Positions 1-64,000 of a stretch of DNA of 64,000 nt are shown one piece after another. Numbering within the stretch: the first letter of the stretch is position 1; every line of letters starts with the position of its first letter. Source of the stretch: an uncultured Actinomycetota bacterium. Its GTDB lineage: Bacteria > Actinomycetota > Actinomycetes > Actinomycetales > CAVURS01. The notes beneath the pieces are model-generated. The model ran no database searches, had not been told where the DNA came from, and worked only from the letters and a program-made list of their open reading frames with translations. Both the position numbers and the translations under genes were made by a program. The stretch is from contig CAWCEI010000013.1 of the NCBI GenBank assembly GCA_963794535.1, positions 56,185-120,184 on the forward strand, written 5' to 3'.

Positions 1-1370
1 CGCTCGTCGATGCCGCGCTCGAACGGGCCAGCCACCACCCGGCGTACACCGTTGTGCTGCAACGACCGGAGCGCGCGGACATCGTGGCCGCGATGGGCGA
101 GCACGACGTGGACTGGGCCGAGGTGATGGCCCCTGGTGCCGTTCAACCGGCGGAATGCGTTGCGGTGCAATCGACTGACCCGCTCTACGTCCTCTACACG
201 AGTGGCACGACCGGCAAACCCAAGGGGATCGTCCGCGACAACGGCGGGCACGCGGTGGCGCTGCGCTGGTCGATGGCCAACATCTACGACGCGCGGCCGG
301 GCGAGGTCTGGTGGACCGCCAGCGATGTCGGCTGGGTGGTCGGCCACTCCTACATCGTCTACGCGCCACTCCTGACCGGCTGTACGACGGTGATGTACGA
401 GGGCAAACCCGTTGGTACGCCGGACGCCGGTGCGTTCTGGCGGGTCGTCGGCGAGCATCGGGTCACCGGGCTGTTCACCGCGCCGACAGCCATCCGCGCG
501 ATCAAGAAGGAGGACCCGGACGGCGCACTCATGGCAGGTCATGACCTGTCGGCGTTGCGCACGCTCTTCCTCGCGGGGGAGCGGCTCGACCCCGACACTT
601 ACTACTGGGCAAGCGAACGGCTCGGGATCCCGGTCATCGACCACTGGTGGCAGACCGAGACCGGCTGGCCGATCGTGGCGAACCTGCGGGGGCTGGAGCC
701 GATGCCGGTCAAGGCGGGGTCGCCGACCGTGCCGGTGCCGGGTTTCGACGTACAGGTCCTGGACGAGCGCGGCGATCGGGTCGGCCCTGGCGTCGAGGGG
801 GCGATCTGCATCCGGCTGCCGATGCCGCCCGGGACGCTGCCGACGCTGTGGCACGACGACGACCGGTTCGTGGCGTCGTACCTGTCGGCGTACGACGGGT
901 ACTACCTCAGCGGCGACGGCGGCTACGTCGACGAGGACGGCTACGTGTTCGTGATGGGCCGCACCGACGACGTGCTCAACGTGGCCGGGCACCGGCTCTC
1001 GACCGGGTCGCTTGAGGCGGCGCTGGCCGGTCATCCGGCCGTGGCCGAGTGTGCGGTGATCGGCGTCTACGACGAGCTGAAGGGTCAGGTCCCGCGCGGG
1101 CTGGTCGTGCTCAAGGCCGGGGTGCAGGTCGATCCGGAGGCGGTGCGGGCCGAGCTGGTGCAGCGGGTCCGCGACGAGGTCGGCGCCGTGGCCTCGCTGC
1201 GCCAGGTCGACATCGTGACCGCGCTGCCCAAGACCCGCTCCGGCAAGATCCTGCGCAAGACGATGCGCGAGATCGCCGACGGTCACGACCCGGCCGTCCC
1301 CAGCACCATTGAGGACGCCAGCGTGCTCGATGCCCTCGCGGCGACCCTCCGCCCGCCCGGCTCCGGCTGA
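1..1370 (+). CDS. AMP-forming acyl-CoA synthetase (acetyl/propionyl-CoA synthetase-like); 5' end lies outside the window
   Basis: The frame of ORF 54..1370 stays open back to nt 3. It has the AMP-binding signature YTSGTTGKPKGIV, GRTDDVLNVAGHRLST and the C-terminal PKTRSGKILRK of the ANL superfamily. Confidence 0.85.
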   Translation, partial: LVDAALERASHHPAYTVVLQRPERADIVAAMGEHDVDWAEVMAPGAVQPAECVAVQSTDPLYVLYTSGTTGKPKGIVRDNGGHAVALRWSMANIYDARPGEVWWTASDVGWVVGHSYIVYAPLLTGCTTVMYEGKPVGTPDAGAFWRVVGEHRVTGLFTAPTAIRAIKKEDPDGALMAGHDLSALRTLFLAGERLDPDTYYWASERLGIPVIDHWWQTETGWPIVANLRGLEPMPVKAGSPTVPVPGFDVQVLDERGDRVGPGVEGAICIRLPMPPGTLPTLWHDDDRFVASYLSAYDGYYLSGDGGYVDEDGYVFVMGRTDDVLNVAGHRLSTGSLEAALAGHPAVAECAVIGVYDELKGQVPRGLVVLKAGVQVDPEAVRAELVQRVRDEVGAVASLRQVDIVTALPKTRSGKILRKTMREIADGHDPAVPSTIEDASVLDALAATLRPPGSG

Positions 1371-1443
1371 CGAGGTCGCTCACTCGGCCGACGCGTCCGC
1401 GCGCCTCGCTGGCTTCGCGGGCCCCCGCAGGTACGCTCCGAGC

Positions 1444-1902
1444 GTGGCCAGGGCGAGTTCGAGCACCCGAGCGGGGGCACCCGCGAGCCTTGCGCGTGCG
1501 GTCGAGGAGTCGTCCCTCGCCTTCGTCGACCTGACGGTGGCGGCCGTTGCCGCCGAGGGCGCCGTGTCGCTGCCCCAGCTGCGGGCCCTGCTCGCCCTGG
1601 AGCGGTCCGGCCCGGTCAACCTGAGCGGTTTCGCCGCCAGCATCGACTCCTCGCTCCCGTCAGCCAGCCGCCTGGCCGGGCGGCTCGAGCAGGCTGGGCT
1701 GATCGTCCGCGGGGCCAGTAAGACGAGCGGCCGTGAGGTGGAGATCCGGCTCACGGCAGGCGGTCGGGGCGCGTTGACCGCCCTCCGGGCGGCCCGCCGC
1801 AAGGAGATCGCCCGGGTGCTGCGCCGCCTCGACGCGGCCAGCGCCGACCGGCTCGCCTCCGCGTTGGAGAGCTTCGCGACGGCGTACGGCCAGCCGGCCT
1901 GA
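1444..1902 (+). CDS. MarR family transcriptional regulator
   Basis: The distal part of ORF 1309..1902 reads as a winged-helix MarR domain (LPQLRALLALERSGPVNLSGFAASIDSSLPSASRLAGRLEQAGLIVR..EVEIRLTAGG). The start is set at in-frame GTG 1444 and is uncertain. Confidence 0.6.
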   Translation: MARASSSTRAGAPASLARAVEESSLAFVDLTVAAVAAEGAVSLPQLRALLALERSGPVNLSGFAASIDSSLPSASRLAGRLEQAGLIVRGASKTSGREVEIRLTAGGRGALTALRAARRKEIARVLRRLDAASADRLASALESFATAYGQPA

Positions 1903-2056
1903 CGCAGGCCCCGCCCGCTCGGCCAGCACCTTCTGACGCCGCCCCACGCCGGCCTCGTGGTAGCGCCGAACCGCGCCCAGCCGCCCGAGCCCTGTGGTTG
2001 TCGTAGGGCGGGTGTAAGTATGGAGGCAGCATCCGTTTGTCAGAGCCGGGAGAGAC

Positions 2057-3674
2057 ATGAGCAAGTGGCGCGGCAACCCGTGGGCGATCCTGATCACCCT
2101 GTCCCTCGGCTTCTTCATGACGCTGCTCGACCTGACGATCGTCAACATCGCGATCCCGAGCATGATCACCGCCCTGGGCGCCTCGCTGGACGAGATCCTC
2201 TGGGTGGTCAACGCCTACGTGCTCGTGCTCGCCGTCCTGCTCATCACGGCCGGTCGGCTGGGTGACCTGCGCGGCCAGCGCAAGCTGTTCGTCGCTGGCG
2301 TTGTCGTGTTCACCCTGGCCAGCCTGGCGTGTGGCCTGGCGCCGAACCCGACCCTGCTGATCGCGTTCCGCGCTGTGCAGGGCATCGGTGCCGCGATGCT
2401 GATGCCACAGACGATGGCCATCATCATCGGGACGTTCCCGGCCGAGCGACGTGGCACTGCGCTCGGCATCTGGGGCGCCGTTGCCGGCCTGGCGACGGTG
2501 GCCGGCCCGACTCTTGGCGGTGTCCTGGTGACCTACGCCAGCTGGCGCTGGATCTTCATCGTCAACGTGCCGATCGGTGTGCTCGTCCTGGTCATGACCT
2601 TCGCCTTCATCCCGGACACCCGGATGGAGCGCCAGCACAAGCTCGACCTGGTCGGCGTCGGCCTGGCGACAGCCGGCCTGTTCTGCCTGACCTTCGCGCT
2701 CATCGAGGGCCAGCGCTTCTCCTGGAACGCCGGGATCATGGCGCTGTTCGCTGCGTTCGTGGTGTTCGCCGTGGTCTTCCTGGTGCAACAGCGCGGCCGC
2801 CAGGACGCCGAGCCGCTGGTGCCGTTCTCGTTGTTCAAGAACCGCAACTTCACCGTGATCAACACGGTGGCCTCGCTCGTGTCCGTGGCGATTCTCGGCT
2901 TCTTCCTGCCGATCACGATCTACCTGCAGTCCGTGCTCGGCTACTCCGCCATCAAGGCCGGTCTGATCCTGGCGCCGATGTCACTGATCGCCCTGCTGCT
3001 CGCCCCGATCGCTGGCCGGATGTCGGACCAGATCGGCGGCAAGTTCATCCTGATGACCGGCCTGACCTTGTACGCCGTGGGAGCGCTCGTGCTCACCCTG
3101 CAGGCCCAAGCCGACTCGAGCTGGGTCGAGCTTCCTGCCGGCCGTCGCGATCATGGGTCTGGGCATGGGTGGCATCTGGGCGCCCATGGCGACGGAGGCC
3201 ATGCGCGGCGTGCCGCCGATGCTGGCCGGTGCCGCGGCCGGCGTGAACAACACCCTGCGCCAGGTGGGGTCGGTCGTTGGAAGCGCCGCGGTCGGTGCCC
3301 TGCTGCAGAACCAGCTGGCGACGACATTGCGCGAGGAGGCCATCACGCGGTCGGCCGCTCTCCCGGCGCAGTACCGATCCGGCTTCGTCCAGAGCTTCGC
3401 GGCCAGCGCCAAGGGCGGGATCGAGGTCGGTCCCAGCCAGGTCACGACGGGCGCCGGTGTCCCGGCCGACGTGGCGGCCAAGCTGCACCAGGTCGGTCTC
3501 GCCGTGTTCCAGCACGGATACGTCCGGGCGATGCACCCGACGTTGATCCTGCCCATCGCGGCGGCGTTCGCGGCAGCAGCCATGTGCCTGCTCGCCACCC
3601 GGCACACAACGGGCACCCAGCCCACCGGCCCGGCCAAAGCGGAGGCGCAGAGCGCGCCGGCGGCCCAGGGCTGA
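2057..3674 (+). CDS. MFS transporter, DHA2 (EmrB/QacA-like) family; one apparent frameshift near 3130
   Basis: MFS motifs are present (LDLTIVNIAIPSM, GRLGDLRGQRKLF, AVQGIGAAMLMP). After ~3130 the protein continues in the frame of ORF 3153..3674 (GLGMGGIWAPMATEAMRGVP..NNTLRQVGSVVGSA). Confidence 0.75.
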
Positions 3675-3675
3675 C

Positions 3676-4332
3676 TCAGGTGCGACCGGTCGGCCAGCTC
3701 GCCAGGTAGGCGGGAACCGGCGGGTCGCCGCGCAGGTCCGAGGCCGCCCTCGGCTCGCCCCAGACGTGATGCAGCGGCAGCACGCCGGCCCAGTAGGGCA
3801 GGTCCAGGTCCTCGTCCTGGTCGTCAGGGTCGACGTGGTCGCTGACCTTGAGCGACCACTCCTCGATCGGCAGGGCCAGCACCGAGGTCTGCGCCAGCTC
3901 CTTCTTGGACGGCCCGCGCGAGTCGGCGCCGCGGCCCGGCATCAGGTGCTCCGTGATCACCCCGAGGGCGGCCAGCCGGGCCGGGCCCTTGAGCTCCTCG
4001 CAGCGGCCGAGCAGCATCGCGCTGCGGTAGTTCATCGACGACTCGAACTGGCTGCGCGCCAGCACCAGGCCGTCGACGATGGTGACCGTGAGGCAGGTCG
4101 GCTCGCCCTCGGCCAGCCCGCGGAACAGCCGAGCCCCCGTCGAGCCGTGGCACAGCACGCGGTCACCGTCGCGGGCCACCCCGACCGGTACGACGAACGG
4201 CCAGCCGTCCGTCACCACCGCGAGGTGGCCGATGAGGGCCGAGTCGAGCAGCCGGTCCAGCGCAGCGCGGTCCGAGACCTGCTTCTCGGGAATGCGCCGC
4301 ACCTGGGTGCGGGGAATGTCGGAGCGAGGCAT
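3676..4332 (-). CDS. Pyridoxamine 5'-phosphate oxidase family (FMN-binding split-barrel) protein
   Basis: Intact 218-aa ORF. The pattern LDRLLDSALIGHLAVVTDGWPFVVPVGVARDGDRVLCHGSTG is typical of PPOX-class flavin-binding proteins. It lies 13 nt downstream of the aminotransferase gene on the same strand. Confidence 0.55.
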   Translation of the reverse strand: MPRSDIPRTQVRRIPEKQVSDRAALDRLLDSALIGHLAVVTDGWPFVVPVGVARDGDRVLCHGSTGARLFRGLAEGEPTCLTVTIVDGLVLARSQFESSMNYRSAMLLGRCEELKGPARLAALGVITEHLMPGRGADSRGPSKKELAQTSVLALPIEEWSLKVSDHVDPDDQDEDLDLPYWAGVLPLHHVWGEPRAASDLRGDPPVPAYLASWPTGRT

Positions 4333-4345
4333 CAGATCGCGTGTC

Positions 4346-5743
4346 TCACAGCAGGTTTGACGCCTCGGTGAGGACCCCGCGCAGCATCTGCTCGATGTCG
4401 TCGAACTCGGGCTGGCCGACGATCAGCGGCGGCGCGAGCTGCACGACGGGGTCGCCGCGGTCGTCTGCGCGGCAGTAGATGCCGGCCTCGAACAGCGCCT
4501 TCGAGAGGAAGCCGCGCAGCAGCCGCTCAGCCTCGTCGTCGTCGAAGGTCTCGCGGGTCTCCTTGTTCTTGACCAGCTCGATCCCGTAGAAGTAGCCCTC
4601 GCCGCGGACGTCGCCGACGATCGGGATGTCGAGCAGCTTCTCCAGGGTCGCCCGGAAGCGCGGCGCGTTCTCGTGGACGTGGTCGACGATCCCCTCCCGC
4701 TCGAAGATGTCGAGGTTGGCCATCGCCACCGCAGCGGAGACCGGGTGGCCGCCAAAGGTGTAGCCGTGGGGGAACGACGTCTGTCCCTTCTTGAACGGCT
4801 CGAACAGCCGGTCGCTGGCGATCATCGCGCCGATGGGGGAGTAGCCCGAGGTCATTCCCTTGGCGCAGGTGATGATGTCCGGCGTATAGCCGAAGTCGTT
4901 GCAGGCGAACAGCTCCCCGATCCGGCCGAAGGCGCAGATCACCTCGTCCGAGACGAGCAGGACGTCGTACTCGTCGCAGATCTCGCGGACCCGCTCGAAG
5001 TAGCCGGGCGGCGGCGGGAAGCAGCCGCCGGAGTTCTGCACCGGCTCGAGGAAGACGGCCGCGACGGAGTCGGCTCCCTCGAACTCGATCGCCTCGGCGA
5101 TCCGGTCCGCGGCCCACCGGCCGAACGCCTTGACGTCGTCGCGCAGGTGCTCCGGCGCGCGGTAGTGGTTGGTGTTGGGCACCTTGTGCGCCCCGGGCAC
5201 CAGCGGCTCGAACGGGATCCGCGCCTCGGGGATGCCGGTGATGGACAGCGCACCCTGCGGCGTGCCGTGGTAGGCGATCGCCCGGCTGATGACCTTGTAC
5301 TTGGTCGGCTTGCCCATCAGCTTCCAGTACTGCTTGGCCAGCTTCCAGGCGGTCTCGACGGCCTCGCCGCCGCCGGTGGTGAAGAAGACGCGGTTGAGGT
5401 CGCCCGGCGTCGACTGGGTCAGCCGCTCGGCCAGCTCGATCGCCGGCGGGTGGGCGTAGGACCAGAGCGGGAAGAACCCCAGGTCGCGGGCCTGCTTGGC
5501 CGCGGCCTCGGCCAGCTCCTCGCGACCGTGACCGACCTGGACGACGAACAGCCCGGCCAGGCCGTCGAGGTAGCGCCGGCCCTTGTCGTCGTAGATGTAC
5601 GCGCCCTCACCCCGCACGATGACCGGGACCGAACCGCCGTCCTCGAACGTCGAGTGCCGGGTGAAGTGCATCCACAGGTTGTCGCGAGCGGCGTCGGCGT
5701 ACGGCGTGCCGAGCCGGGTGGTCGAACTGCCTTGCGTGGTCAT
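4346..5743 (-). CDS. Class III PLP-dependent aminotransferase (omega-amine/putrescine-type)
   Basis: Intact 465-aa ORF with class III fold motifs: FFTTGGGEAVETAWK, LVSDEVICAFGRIGELFA and ITCAKGMTSGY (Schiff-base Lys). Confidence 0.85.
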   Translation of the reverse strand: MTTQGSSTTRLGTPYADAARDNLWMHFTRHSTFEDGGSVPVIVRGEGAYIYDDKGRRYLDGLAGLFVVQVGHGREELAEAAAKQARDLGFFPLWSYAHPPAIELAERLTQSTPGDLNRVFFTTGGGEAVETAWKLAKQYWKLMGKPTKYKVISRAIAYHGTPQGALSITGIPEARIPFEPLVPGAHKVPNTNHYRAPEHLRDDVKAFGRWAADRIAEAIEFEGADSVAAVFLEPVQNSGGCFPPPPGYFERVREICDEYDVLLVSDEVICAFGRIGELFACNDFGYTPDIITCAKGMTSGYSPIGAMIASDRLFEPFKKGQTSFPHGYTFGGHPVSAAVAMANLDIFEREGIVDHVHENAPRFRATLEKLLDIPIVGDVRGEGYFYGIELVKNKETRETFDDDEAERLLRGFLSKALFEAGIYCRADDRGDPVVQLAPPLIVGQPEFDDIEQMLRGVLTEASNLL

Positions 5744-6213
5744 CGGGTTCCCCAGTTATAGAGCTGCTTGCGGAGCTTGAGATAGACGAAGGTCTCGGTG
5801 CTGACAACCCCCGGGATCGTGCGGATACGCGTGCTGATCAGGTTGAGCAGGTCATCGTCGTCCTCGCAGACGACCTCGACCAGGATGTCGAAGCTGCCCG
5901 CGGTCACGACCACGTAGTCGACCTCCGGCATCGCGGCCAGCCGGTCGGCGACCTCGGTCAGGTCGCCCTCGGTCCGCAGCCCGATCATGGCCTGACGGCT
6001 GAAGCCCACCTGGAGCGGATCGGTCACCGCGACGATCTGGACGACCCCGGACTCCAGCAGCCGTTGGACCCGTTGGCGGACCGCTGCCTCGGACAGACCG
6101 ACCGCCTTGCCGATGGCGGCGTACGGGCGCCGGCCGTCCTCCTGGAGCTGGTCGATGATCCGTTTCGAGACCTCGTCCAGGATCGGCGACGGTCCATGGT
6201 CTCGGGGGCTCAC
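5740..6213 (-). CDS. Lrp/AsnC family transcriptional regulator
   Basis: HTH_AsnC plus ligand domain (ILDEVSKRIIDQLQEDGRRPYAAIGKAVGLSEAAVRQRVQRLLESGVVQI). The start is set at GTG 6213. Its stop overlaps the aminotransferase start (ATGA). Confidence 0.8.
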   Translation of the reverse strand: MSPRDHGPSPILDEVSKRIIDQLQEDGRRPYAAIGKAVGLSEAAVRQRVQRLLESGVVQIVAVTDPLQVGFSRQAMIGLRTEGDLTEVADRLAAMPEVDYVVVTAGSFDILVEVVCEDDDDLLNLISTRIRTIPGVVSTETFVYLKLRKQLYNWGTR

Positions 6214-6383
6214 ACGCGTGATCCTGGCGCGAACTGCGCGACCAATGCAAGCGAATCCGTCGTCAGAGGGCCATCTGACCCGTGAAATCAGCACTTTCGG
6301 TGATCTGGGACTATCGATCCCAGCCGGATCTGAGGCTAGAGTCTGGCATCGACTGAACGTGCGTTCCACGACAGGGAGACTCA

Positions 6384-7829
6384 GTGAGCACCGCCACCCG
6401 CACCTTGCGCAACTTCGTCGACGGGGAGCACGTCGACCCCGCTGACGGGCGGACCATCGACATCATCGACCCGTCGACCGCGCAGGTCGTCGCGACGTCC
6501 CCGGTGTCGGGTGCCGAGGATGTCGACAAGGCGTACGCCGCGGCGGCGAAGGCGTTCGAGGGCTGGCGCGACACCACGCCCAGCGAGCGGCAGAAGGCGC
6601 TGCTCAAGATCGCGGACGCGATCGAGGAGGCCAGCGACGAGCTGGTCAAGCTCGAGGCGCAGAACACCGGCAAGCCCTGGGCCCTGACGGCGAGCGAAGA
6701 GATCCCGCCGATGGTCGACCAGATCCGGTTCTTCGCCGGCGCGGCGCGGGTCCTCGAGGGCCGCGCCTCCGGGGAGTACCTGGCCGGGCACACCAGCTGG
6801 ATCCGGCGCGAGCCGGTCGGTGTCATCGGGCAGGTCGCGCCGTGGAACTACCCGATGATGATGGCCGTCTGGAAGTTCGCCCCCGCGATCGCCGCCGGCA
6901 ACACCGTCGTGCTCAAGCCGAGTGACACGACCCCCGAGACGACGCTGCGCATGGCCGAGATCGCCGCCCAGTTCCTGCCGCCGGGTGTGCTCAACGTCAT
7001 CACCGGCGATCGCGACACCGGCCGCCTGCTCGTCGAACACCCCACTCCCGCAATGGTTTCCATCACCGGCTCGGTGCGAGCAGGCATGGAGGTCGCCGCG
7101 TCGGCGGCCAAGGACGTGAAGCGGGTCCACCTCGAGCTCGGCGGCAAGGCACCGGTCATCGTCTTCGACGACGCCGACGTCGAGGCCGCCGCCGAAGCCA
7201 TCGCCATCGCGGGCTACTTCAACGCGGGACAGGACTGTACGGCGGCGACCCGCGTGCTGGCCGGGCCGCGGGTGCACGACGACTTCGTCGCGGCCCTGGC
7301 CGAGCAGGCCAAGGGTGCGCACGTCGGCAAGCCCGATGACGACGACGCGCTGCTCGGCCCGGTCAACAACGCCGGCCAGCTCGAGCGGGTCTCCGGCTTC
7401 CTGAGCCGGCTGCCGGACCGGGCCGTCCTGCAGGCCGGCGGCCAACGGCTCAGCGAGCTCGGTGACGGCTACTTCCTCTCTCCGGCGGTCGTGTCCGGAG
7501 TCCAGCAGGACGACGAGGTCATCCAGCAGGAGATCTTCGGTCCGGTCATCACGGTCCAGAAGTTCTCCGACGAGGAGGAGGCGCTGCGCTGGGCGAACGG
7601 TGTGCCCTATGCGTTGGCGTCGAGTGTGTGGACCAAGGACTTCGGCCGGGCCATGCGGATGTCGCGACGGCTCGACTTCGGCTGCGTCTGGATCAACACG
7701 CACATCCCGCTCGTGGCCGAGATGCCACACGGCGGGTTCAAGCACAGTGGCTACGGCAAGGACCTGTCGATGTACGGGTTCGAGGACTACACGCGGATCA
7801 AGCACGTCATGGCCAACCTGGACAGCTGA
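6384..7829 (+). CDS. NAD(P)-dependent aldehyde dehydrogenase (aminobutyraldehyde dehydrogenase-like)
   Basis: Intact 481-aa ORF with the ALDH catalytic motifs ELGGKAPVIV and GQDCTAATR. Confidence 0.85.
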   Translation: MSTATRTLRNFVDGEHVDPADGRTIDIIDPSTAQVVATSPVSGAEDVDKAYAAAAKAFEGWRDTTPSERQKALLKIADAIEEASDELVKLEAQNTGKPWALTASEEIPPMVDQIRFFAGAARVLEGRASGEYLAGHTSWIRREPVGVIGQVAPWNYPMMMAVWKFAPAIAAGNTVVLKPSDTTPETTLRMAEIAAQFLPPGVLNVITGDRDTGRLLVEHPTPAMVSITGSVRAGMEVAASAAKDVKRVHLELGGKAPVIVFDDADVEAAAEAIAIAGYFNAGQDCTAATRVLAGPRVHDDFVAALAEQAKGAHVGKPDDDDALLGPVNNAGQLERVSGFLSRLPDRAVLQAGGQRLSELGDGYFLSPAVVSGVQQDDEVIQQEIFGPVITVQKFSDEEEALRWANGVPYALASSVWTKDFGRAMRMSRRLDFGCVWINTHIPLVAEMPHGGFKHSGYGKDLSMYGFEDYTRIKHVMANLDS

Positions 7830-7841
7830 AAGGGCTGATAC

Positions 7842-9377
7842 GTGAACGCTCCCGGTGAGGGGAACGGCACGGCCGCCTGGACCAATGGCTGGTCCCACGA
7901 CCAGCACCAGTGGATCGGCGGGAAGCCTCGCGCTGGCACGTCCGGCGCGCTGCACGACATCGTCGACCCGGCGAACGGCCAGACGCTGCAGTCGGTTTCG
8001 CTCGCCGGCGTCGAGGACGTCGAGGCCGCAGTCGACGCTGCGCGGGCGGCGCAGCCGGAGTGGGGGTCGGCCCCTCCCAGCGCCCGGTCGTCGGCGTTGC
8101 ACCGCCTCGCCGGCCTGCTCGACGAGCGGGCCGAGCTGTTCGCCCAGACCGAGTCGTGGCAGAGCGGCAAGCCGATCCGTCTGGCCCGGGAGTTCGACGT
8201 GCCGGGCACCGTGGACAACACGGCGTTCTTCGCCGGCGCCGCCCGCACTCTCGAGGGCCGCGCGGCGGGGGAGTACAGCCCGGACCACACGTCCGCCGTA
8301 CGCCGCGAGCCGGTCGGCATCGTCGGCTCCATCGCCCCGTGGAACTACCCGCTGCAGATGGCCGCGTGGAAGGTCCTGCCCGCTGTCGCGGCCGGCAACG
8401 CGATCGTGCTCAAGCCCAGCGAGCTCACCCCGCTGACCGCCCTGATGTTCGCCGAGGCCTGCTCCGACGCGGGGATCCCCGACGGCGTGGTCAACGTGCT
8501 CACCGGCGCCGGCCAGGTCGCGGGCGAGGCGCTGATCTCGCACCCGGACGTCGACATGGTCTCCTTCACCGGCTCCAGCGGCGTGGGCCGCCGGGTCATG
8601 GAGCTCGCCTCGGCCACGTCGAAGCGGGTCCATCTCGAGCTCGGCGGCAAGGCCCCCTTCGTCGTCCTGGACGACGCCGACCTCGAGGCTGCGGTGCACG
8701 GAGCCGTGGCCGGCGCGTTGATCAACTCCGGTCAGGACTGCACCGCGGCGACGAGGGCGATCGTCCACCGGTCGCTGGTCGACGACTTCGTCGCCGGGGT
8801 CGCCGACCTGATGTCCGCGGTGCGCCTGGGTGACCCGCGCGACACCGCCACGGACCTCGGGCCGCTGGTCTCAGCCGCACATGCCGCCCGGGTGGCCGGT
8901 CACGTCGACCGGGCCCGGGACGAGGGACACAAGATCGTCTGCGGTGGTTCCGCGCCCGGTGGTGCGCTGGCGGCCGGTGCCTACTACCAGCCCACGCTGG
9001 TCGTGGTCGACGGCCCGCAGGCGCGGATCTGGCGCGAGGAGGTCTTCGGCCCGGTGCTCGCGGTCCTGGCTGCGGATGATGACGATTCGGCTTTCGCCCT
9101 GGCGAACGACACGCCGTACGGGTTGGCTGCGTCGGTGTGGACTCGCGACATCTTCCGGGCCCAGCGCGGAACGCGGGAGATCCAGGCCGGCTGCGTCTGG
9201 GTCAACGACCACATCCCGATCATCAGCGAGATGCCGCACGGCGGCTACAAGGCATCGGGCTTCGGCAAGGACATGAGCATCTACTCGCTGGAGGAGTACA
9301 CGAACATCAAGCACGTGATGTCGGACATCACCGGAGTAGCCCGCAAGCCCTGGCACCGAACCGTTTTCACTCTCTGA
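7842..9377 (+). CDS. Aldehyde dehydrogenase family protein (second, tandem copy)
   Basis: Intact 511-aa ORF with ELGGKAPFVV and SGQDCTAATR motifs. It starts 12 nt after the first ALDH. Confidence 0.85.
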   Translation: MNAPGEGNGTAAWTNGWSHDQHQWIGGKPRAGTSGALHDIVDPANGQTLQSVSLAGVEDVEAAVDAARAAQPEWGSAPPSARSSALHRLAGLLDERAELFAQTESWQSGKPIRLAREFDVPGTVDNTAFFAGAARTLEGRAAGEYSPDHTSAVRREPVGIVGSIAPWNYPLQMAAWKVLPAVAAGNAIVLKPSELTPLTALMFAEACSDAGIPDGVVNVLTGAGQVAGEALISHPDVDMVSFTGSSGVGRRVMELASATSKRVHLELGGKAPFVVLDDADLEAAVHGAVAGALINSGQDCTAATRAIVHRSLVDDFVAGVADLMSAVRLGDPRDTATDLGPLVSAAHAARVAGHVDRARDEGHKIVCGGSAPGGALAAGAYYQPTLVVVDGPQARIWREEVFGPVLAVLAADDDDSAFALANDTPYGLAASVWTRDIFRAQRGTREIQAGCVWVNDHIPIISEMPHGGYKASGFGKDMSIYSLEEYTNIKHVMSDITGVARKPWHRTVFTL

Positions 9378-9405
9378 TCCTGCCCGTGACCCGAAGGAGC
9401 CTGGC

Positions 9406-10632
9406 GTGAGCCGTCGCCTACCGAAAGACCCCGTAGCCCGGATGCTCGCCCAGTCGATGAGGCCGTCGCGGCGTCAGTTCCTGGCCGGCGTGGGTGGAGC
9501 AGCCGGACTCGCGGCGCTCGCCGCCTGTGCGCCCCCGAAACCACCGGCGGCCCTGGGCGGCACTCAGGCCCTGAAACTGCCGACCGACGTGTCGGCCACG
9601 GAGAAGATCTGCAACTGGGCCAACTGGACGGCCTACCTCGACTACGACGACAAGACGAAGAAGTACCCGACGCTCGAGGCGTTCATGAAGGAGACCGGGA
9701 TCAAGGTCTCCTACACCGAGGACGTCAACGACAACGACAGCTACTTCAACAAGATCGCTCCGCAGCTGCGGGCCGGGCAGGACATCGAGCGCGACATCTT
9801 CGTCTTCACCGACTGGATGGCCAACCGGGTCATCCAGCAGCAGCTGGCCCAACCGCTCGAGCTGATCCAGATGCCGCACGCGGGCAACCTCCTGGACAAG
9901 CTCAAGGAGGTCTCGTTCGACCCGGGCCGCCAGCACTCACTGACCTGGCAGAGCGGCTTCTCGGGGATCGGCTACAACAAGAAGAAGGTCGGTCGCGAGC
10001 TCAAGTCGATCGCCGATCTCTGGTCGCCCGACCTCAAGGGCAAGGTCACGGTGCTGTCGGAGTTCCGCGACACCATCGGCTGCATCATGCTGGCGCAGGG
10101 CACCGACCCCTCGGGGAAGTTCACCCAGGCCCAGTTCGACAAGGCGGCCGAAGAGGTCACCAAGCGGACGTCGGACGGGCAGATCCGGCGGATCAAGGGC
10201 AACGACTACCTTCAGGACCTGCAGTCCGGCAACGCCGTCGCGGGCATCGTCTGGAGCGGCGACATCTTCGTCCTGGCGGACGAGACGAACGACCCGGACT
10301 GGACGTTCGTCCTGCCCGACTCGGGCGGGATGCTCTGGAGCGACAACATGATGGTCCCGATCACGTCGCGCCACCGGCACAACGCCGAGATGGTCATGGA
10401 CTACTACTACCGCCCCGACGTCGCGGCCCAGGTCGCGGCGTACGTCAACTACGTCTGTCCGGTGCAGGGCGCCCAGGAGGAGATGCAGAAGATCGACAAG
10501 GACCTGGCGGCCAGCCCGTTCATCTTCCCGACGGCCGACTTCCTGGCCAAGAACTCCAAGGTCTTCGCGGCCCTCGATCCGGCAGATGACCAGAAGTACT
10601 CCGCGCAGTGGGCCTCGGTGATTGGGAACTGA
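9406..10632 (+). CDS. Polyamine (spermidine/putrescine-type) ABC transporter substrate-binding lipoprotein
   Basis: Twin-arginine-like signal with lipobox (SRRQFLAGVGGAAGLAALAACAPP). The body is PotD/PotF-like, and the gene precedes PotA/B/C-type components. Confidence 0.8.
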   Translation: MSRRLPKDPVARMLAQSMRPSRRQFLAGVGGAAGLAALAACAPPKPPAALGGTQALKLPTDVSATEKICNWANWTAYLDYDDKTKKYPTLEAFMKETGIKVSYTEDVNDNDSYFNKIAPQLRAGQDIERDIFVFTDWMANRVIQQQLAQPLELIQMPHAGNLLDKLKEVSFDPGRQHSLTWQSGFSGIGYNKKKVGRELKSIADLWSPDLKGKVTVLSEFRDTIGCIMLAQGTDPSGKFTQAQFDKAAEEVTKRTSDGQIRRIKGNDYLQDLQSGNAVAGIVWSGDIFVLADETNDPDWTFVLPDSGGMLWSDNMMVPITSRHRHNAEMVMDYYYRPDVAAQVAAYVNYVCPVQGAQEEMQKIDKDLAASPFIFPTADFLAKNSKVFAALDPADDQKYSAQWASVIGN

Positions 10633-11837
10633 TGACAACCTCTTCCGCGACAGAGACCTCGAACCAGACCTCCAAAGCCGGCCGCGACGTCCGGGCCGCC
10701 ACCGGGGACCTGGTCATCGACCAGGTGACCAAGTCCTTCGCCAGCTTCACCGCGGTCGACGACCTGTCGCTCACGGTGCCGCGGGGCTCGTTCTTCGCGC
10801 TGCTCGGGCCATCGGGCTGCGGCAAGACGACCACCTTGCGGATGGTGGCGGGCCTCGAGCAGCCGACCAAGGGCCGGGTCCTGATCGGCGACACCGACCT
10901 GACCGGGTCGCGGCCCTACCAGCGCCCGGTCAACACCGTGTTCCAGAGCTACGCGCTCTTCCCCCACCTCGACATCCTGGAGAACGTCGCCTTCGGCCCC
11001 AAGCGCCGCAAGGAGGCGGGCGCGATCCAGAGTGCCAAGGACGCGCTGGAGCTGGTGCAGCTGTCGCACCTGGCCGGCCGCAAGCCGACCCAGCTCTCCG
11101 GCGGCCAGCAGCAGCGGGTCGCCCTGGCGAGGGCCATCGTGAACAAGCCCGAGGTGCTGCTGCTCGACGAGCCGCTCGGCGCGCTGGACCTCAAGCTGCG
11201 CCGGCAGATGCAGGTGGAGCTCAAGCGGATCCAGGAGGAGGTCGGGCTGACCTTCATCCACGTCACCCACGACCAGGAAGAGGCCATGACGATGGCCGAC
11301 ACTGTGGCGGTCATGAACGCGGGCAAGGTCGAGCAGATGGGCGCGCCGGCTGAGCTCTACGAGCTGCCGCGGACAGCCTTCGTGGCCAACTTCCTCGGCC
11401 AGTCCAACCTGGCCCGCGGCACGGTCGTGGAGGTCAAGGGTGACCTGATCGGCGTCGATGTGGCCGGTCGTCGGGTGTTGGCCTACAAGGACCGGTCCTC
11501 GGCCTCGAACACGGTCGGCTCCGAGGTCGTCGTCGGCGTCCGGCCGGAGAAGGTCAGCCTGGTGCAGAGCGGGGCCGAACCCCCGCCGGGCACGAACCAT
11601 CTCGGCCCCGGCAAGGTGATCGACGCGTCGTTCTCCGGCGTCAGCACGCAGTACCTGGTGGACGTCGGAGGAGTCGGTGTCCTGTCGGTGTTCTCGCAGA
11701 ACCTCGGCGTCGGGACGCTCGCCCGGGACGGCGACCAGGTGACGCTGGCCTGGACCCCGGAGCACACGTTCCTGCTCAGTGGCGACGAGGACCTCAGCGC
11801 CGGTGTCGACGAGGACATCAAGGAGGTCGCCCAGTGA
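10632..11837 (+). CDS. potA: ABC transporter ATP-binding protein (PotA-like)
   Basis: Walker [10 protein letters not shown], signature [14 protein letters not shown], Walker [12 protein letters not shown]. The ATG at 10632 overlaps the upstream stop (TGATG). Confidence 0.85.
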
Positions 11838-12763
11838 GCCAGGTGACGGTGGCCGCTGCCACCCACACCCCGCCGCCGGGAGAGACCGACGCCCCACCTC
11901 CCGAACAGCGCCGCGGACGCAAGTGGACGCCGTACCTGCTGTTGCTCCCGGGCATGGTCTGGCTGTTGGTCTTCTTCGTCTTCCCGCTGGCCCAGCTCGG
12001 CGCCACCAGCCTGCAGTCGCAGTTCCCGGGCTACCCGGGCTACTACTACCGCGACCTCAACTTCTCCAACTTCAGCCACGCGGCGTGGGACTACCGCTGG
12101 TTCTTCGGCCGGTCGCTGCTGTTCGCTGCGCTGGCAACGCTTTTCGCGTTCTGCCTGGCCTATCCGTTGGCCTACACGATCGCGTTCAAGGCCGGGCGGT
12201 GGCGCGGGGTGATGCTGATCTGCATCATCGCGCCGTTCTTCACGTCCTTCATCCTGCGGACGATCGCCTGGCGGCAGATCCTTTCCGACGGCGGTGTGGT
12301 CGTGCACGTTCTGCGGTTCGTGCACATCTTGCCGAGCGACGGGCACCTCACGGAGACCTGGGTAGCGGTCGTGGCCGGGATCACATACAACTTCGTGCCC
12401 TTCATGACGTTGCCGATCTATGCGTCGCTGGAACGGGTCGACCATCGGCTGATCGAGGCCGGAGGCGACCTGTACGCCGACGGCTTCACCACCTTCCGCA
12501 AGGTGACCTTCCCGCTGAGCCTGCCCGGTGTGGTGGCCGGCACGCTGCTGACCTTCATCCCTGCGGCCGGTGACTACGTGAACGCCGAGCTCCTCGGCTC
12601 GGACCGGAGCACCAAGATGGTGGGCAACGTCATCGACAGCCAGTTCAACAAGGTGGTCGGTGGCTATCCGACGGCGGCGGCGCTGTCCTTCACCTTGATG
12701 GCGATGATCTTGATCTTGGTGTTCCTCTATATCCGCCGATCAGGGACGGAGGAGCTGGTATGA
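11834..12763 (+). CDS. ABC transporter permease (PotB-like)
   Basis: Intact 309-aa multi-TM ORF of the binding-protein-dependent permease type. GTGA overlap with potA. Confidence 0.8.
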   Translation: MSQVTVAAATHTPPPGETDAPPPEQRRGRKWTPYLLLLPGMVWLLVFFVFPLAQLGATSLQSQFPGYPGYYYRDLNFSNFSHAAWDYRWFFGRSLLFAALATLFAFCLAYPLAYTIAFKAGRWRGVMLICIIAPFFTSFILRTIAWRQILSDGGVVVHVLRFVHILPSDGHLTETWVAVVAGITYNFVPFMTLPIYASLERVDHRLIEAGGDLYADGFTTFRKVTFPLSLPGVVAGTLLTFIPAAGDYVNAELLGSDRSTKMVGNVIDSQFNKVVGGYPTAAALSFTLMAMILILVFLYIRRSGTEELV

Positions 12764-13635
12764 CCGCCGTGTCCTCTCGCCCCTCGGCCACTGCGGCCCA
12801 GGCCCGCTCCCGCACGTCGTTCCAGAAGGCCAAGGACTGGGTCGCCGACCACATGGTGGCGGTGTTCGCCGTCGTCGTTCTGGTCTACCTGTTCGTGCCG
12901 GTGGCCTACACGTTCGCCTTCTCGTTCAACAACTACCGCAAGTCCAACATCACCTGGGAGTCCCAGGGCAGCCCGACCCTGAAGCACTGGGAGAACCCCT
13001 GTGGGGCACCGGGAGTCTGCGGTGCGCTGGCCAACAGCCTCAAGATCGGTCTGCTGGCGACGCTCGTCGCCACCATCCTTGGGACCTTGATCGCGTTCGC
13101 CTTGGTGCGGCACCGGTTCCGTGGCCGAGCGGCGACGAACATCCTGATCTTCGTGCCGATGGCGACCCCCGAGGTCGTCATGGGGGCCAGCCTGCTGACG
13201 GTCTTCGTCCAGGCCTTCGCCCCGCTCGGGCTGTCCCTCGGCTTCTGGACGATCGTGATCGCCCACATCATGTTCTGTCTGAGCTTCGTGGTGGTGACGG
13301 TCAAGGCCAGAGTGCTGAGCCTGGATCCGAAGCTCGAGGAAGCGGCGATGGATCTCTACGCCAACGAGACCCAGACCTTCCGGCGGGTCACCTTCCCGCT
13401 CGTGCTGCCCGGCATCATCGCGGCGGCGATGCTCTCGTTCTCGCTGTCGTTCGACGACTTCATCATCACGTACTTCGTCTCGGGCGACACAACGACGTTC
13501 CCCAAGTTCGTCTATGTGTCCTACCTGCGCGGGATTCCCGCTCAGGCCAACGTGATCGGGTTCAGCATGTTCGTCATCGCGGTGACGATCGTGATCCTCG
13601 GCCAGTTCGTCGGCAGCCGGCGGCGAGCGCGGTGA
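12760..13635 (+). CDS. ABC transporter permease (PotC-like)
   Basis: Intact 291-aa multi-TM ORF. ATGA overlap with the preceding permease. Confidence 0.8.
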   Translation: MTAVSSRPSATAAQARSRTSFQKAKDWVADHMVAVFAVVVLVYLFVPVAYTFAFSFNNYRKSNITWESQGSPTLKHWENPCGAPGVCGALANSLKIGLLATLVATILGTLIAFALVRHRFRGRAATNILIFVPMATPEVVMGASLLTVFVQAFAPLGLSLGFWTIVIAHIMFCLSFVVVTVKARVLSLDPKLEEAAMDLYANETQTFRRVTFPLVLPGIIAAAMLSFSLSFDDFIITYFVSGDTTTFPKFVYVSYLRGIPAQANVIGFSMFVIAVTIVILGQFVGSRRRAR

Positions 13636-15039
13636 CGAGGGCCGTCGCACCGGCGGCGGCTCTGCAGGGGGCCAGCTCGACACCGCTGTGGCTGGACCGG
13701 CCGGACCGTCCGGCGGCGCGGCCGGCCATCGACGGCGACCTCCGCTGCGACCTCGCGGTCGTCGGCGGTGGCTTCACCGGTCTCTGGGCGGCGCTGCTCG
13801 CGCTCGAGGAGAACCCGGACCGTCAGGTCGTGGTCCTGGAGGGCGCGCGACTGGGCTGGGCGGCCTCCGGTCGCAACGGCGGTTTCTGCGCGGCGAGCCT
13901 GACCCATGGGCTCGGCAACGGCGTGGCCCGTTGGCCGGATGAGATGCCCCAGCTGCTGCGGCTCGGCCACGCCAATCTCGACGCGATCGGCGAAACCGTT
14001 GCGCGGTATGGGATCGACTGCTCCTTCGAGCGCACCGGCGGCCTCGATGTGGCGACGGCACCGTGGCAGTTCGAGGGTTTGCGCGAGGTGCACGACGAGG
14101 CGACCCGCCTCGGTGAGAGCAGTGTCCTGCTCGATGCCGAGGAGACGCGGGCGATGGTCAACTCCCCGACGTACGTCGGTGGGGTGTTGGACGAGCGCGG
14201 CACCGCGATGGTCGACCCGGGCCGGCTGGTGTGGGGACTGGCGGCCGCGGTGGAGTCGCTGGGCGGTCAGATCCTGGAACAGAGCCCGGTCACGGGCTGG
14301 CGCGACAACGGCGACACCGTGGAGCTGGAGACCGCGAACGGCCGGGTGCATGCCGAGCAGGTCGTGCTCGCGACCAACGTCTTCCCCTCACTGGTCAAGC
14401 GGTCCCGACCGCTCGTCGTGCCGGTGTGGGACCACGTCATCGCGACCGAGCCGCTCTCGCCGGAGCTGATGGCCTCGATCGGCTGGTCCGGCCGCCAGGG
14501 CGTCGGGGATGCCGGCAACCAGTTCCACTACTACCGCTTGTCCGATGACAACCGTCTGGTGTTCGGCGGCTATGACGCGATCTACTACTTCGGGTCCGAC
14601 CTCTCCGCAGCGCGGGCGCGCAGTGCCGAGACCGAGTCGATCCTGGCCCAGCACCTGGTCGAGACGTTCCCCCAGCTCGATGGGGTCCGGTTCACCCATA
14701 CCTGGGGCGGGGCGATCGACACCTGCACGCGGTTCAGCCCGTTCTGGGGCCGGGCGCTCGGCGGTCGCGCGGCGCTACGTCGCGGGCTACACCGGTCTCG
14801 GCGTGGGCTCGTCCCGGTTCGGGGCCCAGGTCTGCCTCGACCTGCTGGCTCGTCGCGACAACGAGCGGACCGGCCTGGCGATGGTCCGGCGCAAGCCGCT
14901 GCCCTTCCCGCCGGAGCCGTTGCGCTGGGCCGCGATCCAGCTGACCCGGCGCAGCATCGCCCGGGCCGACGCCGCGGACGGGCGTCGCGACATCTGGCTG
15001 CGGACCCTGGACCGGCTCGGCCTCGGCTTCGACTCATAG
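13632..15039 (+). CDS. FAD-dependent oxidoreductase (DAO family, gamma-glutamylputrescine-oxidase-like); one apparent frameshift near 14765
   Basis: Dinucleotide-binding motif DLAVVGGGFTGLWAAL. After ..FSPFWGRALGG the sequence continues in the frame of ORF 14509..15039 (RYVAGYTGLGVGSSRFGAQV..). GTGA overlap with the permease gene. The 833-aa track ORF is a read-through artefact. Confidence 0.75.
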
Positions 15040-15048
15040 GATCGGGAC

Positions 15049-16059
15049 ATGACCAGACTTGGCGGACAGTTCGGGCCAGATGTGACCTTCCTCGGGGTGC
15101 CGCGATGCGACCTCGACGACCCGGCGTCGTACGCCGATGCGGACGTCGTGATCCTCGGGGCGCCGTTCGACGGCGGCACCTCCCACCGCCCCGGCACCCG
15201 GTTCGGGCCGCAGGCGATCCGGATGACCGACTACCTGCCGCACGACGGGTCCCGGCCGAGCCTGGCGATGCGCACCGACGGCCTGGTCGATCTCAAGGTC
15301 GTCGACGCGGGCGACGTCGAGATGTACTCCGGCGACATCCAGGTCGCGTTGCCGCTGCTCGAGGCTGCGGTGCAGAAGGTCGCCGAGTCCGGGGCGATCC
15401 CGGTCATCCTCGGCGGCGACCACTCGGTGACCTTCCCCGACGCCAAGGGCATCGCCAACCACCTCGGCCACGGCCGGATCTCGATGATCCACTTCGACGC
15501 CCACGCCGACACCGGCGACATCGCCTTCGGTTCGCTTTGGGGGCACGGCCAGCCGATGCGCCGGCTGATCGAGTCGGGTGCGCTGCGCGGCGACCGGTTC
15601 CTGCAGGTCGGGCTGCGCGGCTACTGGCCCGAGCCGGAGACGTTGGACTGGATGGCCGGGCAGAAGATGCGGTCCTTCGAGATGACCGAGATCGTCCACC
15701 GGGGCCTGAACGAGTGCCTGTCCGAGGCGTTCGTCATCGCCATGGACGACTGCGACGGGGTCTTCCTCTCGGTCGACATCGACGTGTGCGACCCGGGGCA
15801 CGCGCCCGGCACCGGCACTCCGGAGCCGGGCGGGCTCTCGGCCCGGCAGCTGCTCGACGCCGTACGCCGGATCTGCCTGGAGCTGCCCGTGGTCGGGGTC
15901 GACGTGGTCGAGGTCAGCCCGCCGTACGACCATGCCGACATCACCGCCGCGCTGGGCAACCGCGTTGTGCTGGAAGCTCTTTCGGCGATCGCTCGCAGGC
16001 GGGCAGACGAGCGGGACGGGACCACCTGGGACCCGTCCCGCCCGCTGCTCGACCGCTAG
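15049..16059 (+). CDS. Agmatinase/guanidinobutyrase-type ureohydrolase (arginase family)
   Basis: Intact 336-aa ORF with the Mn-binding motifs GGDHSVT, HFDAHADTGD and SVDIDVCDPGHAPGTGTPEPGG. Confidence 0.85.
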   Translation: MTRLGGQFGPDVTFLGVPRCDLDDPASYADADVVILGAPFDGGTSHRPGTRFGPQAIRMTDYLPHDGSRPSLAMRTDGLVDLKVVDAGDVEMYSGDIQVALPLLEAAVQKVAESGAIPVILGGDHSVTFPDAKGIANHLGHGRISMIHFDAHADTGDIAFGSLWGHGQPMRRLIESGALRGDRFLQVGLRGYWPEPETLDWMAGQKMRSFEMTEIVHRGLNECLSEAFVIAMDDCDGVFLSVDIDVCDPGHAPGTGTPEPGGLSARQLLDAVRRICLELPVVGVDVVEVSPPYDHADITAALGNRVVLEALSAIARRRADERDGTTWDPSRPLLDR

Positions 16060-16078
16060 GTGAGAGCGGAGTCGAGCA

Positions 16079-17771
16079 TCAGCCGTCGTCGCGCGAACGC
16101 GTCTCCCCGGTGAGGGGGTCGATGGCTCGCTGACCCGGCGGCAGGTTGGACAGGTCCGGTGCGATGACGGTCGGCATCTCGCCGGAGTCCGGCAGACCGA
16201 GGTGGGCGACGGAGCCGTCGGCCGGCACGAGCAGGTAGCTCGCCGTGGTCGCCCTTCGGCAGCGTCTCGCCGCGGAAGTAGCTGGGGCTGATCGCCTGGT
16301 AGACGAACATCAGGACCACGCCGAACAGCAGCGAGCCGATGCCGATGATGAAGACGCCGCCGACACTCGCCCAGGCTGGTGTAGCCGTAGTCCGGGTCGT
16401 AGTAGGTGTGGCAGGCGTAGAAGAACGCGAACAGCAGGAGCAGCCCGCCGAGCAGCGGGATGACGCCCTGCATGACGATGTCGCGCGGCTTGGCCCACAT
16501 GGTCTTGCGGTAGTACCAGACGCAGGCGAAGCCGGTGAGGCCGTAGTAGAACGCGATCATCAGGCCCACCGCCGCGATCGTGTCGGCCAGGATGTTCTGG
16601 CTGACCAGGGTCAGGCCGACGTAGAAGAAGATCGAGACGGCGCCCATCCAGATCGTCGAGTCGGTCGGGGTCAGGTACTCGCGGGTGGATCCGGGCGAAC
16701 CGGGACGGGATCGCCTTGTACGCCGCCATCGAGAGCGACGGTGCGGGCCGTCGGCAGGATCGTCGTCTGGGTCGACGCGGAGGCCGAGGTGAGGACGGTG
16801 ATCTTGAGGAAGAACACCATGACCGCACCGACGACGCCGCCACCGAACACGACCGAGCCCATACCCGCGAAGACGTCGTCGGCGTTGTCCGGGTTGCCGA
16901 TCCCGATGCCGGTCGAGCCGACGCCGGCGACCGAGACCGCCGCGATCGAGACGATGGCGTAGGTGAGCAGCAGCAGGATGGTGGAGAGGACGGCGGCGCG
17001 GCCGGGGTTGTGGCCGGGTCGTCCGCCTCTTCGTTGGTGGCGACGGCGGTGTCCCAGCCCCAGTAGATGAAGACGGCGATCAGGGTCGCGGTGACGATCG
17101 AGGTCAGGGACAGGCCGGACGGCGAGAGCCACGACAGCTGCGGCTTGATGTGTCCCTTCGGCGCTCCGCCGAAGTAGACCTTGGCCAGCGCGAAGAGCGC
17201 GAACAGAACCAGCGTGAAGACCTCGATGCCGAGCAGTGCGTACTGGATCCGGGCCGAGATCTCGATCCCGCGGTAGCAGATGTAGGTCATGACGATGATC
17301 CACACGATGCCCGCGACGGTGCTCCAGAACGTGCTGTCGGCCAGCGAGTCGAGGCCGACCAGTCGGTAGGAGTAGGACCCGGCGATCTGGGCCAGGTTGG
17401 CCATGACGATGACGTCGGCGGCGATGATGCCCCAGCCGCCCATCCAGCCGACGCGCGTGCCGAACGCCTTGGCCGCCCAGGTGAAGGTGGTGCCGCAGTC
17501 CGGGATCGCCTTGTTCAGCTCGGCGTACGCGACGGCGATGAAGTACATCGGGATGAAGGCGATCACCATGATCAGCGGAGCCTTCACGCCGACGATGCCG
17601 TTGCCGTTGGCCGTCGTCGACGACGTAGCCGAGACTGGCGGCGAGGCTGTACGCCGGGGCCGTGGACGCGATCCCCACCACAACGCTGGAGAGGAGGCCG
17701 AGCGAGCCGCCCTTGAGGCCCTTCTCGCCGGACCCGCTTCCGTGATCCTGCGCTACGTCGACTGCGGTCAT
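16079..17771 (-). CDS. APC-family amino acid/polyamine permease; about 6 apparent frameshifts
   Basis: Hand-joined from four minus-strand frames. The N-terminus is MTAVDVAQDH..GLLSSVVVGIASTAPAYSLAASLGYVV, followed by NGIVGVKAPLIMVIAFIPMYFIAVAYAELNKAIPDCGTTFTW and GRAAVLSTILLLLTYAIV. The next pieces are LSMAAYKAIPSRFARIHPR, MGAVSIFFYVGL and VGGVFIIGIGSLLFGVVLMFVYQ. The tail ends ..TRSRDDG with its stop at 16079-16081. Confidence 0.7.
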
Positions 17772-17923
17772 TACCAGCCCCTTCGAGGTCGCCTGCCGGT
17801 CGAGCGCCTGTGCGGCGGGTGGCGGCCGACATACGGATTCCGTCGTGTGGAGGCTAGACGACTACGATCTACGTGTACAGACCCCTGTTAGACAGATGAA
17901 ATACACCGTTGAAAGGACCTCCC

Positions 17924-19187
17924 ATGCGCATTCTGTTGGTCGGATCGGGCGGCGTCGGTGACGCGTTTGCCCGGATCGCCGCGCGCCGCTCGTTCTTCGA
18001 GCACCTGGTGGTGGCCGACTACGACCTCGGCCGGGCCGAGCGCACCGTCGCCGCGGTCCAGGAGGCGCATCCCGGCGAGAGCCGGTTCGTCGCCGCGCAG
18101 GTCGACGCGTCGTCCGCGGAGTCGGTGGCCGACCTGGTCCGGGAGCACGCGGTCACCCACGTGATGAACGCGGTGGACCCGCGGTTCGTGATGCCGGTCT
18201 TCGAGGGGGCGTTCGCGGCGGGGGCCGACTACCTGGACATGGCGATGAGCCTGTCGCAGCCGCACCCGGATGCGCCGTACGAGCAGACCGGCGTGATGCT
18301 GGGCGACGGTCAGTTCGCCGTGGCGGGGGAGTGGGAGGCGGCCGGCCGGCTCGCGCTGTGCGGCATCGGCGTCGAGCCCGGGCTGTCCGACATCTTCGCG
18401 CGGTACGCCGCGGACCACCTGTTCTCCGAGATCGACGAGCTCGGGCACGCGGGACGGCTCGAACCTCGTCGTCGAGGGCTTCGAGTTCGCGCCGTCGTTC
18501 TCGATCTGGACGACGATCGAGGAGTGCCTCAACCCGCCGGTGATCTGGGAGAAGCCGGATGGTGAGGACGGCCGGTGGTTCACGACGGCGCCGTTCAGCG
18601 AGCCGGAGGTCTTCGACTTCCCCGAGGGCATCGGGCCGGTCGAGTGCGTCAACGTCGAGCACGAAGAGGTGCTGTTGATGCCGCGCTGGCTGGACGCGAA
18701 GCGGGTGACCTTCAAGTACGGGCTGGGCACCGAGTTCATCGACGTGCTGAAGACGCTGCACAAGCTCGGTCTGGACCGTACGACGCCGGTGCGCGGTGCA
18801 GTCGTCGGGTGGTCCGGTCGAGGTGAGCCCGCGGGACGTGGTCGCCGCGTCGCTGCCCGACCCGGCCGGGCTCGGTGACCGGATGAGCGGCAAGACCTGT
18901 GCCGGGATGTGGGTCCGCGGGCTGGGCAAGGACGGTGCAGCCGCGGTCGACGTACCTCTACCACGTGGTCGACAACGCCTGGGCGATGGAGAACTACGGC
19001 GCGCAGTGCGTCGTGTGGCAGACCGCGGTCAACCCGGTCGTCGCGCTGGAGCTGCTGGCCGCCGGGACCTGGTCGGGCAGCGGGGTGCTCGGTCCGGAGG
19101 CGTTCGACGCGCGTGCCGTTCCTCGATCTGCTGGCTGCGGACGAGCCGGCCGGCTACGGATCGGCGTGGGGCCAACGCGAGCAGTGA
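17924..19187 (+). CDS. Saccharopine dehydrogenase family protein (NADP-binding); about 4 apparent frameshifts
   Basis: Rossmann N-terminus MRILLVGSGGVGD. Later pieces sit in other frames (..IWEKPDGEDGRWFTTAPFSEPEVFDFPEGIGPVECVNVEHEEV.., ..YLYHVVDNAWAMENYGAQCVVWQTAVNPVVALELLAAG.., ..VPFLDLLAADEPAGYG..). Confidence 0.65.
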
Positions 19188-19339
19188 CCGTTCGTTAGTT
19201 GTCGACTGACAATCATTGGTCGTGTCGTCGGGATCGCTTTGCGGGCCAACGTGTTTCGGTTGTTGATCGTTATCTCGTCGTGACCTGGGGCGGTGGATTG
19301 CGGGTCGGGACTGTCGGTGGCTTTGTCTAGGTTCGTTGT

Positions 19340-20808
19340 ATGTCCAGCAGGGGTGCGGTCGAGGGTGAGCTGAGCGTTGGTGACGCGGTGGGGTTGCTGC
19401 CGCGGGTGTTGGACGCGTTGGCCTCGGCGCCGTGGTGGCAGTGTTCGGATGCCGAGCTGGCGGAGTTCGTTCGGTTGTTCGCGCGGGCGGAGTCGCGGTG
19501 TGCGGCGGGCGGGGTGGCGGTGTTGGCTGAGGCGATGGAGCGGGGTTTGCCGGCCTCGGCGGGGGCCAAGAGTGGTGGCTGCTGGTTTCGGGGGTTGGTG
19601 GCGGTCACGCCGGGGGTGGGCCGGGCCCGGGCCGACCTGGCGGAGGCGTTCGGGACCGCCGCGAACCCGGTCGAGGGGCTTGGCGCCGACCGCGGCGGCG
19701 TTCGCGGCGGGGGACATCGGCGTGGGTCATGCCGGGGTGATGGTCCGCACGATGGACGCGGTGGCCGCCCTGCCGGAGGTCGACGTGGTGACCGCGGCGG
19801 AGGGGCAGGGGTTGTTGTTGGAGGCGGCGGCGGTGCTGGACCCGGCCCAGCTGGGGAAGGCCGGGCTTCGGTTGCGGCACCGCCTGGACCCGGGCGCGGC
19901 GGACCGGTTGGCCCGTGATGAGGACCGCCAGCAGGAGGCCCGCTACGCCTGGCTGGTCCAGGAGTCGACGCGGGATGTGGGCGTTGCGGGGTCTGCTGCC
20001 CCCGGTCGCGGGCGCGGCCCTGGCCGCCGCGTTGGACCCGCTGACGGCGCCCCAACCCGCCGTCGATGGGACGCCGGATCCGCGGACCGGGCAGCAGCGG
20101 ACCGCCGACGCCCTGCACGCCCTGGCCGAACTGTCGCTGGCCGCCCGCCACGGGGAGCCGGGCGCGTTACCGTCCCGGGGTGGGGCGGCGACCCGGCTGG
20201 TCCTGACCGCCGAGCTGGACACCCTCCTGGCCACCATGACCGCCACCGCCGCACGGGTCCGGCCGGGTCGGCGGGGATGGTCGGGGTTGGTGCCGCCGGT
20301 GCTGGTCACCGGGGACCCCGGCGGGTGGGAGATCAGCCCGCTGACGTTGCAGACGTTGTCCTGTGAGGCCGAGGTGGTCCCGGTGTTGACCGACGGCTTC
20401 GGCCGGGCCCTGGACGTGGGGCAGACGGTGTATCCGTTCCCGCCCCGGATCCGGCGGGCGATCGAGGTCCGGGACCAGCACTGCACGTTCCCGAACTGCC
20501 GGTCCAAGCCGGCCTGGTGTCACGTCCACCACTTGGTCCGGTTCGGACCCGACGGGCCGACCAGCGAAGCCAACGGGGCGTTGTTGTGTGGGCGGCACCA
20601 CCGCCACATCCACGCCCACGGCATGGTCGGGCAGATCATCGACGGCCACGTCCTCTGGCGACCGCGTGATCCCGACGGATCAGACGACCCACCTGACGGG
20701 CAGCACAACGCCCACCTCCAACACTACGAACGCGCCCTCCGCGCCCTCGCCCGACGATGGCTGGCCCGAAACCCCCACCTCCAACCCCACCCACCCGACA
20801 CCAGCTAG
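19340..20808 (+). CDS. DUF222 domain / HNH endonuclease (REP13E12-like family); 2 apparent frameshifts
   Basis: The DUF222-like N-terminal region spans three frames. The C-terminal HNH motif is CTFPNCRSKPAWCHVHHLVRF..NGALLCGRHHRHIH. The flanks are lower in GC. Confidence 0.75.
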
Positions 20809-20990
20809 ACGGGCCGAGAGGTCACAGCACAGTCAGGTTGGTGCCCGTCGCCATCTCGTTTGGGGTCGGCTTCGCGCGCGCACGGATCGCGGTGCAGGTG
20901 TTCGTTGTTTCCGCGCGGGTCGATCCGGGCTCAGATCGGGACGCCACCAAGGGGTGTCCTCAAGAACAGGTGAGGTTGCTCAACCTGGTG

Positions 20991-21302
20991 CTAACTTCCG
21001 GCGGCCGAACCTAGCGCCACGATGCTTGCCACGACTGCAGTGGAGATCGTGAGCGCAAGTTCCCAAGTCTCGTCGTCGTCGCCGACGAGGACCGTGACCA
21101 CGTCCGATTCGCCACGGACCCAGAAGACGGGGTGCCCGAGCGTGGTGCCCACGCGCAGCGACGACCGGGTCGACCAATCCGCTCGATCGATCTCCGACAG
21201 CTGGGCCAGGTCCGAGGCATGTACCCGAACTGCCAAGTGCACTTCGTCCGAGACGAGGGTGAGCGTCTGGTCCAGTGGGTCGAAGTCCACGCTCACCGGC
21301 AT
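20991..21302 (-). CDS. Hypothetical protein (orphan, 103 aa)
   Basis: Intact ORF with high third-position GC. It is acidic (..VLVGDDDETWELALTIS..). I recognise no family. Confidence 0.4.
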   Translation of the reverse strand: MPVSVDFDPLDQTLTLVSDEVHLAVRVHASDLAQLSEIDRADWSTRSSLRVGTTLGHPVFWVRGESDVVTVLVGDDDETWELALTISTAVVASIVALGSAAGS

Positions 21303-21564
21303 TTGGAGAACCTAGCGCCGCAGGCGAGGCGCAGGTGACAGCCCGGTCAGCCTTCGGAGCACGAAGGTGCCGTACTAAAGGGCTGGTGAGGTTCTTCGCG
21401 GTTGTGGCATTCACATTCGCGTCAGCCGCCAGTCCCTGGAGTGGACAGATCCTGGGCTCGAGCGCTGCACCGCAGGGATCGGGCGCCGATAGGAGATGGC
21501 GCCGACAGTGGTCTGAGTACGGTCCGGTGAAGACGCGCTGCGGGCATCAAGGGAGAGCAACGAG

Positions 21565-22134
21565 ATGAGACCACTTCGATACTCGATCAACGTCACCCTC
21601 GACGGCTGCTGCCATCACGAGGCGGGGCTCCCCCCCGACGAGGAGTCGATGCGCTACTGGACAGCTGAGATGAAACGAGCCGATGCCCTGATATTCGGCC
21701 GGGTGACCTACGAGATGATGGAGTCGGCGTGGCGGCAGCCGGCCACGGGCACGTGGCCTGACTGGATGGATGAGTCGCAGATCCCGTTCGCTCAGACCAT
21801 CGACCGGACCAAGAAGTACGTCGTGTCCAGCACGCTGGGCGAGGTCGACTGGAATGCCGAGCTGTTGCGAGGCGACCTGGGGCAAGCGATTCAGCGGCTC
21901 AAGCAGGAGCCAGGCGAGGGCCTGTTCGTGGGTGGGGTGACGCTCCCTCTGGCCTTGGCAGATCTGGGACTGATCGACGAGTACGCGTTCCTTGTGCAGC
22001 CGGTCCTTGCCGGACACGGGCCGACGTTGCTCGCCGGTCTGCGCGAGCGCGTCCAGCTCGAGCTCGTCGATCGCCATGAGTTCCGGTCGGGGGCGGTCGC
22101 CCTGCAGTACCGGCCCACGCGAGTGTCCGCTTGA
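21565..22134 (+). CDS. Dihydrofolate reductase family protein (RibD C-terminal domain-like)
   Basis: Intact 189-aa ORF. MRPLRYSINVTLDGCC...FGRVTYEMM...GGVTLPLALADLGLIDEY is typical of the RibD_C/DHFR-like family. Confidence 0.7.
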   Translation: MRPLRYSINVTLDGCCHHEAGLPPDEESMRYWTAEMKRADALIFGRVTYEMMESAWRQPATGTWPDWMDESQIPFAQTIDRTKKYVVSSTLGEVDWNAELLRGDLGQAIQRLKQEPGEGLFVGGVTLPLALADLGLIDEYAFLVQPVLAGHGPTLLAGLRERVQLELVDRHEFRSGAVALQYRPTRVSA

Positions 22135-22601
22135 AACCCGCGGTGCGTCTCAGGAGCGTCGAAGACCAGGACCTCGACGTGTTCTTTGCCCACCAGATGG
22201 ATCCGCAGTCGGTCGAGATGGCGGCGTTTCCCGCTCGCGACAAGGGTCAGTTCGCGGCGCACTGGGCGAAACTCCGCGCCGACGACACCCTGGTCGTGCG
22301 CACCATCGTTGCCGACGGCCTGGTGGCGGGGAACATCGGAAGCTGGTCGGCGAATGGGCAGCAGCTGCTCGGCTACTGGGTCGGACGCGAGTGGTGGGGC
22401 CGCGGCGTCGCGACCCAGGCGCTCGCCCTGCTCGTGGACGAGGTGTCGATCCGGCCGCTGTACGCCCACGTCGCGGAGCACAACGTGGGCTCGGCCCGCG
22501 TCCTGGAGAAGTGTGGGTTTCGGCGCGATCGCGTGCAGGAGGCGGAGGCACCTGCGCCCGACGACGGCATCGAGGAGTTCATCTTCGTGCTGAATGCGTA
22601 A
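22131..22601 (+). CDS. GNAT family N-acetyltransferase
   Basis: Intact 156-aa ORF. The acetyl-CoA-binding core reads LLGYWVGREWWGRGVATQALALLV. It overlaps the upstream stop by 4 nt. Confidence 0.75.
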   Translation: MKPAVRLRSVEDQDLDVFFAHQMDPQSVEMAAFPARDKGQFAAHWAKLRADDTLVVRTIVADGLVAGNIGSWSANGQQLLGYWVGREWWGRGVATQALALLVDEVSIRPLYAHVAEHNVGSARVLEKCGFRRDRVQEAEAPAPDDGIEEFIFVLNA

Positions 22602-22628
22602 GGCCCGCGCAAACACGCACGTCGTGGG

Positions 22629-23153
22629 TTAGTCGCCGGTGACGCCGTCGGCGAGCTCGCGGAGGATATCTAGGTGGCCGTTGTGCCGGGCGGTCTCTTC
22701 GATCAGGTGAGTGATGATGTACCGCAACGCAATTGGCTGACCGGTCTGCTCATCGGGGACGACCGATGTCGCGTCCCAGTCGCGGGAGGCAACGATCTCG
22801 TCGGTATGGGCAGCCTGCGCGGCGTACTCAGCGAGCAGTGCGGCCAGCGGGCGTTCGAGTCCCGCGCGCATCTGGAGCTCGGAGTCGTCGTCCGTGCCCG
22901 GCCACCGGTACCGCTGGCCCAAGAAGATGACGTCGATCCAGAAGGCTTCGGACCAGCGCAGATGGCTCACGAGCCCGGCGATGCTCATGGCGGGTGAGCT
23001 CGGGAGCGGCGTCTGGACGGCGTGCGTCTGGGACAGCCCGGCGCACTTGGCGTGCACCGTGAGGCGCACGTACGTCAAGAGCTGGGTCAGCGTGGCGCGC
23101 TCGTCGAACGCGACCGGGAAGTCCGTGCGTCGGTTCGGGTCGATGTGGGCCAA
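22629..23153 (-). CDS. DinB/DUF664 family protein
   Basis: Intact 174-aa ORF. The pattern LVSHLRWSEAFW...IITHLIEETARHNGHLDILREL is characteristic of DUF664/DinB-like four-helix bundles. Confidence 0.7.
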   Translation of the reverse strand: MAHIDPNRRTDFPVAFDERATLTQLLTYVRLTVHAKCAGLSQTHAVQTPLPSSPAMSIAGLVSHLRWSEAFWIDVIFLGQRYRWPGTDDDSELQMRAGLERPLAALLAEYAAQAAHTDEIVASRDWDATSVVPDEQTGQPIALRYIITHLIEETARHNGHLDILRELADGVTGD

Positions 23154-23195
23154 GGAACCTCCTTCGCGTCCGGCGCGCGCGCCCTGCCACCCCGA

Positions 23196-25229
23196 TCAGG
23201 GCGCGGCGACTCGGAACGTCGTGGTCGATGTCGTGACCGTTGCGACGGTGTGCGGCCCGGTGGTCTGCCACGTCACGGCAGCGGTCAGCCGATGCCCAGC
23301 GGTGTCGCGGACGGTGAACCGGCCGTCGACGCCAAGGCCGTAGTAGTCGGTCACCAGGCTGCCGTCGACCGTCGTGTCGATCAGTCCACCGGACTCCCCG
23401 CAGACGGGCCGTGATCACCTCGCCGGCGGCGTCGGTCGAGTAGTGCTCGACCCCGCCGCGCAGGCCGAGATCGTTGCTGGGGAGGACGTACTGATAGCGG
23501 TACGCCGCGTCTCCCGCCGCTGCGACGAGCACCGCCGCCAGGTGACGATCGAGCCGCCGAAGCCGACCCTCGGACCACGGTCGCCGGCGTCATCTGGCTC
23601 GACGTCCGGGCAAACGTCCCGAGCGTGTGGATGTCGGGAACCGTTGCGGCACAGGAAGTGTCGAGCGAAGACAGGTGGTCGGGCCGCCGGACGAACTCCT
23701 GGTAGATCGACGCGCCACAGCCGTACCGGTCGTCCAGTGCGACCAGGTGCACCATGTTCGGTACGACGATGGATCGGGCGTCGGCCCCGATCTGCTCGGC
23801 GACGTGCGCGCCACCGACGGCCGGCGTCAACGAGTCGAGGTCACCGTTGAGGACCAGCACCGGCACGTGGCTGGCGTCCATCGGGCCCGGCGAGGACCGG
23901 CGGGTCGGCCGGATGGGTCGGCGCCGGCCAGTCCAGGCAGGCGGTGTACGCCTCGGTGAACTGGTTCATCTGGATCCACTCGGCCGTCGTGAACGGCGCG
24001 AACGTGTCCGCCGGCAGCGCCGCGATCGACGCCGCGAGCTGCTGGCGTCGTACGGCGGGGGAGGCCGTCCGGTCGAACAGCTGCGGGTAGTCGGTGCAGG
24101 CAACGGCGTAGAAGTCACCGTCGGAGTAGGTCTTGGCCGGCCCGTAGTAGTCGCTGTCGTCCCAGCCGAAGTCCTGGGCCCACTGCCGCAGCAGCGGTCG
24201 GGCGTCGCCGTGCTCGAGGTAGGCCCGGCCCGCCGCGTCGAGCGTCCGGTAGACCGCGTAGTCGTAGCCCGCGTCGTTGACCATGTCCACGAGCTGTCGG
24301 ATGCCGACCGTCGTCGGCACCAGGGACCCGCCGACATCCCGGCGCCATCCCGTGAATCGGCTTGGCCCGCAACGACTTCGCCAACTGCCCGATCCGAGCC
24401 CAGGCCCCCGCTCCGGCCGCTGCGTCACAAGCCAGACTGCGCGTGCACGCCGCCTCGAACGCGGTCCGCGCCGTCGTCACCGTCGTCACGTACCAGGGGT
24501 CCAGATCGCGCGCCTCGTACGCCGAGTCGAGGACGACCGACCGCAGCAGCTGCGGGTAGTGCGACAGGAACGACTGCGAGAAGTAGGTGCCGTACGAGTC
24601 GCCGTACAGGTCGATGCCGCTGACCGACAGGCGGCCCAGCACGTCGGCCAGGTCGCGGGCGACGGTCGCCGTGTTGAACAGGTCCGACGCGTGGACGTAG
24701 CTGCCGTCGGCCCGCTGGTAGGTGTGGTTCAGCTGGTCCGCGCACCCGGCCACCAGGCCCTGGAAGTGTTTGGTAGCAGTGTTTCCGGTGTAGCTCTGCA
24801 GCCCCGCGCAGTCGATCAGCGCCGACCGCCCGGTGCCCCGAGCGTCGACGACGAGCAGGTTCCGGGTCCGGTGCAACGGGCCGATCATGTCGAGGTAGTC
24901 CACGGCCGTGCCGGTCGACGGATAGCCCGGGCCGCCCTCCATCGCCACGACCGTCCCGCTCGCATCCCCGCTGGCCGGGACCCAGCCGAAGCCGATCGCG
25001 ATCGTGCCGGCGCTCGGGTCCGACGCGGTCCAGCGGCACCCGGACCGAGCCGCACCACACCGGTGCGTCGACGAGACCGCACCGATGCAGGCGTCACGTC
25101 CCCGACGCGCAGCGACCCCGACGGCCGCAGCCGACCCAAAGCCGCAGCCGACGCAGAGACAACGCCGGTCGATAGGCCGGAGAGCACCAGCACGACTGCG
25201 GCGAGGACCGCGCCGGCGCGGCGGGTCAT
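23196..25229 (-). CDS. Secreted alpha/beta hydrolase (tripeptidyl aminopeptidase/TAP-like); about 6 apparent frameshifts
   Basis: Signal peptide MTRRAGAVLAAVVLVLSGLSTGVVSASA. The core reads AMEGGPGYPSTG..VVDARGTGRSALIDC..IDLYGDSYGTYF (nucleophile elbow GDSYG). The C-terminal region reads VPVLVLNGDLDSLTP..HLVALDD. Pieces lie in all three minus frames. Confidence 0.7.
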
Positions 25230-26618
25230 GCTGGTGCGAGAGCCAGGGCCAGCACGTCGAGGGCCTCCTCGAGCAACGCCTCGGGGATCACCAGCGGCGG
25301 CAGGAAGCGCAGCACGTTGCCGTAGGTCCCACAGGTCAGAGTCAGCACGCCACGCTGGTGGCAGGCCGAGGAGATCCGGCCGGCCTCAGCGGCGTCCGGC
25401 GTCCGGGTGCCCGGCTTCACGATCTCGATCGCCAGCATCGCGCCGCGCCCGCGCACGTCGCCGATCTGCGGGAACTGCTCGGCCAGCTCGGTGCAGCCGC
25501 GGGATCATGATCGACTCGATGTTCTTGGCCCGCCCGGGCAGGTCCTCCGTCGCCATCGCGTCGATCGAGGCTAGGGCCGCGGCGCAGGCGACCGGGTTGC
25601 CGCCGTAGGTCCCACCCAAGCCACCCGCGTGCACCGAGTCCATCAGCTCGGCCCGGCCGGTCAGGGCGGCGAGCGGCAGGCCACCGGCGATGCCCTTCGC
25701 CGTGGTGATCAGGTCGGGCACGACGCCCTCGTGCTGGCAGGCGAACATCGCGCCGGTGCGGCCGAAGCCGGTCTGGATCTCGTCGGCGACGAAGACGACC
25801 CCGTTGGCAGTGCACCACTCGGAGATCGCGGTCAGGAACCCCGGAGCCGGCACGACGAAACCGCCCTCGCCCTGGATCGGCTCGATGACGACACAGGCGA
25901 CCTGGTCCGCGCCGACCTGCTTCTCGATCACGTCGATGGCCCGAGCCGCGGCGGCCGACCCGGAGATGACCGCAGGCTCGCGGAACGGGTAGGACAGCGG
26001 TGCGCGGTAGACCTCACCGGCGAACGGCCCGAAGCCGTGCTTGTACGGCATCGACTTGGCGGTCATCGCCATCGTCAGGTTCGTGCGCCCGTGGTAGGCG
26101 TGGTCGAAGACGACGACGGCGTCGCGGCCGGTCGCGATCCGGGAGACCTTGACGGCGTTCTCGACGGCCTCGGCGCCTGAGTTGAACAGCGCCGAGCGCT
26201 TCTCGTGACCGCCCGGGGTCAGCCGGTTGAGCGCCTCGCAGACGGACACGTACCCGTCGTACGGCGTGACCATGAAGCAGGTGTGGGTGAACGCCGCGAC
26301 CTGCTCCTGCACGGCCGCGACGACGCGCGGGTGCGCGTTGCCGGCGTTGACGACCGCGATCCCGGCGCCGAGGTCGATCAGCGAGTTGCCGTCGACGTCG
26401 ACCAGGACACCACCGCCCGCCCGGTCGATGTAGATCGGCAACGTGCTGCCGACGCCCTTGGCCACCGCCGACACCCGGCGCTCGTGGATCGCCCGGGACA
26501 GGGGGCCGGGGATCTCGGTGACGAGCCGCCGCTCCTGGGTCAGGTCGGGGCCGCCCAGTCGGGCGGGGGGAGGGGTGCTGGAGCCGGGTGCGGTGATGGT
26601 CTCGCTCATAGCGGCCAC
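25226..26618 (-). CDS. gabT: 4-aminobutyrate--2-oxoglutarate transaminase; one apparent frameshift near 25500
   Basis: Class III aminotransferase with FVADEIQTGFGRTGAMFA and LITTAKGIAGGLPL. The C-terminus continues in ORF 25226..25456 (..RGAMLAIEIVKPGT..GTYGNVLRFLPPLVI). Convergent with gabD. Confidence 0.85.
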
Positions 26619-26770
26619 GGTACTGTGCTCAGGTCGGCCGGACGACCCCCATCATGGCGATCTCACCAGTCAACCGGGTGAGATAGTGCGGATGTCGTCG
26701 TCGCAGGCCCGCCGAACCCGCGAGATCACCACTGTCGCTGTATCCCACTCGTGTCGCTGGAGGAGCCGTC

Positions 26771-28249
26771 GTGACTGCATCGTCTGTCCTGACCGACCGC
26801 GAGGCCGACCTGGTCGGGCGCGTCCCCACCGGTCTGCTGGTCGGTGGTGAGTGGCGCCCCGCCGACTCGGGCGGCACGCTCCCGGTCGACGACCCCTCGA
26901 CCGGTGAGGTCATCGCCGAGGTCGCCGACGCCAGCGTCGCCGACGGCAAGGCGGCCCTGGACTCCGCGGTGGCCCACCAGGAGGAGTGGGCGGCAACGGC
27001 TCCCCGCGAGCGCGGTGAGATCCTGCGCCGGGCCTTCGAGCTGATCACCGCCCGCGCCGAGGACCTGGCGACGGTCATGACCCTCGAGATGGGCAAGCCG
27101 CTCGCCGAGTCCCGCGGGGAGATCGCCTACGGCGCCGAGTTCTTCCGCTGGTTCTCCGAGGAGGCCGTGCGGATCGCCGGCCGGTTCTCCACCTCGCCCG
27201 ACGGCAAGACCCGGCTGCTCACCATGAAGGCGCCGGTCGGCCCGACGCTGATGATCACGCCGTGGAACTTCCCGCTGGCGATGGGCACCCGCAAGATCGG
27301 CCCCGCCATCGCGGCCGGCTGCACGATGGTCGTCAAGCCGGCCAGCCAGACCCCGCTGACGATGCTGTCGCTGGCCGCGATCATGAGCGAGGCCGGCCTG
27401 CCGGACGGCGTCCTCAACGTCATCACCACCAAGCACACGGGCGACGTCATGGAGCCGCTGATCCGCGACTCCCGGCTGCGCAAGCTGACCTTCACCGGCT
27501 CCACCGAGGTGGGCCGCCGCCTGGTCGAGCAGTCGGCCGAGCAGCTGCTCCGCGTCTCGATGGAGCTTGGCGGCAACGCCCCGTTCCTCGTGTTCGAGGA
27601 CGCCGACCTGGACGCCGCGATCGAGGGCGCGATGCTGGCCAAGATGCGCAACATCGGCGAGGCCTGTACGGCGGCGAACCGGTTCATCGTCCACGAGTCG
27701 ATCGCGACCGAGTTCTCCGCGCGGCTGGCCGACCGGATGGGCGCGATGAAGGTCGGCCGGGGCACCGAGGACGGCGTCCAGGTCGGGCCGCTGGTCGACG
27801 AGAAGAGCCGGGACAAGGTGGCCGAGCTGGTCCAGGACGCGGTCGACGCCGGCGGCAAGGTCGCGACCGGCGGGACGGCGCTGGGCGAGCGGGGCTGGTT
27901 CTACGCCCCGACCGTGCTGACCGGCGTACCGGCATCGGCCCGGGTCTTCGGCGAGGAGATCTTCGGCCCGGTGGCCCCGATCACGACCTTCGACACGGAC
28001 GACGAGGCGCTGCGGCTGGCCAACGACACCGAGTACGGCCTGGTCGCCTACGCCTTCACCCGCGACCTGTCCCGCGCGCTGGCCGTCGCCGAGGGCCTGG
28101 ACACCGGGATGGTCGGCATCAACCAGGGCATCGTCTCCAACCCGGCCGCGCCGTTCGGCGGGGTCAAGGCCTCGGGTTTCGGCCGCGAAGGCGGCACCGA
28201 AGGCATCGAGGAGTACCTCGAGACCAAGTACGTGGGCATAAAGCCCTAA
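26771..28249 (+). CDS. gabD: NAD(P)-dependent succinate-semialdehyde dehydrogenase
   Basis: Intact 492-aa ALDH with MELGGNAPFLVF and GEACTAANR motifs. It neighbours gabT. Confidence 0.85.
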   Translation: MTASSVLTDREADLVGRVPTGLLVGGEWRPADSGGTLPVDDPSTGEVIAEVADASVADGKAALDSAVAHQEEWAATAPRERGEILRRAFELITARAEDLATVMTLEMGKPLAESRGEIAYGAEFFRWFSEEAVRIAGRFSTSPDGKTRLLTMKAPVGPTLMITPWNFPLAMGTRKIGPAIAAGCTMVVKPASQTPLTMLSLAAIMSEAGLPDGVLNVITTKHTGDVMEPLIRDSRLRKLTFTGSTEVGRRLVEQSAEQLLRVSMELGGNAPFLVFEDADLDAAIEGAMLAKMRNIGEACTAANRFIVHESIATEFSARLADRMGAMKVGRGTEDGVQVGPLVDEKSRDKVAELVQDAVDAGGKVATGGTALGERGWFYAPTVLTGVPASARVFGEEIFGPVAPITTFDTDDEALRLANDTEYGLVAYAFTRDLSRALAVAEGLDTGMVGINQGIVSNPAAPFGGVKASGFGREGGTEGIEEYLETKYVGIKP

Positions 28250-28264
28250 CCGGGCATAGCCCGG
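28250..28264 (+). terminator. Short GC hairpin directly after the gabD stop (possible terminator)
   Basis: CCGGGC-ata-GCCCGG begins 1 nt after the TAA. No U-tract follows. Confidence 0.3.
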
Positions 28265-28360
28265 TGAATCGTCTAGTCGACCGATTCCGAAGTATCTAGA
28301 CACCCATCCGCCGGGCGGGTGAAGTCGGAACGGGTGTGCTCAAAACTGCTGCGTATAACC

Positions 28361-28424
28361 CTGCGTTGCCCTCTCATTGCTCTCAGCGACCCAGCTTTCC
28401 CGCTGGGTTCATCCGAGGGAGGGG
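28361..28424 (+). promoter_or_regulatory. Leader module A: conserved box, hairpin and strong SD (paralogous to module B)
   Basis: The conserved box GTTGC-N-CT-N-TCATTGC-N-C-N-CAGCGACCC is followed by the hairpin ACCCAGC/GCTGGGT (28389-28408) and by TCCGAGGGAGGGG. CCCTC at 28369-28373 can pair with the SD. Confidence 0.45.
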
Positions 28425-28430
28425 TAGACC

Positions 28431-28535
28431 ATGAAGAAGTCGTCCACGGTCGTCACGGTGGTTCGCTGGTCGGCCAGCGTCGCACCGGTCGTCGCGCTGG
28501 TGTCGGTGCTCGGCGCCGGCATGAAGTGGTACTGA
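28431..28535 (+). CDS. Micro-ORF A1, 34 aa hydrophobic peptide ending GMKWY
   Basis: ATG lies 6 nt after GGGAGGGG. The peptide is MKKSSTVVTVVRWSASVAPVVALVSVLGAGMKWY, and nearly all codons end in G/C. It is below the 60-aa threshold of the ORF track. Confidence 0.4.
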   Translation: MKKSSTVVTVVRWSASVAPVVALVSVLGAGMKWY

Positions 28536-28540
28536 TCGGT

Positions 28541-28600
28541 ATGCGTCGTCAGGAGACGGGTGCCGCCGAGGAGCAGATCCCCGGCTACAAGTGGGTCTGA
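28541..28600 (+). CDS. Micro-ORF A2, 19 aa peptide ending PGYKWV
   Basis: MRRQETGAAEEQIPGYKWV, stop TGA. It shares the 17-nt CCCCGGCTACAAGTGGG with micro-ORF B. Confidence 0.3.
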   Translation: MRRQETGAAEEQIPGYKWV

Positions 28601-28798
28601 GCCCGCGCACCGCTCAAACGCCGTACGACACCAGCTCCTCCCGCTCCAGCGACACGTCGCTGAGCGGGGGGAGCTGTTGCTTTCCCCGGCAACTACCTAG
28701 CCATCAGCCGGCCTTTTCGGTCGCGAATAACTACCTGCGGGTAGACCGGTTGAGTGATGTTCGGGCGGATGTCCGGAATCCGACTGCGCGCTCACCCA

Positions 28799-28857
28799 CG
28801 GTTGCGCTGTCATTGCACACAGCGACCCGATCACTCGTTGGGTCTGTCCGGGAGGGG
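28799..28857 (+). promoter_or_regulatory. Leader module B (paralogue of module A)
   Basis: Matches module A at 24 of the first 28 aligned positions, followed by the hairpin GACCC../..GGGTC (28824-28844) and TCCGGGAGGGG. Confidence 0.45.
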
Positions 28858-28862
28858 TTCGA

Positions 28863-28928
28863 GTGAAGTCGTTGAACGATGGGCCTGGTTGCGCCGACGC
28901 GCGCACCCCCGGCTACAAGTGGGCGTGA
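28863..28928 (+). CDS. Micro-ORF B, 21 aa peptide ending PGYKWA
   Basis: GTG lies 5 nt after GGGAGGGG. The peptide is (M)KSLNDGPGCADARTPGYKWA. Its stop TGA (28926-28928) overlaps GTG 28925, a candidate start of the downstream gene. Confidence 0.35.
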   Translation: MKSLNDGPGCADARTPGYKWA

Positions 28929-31060
28929 AGGCAGGACCTTCCGGGACCGGCACGCGCCGGGTCTTCGTCGTGCCCTCCAACCTCACGCCTGTTCGTCGCC
29001 GGCATCGGTGCGGCCGGCTTCGCCCTCGCCGCTCTGGTGCTGCACGGCCTGGACCTCCAGACGCTCGTCGCCAACGTCCCCGTGCCCGGGCTGGCTGCTC
29101 GTCGTCGGCCTGATCCTGGGCGAGCTCGGCCCGATCCCGGTGTCGCGGGGTGACGACGAGACCTCGAACATCACGATGTCGACGACCTTCGCCGTCGCGC
29201 TCGTGGCGACCGGCCCGTTCGCCCTGCTGCTCGCGGCGCACACCGCCGCCGTCCTGATGGACGACCTGCGCACCAAGCGCCGCCCGGTGAAGATGATCTT
29301 CAACTTCGGCGAGTACGCGCTGTCGCTGGCGGCGGCCCGGCTGGTCTTCTCCCAGCTCACCGGGCAGGGCTTCCTGGCGCCGTACACGACGTACAAGGCC
29401 TCGGACCTGGTGCCGACCCTGCTGGCCGGCTTCACCTTCATGGTCATCAACAACGGCCTCGTGGCCATCGTGGTCGCGATGGCCAGCGGCCAGCCGGTCA
29501 TCGAGATGCTGCGCGACGACCTGGCCTTCACGATGGAGACCTCGGCCGTCCTCGTCGGCCTGTCCGGCGTCGCGGCCGTGCTGGCCCAGACCAGCGGCTG
29601 GATGCTCCCGCTGCTCGCCATGCCCGTTCTCGCCGTACGGCGATCGGCCGTGCTGGCCGCGGCCCGCCAGACCCAGGCGATGCGGGACGCCCTGACCGGG
29701 CTCGGCAACCGCGCCCTGTTCTTCAGCCGGACCGACCGGCTGCTGTCCCGGTTCGAACGGTACGGCGACTCGGTGGCGGTCCTGATGATGGACCTGGACC
29801 ACTTCAAGGACATCAACGACACCCTCGGCCACCAGGTCGGGGACCGGGTCATCCAGGCCGTCGCCGGCCGGATCGCCTACCTCGGCGGTGAGCTCGGCTG
29901 CGTCGCGCGGCTGGGCGGCGACGAGTTCGCCGTCGCGCTGTCCGGCGTGGACGCCGCCGCCGCTGGAGCCGTCGCCGAGACCCTGCTGGCCGACGTCGTC
30001 CGCCCGCTGCAGATCGGCGGCACCCGGATGGCGATCCAGGCCAGCGTCGGCATCGCGATGGCCGAGAAGGGCGTCGACGTCACCACCCTGATGCAGCGCG
30101 CCGACATCGCGCTCTACGAGGCCAAGCAGGACCGGGCCCGCTGGTGCCTGTTCGACGAGAGCGTCACGCCGACCACCCCCGAGCTGGGCCTGCTGGCCGA
30201 CCTGCGCGAGGCGCTCGAGAAGGGCGACCTGTCGGTGGCCTTCCAGCCCCAGGTCGGCCTGAGCGACGGCCGGGTCACCGGCGCCGAGGCGCTGGCCCGC
30301 TGGAAGCACCCCGAGCGCGGCTACATCCCGCCCTCGGACTTCATCATCCTGGCCGAGAACACCGGCCTGATCAGCCAGGTCACGGACGTCGTGCTGGAGG
30401 AGACCCTCAGCGCCCTGGCCGAGTGGAACCGGCAGGGCCTGTCCTGCCCGGTCTCGGTCAACCTGTCGGCCCGCCAGCTGGCCGACCTCAGCCTGCCCGA
30501 GCGGGTGAGCGCGGCCCTGCGCCGGCACAACATCCCGGCCGGAATGCTGACCGTCGAGGTGACCGAGAGCTCGATCCTCGGCGACCCGCGCCGGGCCGGC
30601 CAGATCCTGCACGAGCTGCGCCAGGAGGGCGTCCGGATCGCGGTCGACGACTTCGGCACCGGCTACTCCTCGCTGGCCTACCTGCAGCGGCTGGACCTCG
30701 ACGAGCTCAAGATCGACCGGAGCTTCGTGCAGTCGATGTGCCTCGTCGCGCGCGACGACGTGCTGGTCCGCTCGATCATCGAGCTGGCGCACAACCTCGG
30801 CCTCTCGGTCGTCGCCGAGGGCGTCGAAGCCTCGATCCAGGTCGACCGGCTGCGCGAGCTGTCCTGCGACGCGGCTCAGGGCTACTACCTGGGCCGCCCG
30901 ATGGACCGCGACCTGATGACCGCCTGGCTGCAGCGCGACGCCCTCCTGGGCTCGACCCGCCAGCACCACCACAACGAGCCGGTGGCGGCGCACACGCCGC
31001 CCAGCTCCGGCCGAGCGGCCGTACCTGCGCGCCGTCGGCATGTCCGGAACGGATGGCTGA
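28925..31060 (+). CDS. Membrane-anchored GGDEF-EAL (diguanylate cyclase/phosphodiesterase) protein; ends uncertain, 2-3 apparent frameshifts
   Basis: Multi-TM N-terminal domain (..LGPIPVSRGDDETSNITMSTTFAVALVATGPF..), GGDEF motif RLGGDEFAV, and EAL domain (EALARW, DDFGTGYSSL, KIDRSF, AEGVE). The first ~70 aa of track ORF 28879.. look out of frame, while TM-like LFVAGIGAAGFALAALVLHGL lies in another frame. The as-sequenced frame runs to 31230, but a +1 frame stops at 31058-31060, 3 nt before the next gene. Confidence 0.75.
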
Positions 31061-31063
31061 CCC

Positions 31064-31654
31064 ATGCTGATCGCCGCTCTCGTCGTACTCGCCATCCTGA
31101 CCGTCCCGCTCTCCGGGGGCCGCTGGTCCAACCTCGCCGCGTTCCGGCCGCGCGCCACGTGGCTGCTGTGGCTGGCCCTGGGCATCCAGGTCGTGCAGTT
31201 CACCTTCCTCGACCTGGGCCGGGCCAGTGACGCGGTGCACGTCGGCACCTACCTGCTCGCGGCGGCGTTCCTGGCCGTCAACTTCCGTGTCCAGGGCGTA
31301 TGGCTGGTCGCGCTCGGTGGCTTCGCCAACGGCCTGACCATCACCCTCAACCACGGCACGCTGCCGGCCCGGGCGGCCGCCCTGCGCGCGGCCGGGCTGC
31401 GGGTCGACCGGGACGAGTTCGTCAACTCCGGGGTCATGGCGCACGCCAAGCTGCGCTGGCTCGGCGACGTCTTCTACGTGCCCAAGGGCTTCCCGCTGGC
31501 CAATGTCTTCAGCGTGGGCGACGTGCTGCTGGTCGTGGGTGCCTTCGTCGTGGTGCACTCGCTGGCCCGGCGCAGCCCGGCCGAGGCGCCCGCACCGGCC
31601 CGCGTCGGGGATGCGCCAGAATCGGCGGGTGCCACCGAGCCCGCGTCCGCCTGA
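31064..31654 (+). CDS. DUF5317 family membrane protein
   Basis: Intact 196-aa ORF with 4-5 TM segments. The motifs [14 protein letters not shown] and [24 protein letters not shown] match DUF5317 as I recall the family. Confidence 0.6.
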
Positions 31655-32859
31655 CGCACCTCAGCCCGCCCACCCGCGACGGGTGGCGCTGCTCGGCTCG
31701 ACCGGCTCGGTCGGCCAGCAGGCGATCGACGTCGTTCTCGCGGCACCGGACCGGTTCGAGATCGTGGCCCTTTCGGCCGGCGGCTCGGACCCCAAAGTCC
31801 TTGCGGCGCAGGCGGTTCGACTCGGCGTACCGGTCGTCGGTGTGGCTCGGGAGTCGGCGGTCGAGCCGCTGCGGGCCGCTCTCGCCGACGCGCTGACCGC
31901 GGCCGGCTCCTCCGGGCGGTCGCTGCCCGAGGTCGTGGCCGGACCGGACGCCGCCACCGAGCTGGCCCGGGTCGACTGCGACATCGTCCTCAACGCGATC
32001 ACCGGGTCGGTCGGCCTGGCGCCCACGCTGGCGGCGCTCGGCGCCGGGCGGCTGCTCGCGCTGGCCAACAAGGAGTCGCTCATCGTCGGGGGGTCCCTGG
32101 TGACGGCCGCGGCGGCGCCGGGCCAGATCGTGCCGGTCGACTCCGAGCACTCGGCGCTGGCCCAGTGCCTGCGCGGGGGCAGTCCTGACGAGGTGCGCCG
32201 GCTGGTCCTCACGGCCAGCGGTGGGCCGTTCCGCGGTCGCACCCGCGAGTCGCTCGCCGGCGTCACGCCCCAACAGGCCCTGGCCCACCCGACCTGGGAC
32301 ATGGGTCCGGTGATCACGACCAACTCCGCCACCTTGGTCAACAAGGGGCTGGAGGTGATCGAGGCGCACCTGCTCTTCGGCATCGGCTTCGACCGGATCG
32401 ACGTCGTGGTGCACCCGCAGTCGATCGTGCACTCGATGGTCGAGTTCACCGACGGGTCGACCCTGGCCCAGTGCTCGCCGCCGGACATGCGGCTGCCGAT
32501 CGCGCTGGCCCTCGGCTGGCCGGACCGGGTGCCCGGCGCGGCCGCCGGCTGCGACTGGACGACGGCCTCGACCTGGGAGTTCCTGCCGCTGGACGACGCG
32601 GCGTTCCCGGCGGTGCGGCTGGCCCGGGAGGTCGGGGCCGCCGGGCGGACCTATCCGGCGGTCTACAACGCGGCCAACGAGGAGTGCGTGGCGGCCTTCC
32701 ACGCCGGGCGGCTGCCCTTCCTCGGCATCGTCGACACCGTGGCGGCCGTCGTCGCCGAGCACGAGGCGCCGGCCGGCGAGCTGACCCTGGACGGCCGTGC
32801 TGGCCGCCGAGACCTGGGCGCGGGGCCAGGTGGCAACCCGACTGGCGGGCATCGCCTGA
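31611..32859 (+). CDS. dxr: 1-deoxy-D-xylulose-5-phosphate reductoisomerase; one apparent frameshift near 32797
   Basis: [35 protein letters not shown] and [10 protein letters not shown] motifs. After ..ELTLDG the true tail [20 protein letters not shown]-stop (32857-32859) is in another frame; as sequenced the ORF reads through into rseP. The start (ATG 31611 or GTG 31629) is uncertain. Confidence 0.85.
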
Positions 32860-32885
32860 GCCGCTCGGCGTGTGACCATGGAGGG

Positions 32886-34232
32886 GTGACAGCACTGCTC
32901 TACGTGCTCGGCATCCTGGCGTTCGCCGCGGCCATCGCGGTCTCGATCGGGCTGCACGAGATCGGCCACCTCGTGCCGGCCAAGCGGTTCGGCGTCCGGG
33001 TGACGCAGTACATGATCGGGTTCGGCCCCACCCTGTGGTCGCGTCAGCGCGGCGAGACCGAGTACGGCGTCAAGGCGATCCCGCTCGGCGGCTACATCCG
33101 GATGATCGGCATGTTCCCGCCCAAGCGCGGTGAGGACCCGCGGTTCGTGCGCCGGGCCTCGACCGGCCGGATGTCGCTGCTGGCCGACCAGGCCCGCACC
33201 CAGTCGATGGAGGAGCTCCAGCCAGGCGACGAGCGCCGGGTCTTCTACAAGCTGTCGGTGCCCAAGAAGGTCGTCGTGATGATGGGCGGCCCGACGATGA
33301 ACCTGGTCATCGCCGCCGTGCTGCTCACGATCACCACCACGCTCCTCGGCGTGCCGACCGCGACGACGACCCTCGGCACGGTCAGCGACTGCGTGCTGCC
33401 GGCGAGCTCGGCCGCCAGACGCGACCTGCCAGCCGAGCGACCCCAAGGCTCCGGCGTCCGCAGCCGGGCTGAAGCCCGGCGACCGGATCGTGTCCTACAA
33501 CGGCGTCCCGGTCACCAGCTGGGACCAGCTGCACGACGCGATCCGGGTCAGCAGTGGCATGGCCGTGCCGATCGTCGTACGCCGCGGGGGCCAGGACGTC
33601 GCGCTGCAGATCACTCCGCTCGCTCACCGAGCGGCCCGTCGTCGACAGCCGGGGCAACGTCGAGAAGACCGCCACCGGCGCGGTCGCGGACCGAGCAGGT
33701 CGGCTTCCTCGGCGTCTCGCCGACCCAGGACCTCGAGCGGCAGTCGGTCACGACCGTGCCCGGGGTCATCTGGCAGGGGCTGAGCGGCACGGCCTCGGTC
33801 GTCCTGCGGATCCCGCAGAAGATGGTGGGCGTCGCCCAGGCGGCGTTCGGCTCGGGCGAGCGCGACCCCAACGGCCCGGTGAGCATCGTCGGCGTCGGCC
33901 GGATCACCGGCGAGGCGACCAGCAACGCGCCGGACTCCGGCTACGGCTTCCGCGGCTGGCTGATCTTCTTCTTCGGCGTCATCGCCGCGCTCAACATCGC
34001 GCTGTTCGTCTTCAACCTGATCCCGTTGCTGCCGCTGGACGGCGGGCACGTCGCGGGCGCGCTCTGGGAGGGGCTGCGGCGCACGGTCGCCCGGGTCCGG
34101 CACCGGGCCGACCCCGGCCCGACCGACGTCGCGCGGCTGCTGCCGATCGCGTACGCCGCGAGCGCCGTGCTGATCCTGATGTCGGTGCTGCTGATCTACG
34201 CCGACCTCGTCAACCCGATCAAGCTCGGCTGA
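32886..34232 (+). CDS. Site-2 (M50) zinc metalloprotease, RseP/Rip1-like; about 3 apparent frameshifts
   Basis: GTG follows GGAGGGG. It has the HExxH motif [11 protein letters not shown], a PDZ segment ([22 protein letters not shown]) in another frame, and the C-terminal [12 protein letters not shown] motif. Confidence 0.8.
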
Positions 34233-34248
34233 GCGGATACTTGACGCT

Positions 34249-35425
34249 GTGACCTCCGCGCAGACCAGTGTGCCCATCAGCCTCGGCATGCCCGAGGCGC
34301 CGCCGCCGGTGCTCGCACCGCGGCGTACCTACCCGCAAGATCCCGTCGGCAAGGTCGTCGTCGGCGGCGACGCGCCGGTCAGCGTCCAGTCGATGTGCAC
34401 GACGCCGACCACGGACGTCAACGCGACGCTTGCAGCAGATCGCCGAGCTGACGGCCACCGGGTGCGACATCGTCCGCGTGGCCTGCCCGACCCAGGACGA
34501 CGCCGACGCGCTGGCGGAGATCGCCACCCACAGCCAGATCCCGGTGATCGCCGACATCCACTTCCAGCCGAAGTACGTGTTCGCGGCGATCGACGCGGGC
34601 TGCGCCGCGGTGCGGGTCAACCCGGGCAACATCCGGGCCTTCGACGACCAGGTGAAGCAGATCGCGGCTGCGGCGTCCGACGCGGGGGTGTCGATCCGGA
34701 TCGGCGTCAACGCCGGCTCGCTGGACAAGCGGATCCTGCAGAAGTACGGCAAGGCCACGCCCGAGGCGCTGGTCGAGTCGGCGGTCTGGGAGGCATCGCT
34801 GTTCGAGGAGCACGGCTTCCGCGACTTCAAGATCTCGGTGAAGCACAACGACCCGGTCGTGATGGTGCGGGCCTACGAGCTGCTGGCCGAGCGAGGGGAC
34901 TGGCCGCTGCACCTCGGCGTCACCGAGGCCGGGCCGGCCTTCCAGGGCACGATCAAGTCGGCCACGGCCTTCGGTGCGTTGCTGTCCAAGGGCATCGGCG
35001 ACACGATCCGGGTCTCGCTCTCGGCGCCGCCGGTCGAGGAGGTCAAGGTCGGCATCCAGATCCTGCAGTCGCTCAACCTGCGGCCGCGCAAGCTCGAGAT
35101 CGTGTCCTGCCCGTCGTGCGGCCGGGCCCAGGTCGACGTCTACACGCTGGCCGAGCAGGTGACGGCCGGGCTCGAGGGCCTCGAGGTGCCGCTGCGGGTC
35201 GCCGTCATGGGCTGCGTCGTCAACGGGCCCGGCGAGGCGCGCGAGGCCGACCTCGGGGTCGCGTCCGGCAACGGCAAGGGCCAGATCTTCGTCAAGGGCG
35301 AGGTCATCAAGACCGTGCCCGAGGCGCTGATCGTCGAGACCCTGATCGAGGAGGCGATGCGGATCGCCGAGTCGATGGAGCGCACGCCGAGCGGCGGGGG
35401 CGCCCCGACCGTCTCGGTCAGCTGA
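34249..35425 (+). CDS. ispG: 4-hydroxy-3-methylbut-2-en-1-yl diphosphate synthase; one apparent frameshift near 34433
   Basis: The N-terminus (..[24 protein letters not shown]) is in ORF 34249.. and the rest ([41 protein letters not shown]) is in ORF 34268..35425. Confidence 0.85.
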
Positions 35426-35473
35426 CCGCGCGCCGGGCTCGACGTGCTCGCGTGAAGGCGTCAGGCTGAGCCC

Positions 35474-36341
35474 GTGCTGCGGACCTCCACTGCCGCCAGG
35501 GTGCTGACCTCGGCCGACCGCGACGCCGCCCTCGCCGTGTGCGAGCGGGACCCGGTCGCCAACGCCTTCGTCGCCTCCCGGCTGCTGGAGCAGCGCGCCT
35601 TCACGTCGGCCGGCGGCGAGGTGTGGGGCTACGCCGAGCGGGGCGAGCTGGTCTCGCTGTGCTGGGCCGGCGCCAACCTGGTGCCGGTCGAGGCGACCGG
35701 CGCCGGCGCTGGACGTCTTCGCCGCGCGGGCCCGCCGGATCGGCCGGCGGTGCTCCTCGATCCTCGGGCCCGGCCGACTGCGGTGCTCGGGCTGTGGGAG
35801 CGGCTGGAGCGGCCGTGGTGGCCGGCCCGCGAGGTGCGGGCGGACCAGCCGCTGCTGGTCCTCGACGGCCGACCCGCTGGTCGGCGCCGGACCCGCTGGT
35901 GCGCCGGGCCCGCCCGGCCGAGACCGACCTCGTCGTACCGGCGTCGGCGGCGATGTTCCAGGAGGAGATCGGCTTCTCGCCCGATCGGCCGCGACGGCGG
36001 TGCGTCGTACCGAGCGTCGGTGTCCCAGCTGGTGCTGGCCGGGCGGACCTTCGTGCGGGTCGGACCCGGACGGGCCCGGGCGGCCCGAGGTCGTGTTCAA
36101 GGCCGACCTGGCGTCGGTGACGCCACGGCGTCGCCCAGATCCAGGGTGTCTGGCTGGCGCCCGCGGCTGCGCGGTCAGGGCCTGGCGGCCGCCGCGATGG
36201 CCGCGGTGTGCGTTGCGACCCGGGCCGAGATCGCGCCGGTCGTCTCGCTCTACGTCAACGCCTACAACGCGCCGGCGCTCGGCGGCCTACCGGCGGGTCG
36301 GCTTCCGGCAGGTCGGCACCTTCGCCACCGTCCTGTTCTGA
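35474..36341 (+). CDS. GNAT-family acetyltransferase-like protein commonly found next to ispG; about 5 apparent frameshifts
   Basis: The N-terminus reads [36 protein letters not shown], and the C-terminal piece reads [32 protein letters not shown] (stop 36339-36341). The intervening pieces are scattered over three frames. Confidence 0.55.
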
Positions 36342-37312
36342 CCCCTGCTGCGGCACCCGCCGACGAACTGGTCCAAGGTGGCCGCTCAGGCGGATCGAGC
36401 GCGGTCGAGGCCGGTTGGGCCAGTTGGCCGGCGCGTCGGGGACCGGAGCCGGAGCGCGCCCGGACGATGTCCAGCACCCACTCCGGCTCGAACATCACCT
36501 GCTCCCAGGCGAACCGGAGGACCAGCCAGCCCCGCACGACCAGCTCGTCGTAGCGGCGGCAGTCCCGCACCAGGGCGGCGCGGTAGCCGTGGTGCTCGAA
36601 GCTGTCCGCCTCCAGCACGATCCGGTGCAGCGGGTCACCCAGGTCGACCCGGGCGCGAGAAGCCGTCGTCGGCGATCATGCAGCTGGGGCGTGAAGCAGC
36701 GGATCCGGTGCTCGAGGAGGGTCGCCCGCAGCACCGACTCGAGCCCACTCGCCGCCCGGCCGTCGGCCGCCTGCGCCACGCGGACGGCGCGCGGCGCCGG
36801 CCCGCTCCGGCGACGTTCGGCCGCCCCGGCGCAGCTCGACCGGCCGACCAGCCCAGTCGCAACGCTGAGTCGGCGATGGCCAGGGCCTCGGGAACGGCAG
36901 GGTTCGCGCGCAGTCGAGCACGGTCCGCAGCGGGCGAGGTGACGCCGTCGACGACCTCGTGCTCGGCCAGGTCGACCCAGTGCACGGTGGCGCCGGTCCG
37001 ACGACGGTTGCGGTGCGGCGGCACGGTGACGTGGGGCGTCCGGTCGCGGCTGACGACGGTCGAGCCCCAGCAGCCGGGCCGCGCTGGCGTGCGAGACGAC
37101 GCCCCGCGAGCCGGGCCGCGGTGAGCCGTGGGTCGGGCAGGCTCGGGCAGGGCGTAGTGCCCGCGGGCCACGCGGAGGATCTGGCCGCCGGCGACGGCCG
37201 CTGCGCAGCCGGCGGCGGCCGCAGACGCCGACGAGCTCCCGCGCGCGGCGCCGTGTGCCCGAGTCGAGCCAGCACGTCGGCTGGAGTCGGGGCGCGGGAT
37301 GGCATCGGCCAA
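36262..37312 (-). CDS. DUF559 (endonuclease-like) domain protein with AbiEi-like N-terminal region; several apparent frameshifts, ends uncertain
   Basis: The C-terminal piece [51 protein letters not shown] is the DUF559 signature. The upstream pieces (..[12 protein letters not shown].., ..[32 protein letters not shown]..) lie in other frames. Confidence 0.5.
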
Positions 37313-37577
37313 CCCTGGCCCACGGCCGAGACGGTCGCGTCGCCTCGGGCATCCACAGCCGCACCGGCGGACTGTTCCGATGACCGTCAGAGCGGCGTAG
37401 GGCTGGTCTCAGGGCCGCTCGGGACCAGTCTGGCCGGGTACCGGCGGTCGGGCCGGCGAGCGGGTGGGCGGGGGAGAAGTCGGGTGAAGGCGGGGCGCGC
37501 GCCTGGCCTAGGCTCGGGACGCACCCAGACCCCAGCCAAACCGGCCGAGCCCGACACTGAAGCCCGAGGAGACCGCC

Positions 37578-39347
37578 GTGCCCCTTCGCATGTCCACCCT
37601 GTTCCTGCGCACCCTGCGTGAGGACCCGGCGGACGCCGAGGTGCCGAGCCACCGGCTGCTGGTCCGCGGCGGCTACGTCCGGCGGGTGTCGCCCGGCATC
37701 TACACCTGGCTGCCGCTCGGGCTGCGCGTGCTGCGCCGGGTCGAGGCCATCGTGCGCGAGGAGATGGACGCGGCCGGCGCCCAGGAGCTGCTCTTCCCGG
37801 CGCTGCTGCCCCGCGAGCCCTACGAGGCGAGCGGCCGGTGGGCCGAGTACGGCGACAACGTCTTCCGGCTCAAGGACCGCAAGGGCAACGACTACCTGCT
37901 CGGCCCGACCCACGAGGAGATGTTCACCCTCGCGGTCAAGGACCTGTTCTCCTCGTACAAGGACCTGCCGCTGTCGATCTACCAGATCCAGACCAAGTAC
38001 CGCGACGAGGCGCGGCCGCGCGCCGGCATCCTGCGCGGGCCGTGAGTTCGTCATGAAGGACTCGCTACTCCTTCGACATCTCCGACGAGGCGTTCCCGGC
38101 GTCGTACGCGCTGCACCGCAACGCCTACATCCGGATCTTCGAGCGGCTCGGGCTGGACTACGTCATCGTCGCGGCGATGTCCGGCGCGATGGGCGGCTCG
38201 GCCAGCGAGGAGTTCCTGGCCACGGCGGAGTACGGCGAGGACACCTACGTCCGCTGCACCAACTGCGACTACGCGGCCAACGTCGAGGCCGTCCGGGTGC
38301 CCGTGCCGCCGGTCGTCGACGCCACTGGCGTGCCGGCGGCCCACGCCGAGGACACCCCGGACACCCCGACCATCGCGACCCTCGTCGACCACCTGAACGC
38401 GCACTTCCCGCGCCCGGACCGGCCCTGGGAGGCCGACGACACGTTGAAGAACGTCGATCGTGATGGTCCGCCATCCCGACGGCCATCGCGAGCCGCTCGC
38501 GATCGGCGTGCCCGGTGGCCGCGAGGTCGACGAGAAGCGGCTCCAGGCCCAGCTCGAGCCGGCGGTGCTGGAGCCGTTCACCGAGGACGACTTCGCCGCG
38601 CACCCGATGCTGACCAAGGGCTACATCGGTCCGGGGGTGCTGGGCGAGAAGCAGCCGAGCGGCATCCGGTTCGTCGTCGACCCGCGCGTCGTCGACGGCA
38701 CCCGCTGGGTCACCGGCGCCGACCAGCCCGGCCGGCACGTCCTCGACCTCGTCGCCGGCCGCGACTTCACCCCCGACGGCACGATCGAGGCGGCCGAGGT
38801 CCGCGACGGTGACCCCTGCCCGGTGGACGGCGCTCCGCTGGACGCCGCCCGCGGCATCGAGATGGGCCACATCTTCCAGCTCGGCCGCAAGTACGCCGAC
38901 GCCCTCGGCCTCAAGGTCCTCGACCAGAACGGCAAGCAGGTCGTCGTCACGATGGGGTCCTACGGCATCGGGCGTCTCGCGGGCCGTCGCCGCCGTCGCC
39001 GAGCAGACCCTCGACGACATCGGGCTGTGCTGGCCGCGCTCGATCGCCCCGGCCGACGTCCACCTGGTCGCGACCGGCAAGGACGACGCGGTCTTCGAGG
39101 CGGCCGAGCAGCTCGTCGCCGACCTCGAGGCGCAGGGCGTGACCGTGCTGTACGACGACCGCCGCGGGCGTCAGCCCGGGCGTGAAGTTCAAGGACGCCG
39201 AGCTGCTCGGCATGCCGACGATCGTCGTCGTCGGGCGCAGCCTGGCCGACGGCGTCGTCGAGGTGCGCGAGCGGCGGACCGGCGAGCGGGTCGAGGTGCC
39301 GGTCGCCGACGTGGTCGCGCGAGGTCGTGGCGCAGGTCCGCAGTTGA
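37578..39347 (+). CDS. proS: Proline--tRNA ligase; about 6 apparent frameshifts
   Basis: [62 protein letters not shown] is followed by REFVMKD, the editing-domain region, [15 protein letters not shown] and MGSYGIG. The C-terminal [17 protein letters not shown] is spread over three frames. The stop is at 39345-39347. Confidence 0.85.
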
Positions 39348-40093
39348 CGCGGCCCGGCCGTACGCCGCGGTCGTCTTCGACTGGGGCGGCACGCTGACGC
39401 CCTGGCACACGATCGACTTCGCCGACCCAGTGGGACGCCTATGCCCGCGCGGCACGCGAGCGCGAGCCGGCCGCACCGAGGCCGAGGCGGCCGAGCTGGC
39501 CGGGCGGATCCTCGAGCTCGAGCGGGAGGCCTGGCTGCGGCTGCGCGGCGACGGCGGGCAGCGCGCGGATCGAGGAGATCCTGGCCGAGGCCGGGATCGG
39601 TGTCCGACGACCCGGCGCACCCGGCGGCGCTGGCGGCGTACCAGGAGTTCTGGGAGCCGCACACGCTAGACCGACCCCGACGTCCGCCCCTGTGGGAAGG
39701 CTTGCGGGACAGGGGGATTCGGGTCGGAGTGCTGAGCAACACGATCTGGACCCGGGCCTATCACGAGTCGGTGTTCGCGCGGGACGGCGTGCTGGACCTG
39801 CTCGACGGCGCGGTCTACAGCTCGGAGATCGAGCGGGCCAAGCCGCACCCGGAGGCGTTCCGCGCCGCGCTGGACGCCGTGGGGGTCGACGACCCGGCGA
39901 CGGCGGTCTACGTCGGCGACCGGGCCTACGAGGACGTGCACGGCGCCCAGCAGGCCGGCCTGCGGGCGGTCCTGGTGCCGCACTCGGACATCCCCGCCGA
40001 CCAGCAGGTGCCGGTCGACGTCGAGCCGGACGCCGTGGCCCACCGCCTGCTCGACCTGCTCGACATCGTCGACGCGCTGGAACCGAGCGCTGA
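39343..40093 (+). CDS. HAD-superfamily hydrolase; several apparent frameshifts, both ends approximate
   Basis: HAD motif [10 protein letters not shown], then VGVLSNT, and motif [25 protein letters not shown]. No clean start or stop codon exists in the sequence as given. Confidence 0.55.
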
Positions 40094-40905
40094 GCGCGCT
40101 CGCCGGCGGCGGCGACGCACTCGCTCGACCTGCCCGCCGGGCCGCACCCTGGCCCTGCTGCTGGTCGCGGCCTTCGCTGGCCGGCTACCTCGACGCGGTC
40201 GTCGGCGGCGGCGGGCTGATCCAGCTGCCGATGCTGCTGCTGCTGCTGCCCGCTGCCGCGCCGATCCAGATCCTCGCGACCAACAAGCTCTCCTCGATCT
40301 GCGGCACGGTCACGAGCGCGGTGACCTACGGCCGCCGGGTCCGGCCCGAGCTGCGGACGGCCCTGCCGCTGGCCGTGCTCGCCCTGGCCGGCGCGGTCGG
40401 CGGTGCGCTGAGCGCGAAGCTGGTCTCGAAGGAGTCGTTCCGCGAGGTCGTGCTGCTCGCCCTGGTCGATCGTGGCGACGGTGATCTTCCTGCGGCCGGC
40501 CCTCGGCCTCGCGCCCGCGCCGCGGTTCCACGGCCACCGGCACGTCCTCGCGGCCGGGGCCAGTGGACTGGTGATCGGCTGTACGACGGCGCGATCGGCC
40601 CGGGCACCGGGACCTTCCTGGTCTTCGCCCTGGTCGGCCTGCTCGGCCTGGACTTCCTGGCGGCCAGCGCCTCGGCGAAGATCGGCAACGCCGCGACCAA
40701 CCTGGGCGCGCTGCTCGTCTTCGTGCCGGCGGGGGCCGCGCTGTGGCGGTTGGGCCTGCGATGGGCGCCTGCAACGTCGTGCGGCGGTTTCCTCGGCGCC
40801 CGTACGGCGCTGGCCCGCGGCAGCCGGTTCGTCCGGATCGTCTTCCTCGTCGTCGCCTCGGCGCTGATCCTGCGGCTGGGGCTGCAGGTCGCCCGCGACC
40901 ATTGA
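40094..40905 (+). CDS. TSUP (TauE/SafE) family membrane transporter; several apparent frameshifts, start approximate
   Basis: The pieces are ..AGYLDAVVGGGGLIQLPMLLLLLP.., ILATNKLSSICGTVTSAVTYGRR, YDGAIGPGTGTFLVFALVGLLGLDFL and KIGNAATNLGALLVF. The stop is at 40903-40905. Confidence 0.6.
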
Positions 40906-40930
40906 GGTGGTCGCCCGCGACCATTGAGCT
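40887..40930. repeat. 22-bp tandem duplication spanning the TSUP stop codon
   Basis: GGTCGCCCGCGACCATTGAGGT is followed by GGTCGCCCGCGACCATTGAGCT (21/22 identical). Each unit contains the near-palindrome GGTCGC-CC-GCGACC. Confidence 0.9.
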
Positions 40931-40961
40931 GCTCGGCTACGCCCCGGAGTAGGTTGCGCCC

Positions 40962-42305
40962 GTGCCAGCGCTCGACCTGACCATCCGGGCCCGTCGGATC
41001 GTCCTGCCCGATGGCGAGCGGGCCGGAGCGGTCGTCGTCCGCGACGGCGTCATCGCCGAGGTCCTGGACGAGGCCGCCGCCGCTGCCTATCCACCGTCGG
41101 GCGAGGTCCTCGACGTCCCCGACGACTGCGTCCTGATGCCCGGCCTGGTCGACAGCCACGTCCACGTCAACGAGCCGGGTCGCACCGAGTGGGAGGGCTT
41201 CGCGACCGCGACCGCGGCCGCGGCCGCGGGCGGCGTCACGACCATCGTGGACATGCCGCTCAACTCCATCCCGCCGACGGTCGACGTCGCCGCCCTCGAG
41301 GCGAAGCGGGCGGCCGCGGCCGGCCAGTGCGCTGTGGATGTGGCGTTCTGGGGTGGCGCCGTGCCGGGCAACGTCGACGACCTCGAGCCGCTGCACGAGG
41401 CCGGCGTCGTGGGCTTCAAGTGCTTCCTGCTGCCGTCCGGGTGTCGACGAGTTCCCGCCGCTCGACGCCGAGCAGCTGCGCGCGGCCATGCGCCGGATCG
41501 CGTCGTTCGGCGGCCTGCTGATCGCCCACGCCGAGGACGGCGCGCTGATCGACTCGCGTCGCGGCCCACGACATCGGGACGACCTACGGCAGCTTCCTCG
41601 CCTCCCGGCCGCCGGCGGCGGAGACGACGGCGATCGACCACCTGCTGCAGGCGACCCGCGAGACCGGCTGCCGCACGCACATCGTGCACCTGTCCGCGGC
41701 CTCGGCCGTCCCGGAGGTGGTCGCCGCCAAGGCCGAGGGCCTGCCGCTGACCGTCGAGACCTGCCCGCACTACCTGACGCTGGCGGCGGAGCAGATCCCC
41801 GACGGCGCGACCCAGTTCAAGTGCTGCCCGCCGATCCGCGAGGAGAGCAACCGCGAGCAGCTGTGGGCGGCTCTGACCGACGGCGTCATCGACTGCGTCG
41901 TCTCCGACCACTCGCCCTGCCCGGTGCCGATGAAGCGGCTGGACGTCGGCGACTTCGGCCTCGCCTGGGGCGGCATCGCCTCCGTGCAGCTGGCCCTGCC
42001 GGCGATGTGGACCGAGGCGTCCGCGCGAGGTCTGTCCCTGGGCGACATCTGCCGGTGGATGGGCACCGCGCCCGGCCGAGCTGGTCGGGCTGGCCGGTCG
42101 CGGTGCGATCGCGCCGGGCTACCGGGCCGACCTCGTGGTCTTCGCACCGGACGACACGTTCGTGGTCGACCCGGCGACGCTGCGCCACCGCAACCCGATC
42201 ACCGCGTACGGCGGCCGGACGCTGCGCGGCGTCGTGCGCCAGACCCTGCTGGCGGGTGTCCCGGTCGAGCCCGGTGCGCCGCGCGGCGAGCTGATCCGCC
42301 CCTGA
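40962..42305 (+). CDS. allB: Allantoinase (cyclic amidohydrolase); about 4 apparent frameshifts
   Basis: The metal-binding motif is [21 protein letters not shown], followed by [12 protein letters not shown] and FKCFL. Later pieces read [15 protein letters not shown] and VVSDHSPC. The tail reads ..[18 protein letters not shown], with its stop at 42303-42305. Confidence 0.75.
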
Positions 42306-42423
42306 TCCGGCCCTGGTCCACCGGTCATCTGCCGCTGGCCGTCGCGCCCCCGCCGACGGCTAGGCTGCTCGTGCTCCGGGGCAGTCATTGCAGGGAACGT
42401 CGCGCAGATGGGAGCGCTGCACC

Positions 42424-43988
42424 ATGCCGCTAGAGGTTGCCGGGCCACCCGTGCCGCGGTCCGCGGAGATCCTCACCGACGGGGCGCTGGAGTTCGTCGC
42501 CCTCCTCCACGAGCGGTTCGCGGACCGCCGGGACGAGCTGCTGGCGGCCCGCGGGGCCAAGCGGGACGAGGTCGCCCGCACCGGCCGGCTGGACTTCCTG
42601 CCCGGACACGGCGGCCGTCCGCGACGGGGACTGGCAGGTGGCGCCCGCACCGCCGGACCTGCGGGACCGGCGCGTGGAGATCACCGGCCCGACCGAGCGC
42701 AAGATGATGATCAACGCCCTGAACTCCGGGGCGAAGGTCTGGTTGGCCGACCTGGAGGACGCGAACACCCCGCACTGGGCCAACGTCATCGGCGGCCAGG
42801 TCAACCTGTACGACGCGGTCCGCGGCAACGCGTCGTACGACAGCCCGGAAGGCAAGCACTACGAGCTGCGCACCGATGCGCCGCGGCCGACGATCGTCGT
42901 GCGGCCCCGCGGCTGGCACATGGACGAGCGGCACATCACGATCGACGGCCGAGCTGGAGTGGGGGCCTTGGTGGACTTCGGCCTGCAACTTCTTCCACAA
43001 CGCAAAAACGTTGCTGGACAACGGTTCTGGCCCCTACTACTACCTGCCCAAGATGGAGAGCCATCTCGAGGCTCGGCTCTGGAACGACATCTTCACCCTG
43101 GCCCAGGAGCAGCTCGGCATCCCCTACGGCACGGTCCGCGCCACGGTCCTGATCGAGACGATCCCGGCCGCGTTCGAGATGGCGGAGATCCTCTACGAGC
43201 TGCGCGACCACGCGTCCGGGCTCAACGCCGGCCGGTGGGACTACCTGTTCAGCATCATCAAGTACTTCCGCGACGCCGGCCCGGAGTTCGTCATCCCCGA
43301 CCGCGCGTCCGTGACGATGACCGCGCCGTTCATGCGGGCCTACACCGAGCTGCTGGTCCGCACCTGCCACCGCCACGGCGCGTTCGCGATGGGCGGCATG
43401 GCGGCCTTCATCCCCTCGCGCCGCGACCCCGAGGTCAACGCCGTGGCTCTGGCCAAGGTGCGCGAGGACAAGACCCGTGAGGCGCGGGACGGTTTCGACG
43501 GCTCGTGGGTCGCGCATCCGGACCTGGTGGCGATCGCGCAGCCGATCTTCGACGAGGCGTTCGGCGCCGAGCCCAACCAGCTGGGCCGGCTGCGCGAGGA
43601 CGTGCAGGTCGAGGCCGGCCAGCTGATCGACCTCACCGGCATCGACGGCGCGGTGACCAGCGCGGGTCTGCGGGCCAACGTCGATGTCGGTGTCCGCTAC
43701 GTCGCCGCCTGGCTGTCCGGCAACGGCGCGGCCGCGATCCACAACTTGATGGAAGACGCTGCGACAGCGGAGATCTCGCGGTCGCAGATCTGGCAGTGGG
43801 CGCACGGTGGCGTCGCTCTGGCCGACACGGGCGAGACCGTCACGCCGGAGCTGGTGCGGGCGGTGCTCGACGAGATGGCCTTCGACGACCCGCACTACGC
43901 CGACGCCCGCAAGGTCTTCGAGCAGGTGGCCCTGGCCGACGACTTCGCGACCTTCCTGACGACACCGGCGTACGAGCTGATCGACTGA
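42424..43988 (+). CDS. aceB: Malate synthase A; 2-3 apparent frameshifts
   Basis: [76 protein letters not shown] and [12 protein letters not shown] are malate synthase A signatures. Confidence 0.85.
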
Positions 43989-45207
43989 TGCTCGACGAGT
44001 CCTTCATCGACTCCGCTCGACGCCGAGCTGCGGACCGACGACGCCGAGCGCGCGCGGCGCTATCCCGGCGGCTCGCTGCGCCGGCAGCCGGTGCACACCT
44101 GCTACGTCCCGGCCGACGCGTTCGACGCCGGTACGCCGCGCGCCTGGGGTGCGGCCGCGCATCGCGGCCGTCCACGAGCACGGCCCCCTGCCCGGTGTCG
44201 ACGCGCACCCCGGGATGACCGACCGCGTGCTCGACAAGCTCGAGCGCGAGCCGATCGAGGACCTGCGGATCGACTTCGAGGACGGCTACGGGGTGCGGCC
44301 CGACGCCGACGAGGACGCCGCCGCCCGTGCGGCCGCGGCGGCGCTGCGGGAGATGGCCGACGATGGCACGGCCCCACCGTTCAGCGGCCTCCGGATGAAG
44401 TGCCTCGAGGGACCGGTCCGCCGGCGCGGGATGCGCACCCTGCAGCTGTTCCTCGACGGCCTGCTCGTGGACGGCCCACTGCCGGAGGGCTTCCGGGTGA
44501 CCCTGCCCAAGGTCACGTCCGTGGCCCAGGTCGAGGTGATGGCGCGCCTGTGCGCCGCTCTCGAGTCGGCCCACGGCCTGGACCGGCTGCCGTTCGAGAT
44601 CCAGGTGGAAACGCCCCAGGCCATCCTCGGTCCCGCCGGCACCGCCCTCATCGCCCCGATGATCGAGGCGACCGGCGGGCGCTGCGCGGGACTGCACTAC
44701 GGCACCTACGACTACAGCGCGTCGGTCGGTGTCGCCGCGGCGTTCCAGTCGATGGAGCACCCGGCCGCCGACCACGCGAAGGCCGTGATGCAGCTCGCCG
44801 CGGCCGGCACCGGCGTGCCGATCTCGGACGGCTCGACCAACATCCTCCCGGTCGGTGACACCGAGTCGGTCCGCGCGGCCTGGCGGCTGCACGCGCGGCT
44901 GGTCCGGCGCTCGCTCGAGCGGGCCTACTACCAGGGCTGGGACCTCCACCCGGCCCAGCTGCCGACCCGCTACGCCGCCACGTTCGGGTTCTACCGGGAC
45001 GGCCTCGAGGCGGCCGGGCGGCGGCTGCGGACCTACCTGGACAAGTCGGCCAGCGAGGTGATGGACGAGCCGGCGACCGCGCTCGCGCTCGCCGGCTACC
45101 TGGTCCGCGGCCTGGACGCCGGCGCCGTCAGCGAGGCCGAGGTCGCGGCCGGCTCCGGGCTCGACCGGGCGGCACTCGACGCGCTGGCCCGCAAACCGTC
45201 GCCCTGA
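43988..45207 (+). CDS. HpcH/HpaI aldolase / citrate-lyase-beta (CitE)-like protein, DUF6986-type; 2 apparent frameshifts near the 5' end
   Basis: The ATG overlaps the aceB stop (TGATG). CitE-like motifs are IEDLRIDFEDGYG, RVTLPKVTSVAQVE, FEIQVETPQAI and LHYGTYDYSASVG. Confidence 0.55.
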
Positions 45208-45208
45208 G

Positions 45209-45670
45209 TCAGGGAGTGACCGCGCGCTCGGGCAGCCCCGGGAACGGCACGCTGAAGCCGCGCCACTGCGTGGCCCGCACCGCGCACTGACCCAGGGCCA
45301 GGGCGGCGACCTGCCGGTCACCGTTCGAGCTGGCCGCGACCAGGTCCGCGTACGCCGCCGCGACCCCCTGCTCCAGCGCCGTCGCCAGGCGGGCCGCGCT
45401 CGCCGGGTCGGTCACCGCGAACGGCAGCTCGTACGCCGGCTCGGCCGGCGGCACGCTGGCCCCGGCCCCGGCGAGCGCAGCCCGGAGCAGCGGTTGCTGG
45501 GCCTGGTGCCAGACCAGGCCGCGTGTTGCCTGGACCCGCGTCGCACCATAGGAGTGAGCCCCCACGACCCCGTACCCGTACGCCGCGGCGTACTCCGCGG
45601 CGAGCGCTGTCCGGGTCGCCGTCACGGCCTCGGCCGACAGTGGTGCGACGACCGATCCGGCGGCGCTCAT
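45209..45670 (-). CDS. Ferritin-like DUF4439 protein
   Basis: Intact 153-aa segment starting MSAAGS.. The pattern TALAAEYAAAYGYGVVGAH..ALEQGVAAAYADLVA is typical of DUF4439. ATGA overlap with the upstream gene. Confidence 0.55.
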   Translation of the reverse strand: MSAAGSVVAPLSAEAVTATRTALAAEYAAAYGYGVVGAHSYGATRVQATRGLVWHQAQQPLLRAALAGAGASVPPAEPAYELPFAVTDPASAARLATALEQGVAAAYADLVAASSNGDRQVAALALGQCAVRATQWRGFSVPFPGLPERAVTP

Positions 45671-46264
45671 CCGGCCTGCCTCGTCGACGTACCAGTGGGT
45701 TTCGTGGTTCGAGGCCGGGCCGGCAACCGGGCCAGGACGGTCAGGTGGGCCGAGCTGCACGCCGCGATCGAGGCGAGCAGCCGCGCGGCGGCCGGGCTCA
45801 CCGAAGCGAGGTCGGCCAGGGCGGCTGAGGTCGACGACCGCTCGGCCTGGCTCAGGGCACTCAGCAGGGTGGTCGCGGTCAGCTGCGGGCGCCGTCGGCG
45901 ACGGGGTCGGCGATGGGCTGGTCGTGCTGGTCGGGGTTGACGACACCAGCAGGGACTGGAGGGCCTGCCCGTGGGCGGTGTGGTCGGCGGCCAGCTGGCG
46001 CAGGGCGGGGTCGAGGTCGGGCCGGAGCCGGGCCGCCTGCGCATAGAGGGTGGCCAGCCGGCCGGCCCGGCCGGCCGCCCGACCCAGCGCCAGCTCGTCC
46101 GCTGTCGGCTCCGGGGCCGCCTGGTGCTGTGGTTTCGCCGGTTCGCCCACCCGCAGCCGGCAGCCGGAGGTGCCGACCAGCACGGCCGCCCCGGCCCCCG
46201 CGAGCCCGGCGCCCAGGACGGCACGCCGTCCCAACGGCACGGCCGGGGTCCGGGGGACAGGCAT
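45667..46264 (-). CDS. Tat-signal lipoprotein, probable second ferritin-like (DUF4439-type) protein; 1-2 apparent frameshifts
   Basis: The N-terminus reads MPVPRTPAVPLGRRAVLGAGLAGAGAAVLVGTSGC. It continues ..ELALGRAAGRAGRLATLYAQAARLRPDLDPALRQLAADHTAHGQAL.. and then in another frame ..LLSALSQAERSSTSAALADLASVSP.. Confidence 0.45.
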
Positions 46265-46387
46265 CGCAGGATGATCGCACGCGCGTCGGCGCGGCCGACG
46301 CTCCCGGCTCGGTAGGCTGGCCGCAAGGAAGGCAGCGGATCCTCGCCGCCTCGCAGTGGGACCTACTCGAGAACAGCGCGGCAGGAG

Positions 46388-46996
46388 GTGGCGGCCATGG
46401 CACGAAGAGCAGGCAGCACCCCGCCCCCGACGGGCGTTGAACTGGCACTGACCGAACACCTGCTGCCCGCGCTCGCCGCGGACGGCCTGGTGGTCGAGGA
46501 GCTCCGGCTCACCCCGGCCGGCAAGCGGCGGATCCTCAAGGTCCTGATCGACCGGGACCCCTACGCCGAGCGGGCCGGCTCGGCCGGAGCGCCGATGCCG
46601 GCGGCCGACGTCCCGATCGACGGGCTCAGCCTGGACGAGGTGGCCGAGGCCTCCCGTCTGGTCAGTGAGCAGCTGGACCGGTTGACCGGCGAGGGCGACC
46701 CGCTCGACGGGACGCCGTACACGCTGGAGGTCTCCTCACCCGGGATCGAGCGGCCACTGACGCTGCCCCGGCACTACCGGCGCAACGTCGGCCGGCTGGT
46801 CGACCTGGAGACGGCGGACGGCTCGACCCTGCGCTGCCGGATCACGGCCGCGACGCCGGACTCGGTCACGGTCGAGACCAGCCACGGGCCGCGTGAGCTG
46901 GGCTGGGCCGACGTCCTGAGCGCATCCGTGCAGGTGGAGTTCCGGCGGGCTGCGGCGACTCCCGAGCCGTCGCCGGATCTGGACGAGGAGGGCTGA
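46388..46996 (+). CDS. rimP: Ribosome maturation factor RimP
   Basis: Intact ORF directly upstream of nusA with RimP-like sequence (..[40 protein letters not shown]). The start is GTG 46388 or ATG 46397. Confidence 0.8.
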
Positions 46997-46997
46997 C

Positions 46998-47975
46998 ATG
47001 GATATCGACCTGGCCGCGCTGCGCGCCCTCGTCCGCGAGAAGGACATCTCGCTGCCCGTCCTCGTGTCGGCGATCGAGCAGGCCCTCCTGGTCGCCTACC
47101 ACCGCACGGAGGGCGCCAACAAGCACGCCCGCGTGGAGCTCGACACCAAGAGCGGGCATGTCGTCGTGTGGGCCCACGAGCAGGACGAGCAAGGTGTGCC
47201 CGGCCCCGAGTTCGACGACACCCCAGCGGGTTTCGGCCGGATCGCGGCCACGACGGCCCGCCAGGTGATCGTCCAGCGGCTACGCGACCTCGAGGACGAG
47301 CAGGTGCTCGGCGAGTTCGCCGGCCGTGAGGGCGACATCGTCGCCGGGGTCATCCAGCAGGGCCGCGACCCGCGCAACGTCATGGTCGACCTGGGGTCGG
47401 TCGAGGGGCTGCTGCCGGAGTCCGAGCAGGTGCCGGGCGAGCGCTATGAGCACGGCGAGCGGCTGCGCTGCTATGTCCTGAGCGTGCGCAAGGGGCTGCG
47501 CGGCCCGCAGATCGGCCTGTCCCGGTCCCATCCCGGGCTGGTCCGCAAGCTGTTCGCGCTCGAGGTGCCCGAGATCGCCGACGGTCGGGTCGAGATCGCC
47601 GCCCTGGCCCGGGAGTCCGGGCACCGGACCAAGATCGCCGTCCGCACGGCCGTCCCCGGGCTGAACGCCAAGGGCTCCTGCATCGGGCCGATGGGGCAGC
47701 GGGTCCGGGCCGTCATGGCCGAGCTGCACGGCGAGAAGATCGACATCGTCGACTTCTCCGACGACCCGGCCGACTTCGTCGCCAGCGCCCTCTCACCGGC
47801 CAAGGTGTCATCGGTCCAGGTGGTCGACGCGAGCGCCCGGTCGGCCCGGGTGATCGTCCCGGACTACCAGCTCTCGCTCGCGATCGGCAAAGAGGGGCAG
47901 AACGCCCGGCTGGCGGCCAAGCTGACCGGCTGGCGGATCGACATCCGGCCGGACACCGCCCCCGAGCCGCGCTGA
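46998..47975 (+). CDS. nusA: Transcription termination/antitermination factor NusA
   Basis: Intact 325-aa ORF with S1 and KH domains (..[10 protein letters not shown].., ..[26 protein letters not shown].., [23 protein letters not shown]). Confidence 0.9.
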
Positions 47976-48023
47976 CTCCGGACACCAGGTTTCGCTGGAC
48001 GAGCACGAGGCAGCAGCGCAGGG

Positions 48024-48398
48024 GTGAGCTCCGCCGGGAAGGTTCCACCGGCCGAAGGCGCTATGGTGGACGTGACCGTTCGCCCCGGGCGACGGCCTGC
48101 CAGCGTGCCTGAGCGCACCTGCGTCGGCTGTCGGACCAGAGCGCCTCGGTCGGTCCTGATGCGGATCGTCGCAGCCCCGACCGGTGATGGCACGTTCGTC
48201 GCCGAGCTCGACCTGCGGCGCCGGCGTCCCGGGCGTGGCTCCTGGCTGCATCCCTCGCCGGACTGCCTCGACCTCGCACTGCGTCGCCGGGCGTTCGTGC
48301 GGGCCCTGCGACTCGCGGGCCCGCTCGACACCACGGCGCTCAGCGCGGCGTTGACGCCGTACGCCGTCTCTGACCAGCACGAGAACCACCAGCACTAG
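48024..48398 (+). CDS. ylxR: YlxR/DUF448 family RNA-binding protein
   Basis: ERTCVGCRTRAPRSVLMRIV motif, and the position between nusA and infB. The start could be ATG 48063. Confidence 0.75.
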   Translation: MSSAGKVPPAEGAMVDVTVRPGRRPASVPERTCVGCRTRAPRSVLMRIVAAPTGDGTFVAELDLRRRRPGRGSWLHPSPDCLDLALRRRAFVRALRLAGPLDTTALSAALTPYAVSDQHENHQH

Positions 48399-48485
48399 CA
48401 GCACCGCACCACCAGCACGACCACACACCAGGTCGCAGCCCCACGCTGCGGCGCCGTTCGGAACCGGAAGCGGGTTACAGCGCTG

Positions 48486-48531
48486 ATGAGCACCCGATGA
48501 GCACCCAGCAATGAGCACCCCCGAGCACTAA
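48486..48531 (+). other. Three nested mini-ORFs built on a triplicated ATGAGCACCC unit in the infB leader
   Basis: The first ORF is ATG AGC ACC CGA TGA (48486-48500). The second is ATG AGC ACC CAG CAA TGA (48497-48514). The third is ATG AGC ACC CCC GAG CAC TAA (48511-48531). Each stop overlaps the next ATG (ATGA). Confidence 0.5.
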
Positions 48532-48603
48532 CCGGTCCGCCGCCTGATCTGCGTCGCCTCTCGACAACAGGCCCGGACCACCGAAAACGCAGACAGGAGC
48601 AAC

Positions 48604-51415
48604 GTGCCAAAGGTCCGGGTCTATGAGCTCGCCAAAGAGCTCGGAGTCGAGAGCAAGGTCGTCATGACCAAGCTCCAGGAGATGGGCGAGTTCGTGCGCA
48701 GCGCGTCCTCGACCGTCGAGCCCCCCGTCGTACGCCGGTTGCGGACCGAGATGCCGGCGGTCACCGCCGCCCCCGCCCCGGCCCCGGCGAAGAAGGCCGC
48801 CCCGCGCAAGGCGGCGGCCACGCCGGCCGCGCCGGCCGCACCGGTCGAAACCCCCACCGCCACCGTGGTGGACCAGCCGGCCGCAACGGCGGTCGAGCCG
48901 GTCGCACCGGTCGCCCCGACCGGCCGCAGCCTCGGCCACGCCGAGCCCGGCACCCGCCGCTCCGGCGGCACCCGCAGCCCCGGCCGAGTCCGCCGCTGCC
49001 GCGACCACGAGCCCGGCCGGCACCGACAGTGACGCCGACGCCGGCCATGCCGGGTCGGCCCCCGCAGAGGGCGCGCCGCGCCCCGGCAACAACCCGTTCG
49101 CCCCGAGCCAGGGCATGCCGCGTCCCGGCGGCCCCCGCCCGGGCAACAACCCGTTCGCGCCGAGCCAGGGCATGCCCCGTCCCGGCCAGCGTCCCGGCGG
49201 TCCCCGCCCGGGTGGCCCGCGGCCGAGCCCGGGCAGCATGCCGACCCGCGCCACGCCCGGGATGATGCCCGGTCGTGACGCCCGCCCGGCCGGTCCCGGC
49301 CGGCCCGGAGCGCCCAGCCGGACCGGTGGTCCCGGCGGTGGCCGTCCTGGTGGTCCCGGTGGCGGTGGCTTCGGCGGCCGTCCCGGTGGTCCCGGTGGCG
49401 GCCCGGCGGCGGTGGGGGTGGCGGCGGTTTCGCCGGTCGTCCCGGTGGTGGCGGCGGTGGCCGCGGCGGCCGCGGCGGCACCCAGGGTGCGTTCGGTCGC
49501 GGTGGTGGCCGGCCGGTCCGGGGCCGCAAGTCCAAGCGGCAGAAGCGCCAAGAGTTCGACAACATGCAGGCTCCGTCGCTCGGCGGCGTCACGGTTCCCC
49601 GCGGCGACGGCTCGACCGTCGTACGGATCCGCCGTGGCTCCTCGCTGAGCGACTTCGCCGACCGGATCGGCGCCAACCCGGCCAGCCTGGTCACGGTGCT
49701 GTTCCACCTCGGTGAGATGGCGACCGCGACCCAGTCCGTCGACGAGGACACCTTCCGCCTGCTCGGGGCCGAGCTGGGCTACGAGATCCAGGTCGTGTCC
49801 CCCGAGGAGGAGGAGCGCGAGCTGCTCGACTCCTTCAACATCGACCTCGACGCCGAGCTGGCCGCCGAGGGTGACGAGGACCTGCAGCCCCGGCCGCCGG
49901 TCGTCACGGTCATGGGTCACGTCGACCACGGCAAGACCCGCCTGCTGGACGCGATCCGCAACGCCGAGGTCGCAGCCGGCGAGGCGGGCGGCATCACCCA
50001 GCACATCGGCGCCTACCAGGTCCACACCGAGCACGAGGGTGCCGACCGGGCCATCACGTTCATCGACACCCCGGGTCACGAGGCCTTCACGGCCATGCGA
50101 GCCCGTGGTGCGCAGGTGACCGACATCGCGGTGCTCGTCGTCGCGGCCGATGACGGCGTCATGCCGCAGACCATCGAGGCGCTGAACCACGCCCAGGCGG
50201 CCGACGTGCCGATCGTCGTGGCGGTCAACAAGATCGACAAGGAAGGCGCCAACCCGGACAAGATCCGGCAGCAGCTGACCGAGTACAACCTGGTCGCGGA
50301 GGAGTACGGCGGCGACACCATGTTCGTCAACGTCTCCGCCCGCACCGGCGAGAACATCGACCAGCTGCTCGAGGCGGTCCTGCTGACCGCAGACGCCGCC
50401 CTGGACCTGCGGGCCAACCCCGACAAGGACGCCCGCGGTGTCGCCATCGAGGCGCACCTGGACAAGGGCCGCGGCTCCGTCGCCACGGTGCTGGTCCAGT
50501 CCGGCACCCTGAACGTCGGCGACTCGATCGTCACCGGGCACGCCTACGGGCGGGTGCGGGCGATGCTCGACGAGCACGGCGTCGCCATCGAGCGCGGCCA
50601 CGCCGTCGCGTCCGGTCCAGGTGCTCGGGCTCACGTCCGTGCCCGGCGCCGGTGACACCTTCCTGGTGGCGCCGGACGACCGTACGGCGCGCCAGATCGC
50701 CGAGAAGCGTGAGGCTGCCGACCGGCAGGCCGCGCTGGCGAAGGCGCGCAAGCGGATCAGCCTGGAGGACCTCAACGAGGCGCTCGCGGCCGGCAAGGTC
50801 GAGACGCTCAACCTGATCCTCAAGGGCGACGTCTCGGGTTCGGTCGAGGCGCTGGAGGACGCGCTGCTGCAGATCGACGTCGGCGACGAGGTGGATCTGC
50901 GGATCATCGACCGCGGAGTCGGTGCGATCACGCTGAACAACATCAACCTGGCGGTCGCGTCGGACGCGATCATCCTCGGCTTCAACGTGCGGGCCGAAGG
51001 CCAGAACGCCGACGTCGCCGACCGCGAGGGCGTGGAGATCCGGTACTACTCGGTGATCTACCAGGCGATCGACGACATCGAGGCCGCGCTCAAGGGCATG
51101 CTCAAGCCGGAGTTCGAGGAGGTGCAGCTCGGCACGGCCGAGGTGCGCGAGGTCTTCCGCTCCAGCCGGTTCGGCAGCGTCGCGGGTTCGCTGGTGCGCA
51201 GCGGGGAGATCCGCCGCAACGCCAAGGCCCGCCTGCTGCGCGACGGTGTCGTGGTCGCGGACAACCTGGAGATCGCCGGTCTTCGGCGGTTCAAGGACGA
51301 TGCCACCGAGGTCCGCGAGGGCTTCGAGTGCGGGATCAACCTGGGGTCGTTCAACGACATCAAGATCGACGACGTCATCCAGACCTTCGAGCTGCGCGAG
51401 AAGCCTCGCGCCTGA
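48604..51415 (+). CDS. infB: Translation initiation factor IF-2; about 5 apparent frameshifts
   Basis: The N-terminus reads [31 protein letters not shown] and is followed by a Pro/Gly-rich linker. The G domain reads [30 protein letters not shown]. The C-terminal domains (..[22 protein letters not shown]..) lie in successive frames. Confidence 0.9.
49079..49192 (+). repeat. 57-bp (19-codon) in-frame tandem duplication in the IF-2 linker
   Basis: GGCAACAACCCGTTCGC.CCGAGCCAGGGCATGCC.CGTCCCGGC occurs at 49085.. and again at 49142... It encodes [16 protein letters not shown] twice. Confidence 0.85.
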
Positions 51416-51429
51416 CGGGGGAGCCGGAC

Positions 51430-51729
51430 GTGGTAGTCGGCACCTTGTGGGCGGACCTTCTCCTCGGCGACGTGCACTCGCTGAAGGAGAAGCGCTCGCT
51501 CGTCCGACCGGTCGTGGCCGAGCTGCGCCGGCGGTTCGAGGTGTCGGCGGCCGAGACCGGCGCCCTGGACCTCCACCGGCGGTGTGAGCTCGCGGTCGCC
51601 GTGGTCGCCTCGACCCACGCCCATGTGGTCGAGGTGCTGGATGCCTGCGAGCGGCTGGTGGCCGGCCGGCCGGAACTGGAGCTGCTCGGCGTACGACGGT
51701 GGGTGCTCGACGATGACGACCTTGCTTGA
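51430..51729 (+). CDS. DUF503 family protein
   Basis: VVVGTLWADLLLGDVHSLKEKRSLVRPVV is the DUF503 signature. The gene sits between infB and rbfA. The start is set at GTG 51430. Confidence 0.7.
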   Translation: MVVGTLWADLLLGDVHSLKEKRSLVRPVVAELRRRFEVSAAETGALDLHRRCELAVAVVASTHAHVVEVLDACERLVAGRPELELLGVRRWVLDDDDLA

Positions 51730-51756
51730 TCGGGACGAGGACGACGAGGAGAGACG

Positions 51757-52206
51757 ATGGTCGACACCGCACGGGCGCTGAAGATGGCGGACCGGGTCAA
51801 GGTGATCGTTGCCGAGATGCTCGAGACCCGGGTCAAGGACCCGCGGCTCGGCTTCATCACGATCACCGACGCCCGGATGACCGGCGACCTGCAGCACGCG
51901 ACGCTGTTCTACACGGTGCTCGGCACGGCGGACGAGCAGGCGGCGACCGCCGCAGCCCTCGAGAGCGCCAAGGGCGTCCTGCGCAGTGAGGTCGGCAAGC
52001 AGACCGGGCTGCGGCTGACCCCGACGCTGGAGTTCCTGGCCGACGCCGTACCGGAGAACGCCTCGCACATCGACGAGCTGCTCGCGGCGGCCGCGGCGCG
52101 CGACGCCGAGGTCGCGGCGCTGGCCAGCGACAAGACGTTCGCCGGCGACGCGGACCCCTACCGGCATCCGCTGGAGGACCCCGACGACGACGCGGACGAC
52201 GCCTGA
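51757..52206 (+). CDS. rbfA: 30S ribosome-binding factor RbfA
   Basis: Intact 149-aa [50 protein letters not shown] is RbfA-like. Confidence 0.85.
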
Positions 52207-52260
52207 CGACGCTCACGACGCGGACGAGGCTCACGACCTGGACGACGAAGCCGTCCACGA

Positions 52261-53153
52261 GTGAGCGCCGCGCCGTCGGGGATTCTCGTCGTCGACAAGC
52301 CCGCCGGCTGGACCAGCCACGACGTCGTGGGCCGGGTCCGCCGCCTGGCCGGCACCCGCAAGGTCGGTCATGCCGGAACGCTCGACCCGATGGCTACCGG
52401 AGTTCTGGTGCTCGGCCTGGGGCCGGGCACGCGGCTGCTGACCTACCTGGTCGGGGCCGACAAGACCTACGAGGCGACCATCCGGCTCGGTGTCTCGACG
52501 GTCACCGACGACGCCGAGGGCGACCTGCTCGCGTCCGCCGACGCTTCGAGGGTCCCTCCGGACCGGCTGGCCGCCGCGGTGGCCGCGCTGACCGGCCCGA
52601 TCGAGCAGCGGCCCAGCGCCGTCAGCGCGATCAAGGTCGACGGCAAGCGGGCCTACGCCCGGGTGCGGGCCGGCGAGCAGGTCGAGCTCAAGGCCCGGCC
52701 GGTCACTGTCCACCGGTTCGAGCTGTCCGGCCGCCGGCCCGGCGAGCTGGCCGGGTCGGGCGTCCTCGACCTCGATGTCGAGGTCGAGGTCAGCTCGGGC
52801 ACCTACGTCCGGGCCCTGGCTCGTGACCTCGGCGACGCCCTCGGGCGTCGGCGGGCACCTGACGGCCCTGCGCCGGACCCGGGTCGGCCCGTTCGGGCTC
52901 GATGTCGCGCGCACCGCTGCCCGAGCTGGAGCAGGACTTCGGCTACGAGCCCCTGGCGACCGCGGCCCGGGCCGCCTTCCCGGCCCGGGAGCTGGCGCCG
53001 AGCGGAGGTGCAGGCGCTGCGCTACGGCCAGGTCTGGACCCGACCGGTTCGGGGGAGACCCCGGTGGCCGGCTTCGGGCCGGACGGGGACCTGGTCGCGC
53101 TGCTGCACGACGTGGACGGCCGGGCCCGGTCGCTGTTCGTCGTACCGGCCTGA
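52261..53153 (+). CDS. truB: tRNA pseudouridine(55) synthase TruB; 3-4 apparent frameshifts
   Basis: GILVVDKPAGWTSHDVVGRVRRLAGTRKVGHAGTLDPMATGVL (catalytic Asp) and SSGTYVRALARDLG. The C-terminal third is split over three frames. Confidence 0.85.
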
Positions 53154-53248
53154 GCCCTTCGCCCCATCCGACATCGTCGGGAATGCCTCTTGACGTCGAC
53201 TGGTTACCGATATATCGTCAACGCATCAAGACAGATCGGAGTAACATC

Positions 53249-54110
53249 ATGAGTACCACTCATCCCCATGACACCAGCGGCCAGCCGGCCGCTCACGAGC
53301 ACCAGCACGATCACCACGACCACGACCACTCGCACCACCCGCACGGCTGGCGGCATTCCCGGCGCCGGTCATCGCGCTCGGACGGATGGCAAGGACCCAG
53401 GGAGGCCACCATGAGTGACAGTCCGCGCGGAGACTCCCGCGAAGAGCGACCCGAAGACCGGCCCGCGACGACATGCGCCGCACGGCGACCGACACGAGCG
53501 AGGCTCGCGTTCGCGCGGCCGGCGCGGCGGCTTCGGCACCGACTTCGAGCCCGGCTTCGCCGGCGGCATGCCGCCTGGTTTCGGCCCCGGGTTCGGGCCC
53601 GGTTTTGGCCCCCGCGGCGGCTTCGGCCGGCGCGGCGGTGGCCGGCGCGGCGGGCGCGGCGGCCGCGGCGATGTCCGCGCTGCCGTGCTGCTGCTGCTGG
53701 AGTCGGAGCCGATGCACGGCTATGAGCTGATCCAGCGGATCCAGGACAAGACCGGTGGCCTGTGGGTCCCCAGTCCCGGCTCGATCTACCCCGCGCTGCA
53801 GCAGCTCGAGGACGAGGGCCTGGTGGCCTTCGAGCGGGTCGACGGCCGCAAGACCGCGACCCTGACCGACACCGGCAAGCAGTACGTCGAGGAGCACCGG
53901 GCCGAGCTCGGCGCGCCGTGGGACGACGTCAGCGGCGGAGTCAGCGGCGAGGCTCGCGAGCTGCGCCAGCTGATCGGGGCCCTGATGGGCGCCGTCCACA
54001 CCGTGTCGCACGTCGGGACCAAGGAGCAGGTGAGCCAGGCCAGCGAGGTGCTGGTCCAGGCCCGCAAGAGCCTCTACCGGATCCTGGCCGAGGACGAGCC
54101 GACCTCGTAA
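53249..54110 (+). CDS. PadR family transcriptional regulator with a Gly/Arg/Phe-rich N-terminal region, preceded by or fused to a His-rich segment; frame uncertain at 53340-53470
   Basis: The PadR winged helix reads DVRAAVLLLLESEPMHGYELIQRIQDKTGGLWVPSPGSIYPALQQLEDEGLV. Upstream of it is GFGPGFGPGFGPRGGFGRRGGGRRGGRGGRG. ATG 53249 (GGAG 8 nt upstream) opens MSTTHPHDTSGQPAAHEHQHDHHDHDHSHHPHG. Alternative internal starts are ATG 53411 (GGAGG 5 nt upstream) and GTG 53415. Confidence 0.7.
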
Positions 54111-54247
54111 CCCGCAGTCGGACCGACGCGGCCCGCTCCTGAACCGGAGCGGGCCGCGTCTCGTCGCACCGGCCGACTGGTCGAAGTCCGGGTTCGAGCC
54201 GGGCACAACCGGCCAGCGGCGACTTCGACCAGTTCGGCGGGTTCGGG

Positions 54248-56004
54248 CTAGCGGCTGGTGACCGCCGCGTAGGCATTGACGATCCCGTTGCCGTAGAAAC
54301 CGTTGTGCGCCAACGGTCCGACGCAGGTGGCCGAGTTGTCGACGGTGAACGGCTCACTGCTGCGGATGCGGTGCCAGGTGAACGTGCGCGGCGTCGGGCA
54401 GGGGTGCTCGACCGCCGTGTTCTCCAGGATCCGCTCGGTGACCGCTCGGGTCGAGCGTCAGGCCGCCGTTCTTGCGGTCGGCCTTGCCGTACTGGCTCAC
54501 GATCAGCGCCGCGACGCCGACCGCGTGGGGCGACGCCATCGAGGTGCCCTGGATCCGCTGGTAGTACGAGCACTCGCCGCCACCGGAGCAGTCCTTGAGG
54601 ACGAAGCCGGGGTCGAGGACGTTGCCGTCGGCGTCGATGTCCCCGTTGGCGAGCGCGACGTTCTTCGGGTACGCCGCGAGTGATCTCCGCCGCCGGGTCG
54701 AGCGTGTTGGTCGGGGTGTCGTAGAAGTCGCCACCCGGCGCGGCCACGTCGGACTGCTCGGTGCCGTAGTTGGAGTAGTACGCCAGCCGGGTCGAGATGC
54801 CGGTCGAGTTGACCACCACGACGCCCTTGCTCTCGGACGGGACGCTGATGCACGAGTTGTTGATGACGCGCGTCGTGCGCGGTGTCGACCGGGAAGTCCG
54901 GGCTCGTGTCGTCGAACGTCGGGTTGCCGAGATCCGTGCTCTCGTTGCCCGCGGCCGCGATCGGCAGGACGCCGTGGGAGCGCGCATAGTTCAGCGCCCG
55001 CTGGGTGGCGGTCCGGATGACCCGCTGCTCGGCCTGCTCCGCTGCGGAGTCGGCCGGGTTGTCGATGCAGTTGAACAGCCACGGGTCGGTGTAGAAGCTC
55101 ATGTTGATGACGTCCACGCCGAGGTCACCGGCGGCGGTGATGGCGTTCAGCGTCGGGCCCAGGAAGAAGTAGCCCGAGTCCTGGCCGGCCCGCAGGTTGA
55201 CCAGCCGCACGTTCGGCGCGACCCCGGCGATCCCGATGCCGTTGATCGGCGAGGCGATCGTGCTGGCGACGTGGGTGCCGTGGCCGTCGTCGTCGACGTT
55301 GGCCGGGTCGACGCAGCTGGCGACCTCGCACGGCCCGTCGATCACCGGCAGGTCGGTGACGAAGTTCTGCGAGTCGGCTGCGTCGAAGTTCGGCGCGATG
55401 TCCGGGTGGGTGCCGTCGATGCCGGTGTCGATGACGCCGACGAGGACGCCCTGCTTGCCGGGCTGTACGGCGTAGGAGCCGGTCGGGGTCGCACCGATCT
55501 GGCGCATGTCCCACTGGCTGTCGGCGAGCGGCTCCGGGGCGACGGCGGTCGCCGCGGCAGCGGCCGACTTGGCGGCCTTGGCCTGGGCCTTGCCCTTGGC
55601 GGCGGCCTTGGCCGCGGCGCGCTCGGCGGTCAGTCGCTCGACAGCGTCGCTTCTTGGCCGGCGGCGTCCTTCGGGGCCACGCCGATGACCCGGTTGCGGG
55701 CAACGCCGCTGACAGCGGTGGACCGGCTGATGGCGGTCGCCACAGCGGCCGACCCGCGCACGACGGCGAAGCCGACCGCGTCGTTGCTCGACTCGATGGC
55801 GCCACCGGCCTTCGCGATTGCCGCCTTGGCGCTCGCGGCCGCGGCGGAGCTGGTGAACAGCACCACGTAGTCGCTGCGTCGGGCGAGTCGCGTTCGTCGA
55901 GCTGCACGGCGGCGGGTGCCGCCCCGGCTGACAGGGGCCGCGGCGATGGTCGCCGCCCCGACGACGAACGCGGACGCTGCGATGAGCAGCGGTGACTTTC
56001 GCAT
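54248..56004 (-). CDS. Secreted S8 (subtilisin-like) serine peptidase; about 7 apparent frameshifts
   Basis: The signal peptide reads MRKSPLLIAASAFVVGAATIAAAP and follows a GGAGG. The catalytic triad motifs are VGVIDTGID, DGHGTHVAST and GTSMASPHAVG. The tail reads ..NGIVNAYAAVTSR, with its stop at 54248-54250. Confidence 0.75.
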
Positions 56005-56117
56005 TGGTGCCTCCAGCTCTCGCATTGGCAAATGTTCGGACTAGTCCGGGTAAGGACTTGGTCAACCTAGGCCCGGAACGGTCTGGCGGCTGAGATGGCG
56101 CGCCTAGGCTGTCCGCC

Positions 56118-57107
56118 GTGCAGCGCTGGGACGACCTCGAGCAGGTGCCGCCGGGGTTCGGCCCGTCGGTGGTGACGCTGGGCAACTTCGACGGCGTGCA
56201 CCTGGGCCACCGCAGCGTGCTGGCCGACGTGGTCGCCAGGGCCCGGCTGCGCGCGGCCAAGGCGGTCGCCGTGACCTTCGACCCGCATCCGCTCCAGGTG
56301 CTCTACCCCGACACAGCGCCGACGCCCGCTGAGCGGGCTCGACCAGCGGATCGAGCTGATGGCCCAGACCGGGCTCGACGCCGCGCTGGTCATGACCTTC
56401 ACCCGGGAGCTGGCCCTGTGGAGCCCGGAGGACTTCGTCCGGCGGGTCTTCGCCGAGGCGCTGTCCGCGGTCGAGGTCGTCGTCGGGCCGCGACGTGCGG
56501 TTCGGGCATCGCAACGCCGGCGACCTCACGACGATGCGCGAGCTCGGCGCGGCGTACGGGTTCACGGTCACTGCGATGGACGACCTCGGCACGAGCGACG
56601 GCGAGCCGGCCGAGGACTCGGGGTCGGGGCGGCGCTGGTCCTCGACCTGGGCCCGCGAGCTGCTGGCCGAGGGCGACGTCGCCGGCGCCGCCCGGATCCT
56701 GGGCCGCCCGCACCGGGTCGAAGGCGTTGTCGTCCACGGTGACCATCGCGGCCGCGAGCTGGGCTACCCGACGGCGAACCTCGACCCGCACCCGACCGGG
56801 GTGGTCCCGGCCGACGGCGTGTACGCCGGGTGGCTGGTCCGCCCCGAGCTCGACGCCGCGGGAGCCGGACGCCCGCCTGCCGGCCGCCATCTCGATCGGG
56901 ACGAACCCGACGTTCGACGGGACCCAGCGCCGGGTCGAGGCCTACGTCCTGGACCGCACCGACCTCGAGCTGTACGGCGAGCGGGTCGCCATCGACCTGG
57001 TCGCGCGGCTGCGGCCGACCGTGCGGTTCGACTCGGTCGACGCCCTGCTGGTCCAGATGGCCGACGACGTACGGCGCTGCCACGAGGTGCTGGGCCTGGT
57101 GCCCTAG
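56118..57107 (+). CDS. ribF: Bifunctional riboflavin kinase / FMN adenylyltransferase; 3-4 apparent frameshifts
   Basis: VVTLGNFDGVHLGHRSVL and AVTFDPHP are followed by GHRNAGD, the kinase part GDHRGRELGYPTANL and SIGTNPTFDG. These pieces lie in three frames. Confidence 0.85.
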   Translation: MQRWDDLEQVPPGFGPSVVTLGNFDGVHLGHRSVLADVVARARLRAAKAVAVTFDPHPLQVLYPDTAPTPAERARPADRADGPDRARRRAGHDLHPGAGPVEPGGLRPAGLRRGAVRGRGRRRAATCGSGIATPATSRRCASSARRTGSRSLRWTTSARATASRPRTRGRGGAGPRPGPASCWPRATSPAPPGSWAARTGSKALSSTVTIAAASWATRRRTSTRTRPGWSRPTACTPGGWSAPSSTPREPDARLPAAISIGTNPTFDGTQRRVEAYVLDRTDLELYGERVAIDLVARLRPTVRFDSVDALLVQMADDVRRCHEVLGLVP

Positions 57108-57244
57108 CCGGCCCGATCCCACGGATTCGGTCCCACGGCGCCGCGCTGGTAGCCTGAGCACGCCGTACGAACGGCCGCGGAACGATAGAGCCCGGGTGGA
57201 TGTGCCCCGGTGCGCCGCGCAACGATTTCCCAGAAGGAGCACCA

Positions 57245-57514
57245 GTGCCGCTCGAGGCCGCCGTGAAGAGCAAGATCATCGCCGAGTACGGCCTCAAAGA
57301 GGGCGACACCGGCTCCCCCGAGGTCCAGGTCGCGATGCTGACGCAGCGCATCAAGGACCTCACCGAGCACCTCAAGGAGCACCAGCACGACCACCACAGC
57401 CGTCGTGGTCTGCTGCTCCTCGTCGGCCAGCGCCGCCGTCTGCTGCGCTACCTGTCCGACGTCGACATCAACCGCTACCGCTCGCTCATCGAGCGACTCG
57501 GTCTGCGTCGCTGA
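57245..57514 (+). CDS. rpsO: 30S ribosomal protein S15
   Basis: GTG 57245 follows GAAGGAG. The sequence [51 protein letters not shown] is S15. Confidence 0.9.
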
Positions 57515-57524
57515 CCTTGCGCCT

Positions 57525-57556
57525 GGGAGTGGACCCGCGACCGCGGAGCCACTCCC
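57525..57556 (+). terminator. rpsO-distal stem-loop (terminator or processing hairpin)
   Basis: GGGAGTGG...CCACTCCC (8-bp outer stem with an inner CCGCG/CGCGG stem), 10 nt after the rpsO stop, followed by TCGGTCTTTCC. Confidence 0.5.
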
Positions 57557-57824
57557 TCGGTCTTTCCCGGCCGGTGGACCCCTGTGGCGACCGGCCCGCA
57601 CCACACAACTGAATATCGCTAGATAGCCAGAATTACCCAAGGAACGAACCAGGGACGTCGGCCCAACGCCGCGCCGGTCCTCGGTAGTGGCCTCCGGGAG
57701 CTGCGCGGCGCAAGCCGCAGCCGCCCGTGGGCCTCGATCGAAGACCGGGCAATCACGCCGTCGGTGCCGTCGCTCCCGTCAACCAGCCCGGGCATGGATG
57801 CCCGGGCCAGAACGGAGGCGACCC
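57557..57824 (+). promoter_or_regulatory. pnp 5' leader (Actino-pnp-type autoregulatory region, tentative)
   Basis: A ~270-nt untranslated spacer lies between rpsO and pnp. A perfect 10-bp inverted repeat GCCCGGGCAT-GG-ATGCCCGGGC (57786-57807) sits just upstream of the GGAGG SD of pnp. Confidence 0.45.
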
Positions 57825-60118
57825 ATGGAGGGTCCCGAGATCCAGTTCGCCGAAGCTGTCATCGACAACGGCAGCCACGGCACCCGCACCATCCGCTTCG
57901 AGACCGGCCGGTTGGCCAAGCAGGCCGCCGGCAGCGCCGTCGCCTACCTCGACGGCGAGACCATGCTGCTGTCGGCCACCACGGCCGGCAAGCACCCGAA
58001 GGACCAGTTCGACTTCTTCCCCCTGACGGTCGACGTCGAGGAGAAGATGTACGCCGCGGGCAAGATCCCCGGCTCGTTCTTCCGCCGCGAGGGCCGGCCG
58101 TCCACCGACGCCATCCTCACCTGCCGGCTGATCGACCGCCCGCTGCGGCCGAGCTTCGTCAAGGGGCTGCGCAACGAGGTCCAGGTCGTCATCACGGTCC
58201 TGTCGCTCAACCCGGACCACCAGTACGACGTCGTGGCGATCAACGCCGCGTCGATGTCCACCCAGCTGTCCGGCCTGCCGTTCAGCGGCCCGATCGGCGC
58301 CGTCCGCGTCGCCCTGATCGACGGCCAGTGGGTGGCCTTCCCGAACTACAGCCAGGTCGAGCGCTCGGTCTTCGACATGGTCGTCGCCGGCCGCGTCGTC
58401 GGCAGCGACGAGGGCGGCAGCGCCGACGTCGCGATCATGATGGTCGAGGCCGAGGCCACCGAGTCGGCCTGGTCGCTGATCAAGGGCGAGAACGTCGCCC
58501 CGCCGACCGAGGAGGTCGTGGCCCAGGGCCTCGAGGCGGCCAAGCCGTTCATCGCCCAGCTCTGCGCCGCGCAGTCCGACCTGGCGGCGCGCGCGGCCAA
58601 GCCGGTCCAGGAGTTCCCGACCTTCCCGGACTACGCCGACGACGCGTACGCCGCGGTCGAGGGCGCCTCGGGTGACCTCGAGCGACGCGCTGCGGATCGG
58701 TGACAAGCAGGAGCGCGAGGGCCGGATCGACGAGATCAAGGCCCGGGTCCTCGGCGAGCTCGGCGAGCAGTTCGCCGGTCGCGAGAAGGAGCTGTCCGCG
58801 GCGTACCGCTCGGTCCAGAAGAAGCTGATCCGCCAGCGCATCCTGCGCGACAAGGTCCGCATCGACGGCCGTGGTCTGGCCGACATCCGCCAGCTCTCGG
58901 CCGAGGTCGAGGTCATCCCGCGGGTGCACGGCTCGGCGCTGTTCGAGCGCGGCGAGACCCAGATCCTGGGCGTCACCACGCTGAACATGCTGCGCATGGA
59001 GCAGATGCTCGACACGCTGTCGCCCGGAGACGCGCAAGCGCTACATGCACAACTACAACTTCCCGCCGTTCAGCACGGGTGAGACCGGCCGCGTGGGTTC
59101 GCCCAAGCGCCGCGAGATCGGCCACGGTGCGCTCGCCGAGCGCGCCCTGATGCCGGTGCTGCCGTCGCGCGAGGAGTTCCCCTACGCGATCCGTCAGGTC
59201 TCGGAAGCGTTGAGCAGCAACGGATCCACCTCGATGGGCTCGGTCTGCGCCTCGACGCTCTCGCTGCTGCAGGCCGGTGTGCCGCTCAAGGCGCCGGTCG
59301 CCGGCATCGCGATGGGCCTGGTGTCCGACACCGTCGACGGGAGTACCGAGTACGCCGCGCTGACCGACATCCTCGGCGCCGAGGACGCCTTCGGCGACAT
59401 GGACTTCAAGGTCGCCGGCACCAAGGAGTTCGTCACCGCGATCCAGCTCGACACCAAGCTCGACGGCATCCCGGCCTCGGTCCTCGCCTCGGCGCTGACC
59501 CAGGCGCGCGACGCGCGGCTGCACATCCTGGACGTCATGGCCGAGGCCATCGACGCTCCGGACGAGATGTCGCCGTACGCGCCGCGCGTCATCTCGGTGC
59601 AGGTGCCGGTCGACAAGATCGGCGAGGTCATCGGGCCAAAGGGCAAGATGATCAACCAGATCCAGGACGAGACCGGCGCCCAGATCTCGATCGAGGACGA
59701 CGGCACCGTCTACATCGGCGCGACCGACGGCCCGTCGGCCGAGGCCGCCCGGGCGATGGTCAACGCCATCGCCAACCCGACCATGCCGGAGGTCGGCGAG
59801 CGCTTCATGGGCACCGTCGTCAAGACGACGACCTTCGGGGCGTTCGTGTCGCTGCTGCCCGGCAAGGACGGCCTGCTGCACATCTCCGAGATCCGCAAGC
59901 TCGTCGGTGGCAAGCGGATCGACAGCGTCGACGACGTCGTCAAGATCGGCCAGAAGATCCAGGTCGAGCTCAAGGAGATCGACCCGCGCGGCAAGCTCTC
60001 GCTCGCCGCGGTGACCGAGGATGCGGCCGGCGAGTCCACGGTTCCCTCGGACGGGGCTCCGGTCGACGTGGACGCTGCCGCTGGGTCGACTGTGGCCGAC
60101 GACAAGGTCGACGCCTGA
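57825..60118 (+). CDS. pnp: Polyribonucleotide nucleotidyltransferase (PNPase); 2 apparent frameshifts (~58670, ~59035)
   Basis: Two RNase PH domains (..[30 protein letters not shown].., ..[23 protein letters not shown]..) are followed by KH ([26 protein letters not shown]) and S1 ([18 protein letters not shown]) domains. Confidence 0.9.
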
Positions 60119-60119
60119 C

Positions 60120-61451
60120 GTGGCAGCCGTCCCGCTGCCGCTGACCCGCGGGACATCGGACACCGTTGCCGGGCAGGCCGGGGGCGCACTCGTGCGCCGT
60201 ACCGTCCTGCCCGGCGGCGTCCGGGTCCTGACCGAGTCCGTCCCCGGCGTCCGCTCGGTGACGCTCGGCTGCTGGGTCGGGCGTCGGCAGCCGTGACGAG
60301 GCGCCGGGCTACCTCGGCGCCACGCACTTCCTCGAGCACCTGCTCTTCAAGGGCACCGCGCGGCGCTCGGCGCTGGACATCGCGGTCGCCTTCGACGAGG
60401 TCGGCGGCGAGTCCAACGCGGTGACCGGCAAGGAGCACACCTGCTACTTCGCCCGGGTGCTCGACGAGGACCTGCCGCTGGCCGCGGACGTGATCACCGA
60501 CATGGTGACCTCGGCGACGATCAGCCCGGCGGACGTGGAGAGCGAGCGCGGGGTCATCCTCGAAGAGCTCGCCATGAACGACGACGACCCCAGTGACGTC
60601 GTCCACGAGCGGTTCTCCGAGGCCGTCCTCGGCGCGCACCCGCTGGGCCGGCCGATCGGCGGGACCCCGGCGTCCATCGCCGACGATCGACCGCGACCAT
60701 GTGGCGTCGGCACTTCCGGGAGCACTACGCCGGGCCGGGCCTGGTCTTCACGGCCGCCGGCTCGCTCGACCACGACCTGCTCTGCCGGGTCATCGCCGAC
60801 GAGCTGTCCCGCGACGGGGTCTACGCTCGGCCCGGACGCCGACCCGACGCCGCGCCGGCCCGGTGGCCTGGCGGCGATCGAGAGCCGCACCCAGCCGGTC
60901 GTCGTACGCCGGGCGACCGAGCAGGCCAACGTCCTGCTCGGCACGACCGCCCTGACCTCGACCGACGAGCGGCGCTACGCCATGTCGGTCCTCAACGCGG
61001 TGCTCGGCGGCGGCATGAGCAGCCGGCTGTTCCAGGAGGTGCGCGAGAAGCGCGGCCTGGCCTACTCGGTCTACTCCTTCGCCCAGGGCTACTCCGACGC
61101 CGGCTACTTCGGCCTGTACGCCGGGTGCGCCCCGGCCAAGCTGGACCAGGTGCTCGCGCTGATGCGGGCCGAGCTCGAGCGGCTGGCCGAGCGGCGGCAT
61201 CACCGAGGACGAGCTGGAGCGCGGCATCGGCCAGCTGCGCGGCGGCCTGGTCCTCGGCATGGAGGACACCGGCTCGCGGATGTCGCGGCTGGGCAAGGCC
61301 GAGCTGGTCTACGGCGAGTACGTCGGGCTGGACGAGGCGCTGCAGCGGATCGGTGACGGTGAGCGCCGCCGACGTCAAGGACCTGGCGGCCGACCTGGCC
61401 GGGCGGCCGCGCTCGCTGACCGTCGTCGGCCCGTTCGACGAGGACCGCTGA
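60120..61451 (+). CDS. M16 (pitrilysin/insulinase) family zinc peptidase; about 6 apparent frameshifts
   Basis: HxxEH motif GATHFLEHLLFKGT. It continues ..ERGVILEELAM.., and the C-terminal half (..SRLFQEVREKRGLAYSVYSF..) and tail ..LTVVGPFDEDR lie in other frames. Confidence 0.75.
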
Positions 61452-61493
61452 CCTTCACCGTCTGACGCGCTGCTCCTAACTAGGCTCGCGGCT

Positions 61494-62259
<766 letters not shown>

Positions 62260-62277
62260 GCCCGCTCGTCCACGGGT

Positions 62278-62583
62278 CAGGTGAGGGCGCGCAGGGTGGC
62301 CGCGACGACCGCCCCGACGATGCACGACGACGAGGAACGGCGCGCGGAGCAGCAGCGCCACGGCGGCGGCGGCCAGCCCGGCCGCGCGGGCGTCGAGGAC
62401 CAGCCGCCCGTGCGACGTGAACGTCTGCACGGTGACGAGCGCCGCCAGCAGCGAGACCGGCAGCAGCGCGCTGATCCGCGCCGCCGTCGGGTGCGCCAGC
62501 CAGGACGGCGGCACGATGTGCCCGGCCAGCTTGGCCACGTAGCCGAGCACGCAGGCCACCAGCACCGTCACCCAGAGGGTCAC
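62278..62583 (-). CDS. AzlD-like branched-chain amino acid transport protein; one apparent frameshift near 62325
   Basis: [25 protein letters not shown].. is a small 3-4 TM protein. The tail [14 protein letters not shown]-stop is recovered by dropping one base in GTGCATCGTC. Confidence 0.65.
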
Positions 62584-63265
62584 GCCGGCTCACCGGCCTC
62601 GCTCGGCCGGTCGGCGCCCGGCCGGGTGCGCCACACACCCGCGACGACGGCGGCCAAGCCCGGCGGCGAGGACCGGTACGCCGGCCGGGCACCGCGGGCG
62701 AGAGCACCATCGCCACGAACGCCGCGGCCACAGCGACGGCCTGCGCCTCACGCGCCTTGAGCCGGGGCCAGAGCAGCGCCAGGAAAGCCGACGACGCCGC
62801 CGCGTCCAGCCCGTAGCGCTTGGGGTCGCCCGAGCGCGTTGCCGGCCAGTGCGCCGACCAGGGTCGTGAGGTTCCACAGCACGAAGACGCTGGCGCCGGT
62901 CGCCCAGAAGCCGAGCCGCGAGGCCGCCGGCTCGGGCTGGCCGATCGCGACGGCGGTGGACTCGTCGATGGTCAGCTGCGCCCCGACTACGCGGCGCAGC
63001 CCGCGCAGCCCGAGGATCCGGGTCAGCTGGAGACCGTACAGGCCGTTGCGCAGCCCGAGCAGGGTCGAGGTTGCGACGGCCGCGACGCCCGAGCCACCGG
63101 CCCCGACGACGCCGACGAGTGCGAACTGCGAGCCGCCGGTGAACAGCAGCACCGACAGGGCGCAGGTCTGCCAGATCGACAGTCCGGCCGCGACCGACAG
63201 GGCACCGAAGCTGACGCCGTACGTCCCTGAGGCCACGCCCACCGAGATCGCCTGACGGATCACCT
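62580..63265 (-). CDS. AzlC-like branched-chain amino acid permease subunit; 2-3 apparent frameshifts, ends approximate
   Basis: VGVASGTYGVSFGALSVAAGLSIWQTCALSVLLFTGGSQFALVGV..LLGLRNGLYGL is the AzlC signature. The distal pieces (..LDAAASSAFLALLWPRLK.., ..FVAMVLSPAVPAGVPVLAAGL..) are in other frames. Confidence 0.65.
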
Positions 63266-63315
63266 GAGCCCGGCGCGCGGCCGAAAGTGCTTGCGGCTGC
63301 AGGGCTTTCGCGCGC

Positions 63316-63932
63316 TCATGTGCGCCAGAGCGAGTGAGACGCGACCAACCGCACCTCGCGCAGCTCGGCAGCGCGCTCCGCACCGTCCGGCGGCGCGGCG
63401 GCGAACGTTCGATGAGCTCCGTCCGGCTCGAAGCCGGCCGCGGTCGAGGAACCGGCGCCGCACGTCGTCCCCGGCGAGCACCCAGACGACGACCTCGCTC
63501 GAAGCCCGACCTGCCGGAGCCGGTCGGCCGCGGCGTTGAGCAGCCGGGAGCCGTGGCCGGCGTGCTGGGCGTCCGGGCGCGACCACGAACGCGAGCGAGC
63601 TCGCCGACCTGCGGGCGGCGTCCGCATCGGCCGGCCCGATCGCCGCGAAGCCGACCAGCTCGCCGGCGGACAGCGCCACCAGCACCCGGTGCGACCCGCT
63701 CGGCGGCCGGACCAGTGCGTCCCGCCAGACCTCGCCCAGATCGTCGGGCTCCAGGGCCGCCAATGCGTCGGCCGGGCAGCACACCGGCGTACGACGCGCG
63801 CCAGGCCGCCGCCTGCACCCGCCCCATGCCCGGCGCGTCCGCCGCGGTCGCCTCCCGGACGCTCGCGTCGGCCGACGGGACCCGGTCGGCCGGTCGGAAG
63901 GTCGGCGTGGGCAGGTCCATCAGCCCATCCAA
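63316..63932 (-). CDS. GNAT family N-acetyltransferase; about 4 apparent frameshifts
   Basis: The pieces are ..VREATAADAPGMGRVQAAAWRASYAGVLP.., ..HRVLVALSAGELVGFAAIGP.., ..QHAGHGSRLLNAAADRL.. and the tail ..GFEPDGAHR..EVRLVASH.., spread over three minus frames. Confidence 0.55.
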
Positions 63933-64000
63933 CCAGCGAGGCCAATCAGCCTGGATTGGCCGCCGTCGCCTGGGCGAGGTAGCTGTCGATCTCGGCCAGG

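Follow-up and report, generated by a model that had tools for sequence, protein, structure and literature searches.

A pair of micro-ORFs, T1 and T2, lies directly upstream of the gene for a membrane c-di-GMP enzyme with MASE9, GGDEF and EAL domains in a limited set of actinobacteria. A comparison of approximately 25 related loci showed that both the pair and its K-W ending are conserved. The pair adds an unannotated small-protein family and suggests a dedicated peptide partner for the sensor domain. In the reading that we prefer, and to which we give an even chance, T1 and T2 are real micro-proteins of the enzyme operon that are translated and act in trans on the sensor.

Duplicated modules in the window

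The window, which is the whole stretch of 64 kb that was analysed, contains two matches to a 28-nt box pattern, one in each of two modules, A and B (Table 1), compared to 0.00 expected from shuffled sequences. The motif AARTGGNNNTGA, which encodes the K-W-x-stop ending, is present in three copies, all within 28524-28928; the expected number was 0.16, and none of the shuffles gave three. When all frames were scanned, the only ORFs in the window ending in G-x-K-W were T1 and T2 of module A and the single short ORF of module B. A repeat finder returned paralogous pairs of 35 nt at 80% and 42 nt at 79%. Thus, the duplicated box and the three micro-ORFs of the earlier note are real and above chance, its two paralogous modules are borne out by the repeats, and the micro-ORFs, read directly from the sequence, lie at the coordinates that it gave.

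The earlier note had also warned that the contig is prone to indels. Module A, the hairpin and the short module-B ORF were also found on three independent JGI metagenome contigs (L049-L051) that are approximately 95% identical, with the same micro-ORFs. Because these independent contigs reproduce them, the micro-ORFs are not artefacts of indels in the window contig. Two 1-nt insertions, one at 28987 and one at 29088, break the enzyme frame in the window, as seen by comparison with L049-L051 and P0001, and the true stop of the gene is probably near 31060. The MASE9, GGDEF and EAL domains were identified with Pfam, and the GGDEF, EALAR and DDFG motifs are intact.

Read from its sequence, the module-B ORF is a T1/T2 deletion fusion. 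Full T1 and T2 are found at the homologous position in module B of L001, a matching short ORF with the end PGHKWA is present in L049-L051, and P0135 is another natural T1/T2 fusion.

The DUF5317 gene follows the enzyme gene in most loci and is missing from L003 and L044 although the pair is present there. DUF5317 had no sequence match in the PDB, and Foldseek against the PDB gave nothing below E = 6.7. An assignment as an LspA-like or GxGD intramembrane aspartyl protease was considered and rejected (hhalign probability against LspA, 0.6%).

Table 1. Features of the modules and the downstream genes, in positions of the window
Feature	Position	Strand	Sequence or evidence
Module A upstream conserved block	28349..28392	+	CTGCGT; pseudo-palindrome TAACCCTGCGTTG at 28356-28368 (TNAC-N5-GT); box at 28365-28392 with TCATTGC
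Mini-hairpin inside box	28377..28389	+	TTGCT-CTC-AGCGA; RNAalifold, 5 pairs, weak support
5′-leader hairpin of module A	28388..28409	+	GACCCAGC / GCTGGGTT; 8-bp stem
Shine-Dalgarno of T1-A	28417..28424	+	GGGAGGGG; read from sequence
T1-A micro-protein gene	28431..28535	+	34 aa, MKKSSTVVTVVRWSASVAPVVALVSVLGAGMKWY; protein family, dN/dS, hydropathy, AF2
T2-A micro-peptide gene	28541..28600	+	19 aa, MRRQETGAAEEQIPGYKWV; ATG 5 nt past T1 stop
Terminator-like 20-bp hairpin	28632..28685	+	tail GTTGCTTTCC; separates modules A and B
Module B upstream conserved block	28784..28828	+	CTGCGC; TCACCCACGGTTG at 28792-28804; box at 28801-28828
5′-leader hairpin of module B	28824..28844	+	GACCCGAT / GTTGGGTC; shorter stem in L049-L051
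Shine-Dalgarno of module-B ORF	28850..28857	+	GGGAGGGG; read from sequence
Module-B ORF	28863..28928	+	21 aa, VKSLNDGPGCADARTPGYKWA; T1 start joined to T2 end
MASE9-GGDEF-EAL gene	28925..31230	+	likely start GTG at 28925; GTGA overlap with module-B stop
DUF5317 membrane protein gene	31064..31654	+	Pfam E = 3.9e-23; usual fourth gene of the unit

Conservation of the peptides and linkage to the enzyme gene

Across loci, T1 is 30-38 aa long, with an N-terminus that is mostly net positive, a single hydrophobic helix, and the end GAG-x-K-W followed by zero to three residues. The KD hydropathy of T1-A was 1.86 over an 18-aa window (1.6-2.1 over 18 aa across T1), and the AF2 model of T1-A showed one helix, residues 3-32, with a pLDDT of 82.8. 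T1 is thus shorter than 50 aa with one predicted transmembrane helix, as expected of a small membrane-protein regulator of a sensor. A protein-database query with a 34-aa alignment, the first sequence of which was padded with five in-frame upstream residues, recovered a T1 family of 15 clusters (33-46 aa) among 5.8e9 proteins. Between close relatives the dN/dS of T1 was 0.08-0.25, and against L049 it was 0.20; the transmembrane-like helix is constrained along its full length. Gene callers found T1 only sporadically and missed T2 entirely. The three peptides of the window matched no family in Pfam or NCBIfam (YoaJ at E = 0.53 was noise), and a literature search gave nothing relevant on the C-terminal motifs of T1 and T2 or on DUF5317.

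T2 is a hydrophilic peptide of 13-29 aa with an N-terminus that varies in both length and sequence and with the end G-[YHFK]-K-W plus zero or one residue. The ending PGYKW-x is kept in at least 16 loci, and its codons vary synonymously: two Pro codons (CCC and CCG) and all four Gly codons (GGC, GGT, GGA and GGG) are used. The dN/dS of T2 was 0.3-0.7 (approximately 0.3 against L049). Most of T2 evolves almost neutrally, with approximately five residues beside the stop codon fixed. The earlier note had argued from the codons of one ending that the peptide, and not only the RNA, is constrained, and the synonymous Pro and Gly codons of PGYKW and the dN/dS of T1 agree with this. More distant enzyme orthologues carry variant ends, namely PGYKW directly followed by the stop in L044 and HGKKWS in L045 and L046.

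When 185,579 genomes were scanned, the pair was found in 12 actinobacterial species genomes, and it was also present on three metagenome contigs. Four further pattern matches in the scan lacked the enzyme and were attributed to chance. Hosts of the locus in culture include Angustibacter and Aquipuribacter. In every locus where the contig permitted checking, the pair was directly 5′ of the orthologous MASE9-GGDEF-EAL gene, which is the specific genetic association with a sensor that small membrane-protein regulators show. The linkage persisted when the flanking genes changed from gabT-gabD and dxr to glgB and ald or others. The tie of the micro-ORFs to the c-di-GMP gene, drawn in the earlier note from a single locus, is therefore upheld by the same orthologue across differing flanks, and the presence of the pair and its K-W ending in relatives, which the note had set as a check, was confirmed. 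One locus, L048, has two T1-like ORFs. The enzyme orthologues L006 and L047 have no peptides and L005 has only a divergent T1; therefore, the peptides are dispensable for the enzyme as such.

The T1-T2 junction TGA-N5-ATG is conserved in most loci, and in four lineages (module B of the window, L013, L017 and L019) the stop codon of T2 shares bases with the start codon of the enzyme, as ATGA or GTGA. Judged from these junctions, translational coupling of T1, T2 and the enzyme is plausible. Two further ideas were rejected. Read-through of the T2 stop into the enzyme gene did not fit since the two frames keep no constant relation (L001, L002, L003 and L007), and AAGTGG did not fit as the Shine-Dalgarno of the next cistron since its distance to the next start is variable.

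Leader sequences and RNA structure

The conserved block upstream of T1 could be aligned in about 13 of 18 modules, and that of module B differed at three bases in L049-L051 and was otherwise identical. A strong Shine-Dalgarno preceded T1 in all modules. The block resembles an operator of the regulator BldD. The BldD box, with the consensus TNAC(N)5GTNA (PMC4151990), is found at c-di-GMP genes in Streptomyces. Known targets of BldD include cdgA and cdgB. Here, 13 of 18 modules have TNAC-N5-GT at a constant position; the first module of L001 reads TCACGCTGCGTCG compared to the canonical TCACGCTGCGTGA, and L013 and L019 are full matches. However, the second half-site is mostly imperfect, and the same position in L045 and L046 resembles a -35 element (TTGACT). 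The copy in the window reads TAACCCTGCGTTG, the motif by itself occurs there at chance frequency, and there was no bldD gene in the DNA examined. The TCA[AT]T and TNAC blocks were also considered as a promoter element and did not fit the promoter types known to us. A consensus scan called neither a sigma-70 promoter nor a canonical terminator.

In the mini-hairpin inside the box, one pair is maintained in 10 modules, where it is UA, UG or CG. In L049-L051, a C-G pair of the module-A leader hairpin has become U-A, a compensatory change, and in other modules its position is taken by a hairpin with another sequence. The local hairpins that the earlier note had described thus exist, with one compensatory change, but over all modules their length exceeds that in shuffles only slightly. 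Its proposal that CCCTC sequesters the Shine-Dalgarno was not supported, as the mean unpaired probability was 0.37 compared to 0.34 with shuffled upstream sequence. The CAGCGAC that it counted as a third copy forms the apex of the long terminator-like hairpin; it is unconserved in the nearest relatives (GAGCGAC in L049) and in L001 and L018. Rfam 15 at gathering and permissive thresholds gave no relevant match, in agreement with the note that no named riboswitch or leader was recognised: the sole match in the window was Actino-pnp at 57673-57749, and the best E-value in the region was 0.41, for a miRNA model.

The hairpin 3′ of module A had a free energy of -48.6 kcal/mol (z = -6.35), and equivalent long hairpins of different sequence occupy the same place in L001 and L018. 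It was not called by the simple terminator scan because its U-tract is poor, the tail being only TTGCTTT. This hairpin could be a regulated attenuator and not a plain terminator.

Possible mechanism and its alternatives

The ancestral unit may have consisted of a promoter/leader block, a strong Shine-Dalgarno, T1, T2, the MASE9-GGDEF-EAL gene and usually DUF5317. A translation relay would start at the strong Shine-Dalgarno of T1 and pass from cistron to cistron where stop and start codons abut or overlap, which would yield peptide and enzyme together; to go by the junctions, the micro-proteins are probably translated together with the enzyme. T1, with its positive N-terminus, one predicted transmembrane helix and the end GAG-x-K-W plus zero to three residues, would lie against the transmembrane bundle of MASE9 (or of DUF5317) as an additional helix, and T2 would offer the G-x-K-W end that it has in common with T1 as a short binding motif. 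Together they may determine or gate how far the enzyme acts as a diguanylate cyclase or as a phosphodiesterase. In the lineage of the window, the pair was duplicated. The distal copy (module A) is a stand-alone bicistronic unit closed by the terminator-like hairpin, and the proximal copy (module B) underwent an internal deletion, after which only a start, the G-x-K-W end and the overlap with the first codon of the enzyme remain. Two observations on the modules were counted for trans action: module A is conserved despite the strong hairpin of covarying sequence after it (in the window, L001 and L018), and L016 also has two modules. A bolder version, which we consider quite unlikely, is that the G-x-K-W peptides are cognate ligands of MASE9, with T1 possibly cleaved and a K-W peptide in or at the membrane switching GGDEF-EAL between c-di-GMP synthesis and degradation. 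The authors who defined MASE9 proposed that a ligand binds it within the membrane, and this too was counted for trans action.

The likeliest rival is peptide-dependent stalling or coupling in cis, the reading that the earlier note had preferred. A nascent G-x-K-W-x would slow termination at the stop, nearly always UGA, and the paused ribosome would thereby control re-initiation from T1 to T2 and on to the enzyme or, in module A, read-through of the hairpin. TnaC is such a termination-stalling peptide at UGA. PepNL, a leader peptide that also stalls termination at UGA (PMC11890864), is a further precedent. The invariant residues of T1 and T2 are within one or two codons of the stop, the N-terminus of T2 is variable, consecutive stop and start codons touch or share bases, and several enzyme genes have no Shine-Dalgarno of their own. 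The G-x-K-W motif is constrained as amino acids, as in arrest peptides, and the approximately five fixed residues of T2 would be equally expected of a cis-acting nascent-peptide signal. A hand tally gave TGA for 40 of 41 T1/T2 stops compared to about 75% in the long ORFs of the window, but this excess is weak evidence because the sequences are related and the ATGA/GTGA overlaps force TGA. In contrast, the constraint on T1 extends along the entire peptide, as on a transmembrane helix, and module-A copies have no downstream cistron, their hairpin beginning 22-32 nt past the stop codon and out of reach of a terminating ribosome. The distance from T2 to the enzyme gene varies between -4 and about +90 nt, and in L045, L046 and L008 the enzyme has a separate Shine-Dalgarno. 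No Shine-Dalgarno-occluding structure is conserved, and pairing of the Shine-Dalgarno is no greater than in shuffles; a stall site would not be placed to remodel an occluding or terminator structure. Furthermore, the residue after W can be missing (T1 of L003 and T2 of L044), and neither peptide resembles a known arrest peptide. A cis-acting leader is thus possible but unlikely, and a purely cis-acting stalling leader is the less likely reading. Of the earlier proposal, coupling stands as plausible (ATGA/GTGA and TGA-N5-ATG), stalling alone is disfavoured by the constraint on T1 and by module A, and the functional small peptides that the note had offered as its alternative fit better.

T1 and T2 might also be exported and processed to short G-x-K-W peptides that MASE9 senses in the membrane or from the outside, as an autocrine or quorum input to c-di-GMP. 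By eye, T1 resembles a Sec-type signal peptide (K/R n-region, h-region and GAG c-region) followed only by S/V-K-W-x. The extreme C-terminus is the conserved part of both peptides, as it is the conserved or active part of the Phr, SHP and ComS pro-peptides; the peptide genes adjoin a membrane sensor gene, and extra stand-alone copies exist. However, T2 lacks a signal sequence, and the loci carry no linked gene for an exporter or a protease. Comparison of DUF5317 with LspA and with PDB folds gave no sign of a relationship to proteases, and LAGSKW of L003 fits the -3/-1 rule poorly. We therefore hold export to be rather improbable. A structured RNA leader or riboswitch, with the ORFs incidental, would account for the conserved non-coding blocks and hairpins upstream of T1 but is very unlikely given the lack of an Rfam match, just five weak consensus pairs from RNAalifold, hairpins that barely exceed shuffles, an unsequestered Shine-Dalgarno and the codon-periodic constraint on the ORFs. 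Type I toxin-like loci are often tandemly duplicated, and T1 as a membrane-damaging peptide would suit the small hydrophobic product, the duplicated modules with a conserved, structured 5′ leader and the strong 3′ hairpin. The constant orientation and fixed position 5′ of one enzyme family, the coupling of T1 to the enzyme, single-module genomes with no terminator between peptides and enzyme, and the lack of an antisense RNA candidate or Rfam match make such a toxin highly improbable. The least credible reading is that of RiPP precursors modified at Y, K or W. The short length and the conserved aromatic or Lys C-terminus would suit it, but no maturase-like gene (radical SAM, P450, YcaO etc.) was found by Pfam content in any context, where the neighbours were gabT, gabD, the enzyme, DUF5317, dxr, rseP or unrelated genes; the earlier note had likewise seen no maturase nearby.

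Small membrane proteins that modulate membrane proteins include MgrB and SafA, which act on PhoQ, and AcrZ, which acts on AcrB. T1 is like them in being shorter than 50 aa, a predicted single-pass helix and encoded by a gene linked to a membrane signalling protein, with presumed helix-helix contact in the membrane. It differs in that there are two peptides with a common C-terminal G-x-K-W, that they lie inside the operon of the sensor, where they would be translationally coupled, and that the putative target is MASE9-GGDEF-EAL and not a histidine kinase or pump. With TnaC, SecM and PepNL the locus shares short upstream ORFs, conserved residues beside UGA and a position directly before the gene to be regulated. 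In contrast to these leaders, it has no sequence similarity to them and no conserved occluding or anti-terminator structure, T1 is constrained at full length, and some conserved copies precede a terminator and not a gene. Phr, SHP and ComS are likewise ORFs of 15-45 aa beside a sensor gene with the conserved part at the extreme C-terminus, and ComS/XIP carries Trp. Here, however, the neighbour is a membrane c-di-GMP enzyme and not a cytoplasmic RRNPP regulator, and no exporter or processing gene is linked; no cognate RRNPP receptor gene was found beside the peptides, the neighbours being the MASE9-GGDEF-EAL gene and DUF5317.

We know of no established input for MASE9 or for most other membrane-embedded MASE-type sensor domains of c-di-GMP enzymes. 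The locus offers a concrete, testable candidate for MASE9, namely a conserved, operon-encoded predicted transmembrane micro-protein and a second peptide with a common four-residue C-terminal motif. If the peptides were MASE9 ligands, c-di-GMP signalling would have a peptide input that the cell encodes itself and that may pass between cells, and a MASE9 domain would for the first time have a defined input. If they act in cis, control linked to termination would gain a new motif, G-x-K-W-stop. The stand-alone duplicates, T1/T2 fusions, T1-only loci and peptide-free loci are a ready-made mutational series of natural variants.

Two small ORFs ahead of the MASE9-GGDEF-EAL gene

The window comes from an actinobacterium akin to Angustibacter (Kineosporiales), with the gene order gabT (minus strand), gabD, the region of interest, the MASE9-GGDEF-EAL gene, DUF5317, dxr, rseP and ispG. 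Direct reading of the window confirmed the sequence description of the earlier note, a duplicated leader module with three micro-ORFs. The duplicated 28-nt box GTTGCNCTNTCATTGCNCNCAGCGACCC matched only twice in the 64 kb (expected 0.00), and the K-W-x-stop ending (AARTGGNNNTGA) occurred three times, all inside 28524-28928 (expected 0.16). Beyond these three, an all-frame scan found no window ORF ending in G-x-K-W, and a repeat finder recovered the paralogous pairs as repeats of 35 nt (80%) and 42 nt (79%). The earlier note recognised no named riboswitch or leader here, and the region had no Rfam family match; the micro-peptides had no family match in Pfam or NCBIfam. Three independent JGI metagenome contigs from the closest relatives (L049-L051) showed ~95% identity to window 28240-29120 and also carried module A, the inter-module hairpin and the short module-B ORF, so the micro-ORFs are not artefacts of the window contig.

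The window enzyme had intact GGDEF, EALAR and DDFG motifs. Its frame was disrupted by 1-nt insertions, as judged against L049-L051 and the database protein P0001, and by a third problem near the 3′ end; these breaks look like assembly indels. The gabT gene was likewise split between frames (tblastn). The dxr gene and the M50 protease gene rseP, separate in L001-L006, formed one ORF, probably because the window contig has lost a stop or contains a further indel.

Positions of features in the window
Feature	Position	Remark
Aminotransferase-like gene	4418-5440	weak tblastn match
Two further aldehyde-dehydrogenase (gabD-like) paralogues	6414-9317	weak tblastn matches
gabT	25253-26561	minus strand
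28-nt box, two copies	28365; 28801
T1, module A	28431-28535
T2, module A	28541-28600
Hairpin after module A	28632-28676	-48.6 kcal/mol, z = -6.35
Module-B ORF (T1/T2 fusion)	28863-28928
Likely enzyme start (GTG)	28925	overlaps module-B stop
1-nt insertions in enzyme gene	28987; 29088
Third frame problem	near 31010-31060	ORF runs to 31230, across DUF5317 start
DUF5317	31064-31654
dxr-rseP joined ORF	31503-34232	909 aa
Actino-pnp RNA leader RF01688	57673-57749	59.9 bits; sole Rfam gathering-level match in the window

Peptide-level constraint and natural fusions

Orthologous loci retrieved via the enzyme gene (L001-L007) held two successive small ORFs, T1 and T2, at the equivalent site. T1 is 30-38 aa long, for example of the form MKKSS..VRWSA.VAP.VALVSVLGAGSKW[YFHWC], with MTEWLTRRTVQGGTSVTTLAVLVAVVGAGSKWW and MKQSLKTTIVRGAVSAATVVTLASVVGAGVKWW in more distant clades. 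Its N-terminus is mostly positive in charge, KD hydropathy reaches 1.6-2.1 over an 18-residue window, and the AlphaFold2 model was a single continuous helix (residues 3-32, pLDDT 82.8). Gene callers predict T1 only sometimes; profile searching across 5.8 billion proteins gave 15 clusters (33-46 aa), and exhaustive HMMER over 1.84 billion representatives added merely a handful of small proteins (ends AGSKW, AGSNW, GAGVKWQ and GAGSKWW). T2 (13-29 aa) is hydrophilic, with an N-terminus free in length and sequence and a constant C-terminus, [T/V/A/L]-P-G-Y-K-W-[V/I/A/T] in most loci; variants are PGYKW-stop (L044), PGHKWA (L049-L051), PGFKWS (L035) and HGKKWS (L045/L046). All T1 and T2 ORFs share G-x-K-W at the C-terminus, with 0-3 residues after it, or six in L020.

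The earlier suggestion that constraint lies on the peptide was borne out by T1 dN/dS values of 0.08-0.25 among close relatives (0.20 for the window vs L049) and by synonymous codons in the invariant PGYKW of T2, where Pro was encoded by CCC and CCG and Gly by all four codons. The GAG-x-KW of T1 also varied synonymously, in Gly, Ser, Leu and Val codons. Overall, constraint on T2 is far looser (dN/dS 0.3-0.7), with selection acting at the last ~5 residues. A lower-GC relative (L048, GCA_942492725.1, 2300-2513) carried two T1-like ORFs in tandem, with the ends VVGAGTKWMGH and VVGAGKKWAR, and lacked T2. This suggests that T2 descends from a duplicated T1, of which it may be a degenerate paralogue.

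Two modules were present in the window, L001, L016, L018 and L049-L051. Module A consists of the leader, T1, T2 and then a long hairpin. At the equivalent site L001 and L018 had hairpins of equal length and different sequence, pointing to a structure-conserving, terminator-like element; its U-tract is poor and a terminator consensus scan gave no call. Module B was complete for T1 and T2 in L001. In the window, as in its closest relatives, module B has lost an internal stretch, so that a T1 start (M/V-K-S..) now leads into a T2 end (..TPG[Y/H]KWA). A separate natural fusion, P0135 (46 aa, from a 576-nt ENA contig), likewise begins as T1 and ends in PGYKW. Such fusions keep a start, G-x-K-W at the end and the overlap with the start of the enzyme, and the two independent ORFs would be useful natural deletion mutants.

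Enzyme linkage, gene junctions and upstream elements

The two-ending pattern AAGTGG-N48-78-CCNGGNTAYAARTGGNNNTRA matched 16 of 185,579 species genomes. Twelve were Actinomycetota with both ORFs intact, and four were unrelated bacteria without such ORFs; in a metagenome collection, 3 of 20 matches were true loci. By tblastn, a MASE9-GGDEF-EAL orthologue lay directly downstream in every true genome locus, followed mostly by DUF5317, and the four chance matches had neither. The linkage was kept despite changed flanks (glgB and ald in L007, other genes in L044-L046 and L048). The enzyme also has peptide-less orthologues (L006, L047), and only a divergent T1 is present in A. aerolatus (L005). Named hosts are Angustibacter and Aquipuribacter. 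The record NZ_JAXHCD010000001.1 (L017), labelled with the alphaproteobacterial name 'Jannaschia sp. R86511', contained an actinobacterial T1-T2-enzyme-DUF5317 locus at 76.5% GC and grouped with Aquipuribacter (L013, L019); its organism name looks wrong. In L006 the orthologous intergenic region (3590-3760) held a short repeat in several copies (GCCCTGTAACGA / GCCCTGCAACGA / GCGCTGTGACG).

T1 is preceded by a strong SD (GGGAGGGG, GAAGGAG), and the gap to the T2 ATG is exactly 5 nt in most loci (TGA-N5-ATG) and 1-2 nt in others. In L013, L017, L019 and window module B, the T2 stop and the enzyme start share bases (ATGA or GTGA); the enzyme starts 8-34 nt past the stop in L001, L002, L003 and L007, and ~90 nt further on with its own SD in L045/L046. 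Because the junctions span this range, the predicted translational coupling of T1, T2 and the enzyme is common but not universal.

Alignment of 18 upstream modules gave a distal block of the form GCGCCGTTCGGGTGA (a), TNAC-N5-GT at a fixed position in 13 of the 18 (b), TCA[AT]T, the core of the box in the earlier note (c), and a variable-sequence hairpin ~20 nt 5′ of the SD (d). Element (b) is similar to the BldD box, TNAC(N)5GTNA (PMC4151990), as in module A of L001 (TCACGCTGCGTCG vs canonical TCACGCTGCGTGA), with full matches in L013 and L019. However, its second half-site is usually imperfect, L045/L046 read TTGACT at this position, and the motif by itself occurred at chance frequency within the window; as a candidate BldD site it is a lead only. 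The mini-hairpin inside the box (5 pairs) showed little covariation. Of the local hairpins proposed earlier, the variable one recurred, with a single clean compensatory change when the window is compared with L049, but its stems averaged only 5.8 bp over all modules vs ~4.7 bp in shuffles. The proposed SD sequestration was not supported, occlusion being no higher than in shuffled controls.

Possible action of the peptides, and DUF5317

We see about an even chance that T1 and T2 are real micro-proteins that would target the membrane sensor in trans, while translational coupling would ensure joint production of peptides and enzyme. Action in trans is favoured because constraint on T1 as a transmembrane helix extends along the whole peptide, copies of the pair that stand alone and are closed by the terminator-like hairpin have been conserved, the peptide-enzyme spacing varies, and the pair associates exclusively with one sensor family, MASE9, whose ligand was proposed by the authors defining the domain to be bound within the membrane. 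The peptide-dependent control proposed from the sequence keeps its coupling part. A leader that stalls or couples in cis is less likely; in its favour, the invariant residues lie next to the stop codon and the T2 body drifts, and termination-stalling mini-ORFs such as PepNL exist (PMC11890864). That the ORFs encode secreted pro-peptides seems less probable again. Type I toxins, RiPPs and a pure RNA leader are unlikely explanations of the conserved pair.

In the library searched, no paper described these peptides or DUF5317. Small sensor-attached membrane proteins and coupled upstream mini-cistrons are already known in kind; what is new is the arrangement of two peptides with a shared motif on a c-di-GMP enzyme.

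In the DUF5317 alignment two Asp residues (LGD and SVGD), spaced 18 apart, are invariant, which raised the idea of an intramembrane aspartyl protease, possibly processing T1. This was unsupported: hhalign against LspA gave a probability of 0.6%. DUF5317 had no match to PDB sequences, and its confident AF2 model (pLDDT 88.8) had none in the PDB by Foldseek. The small membrane protein, with invariant polar residues Q42, N73, N89, N96, N121, S122, D135, N147 and D153, may represent an uncharacterised fold or activity.
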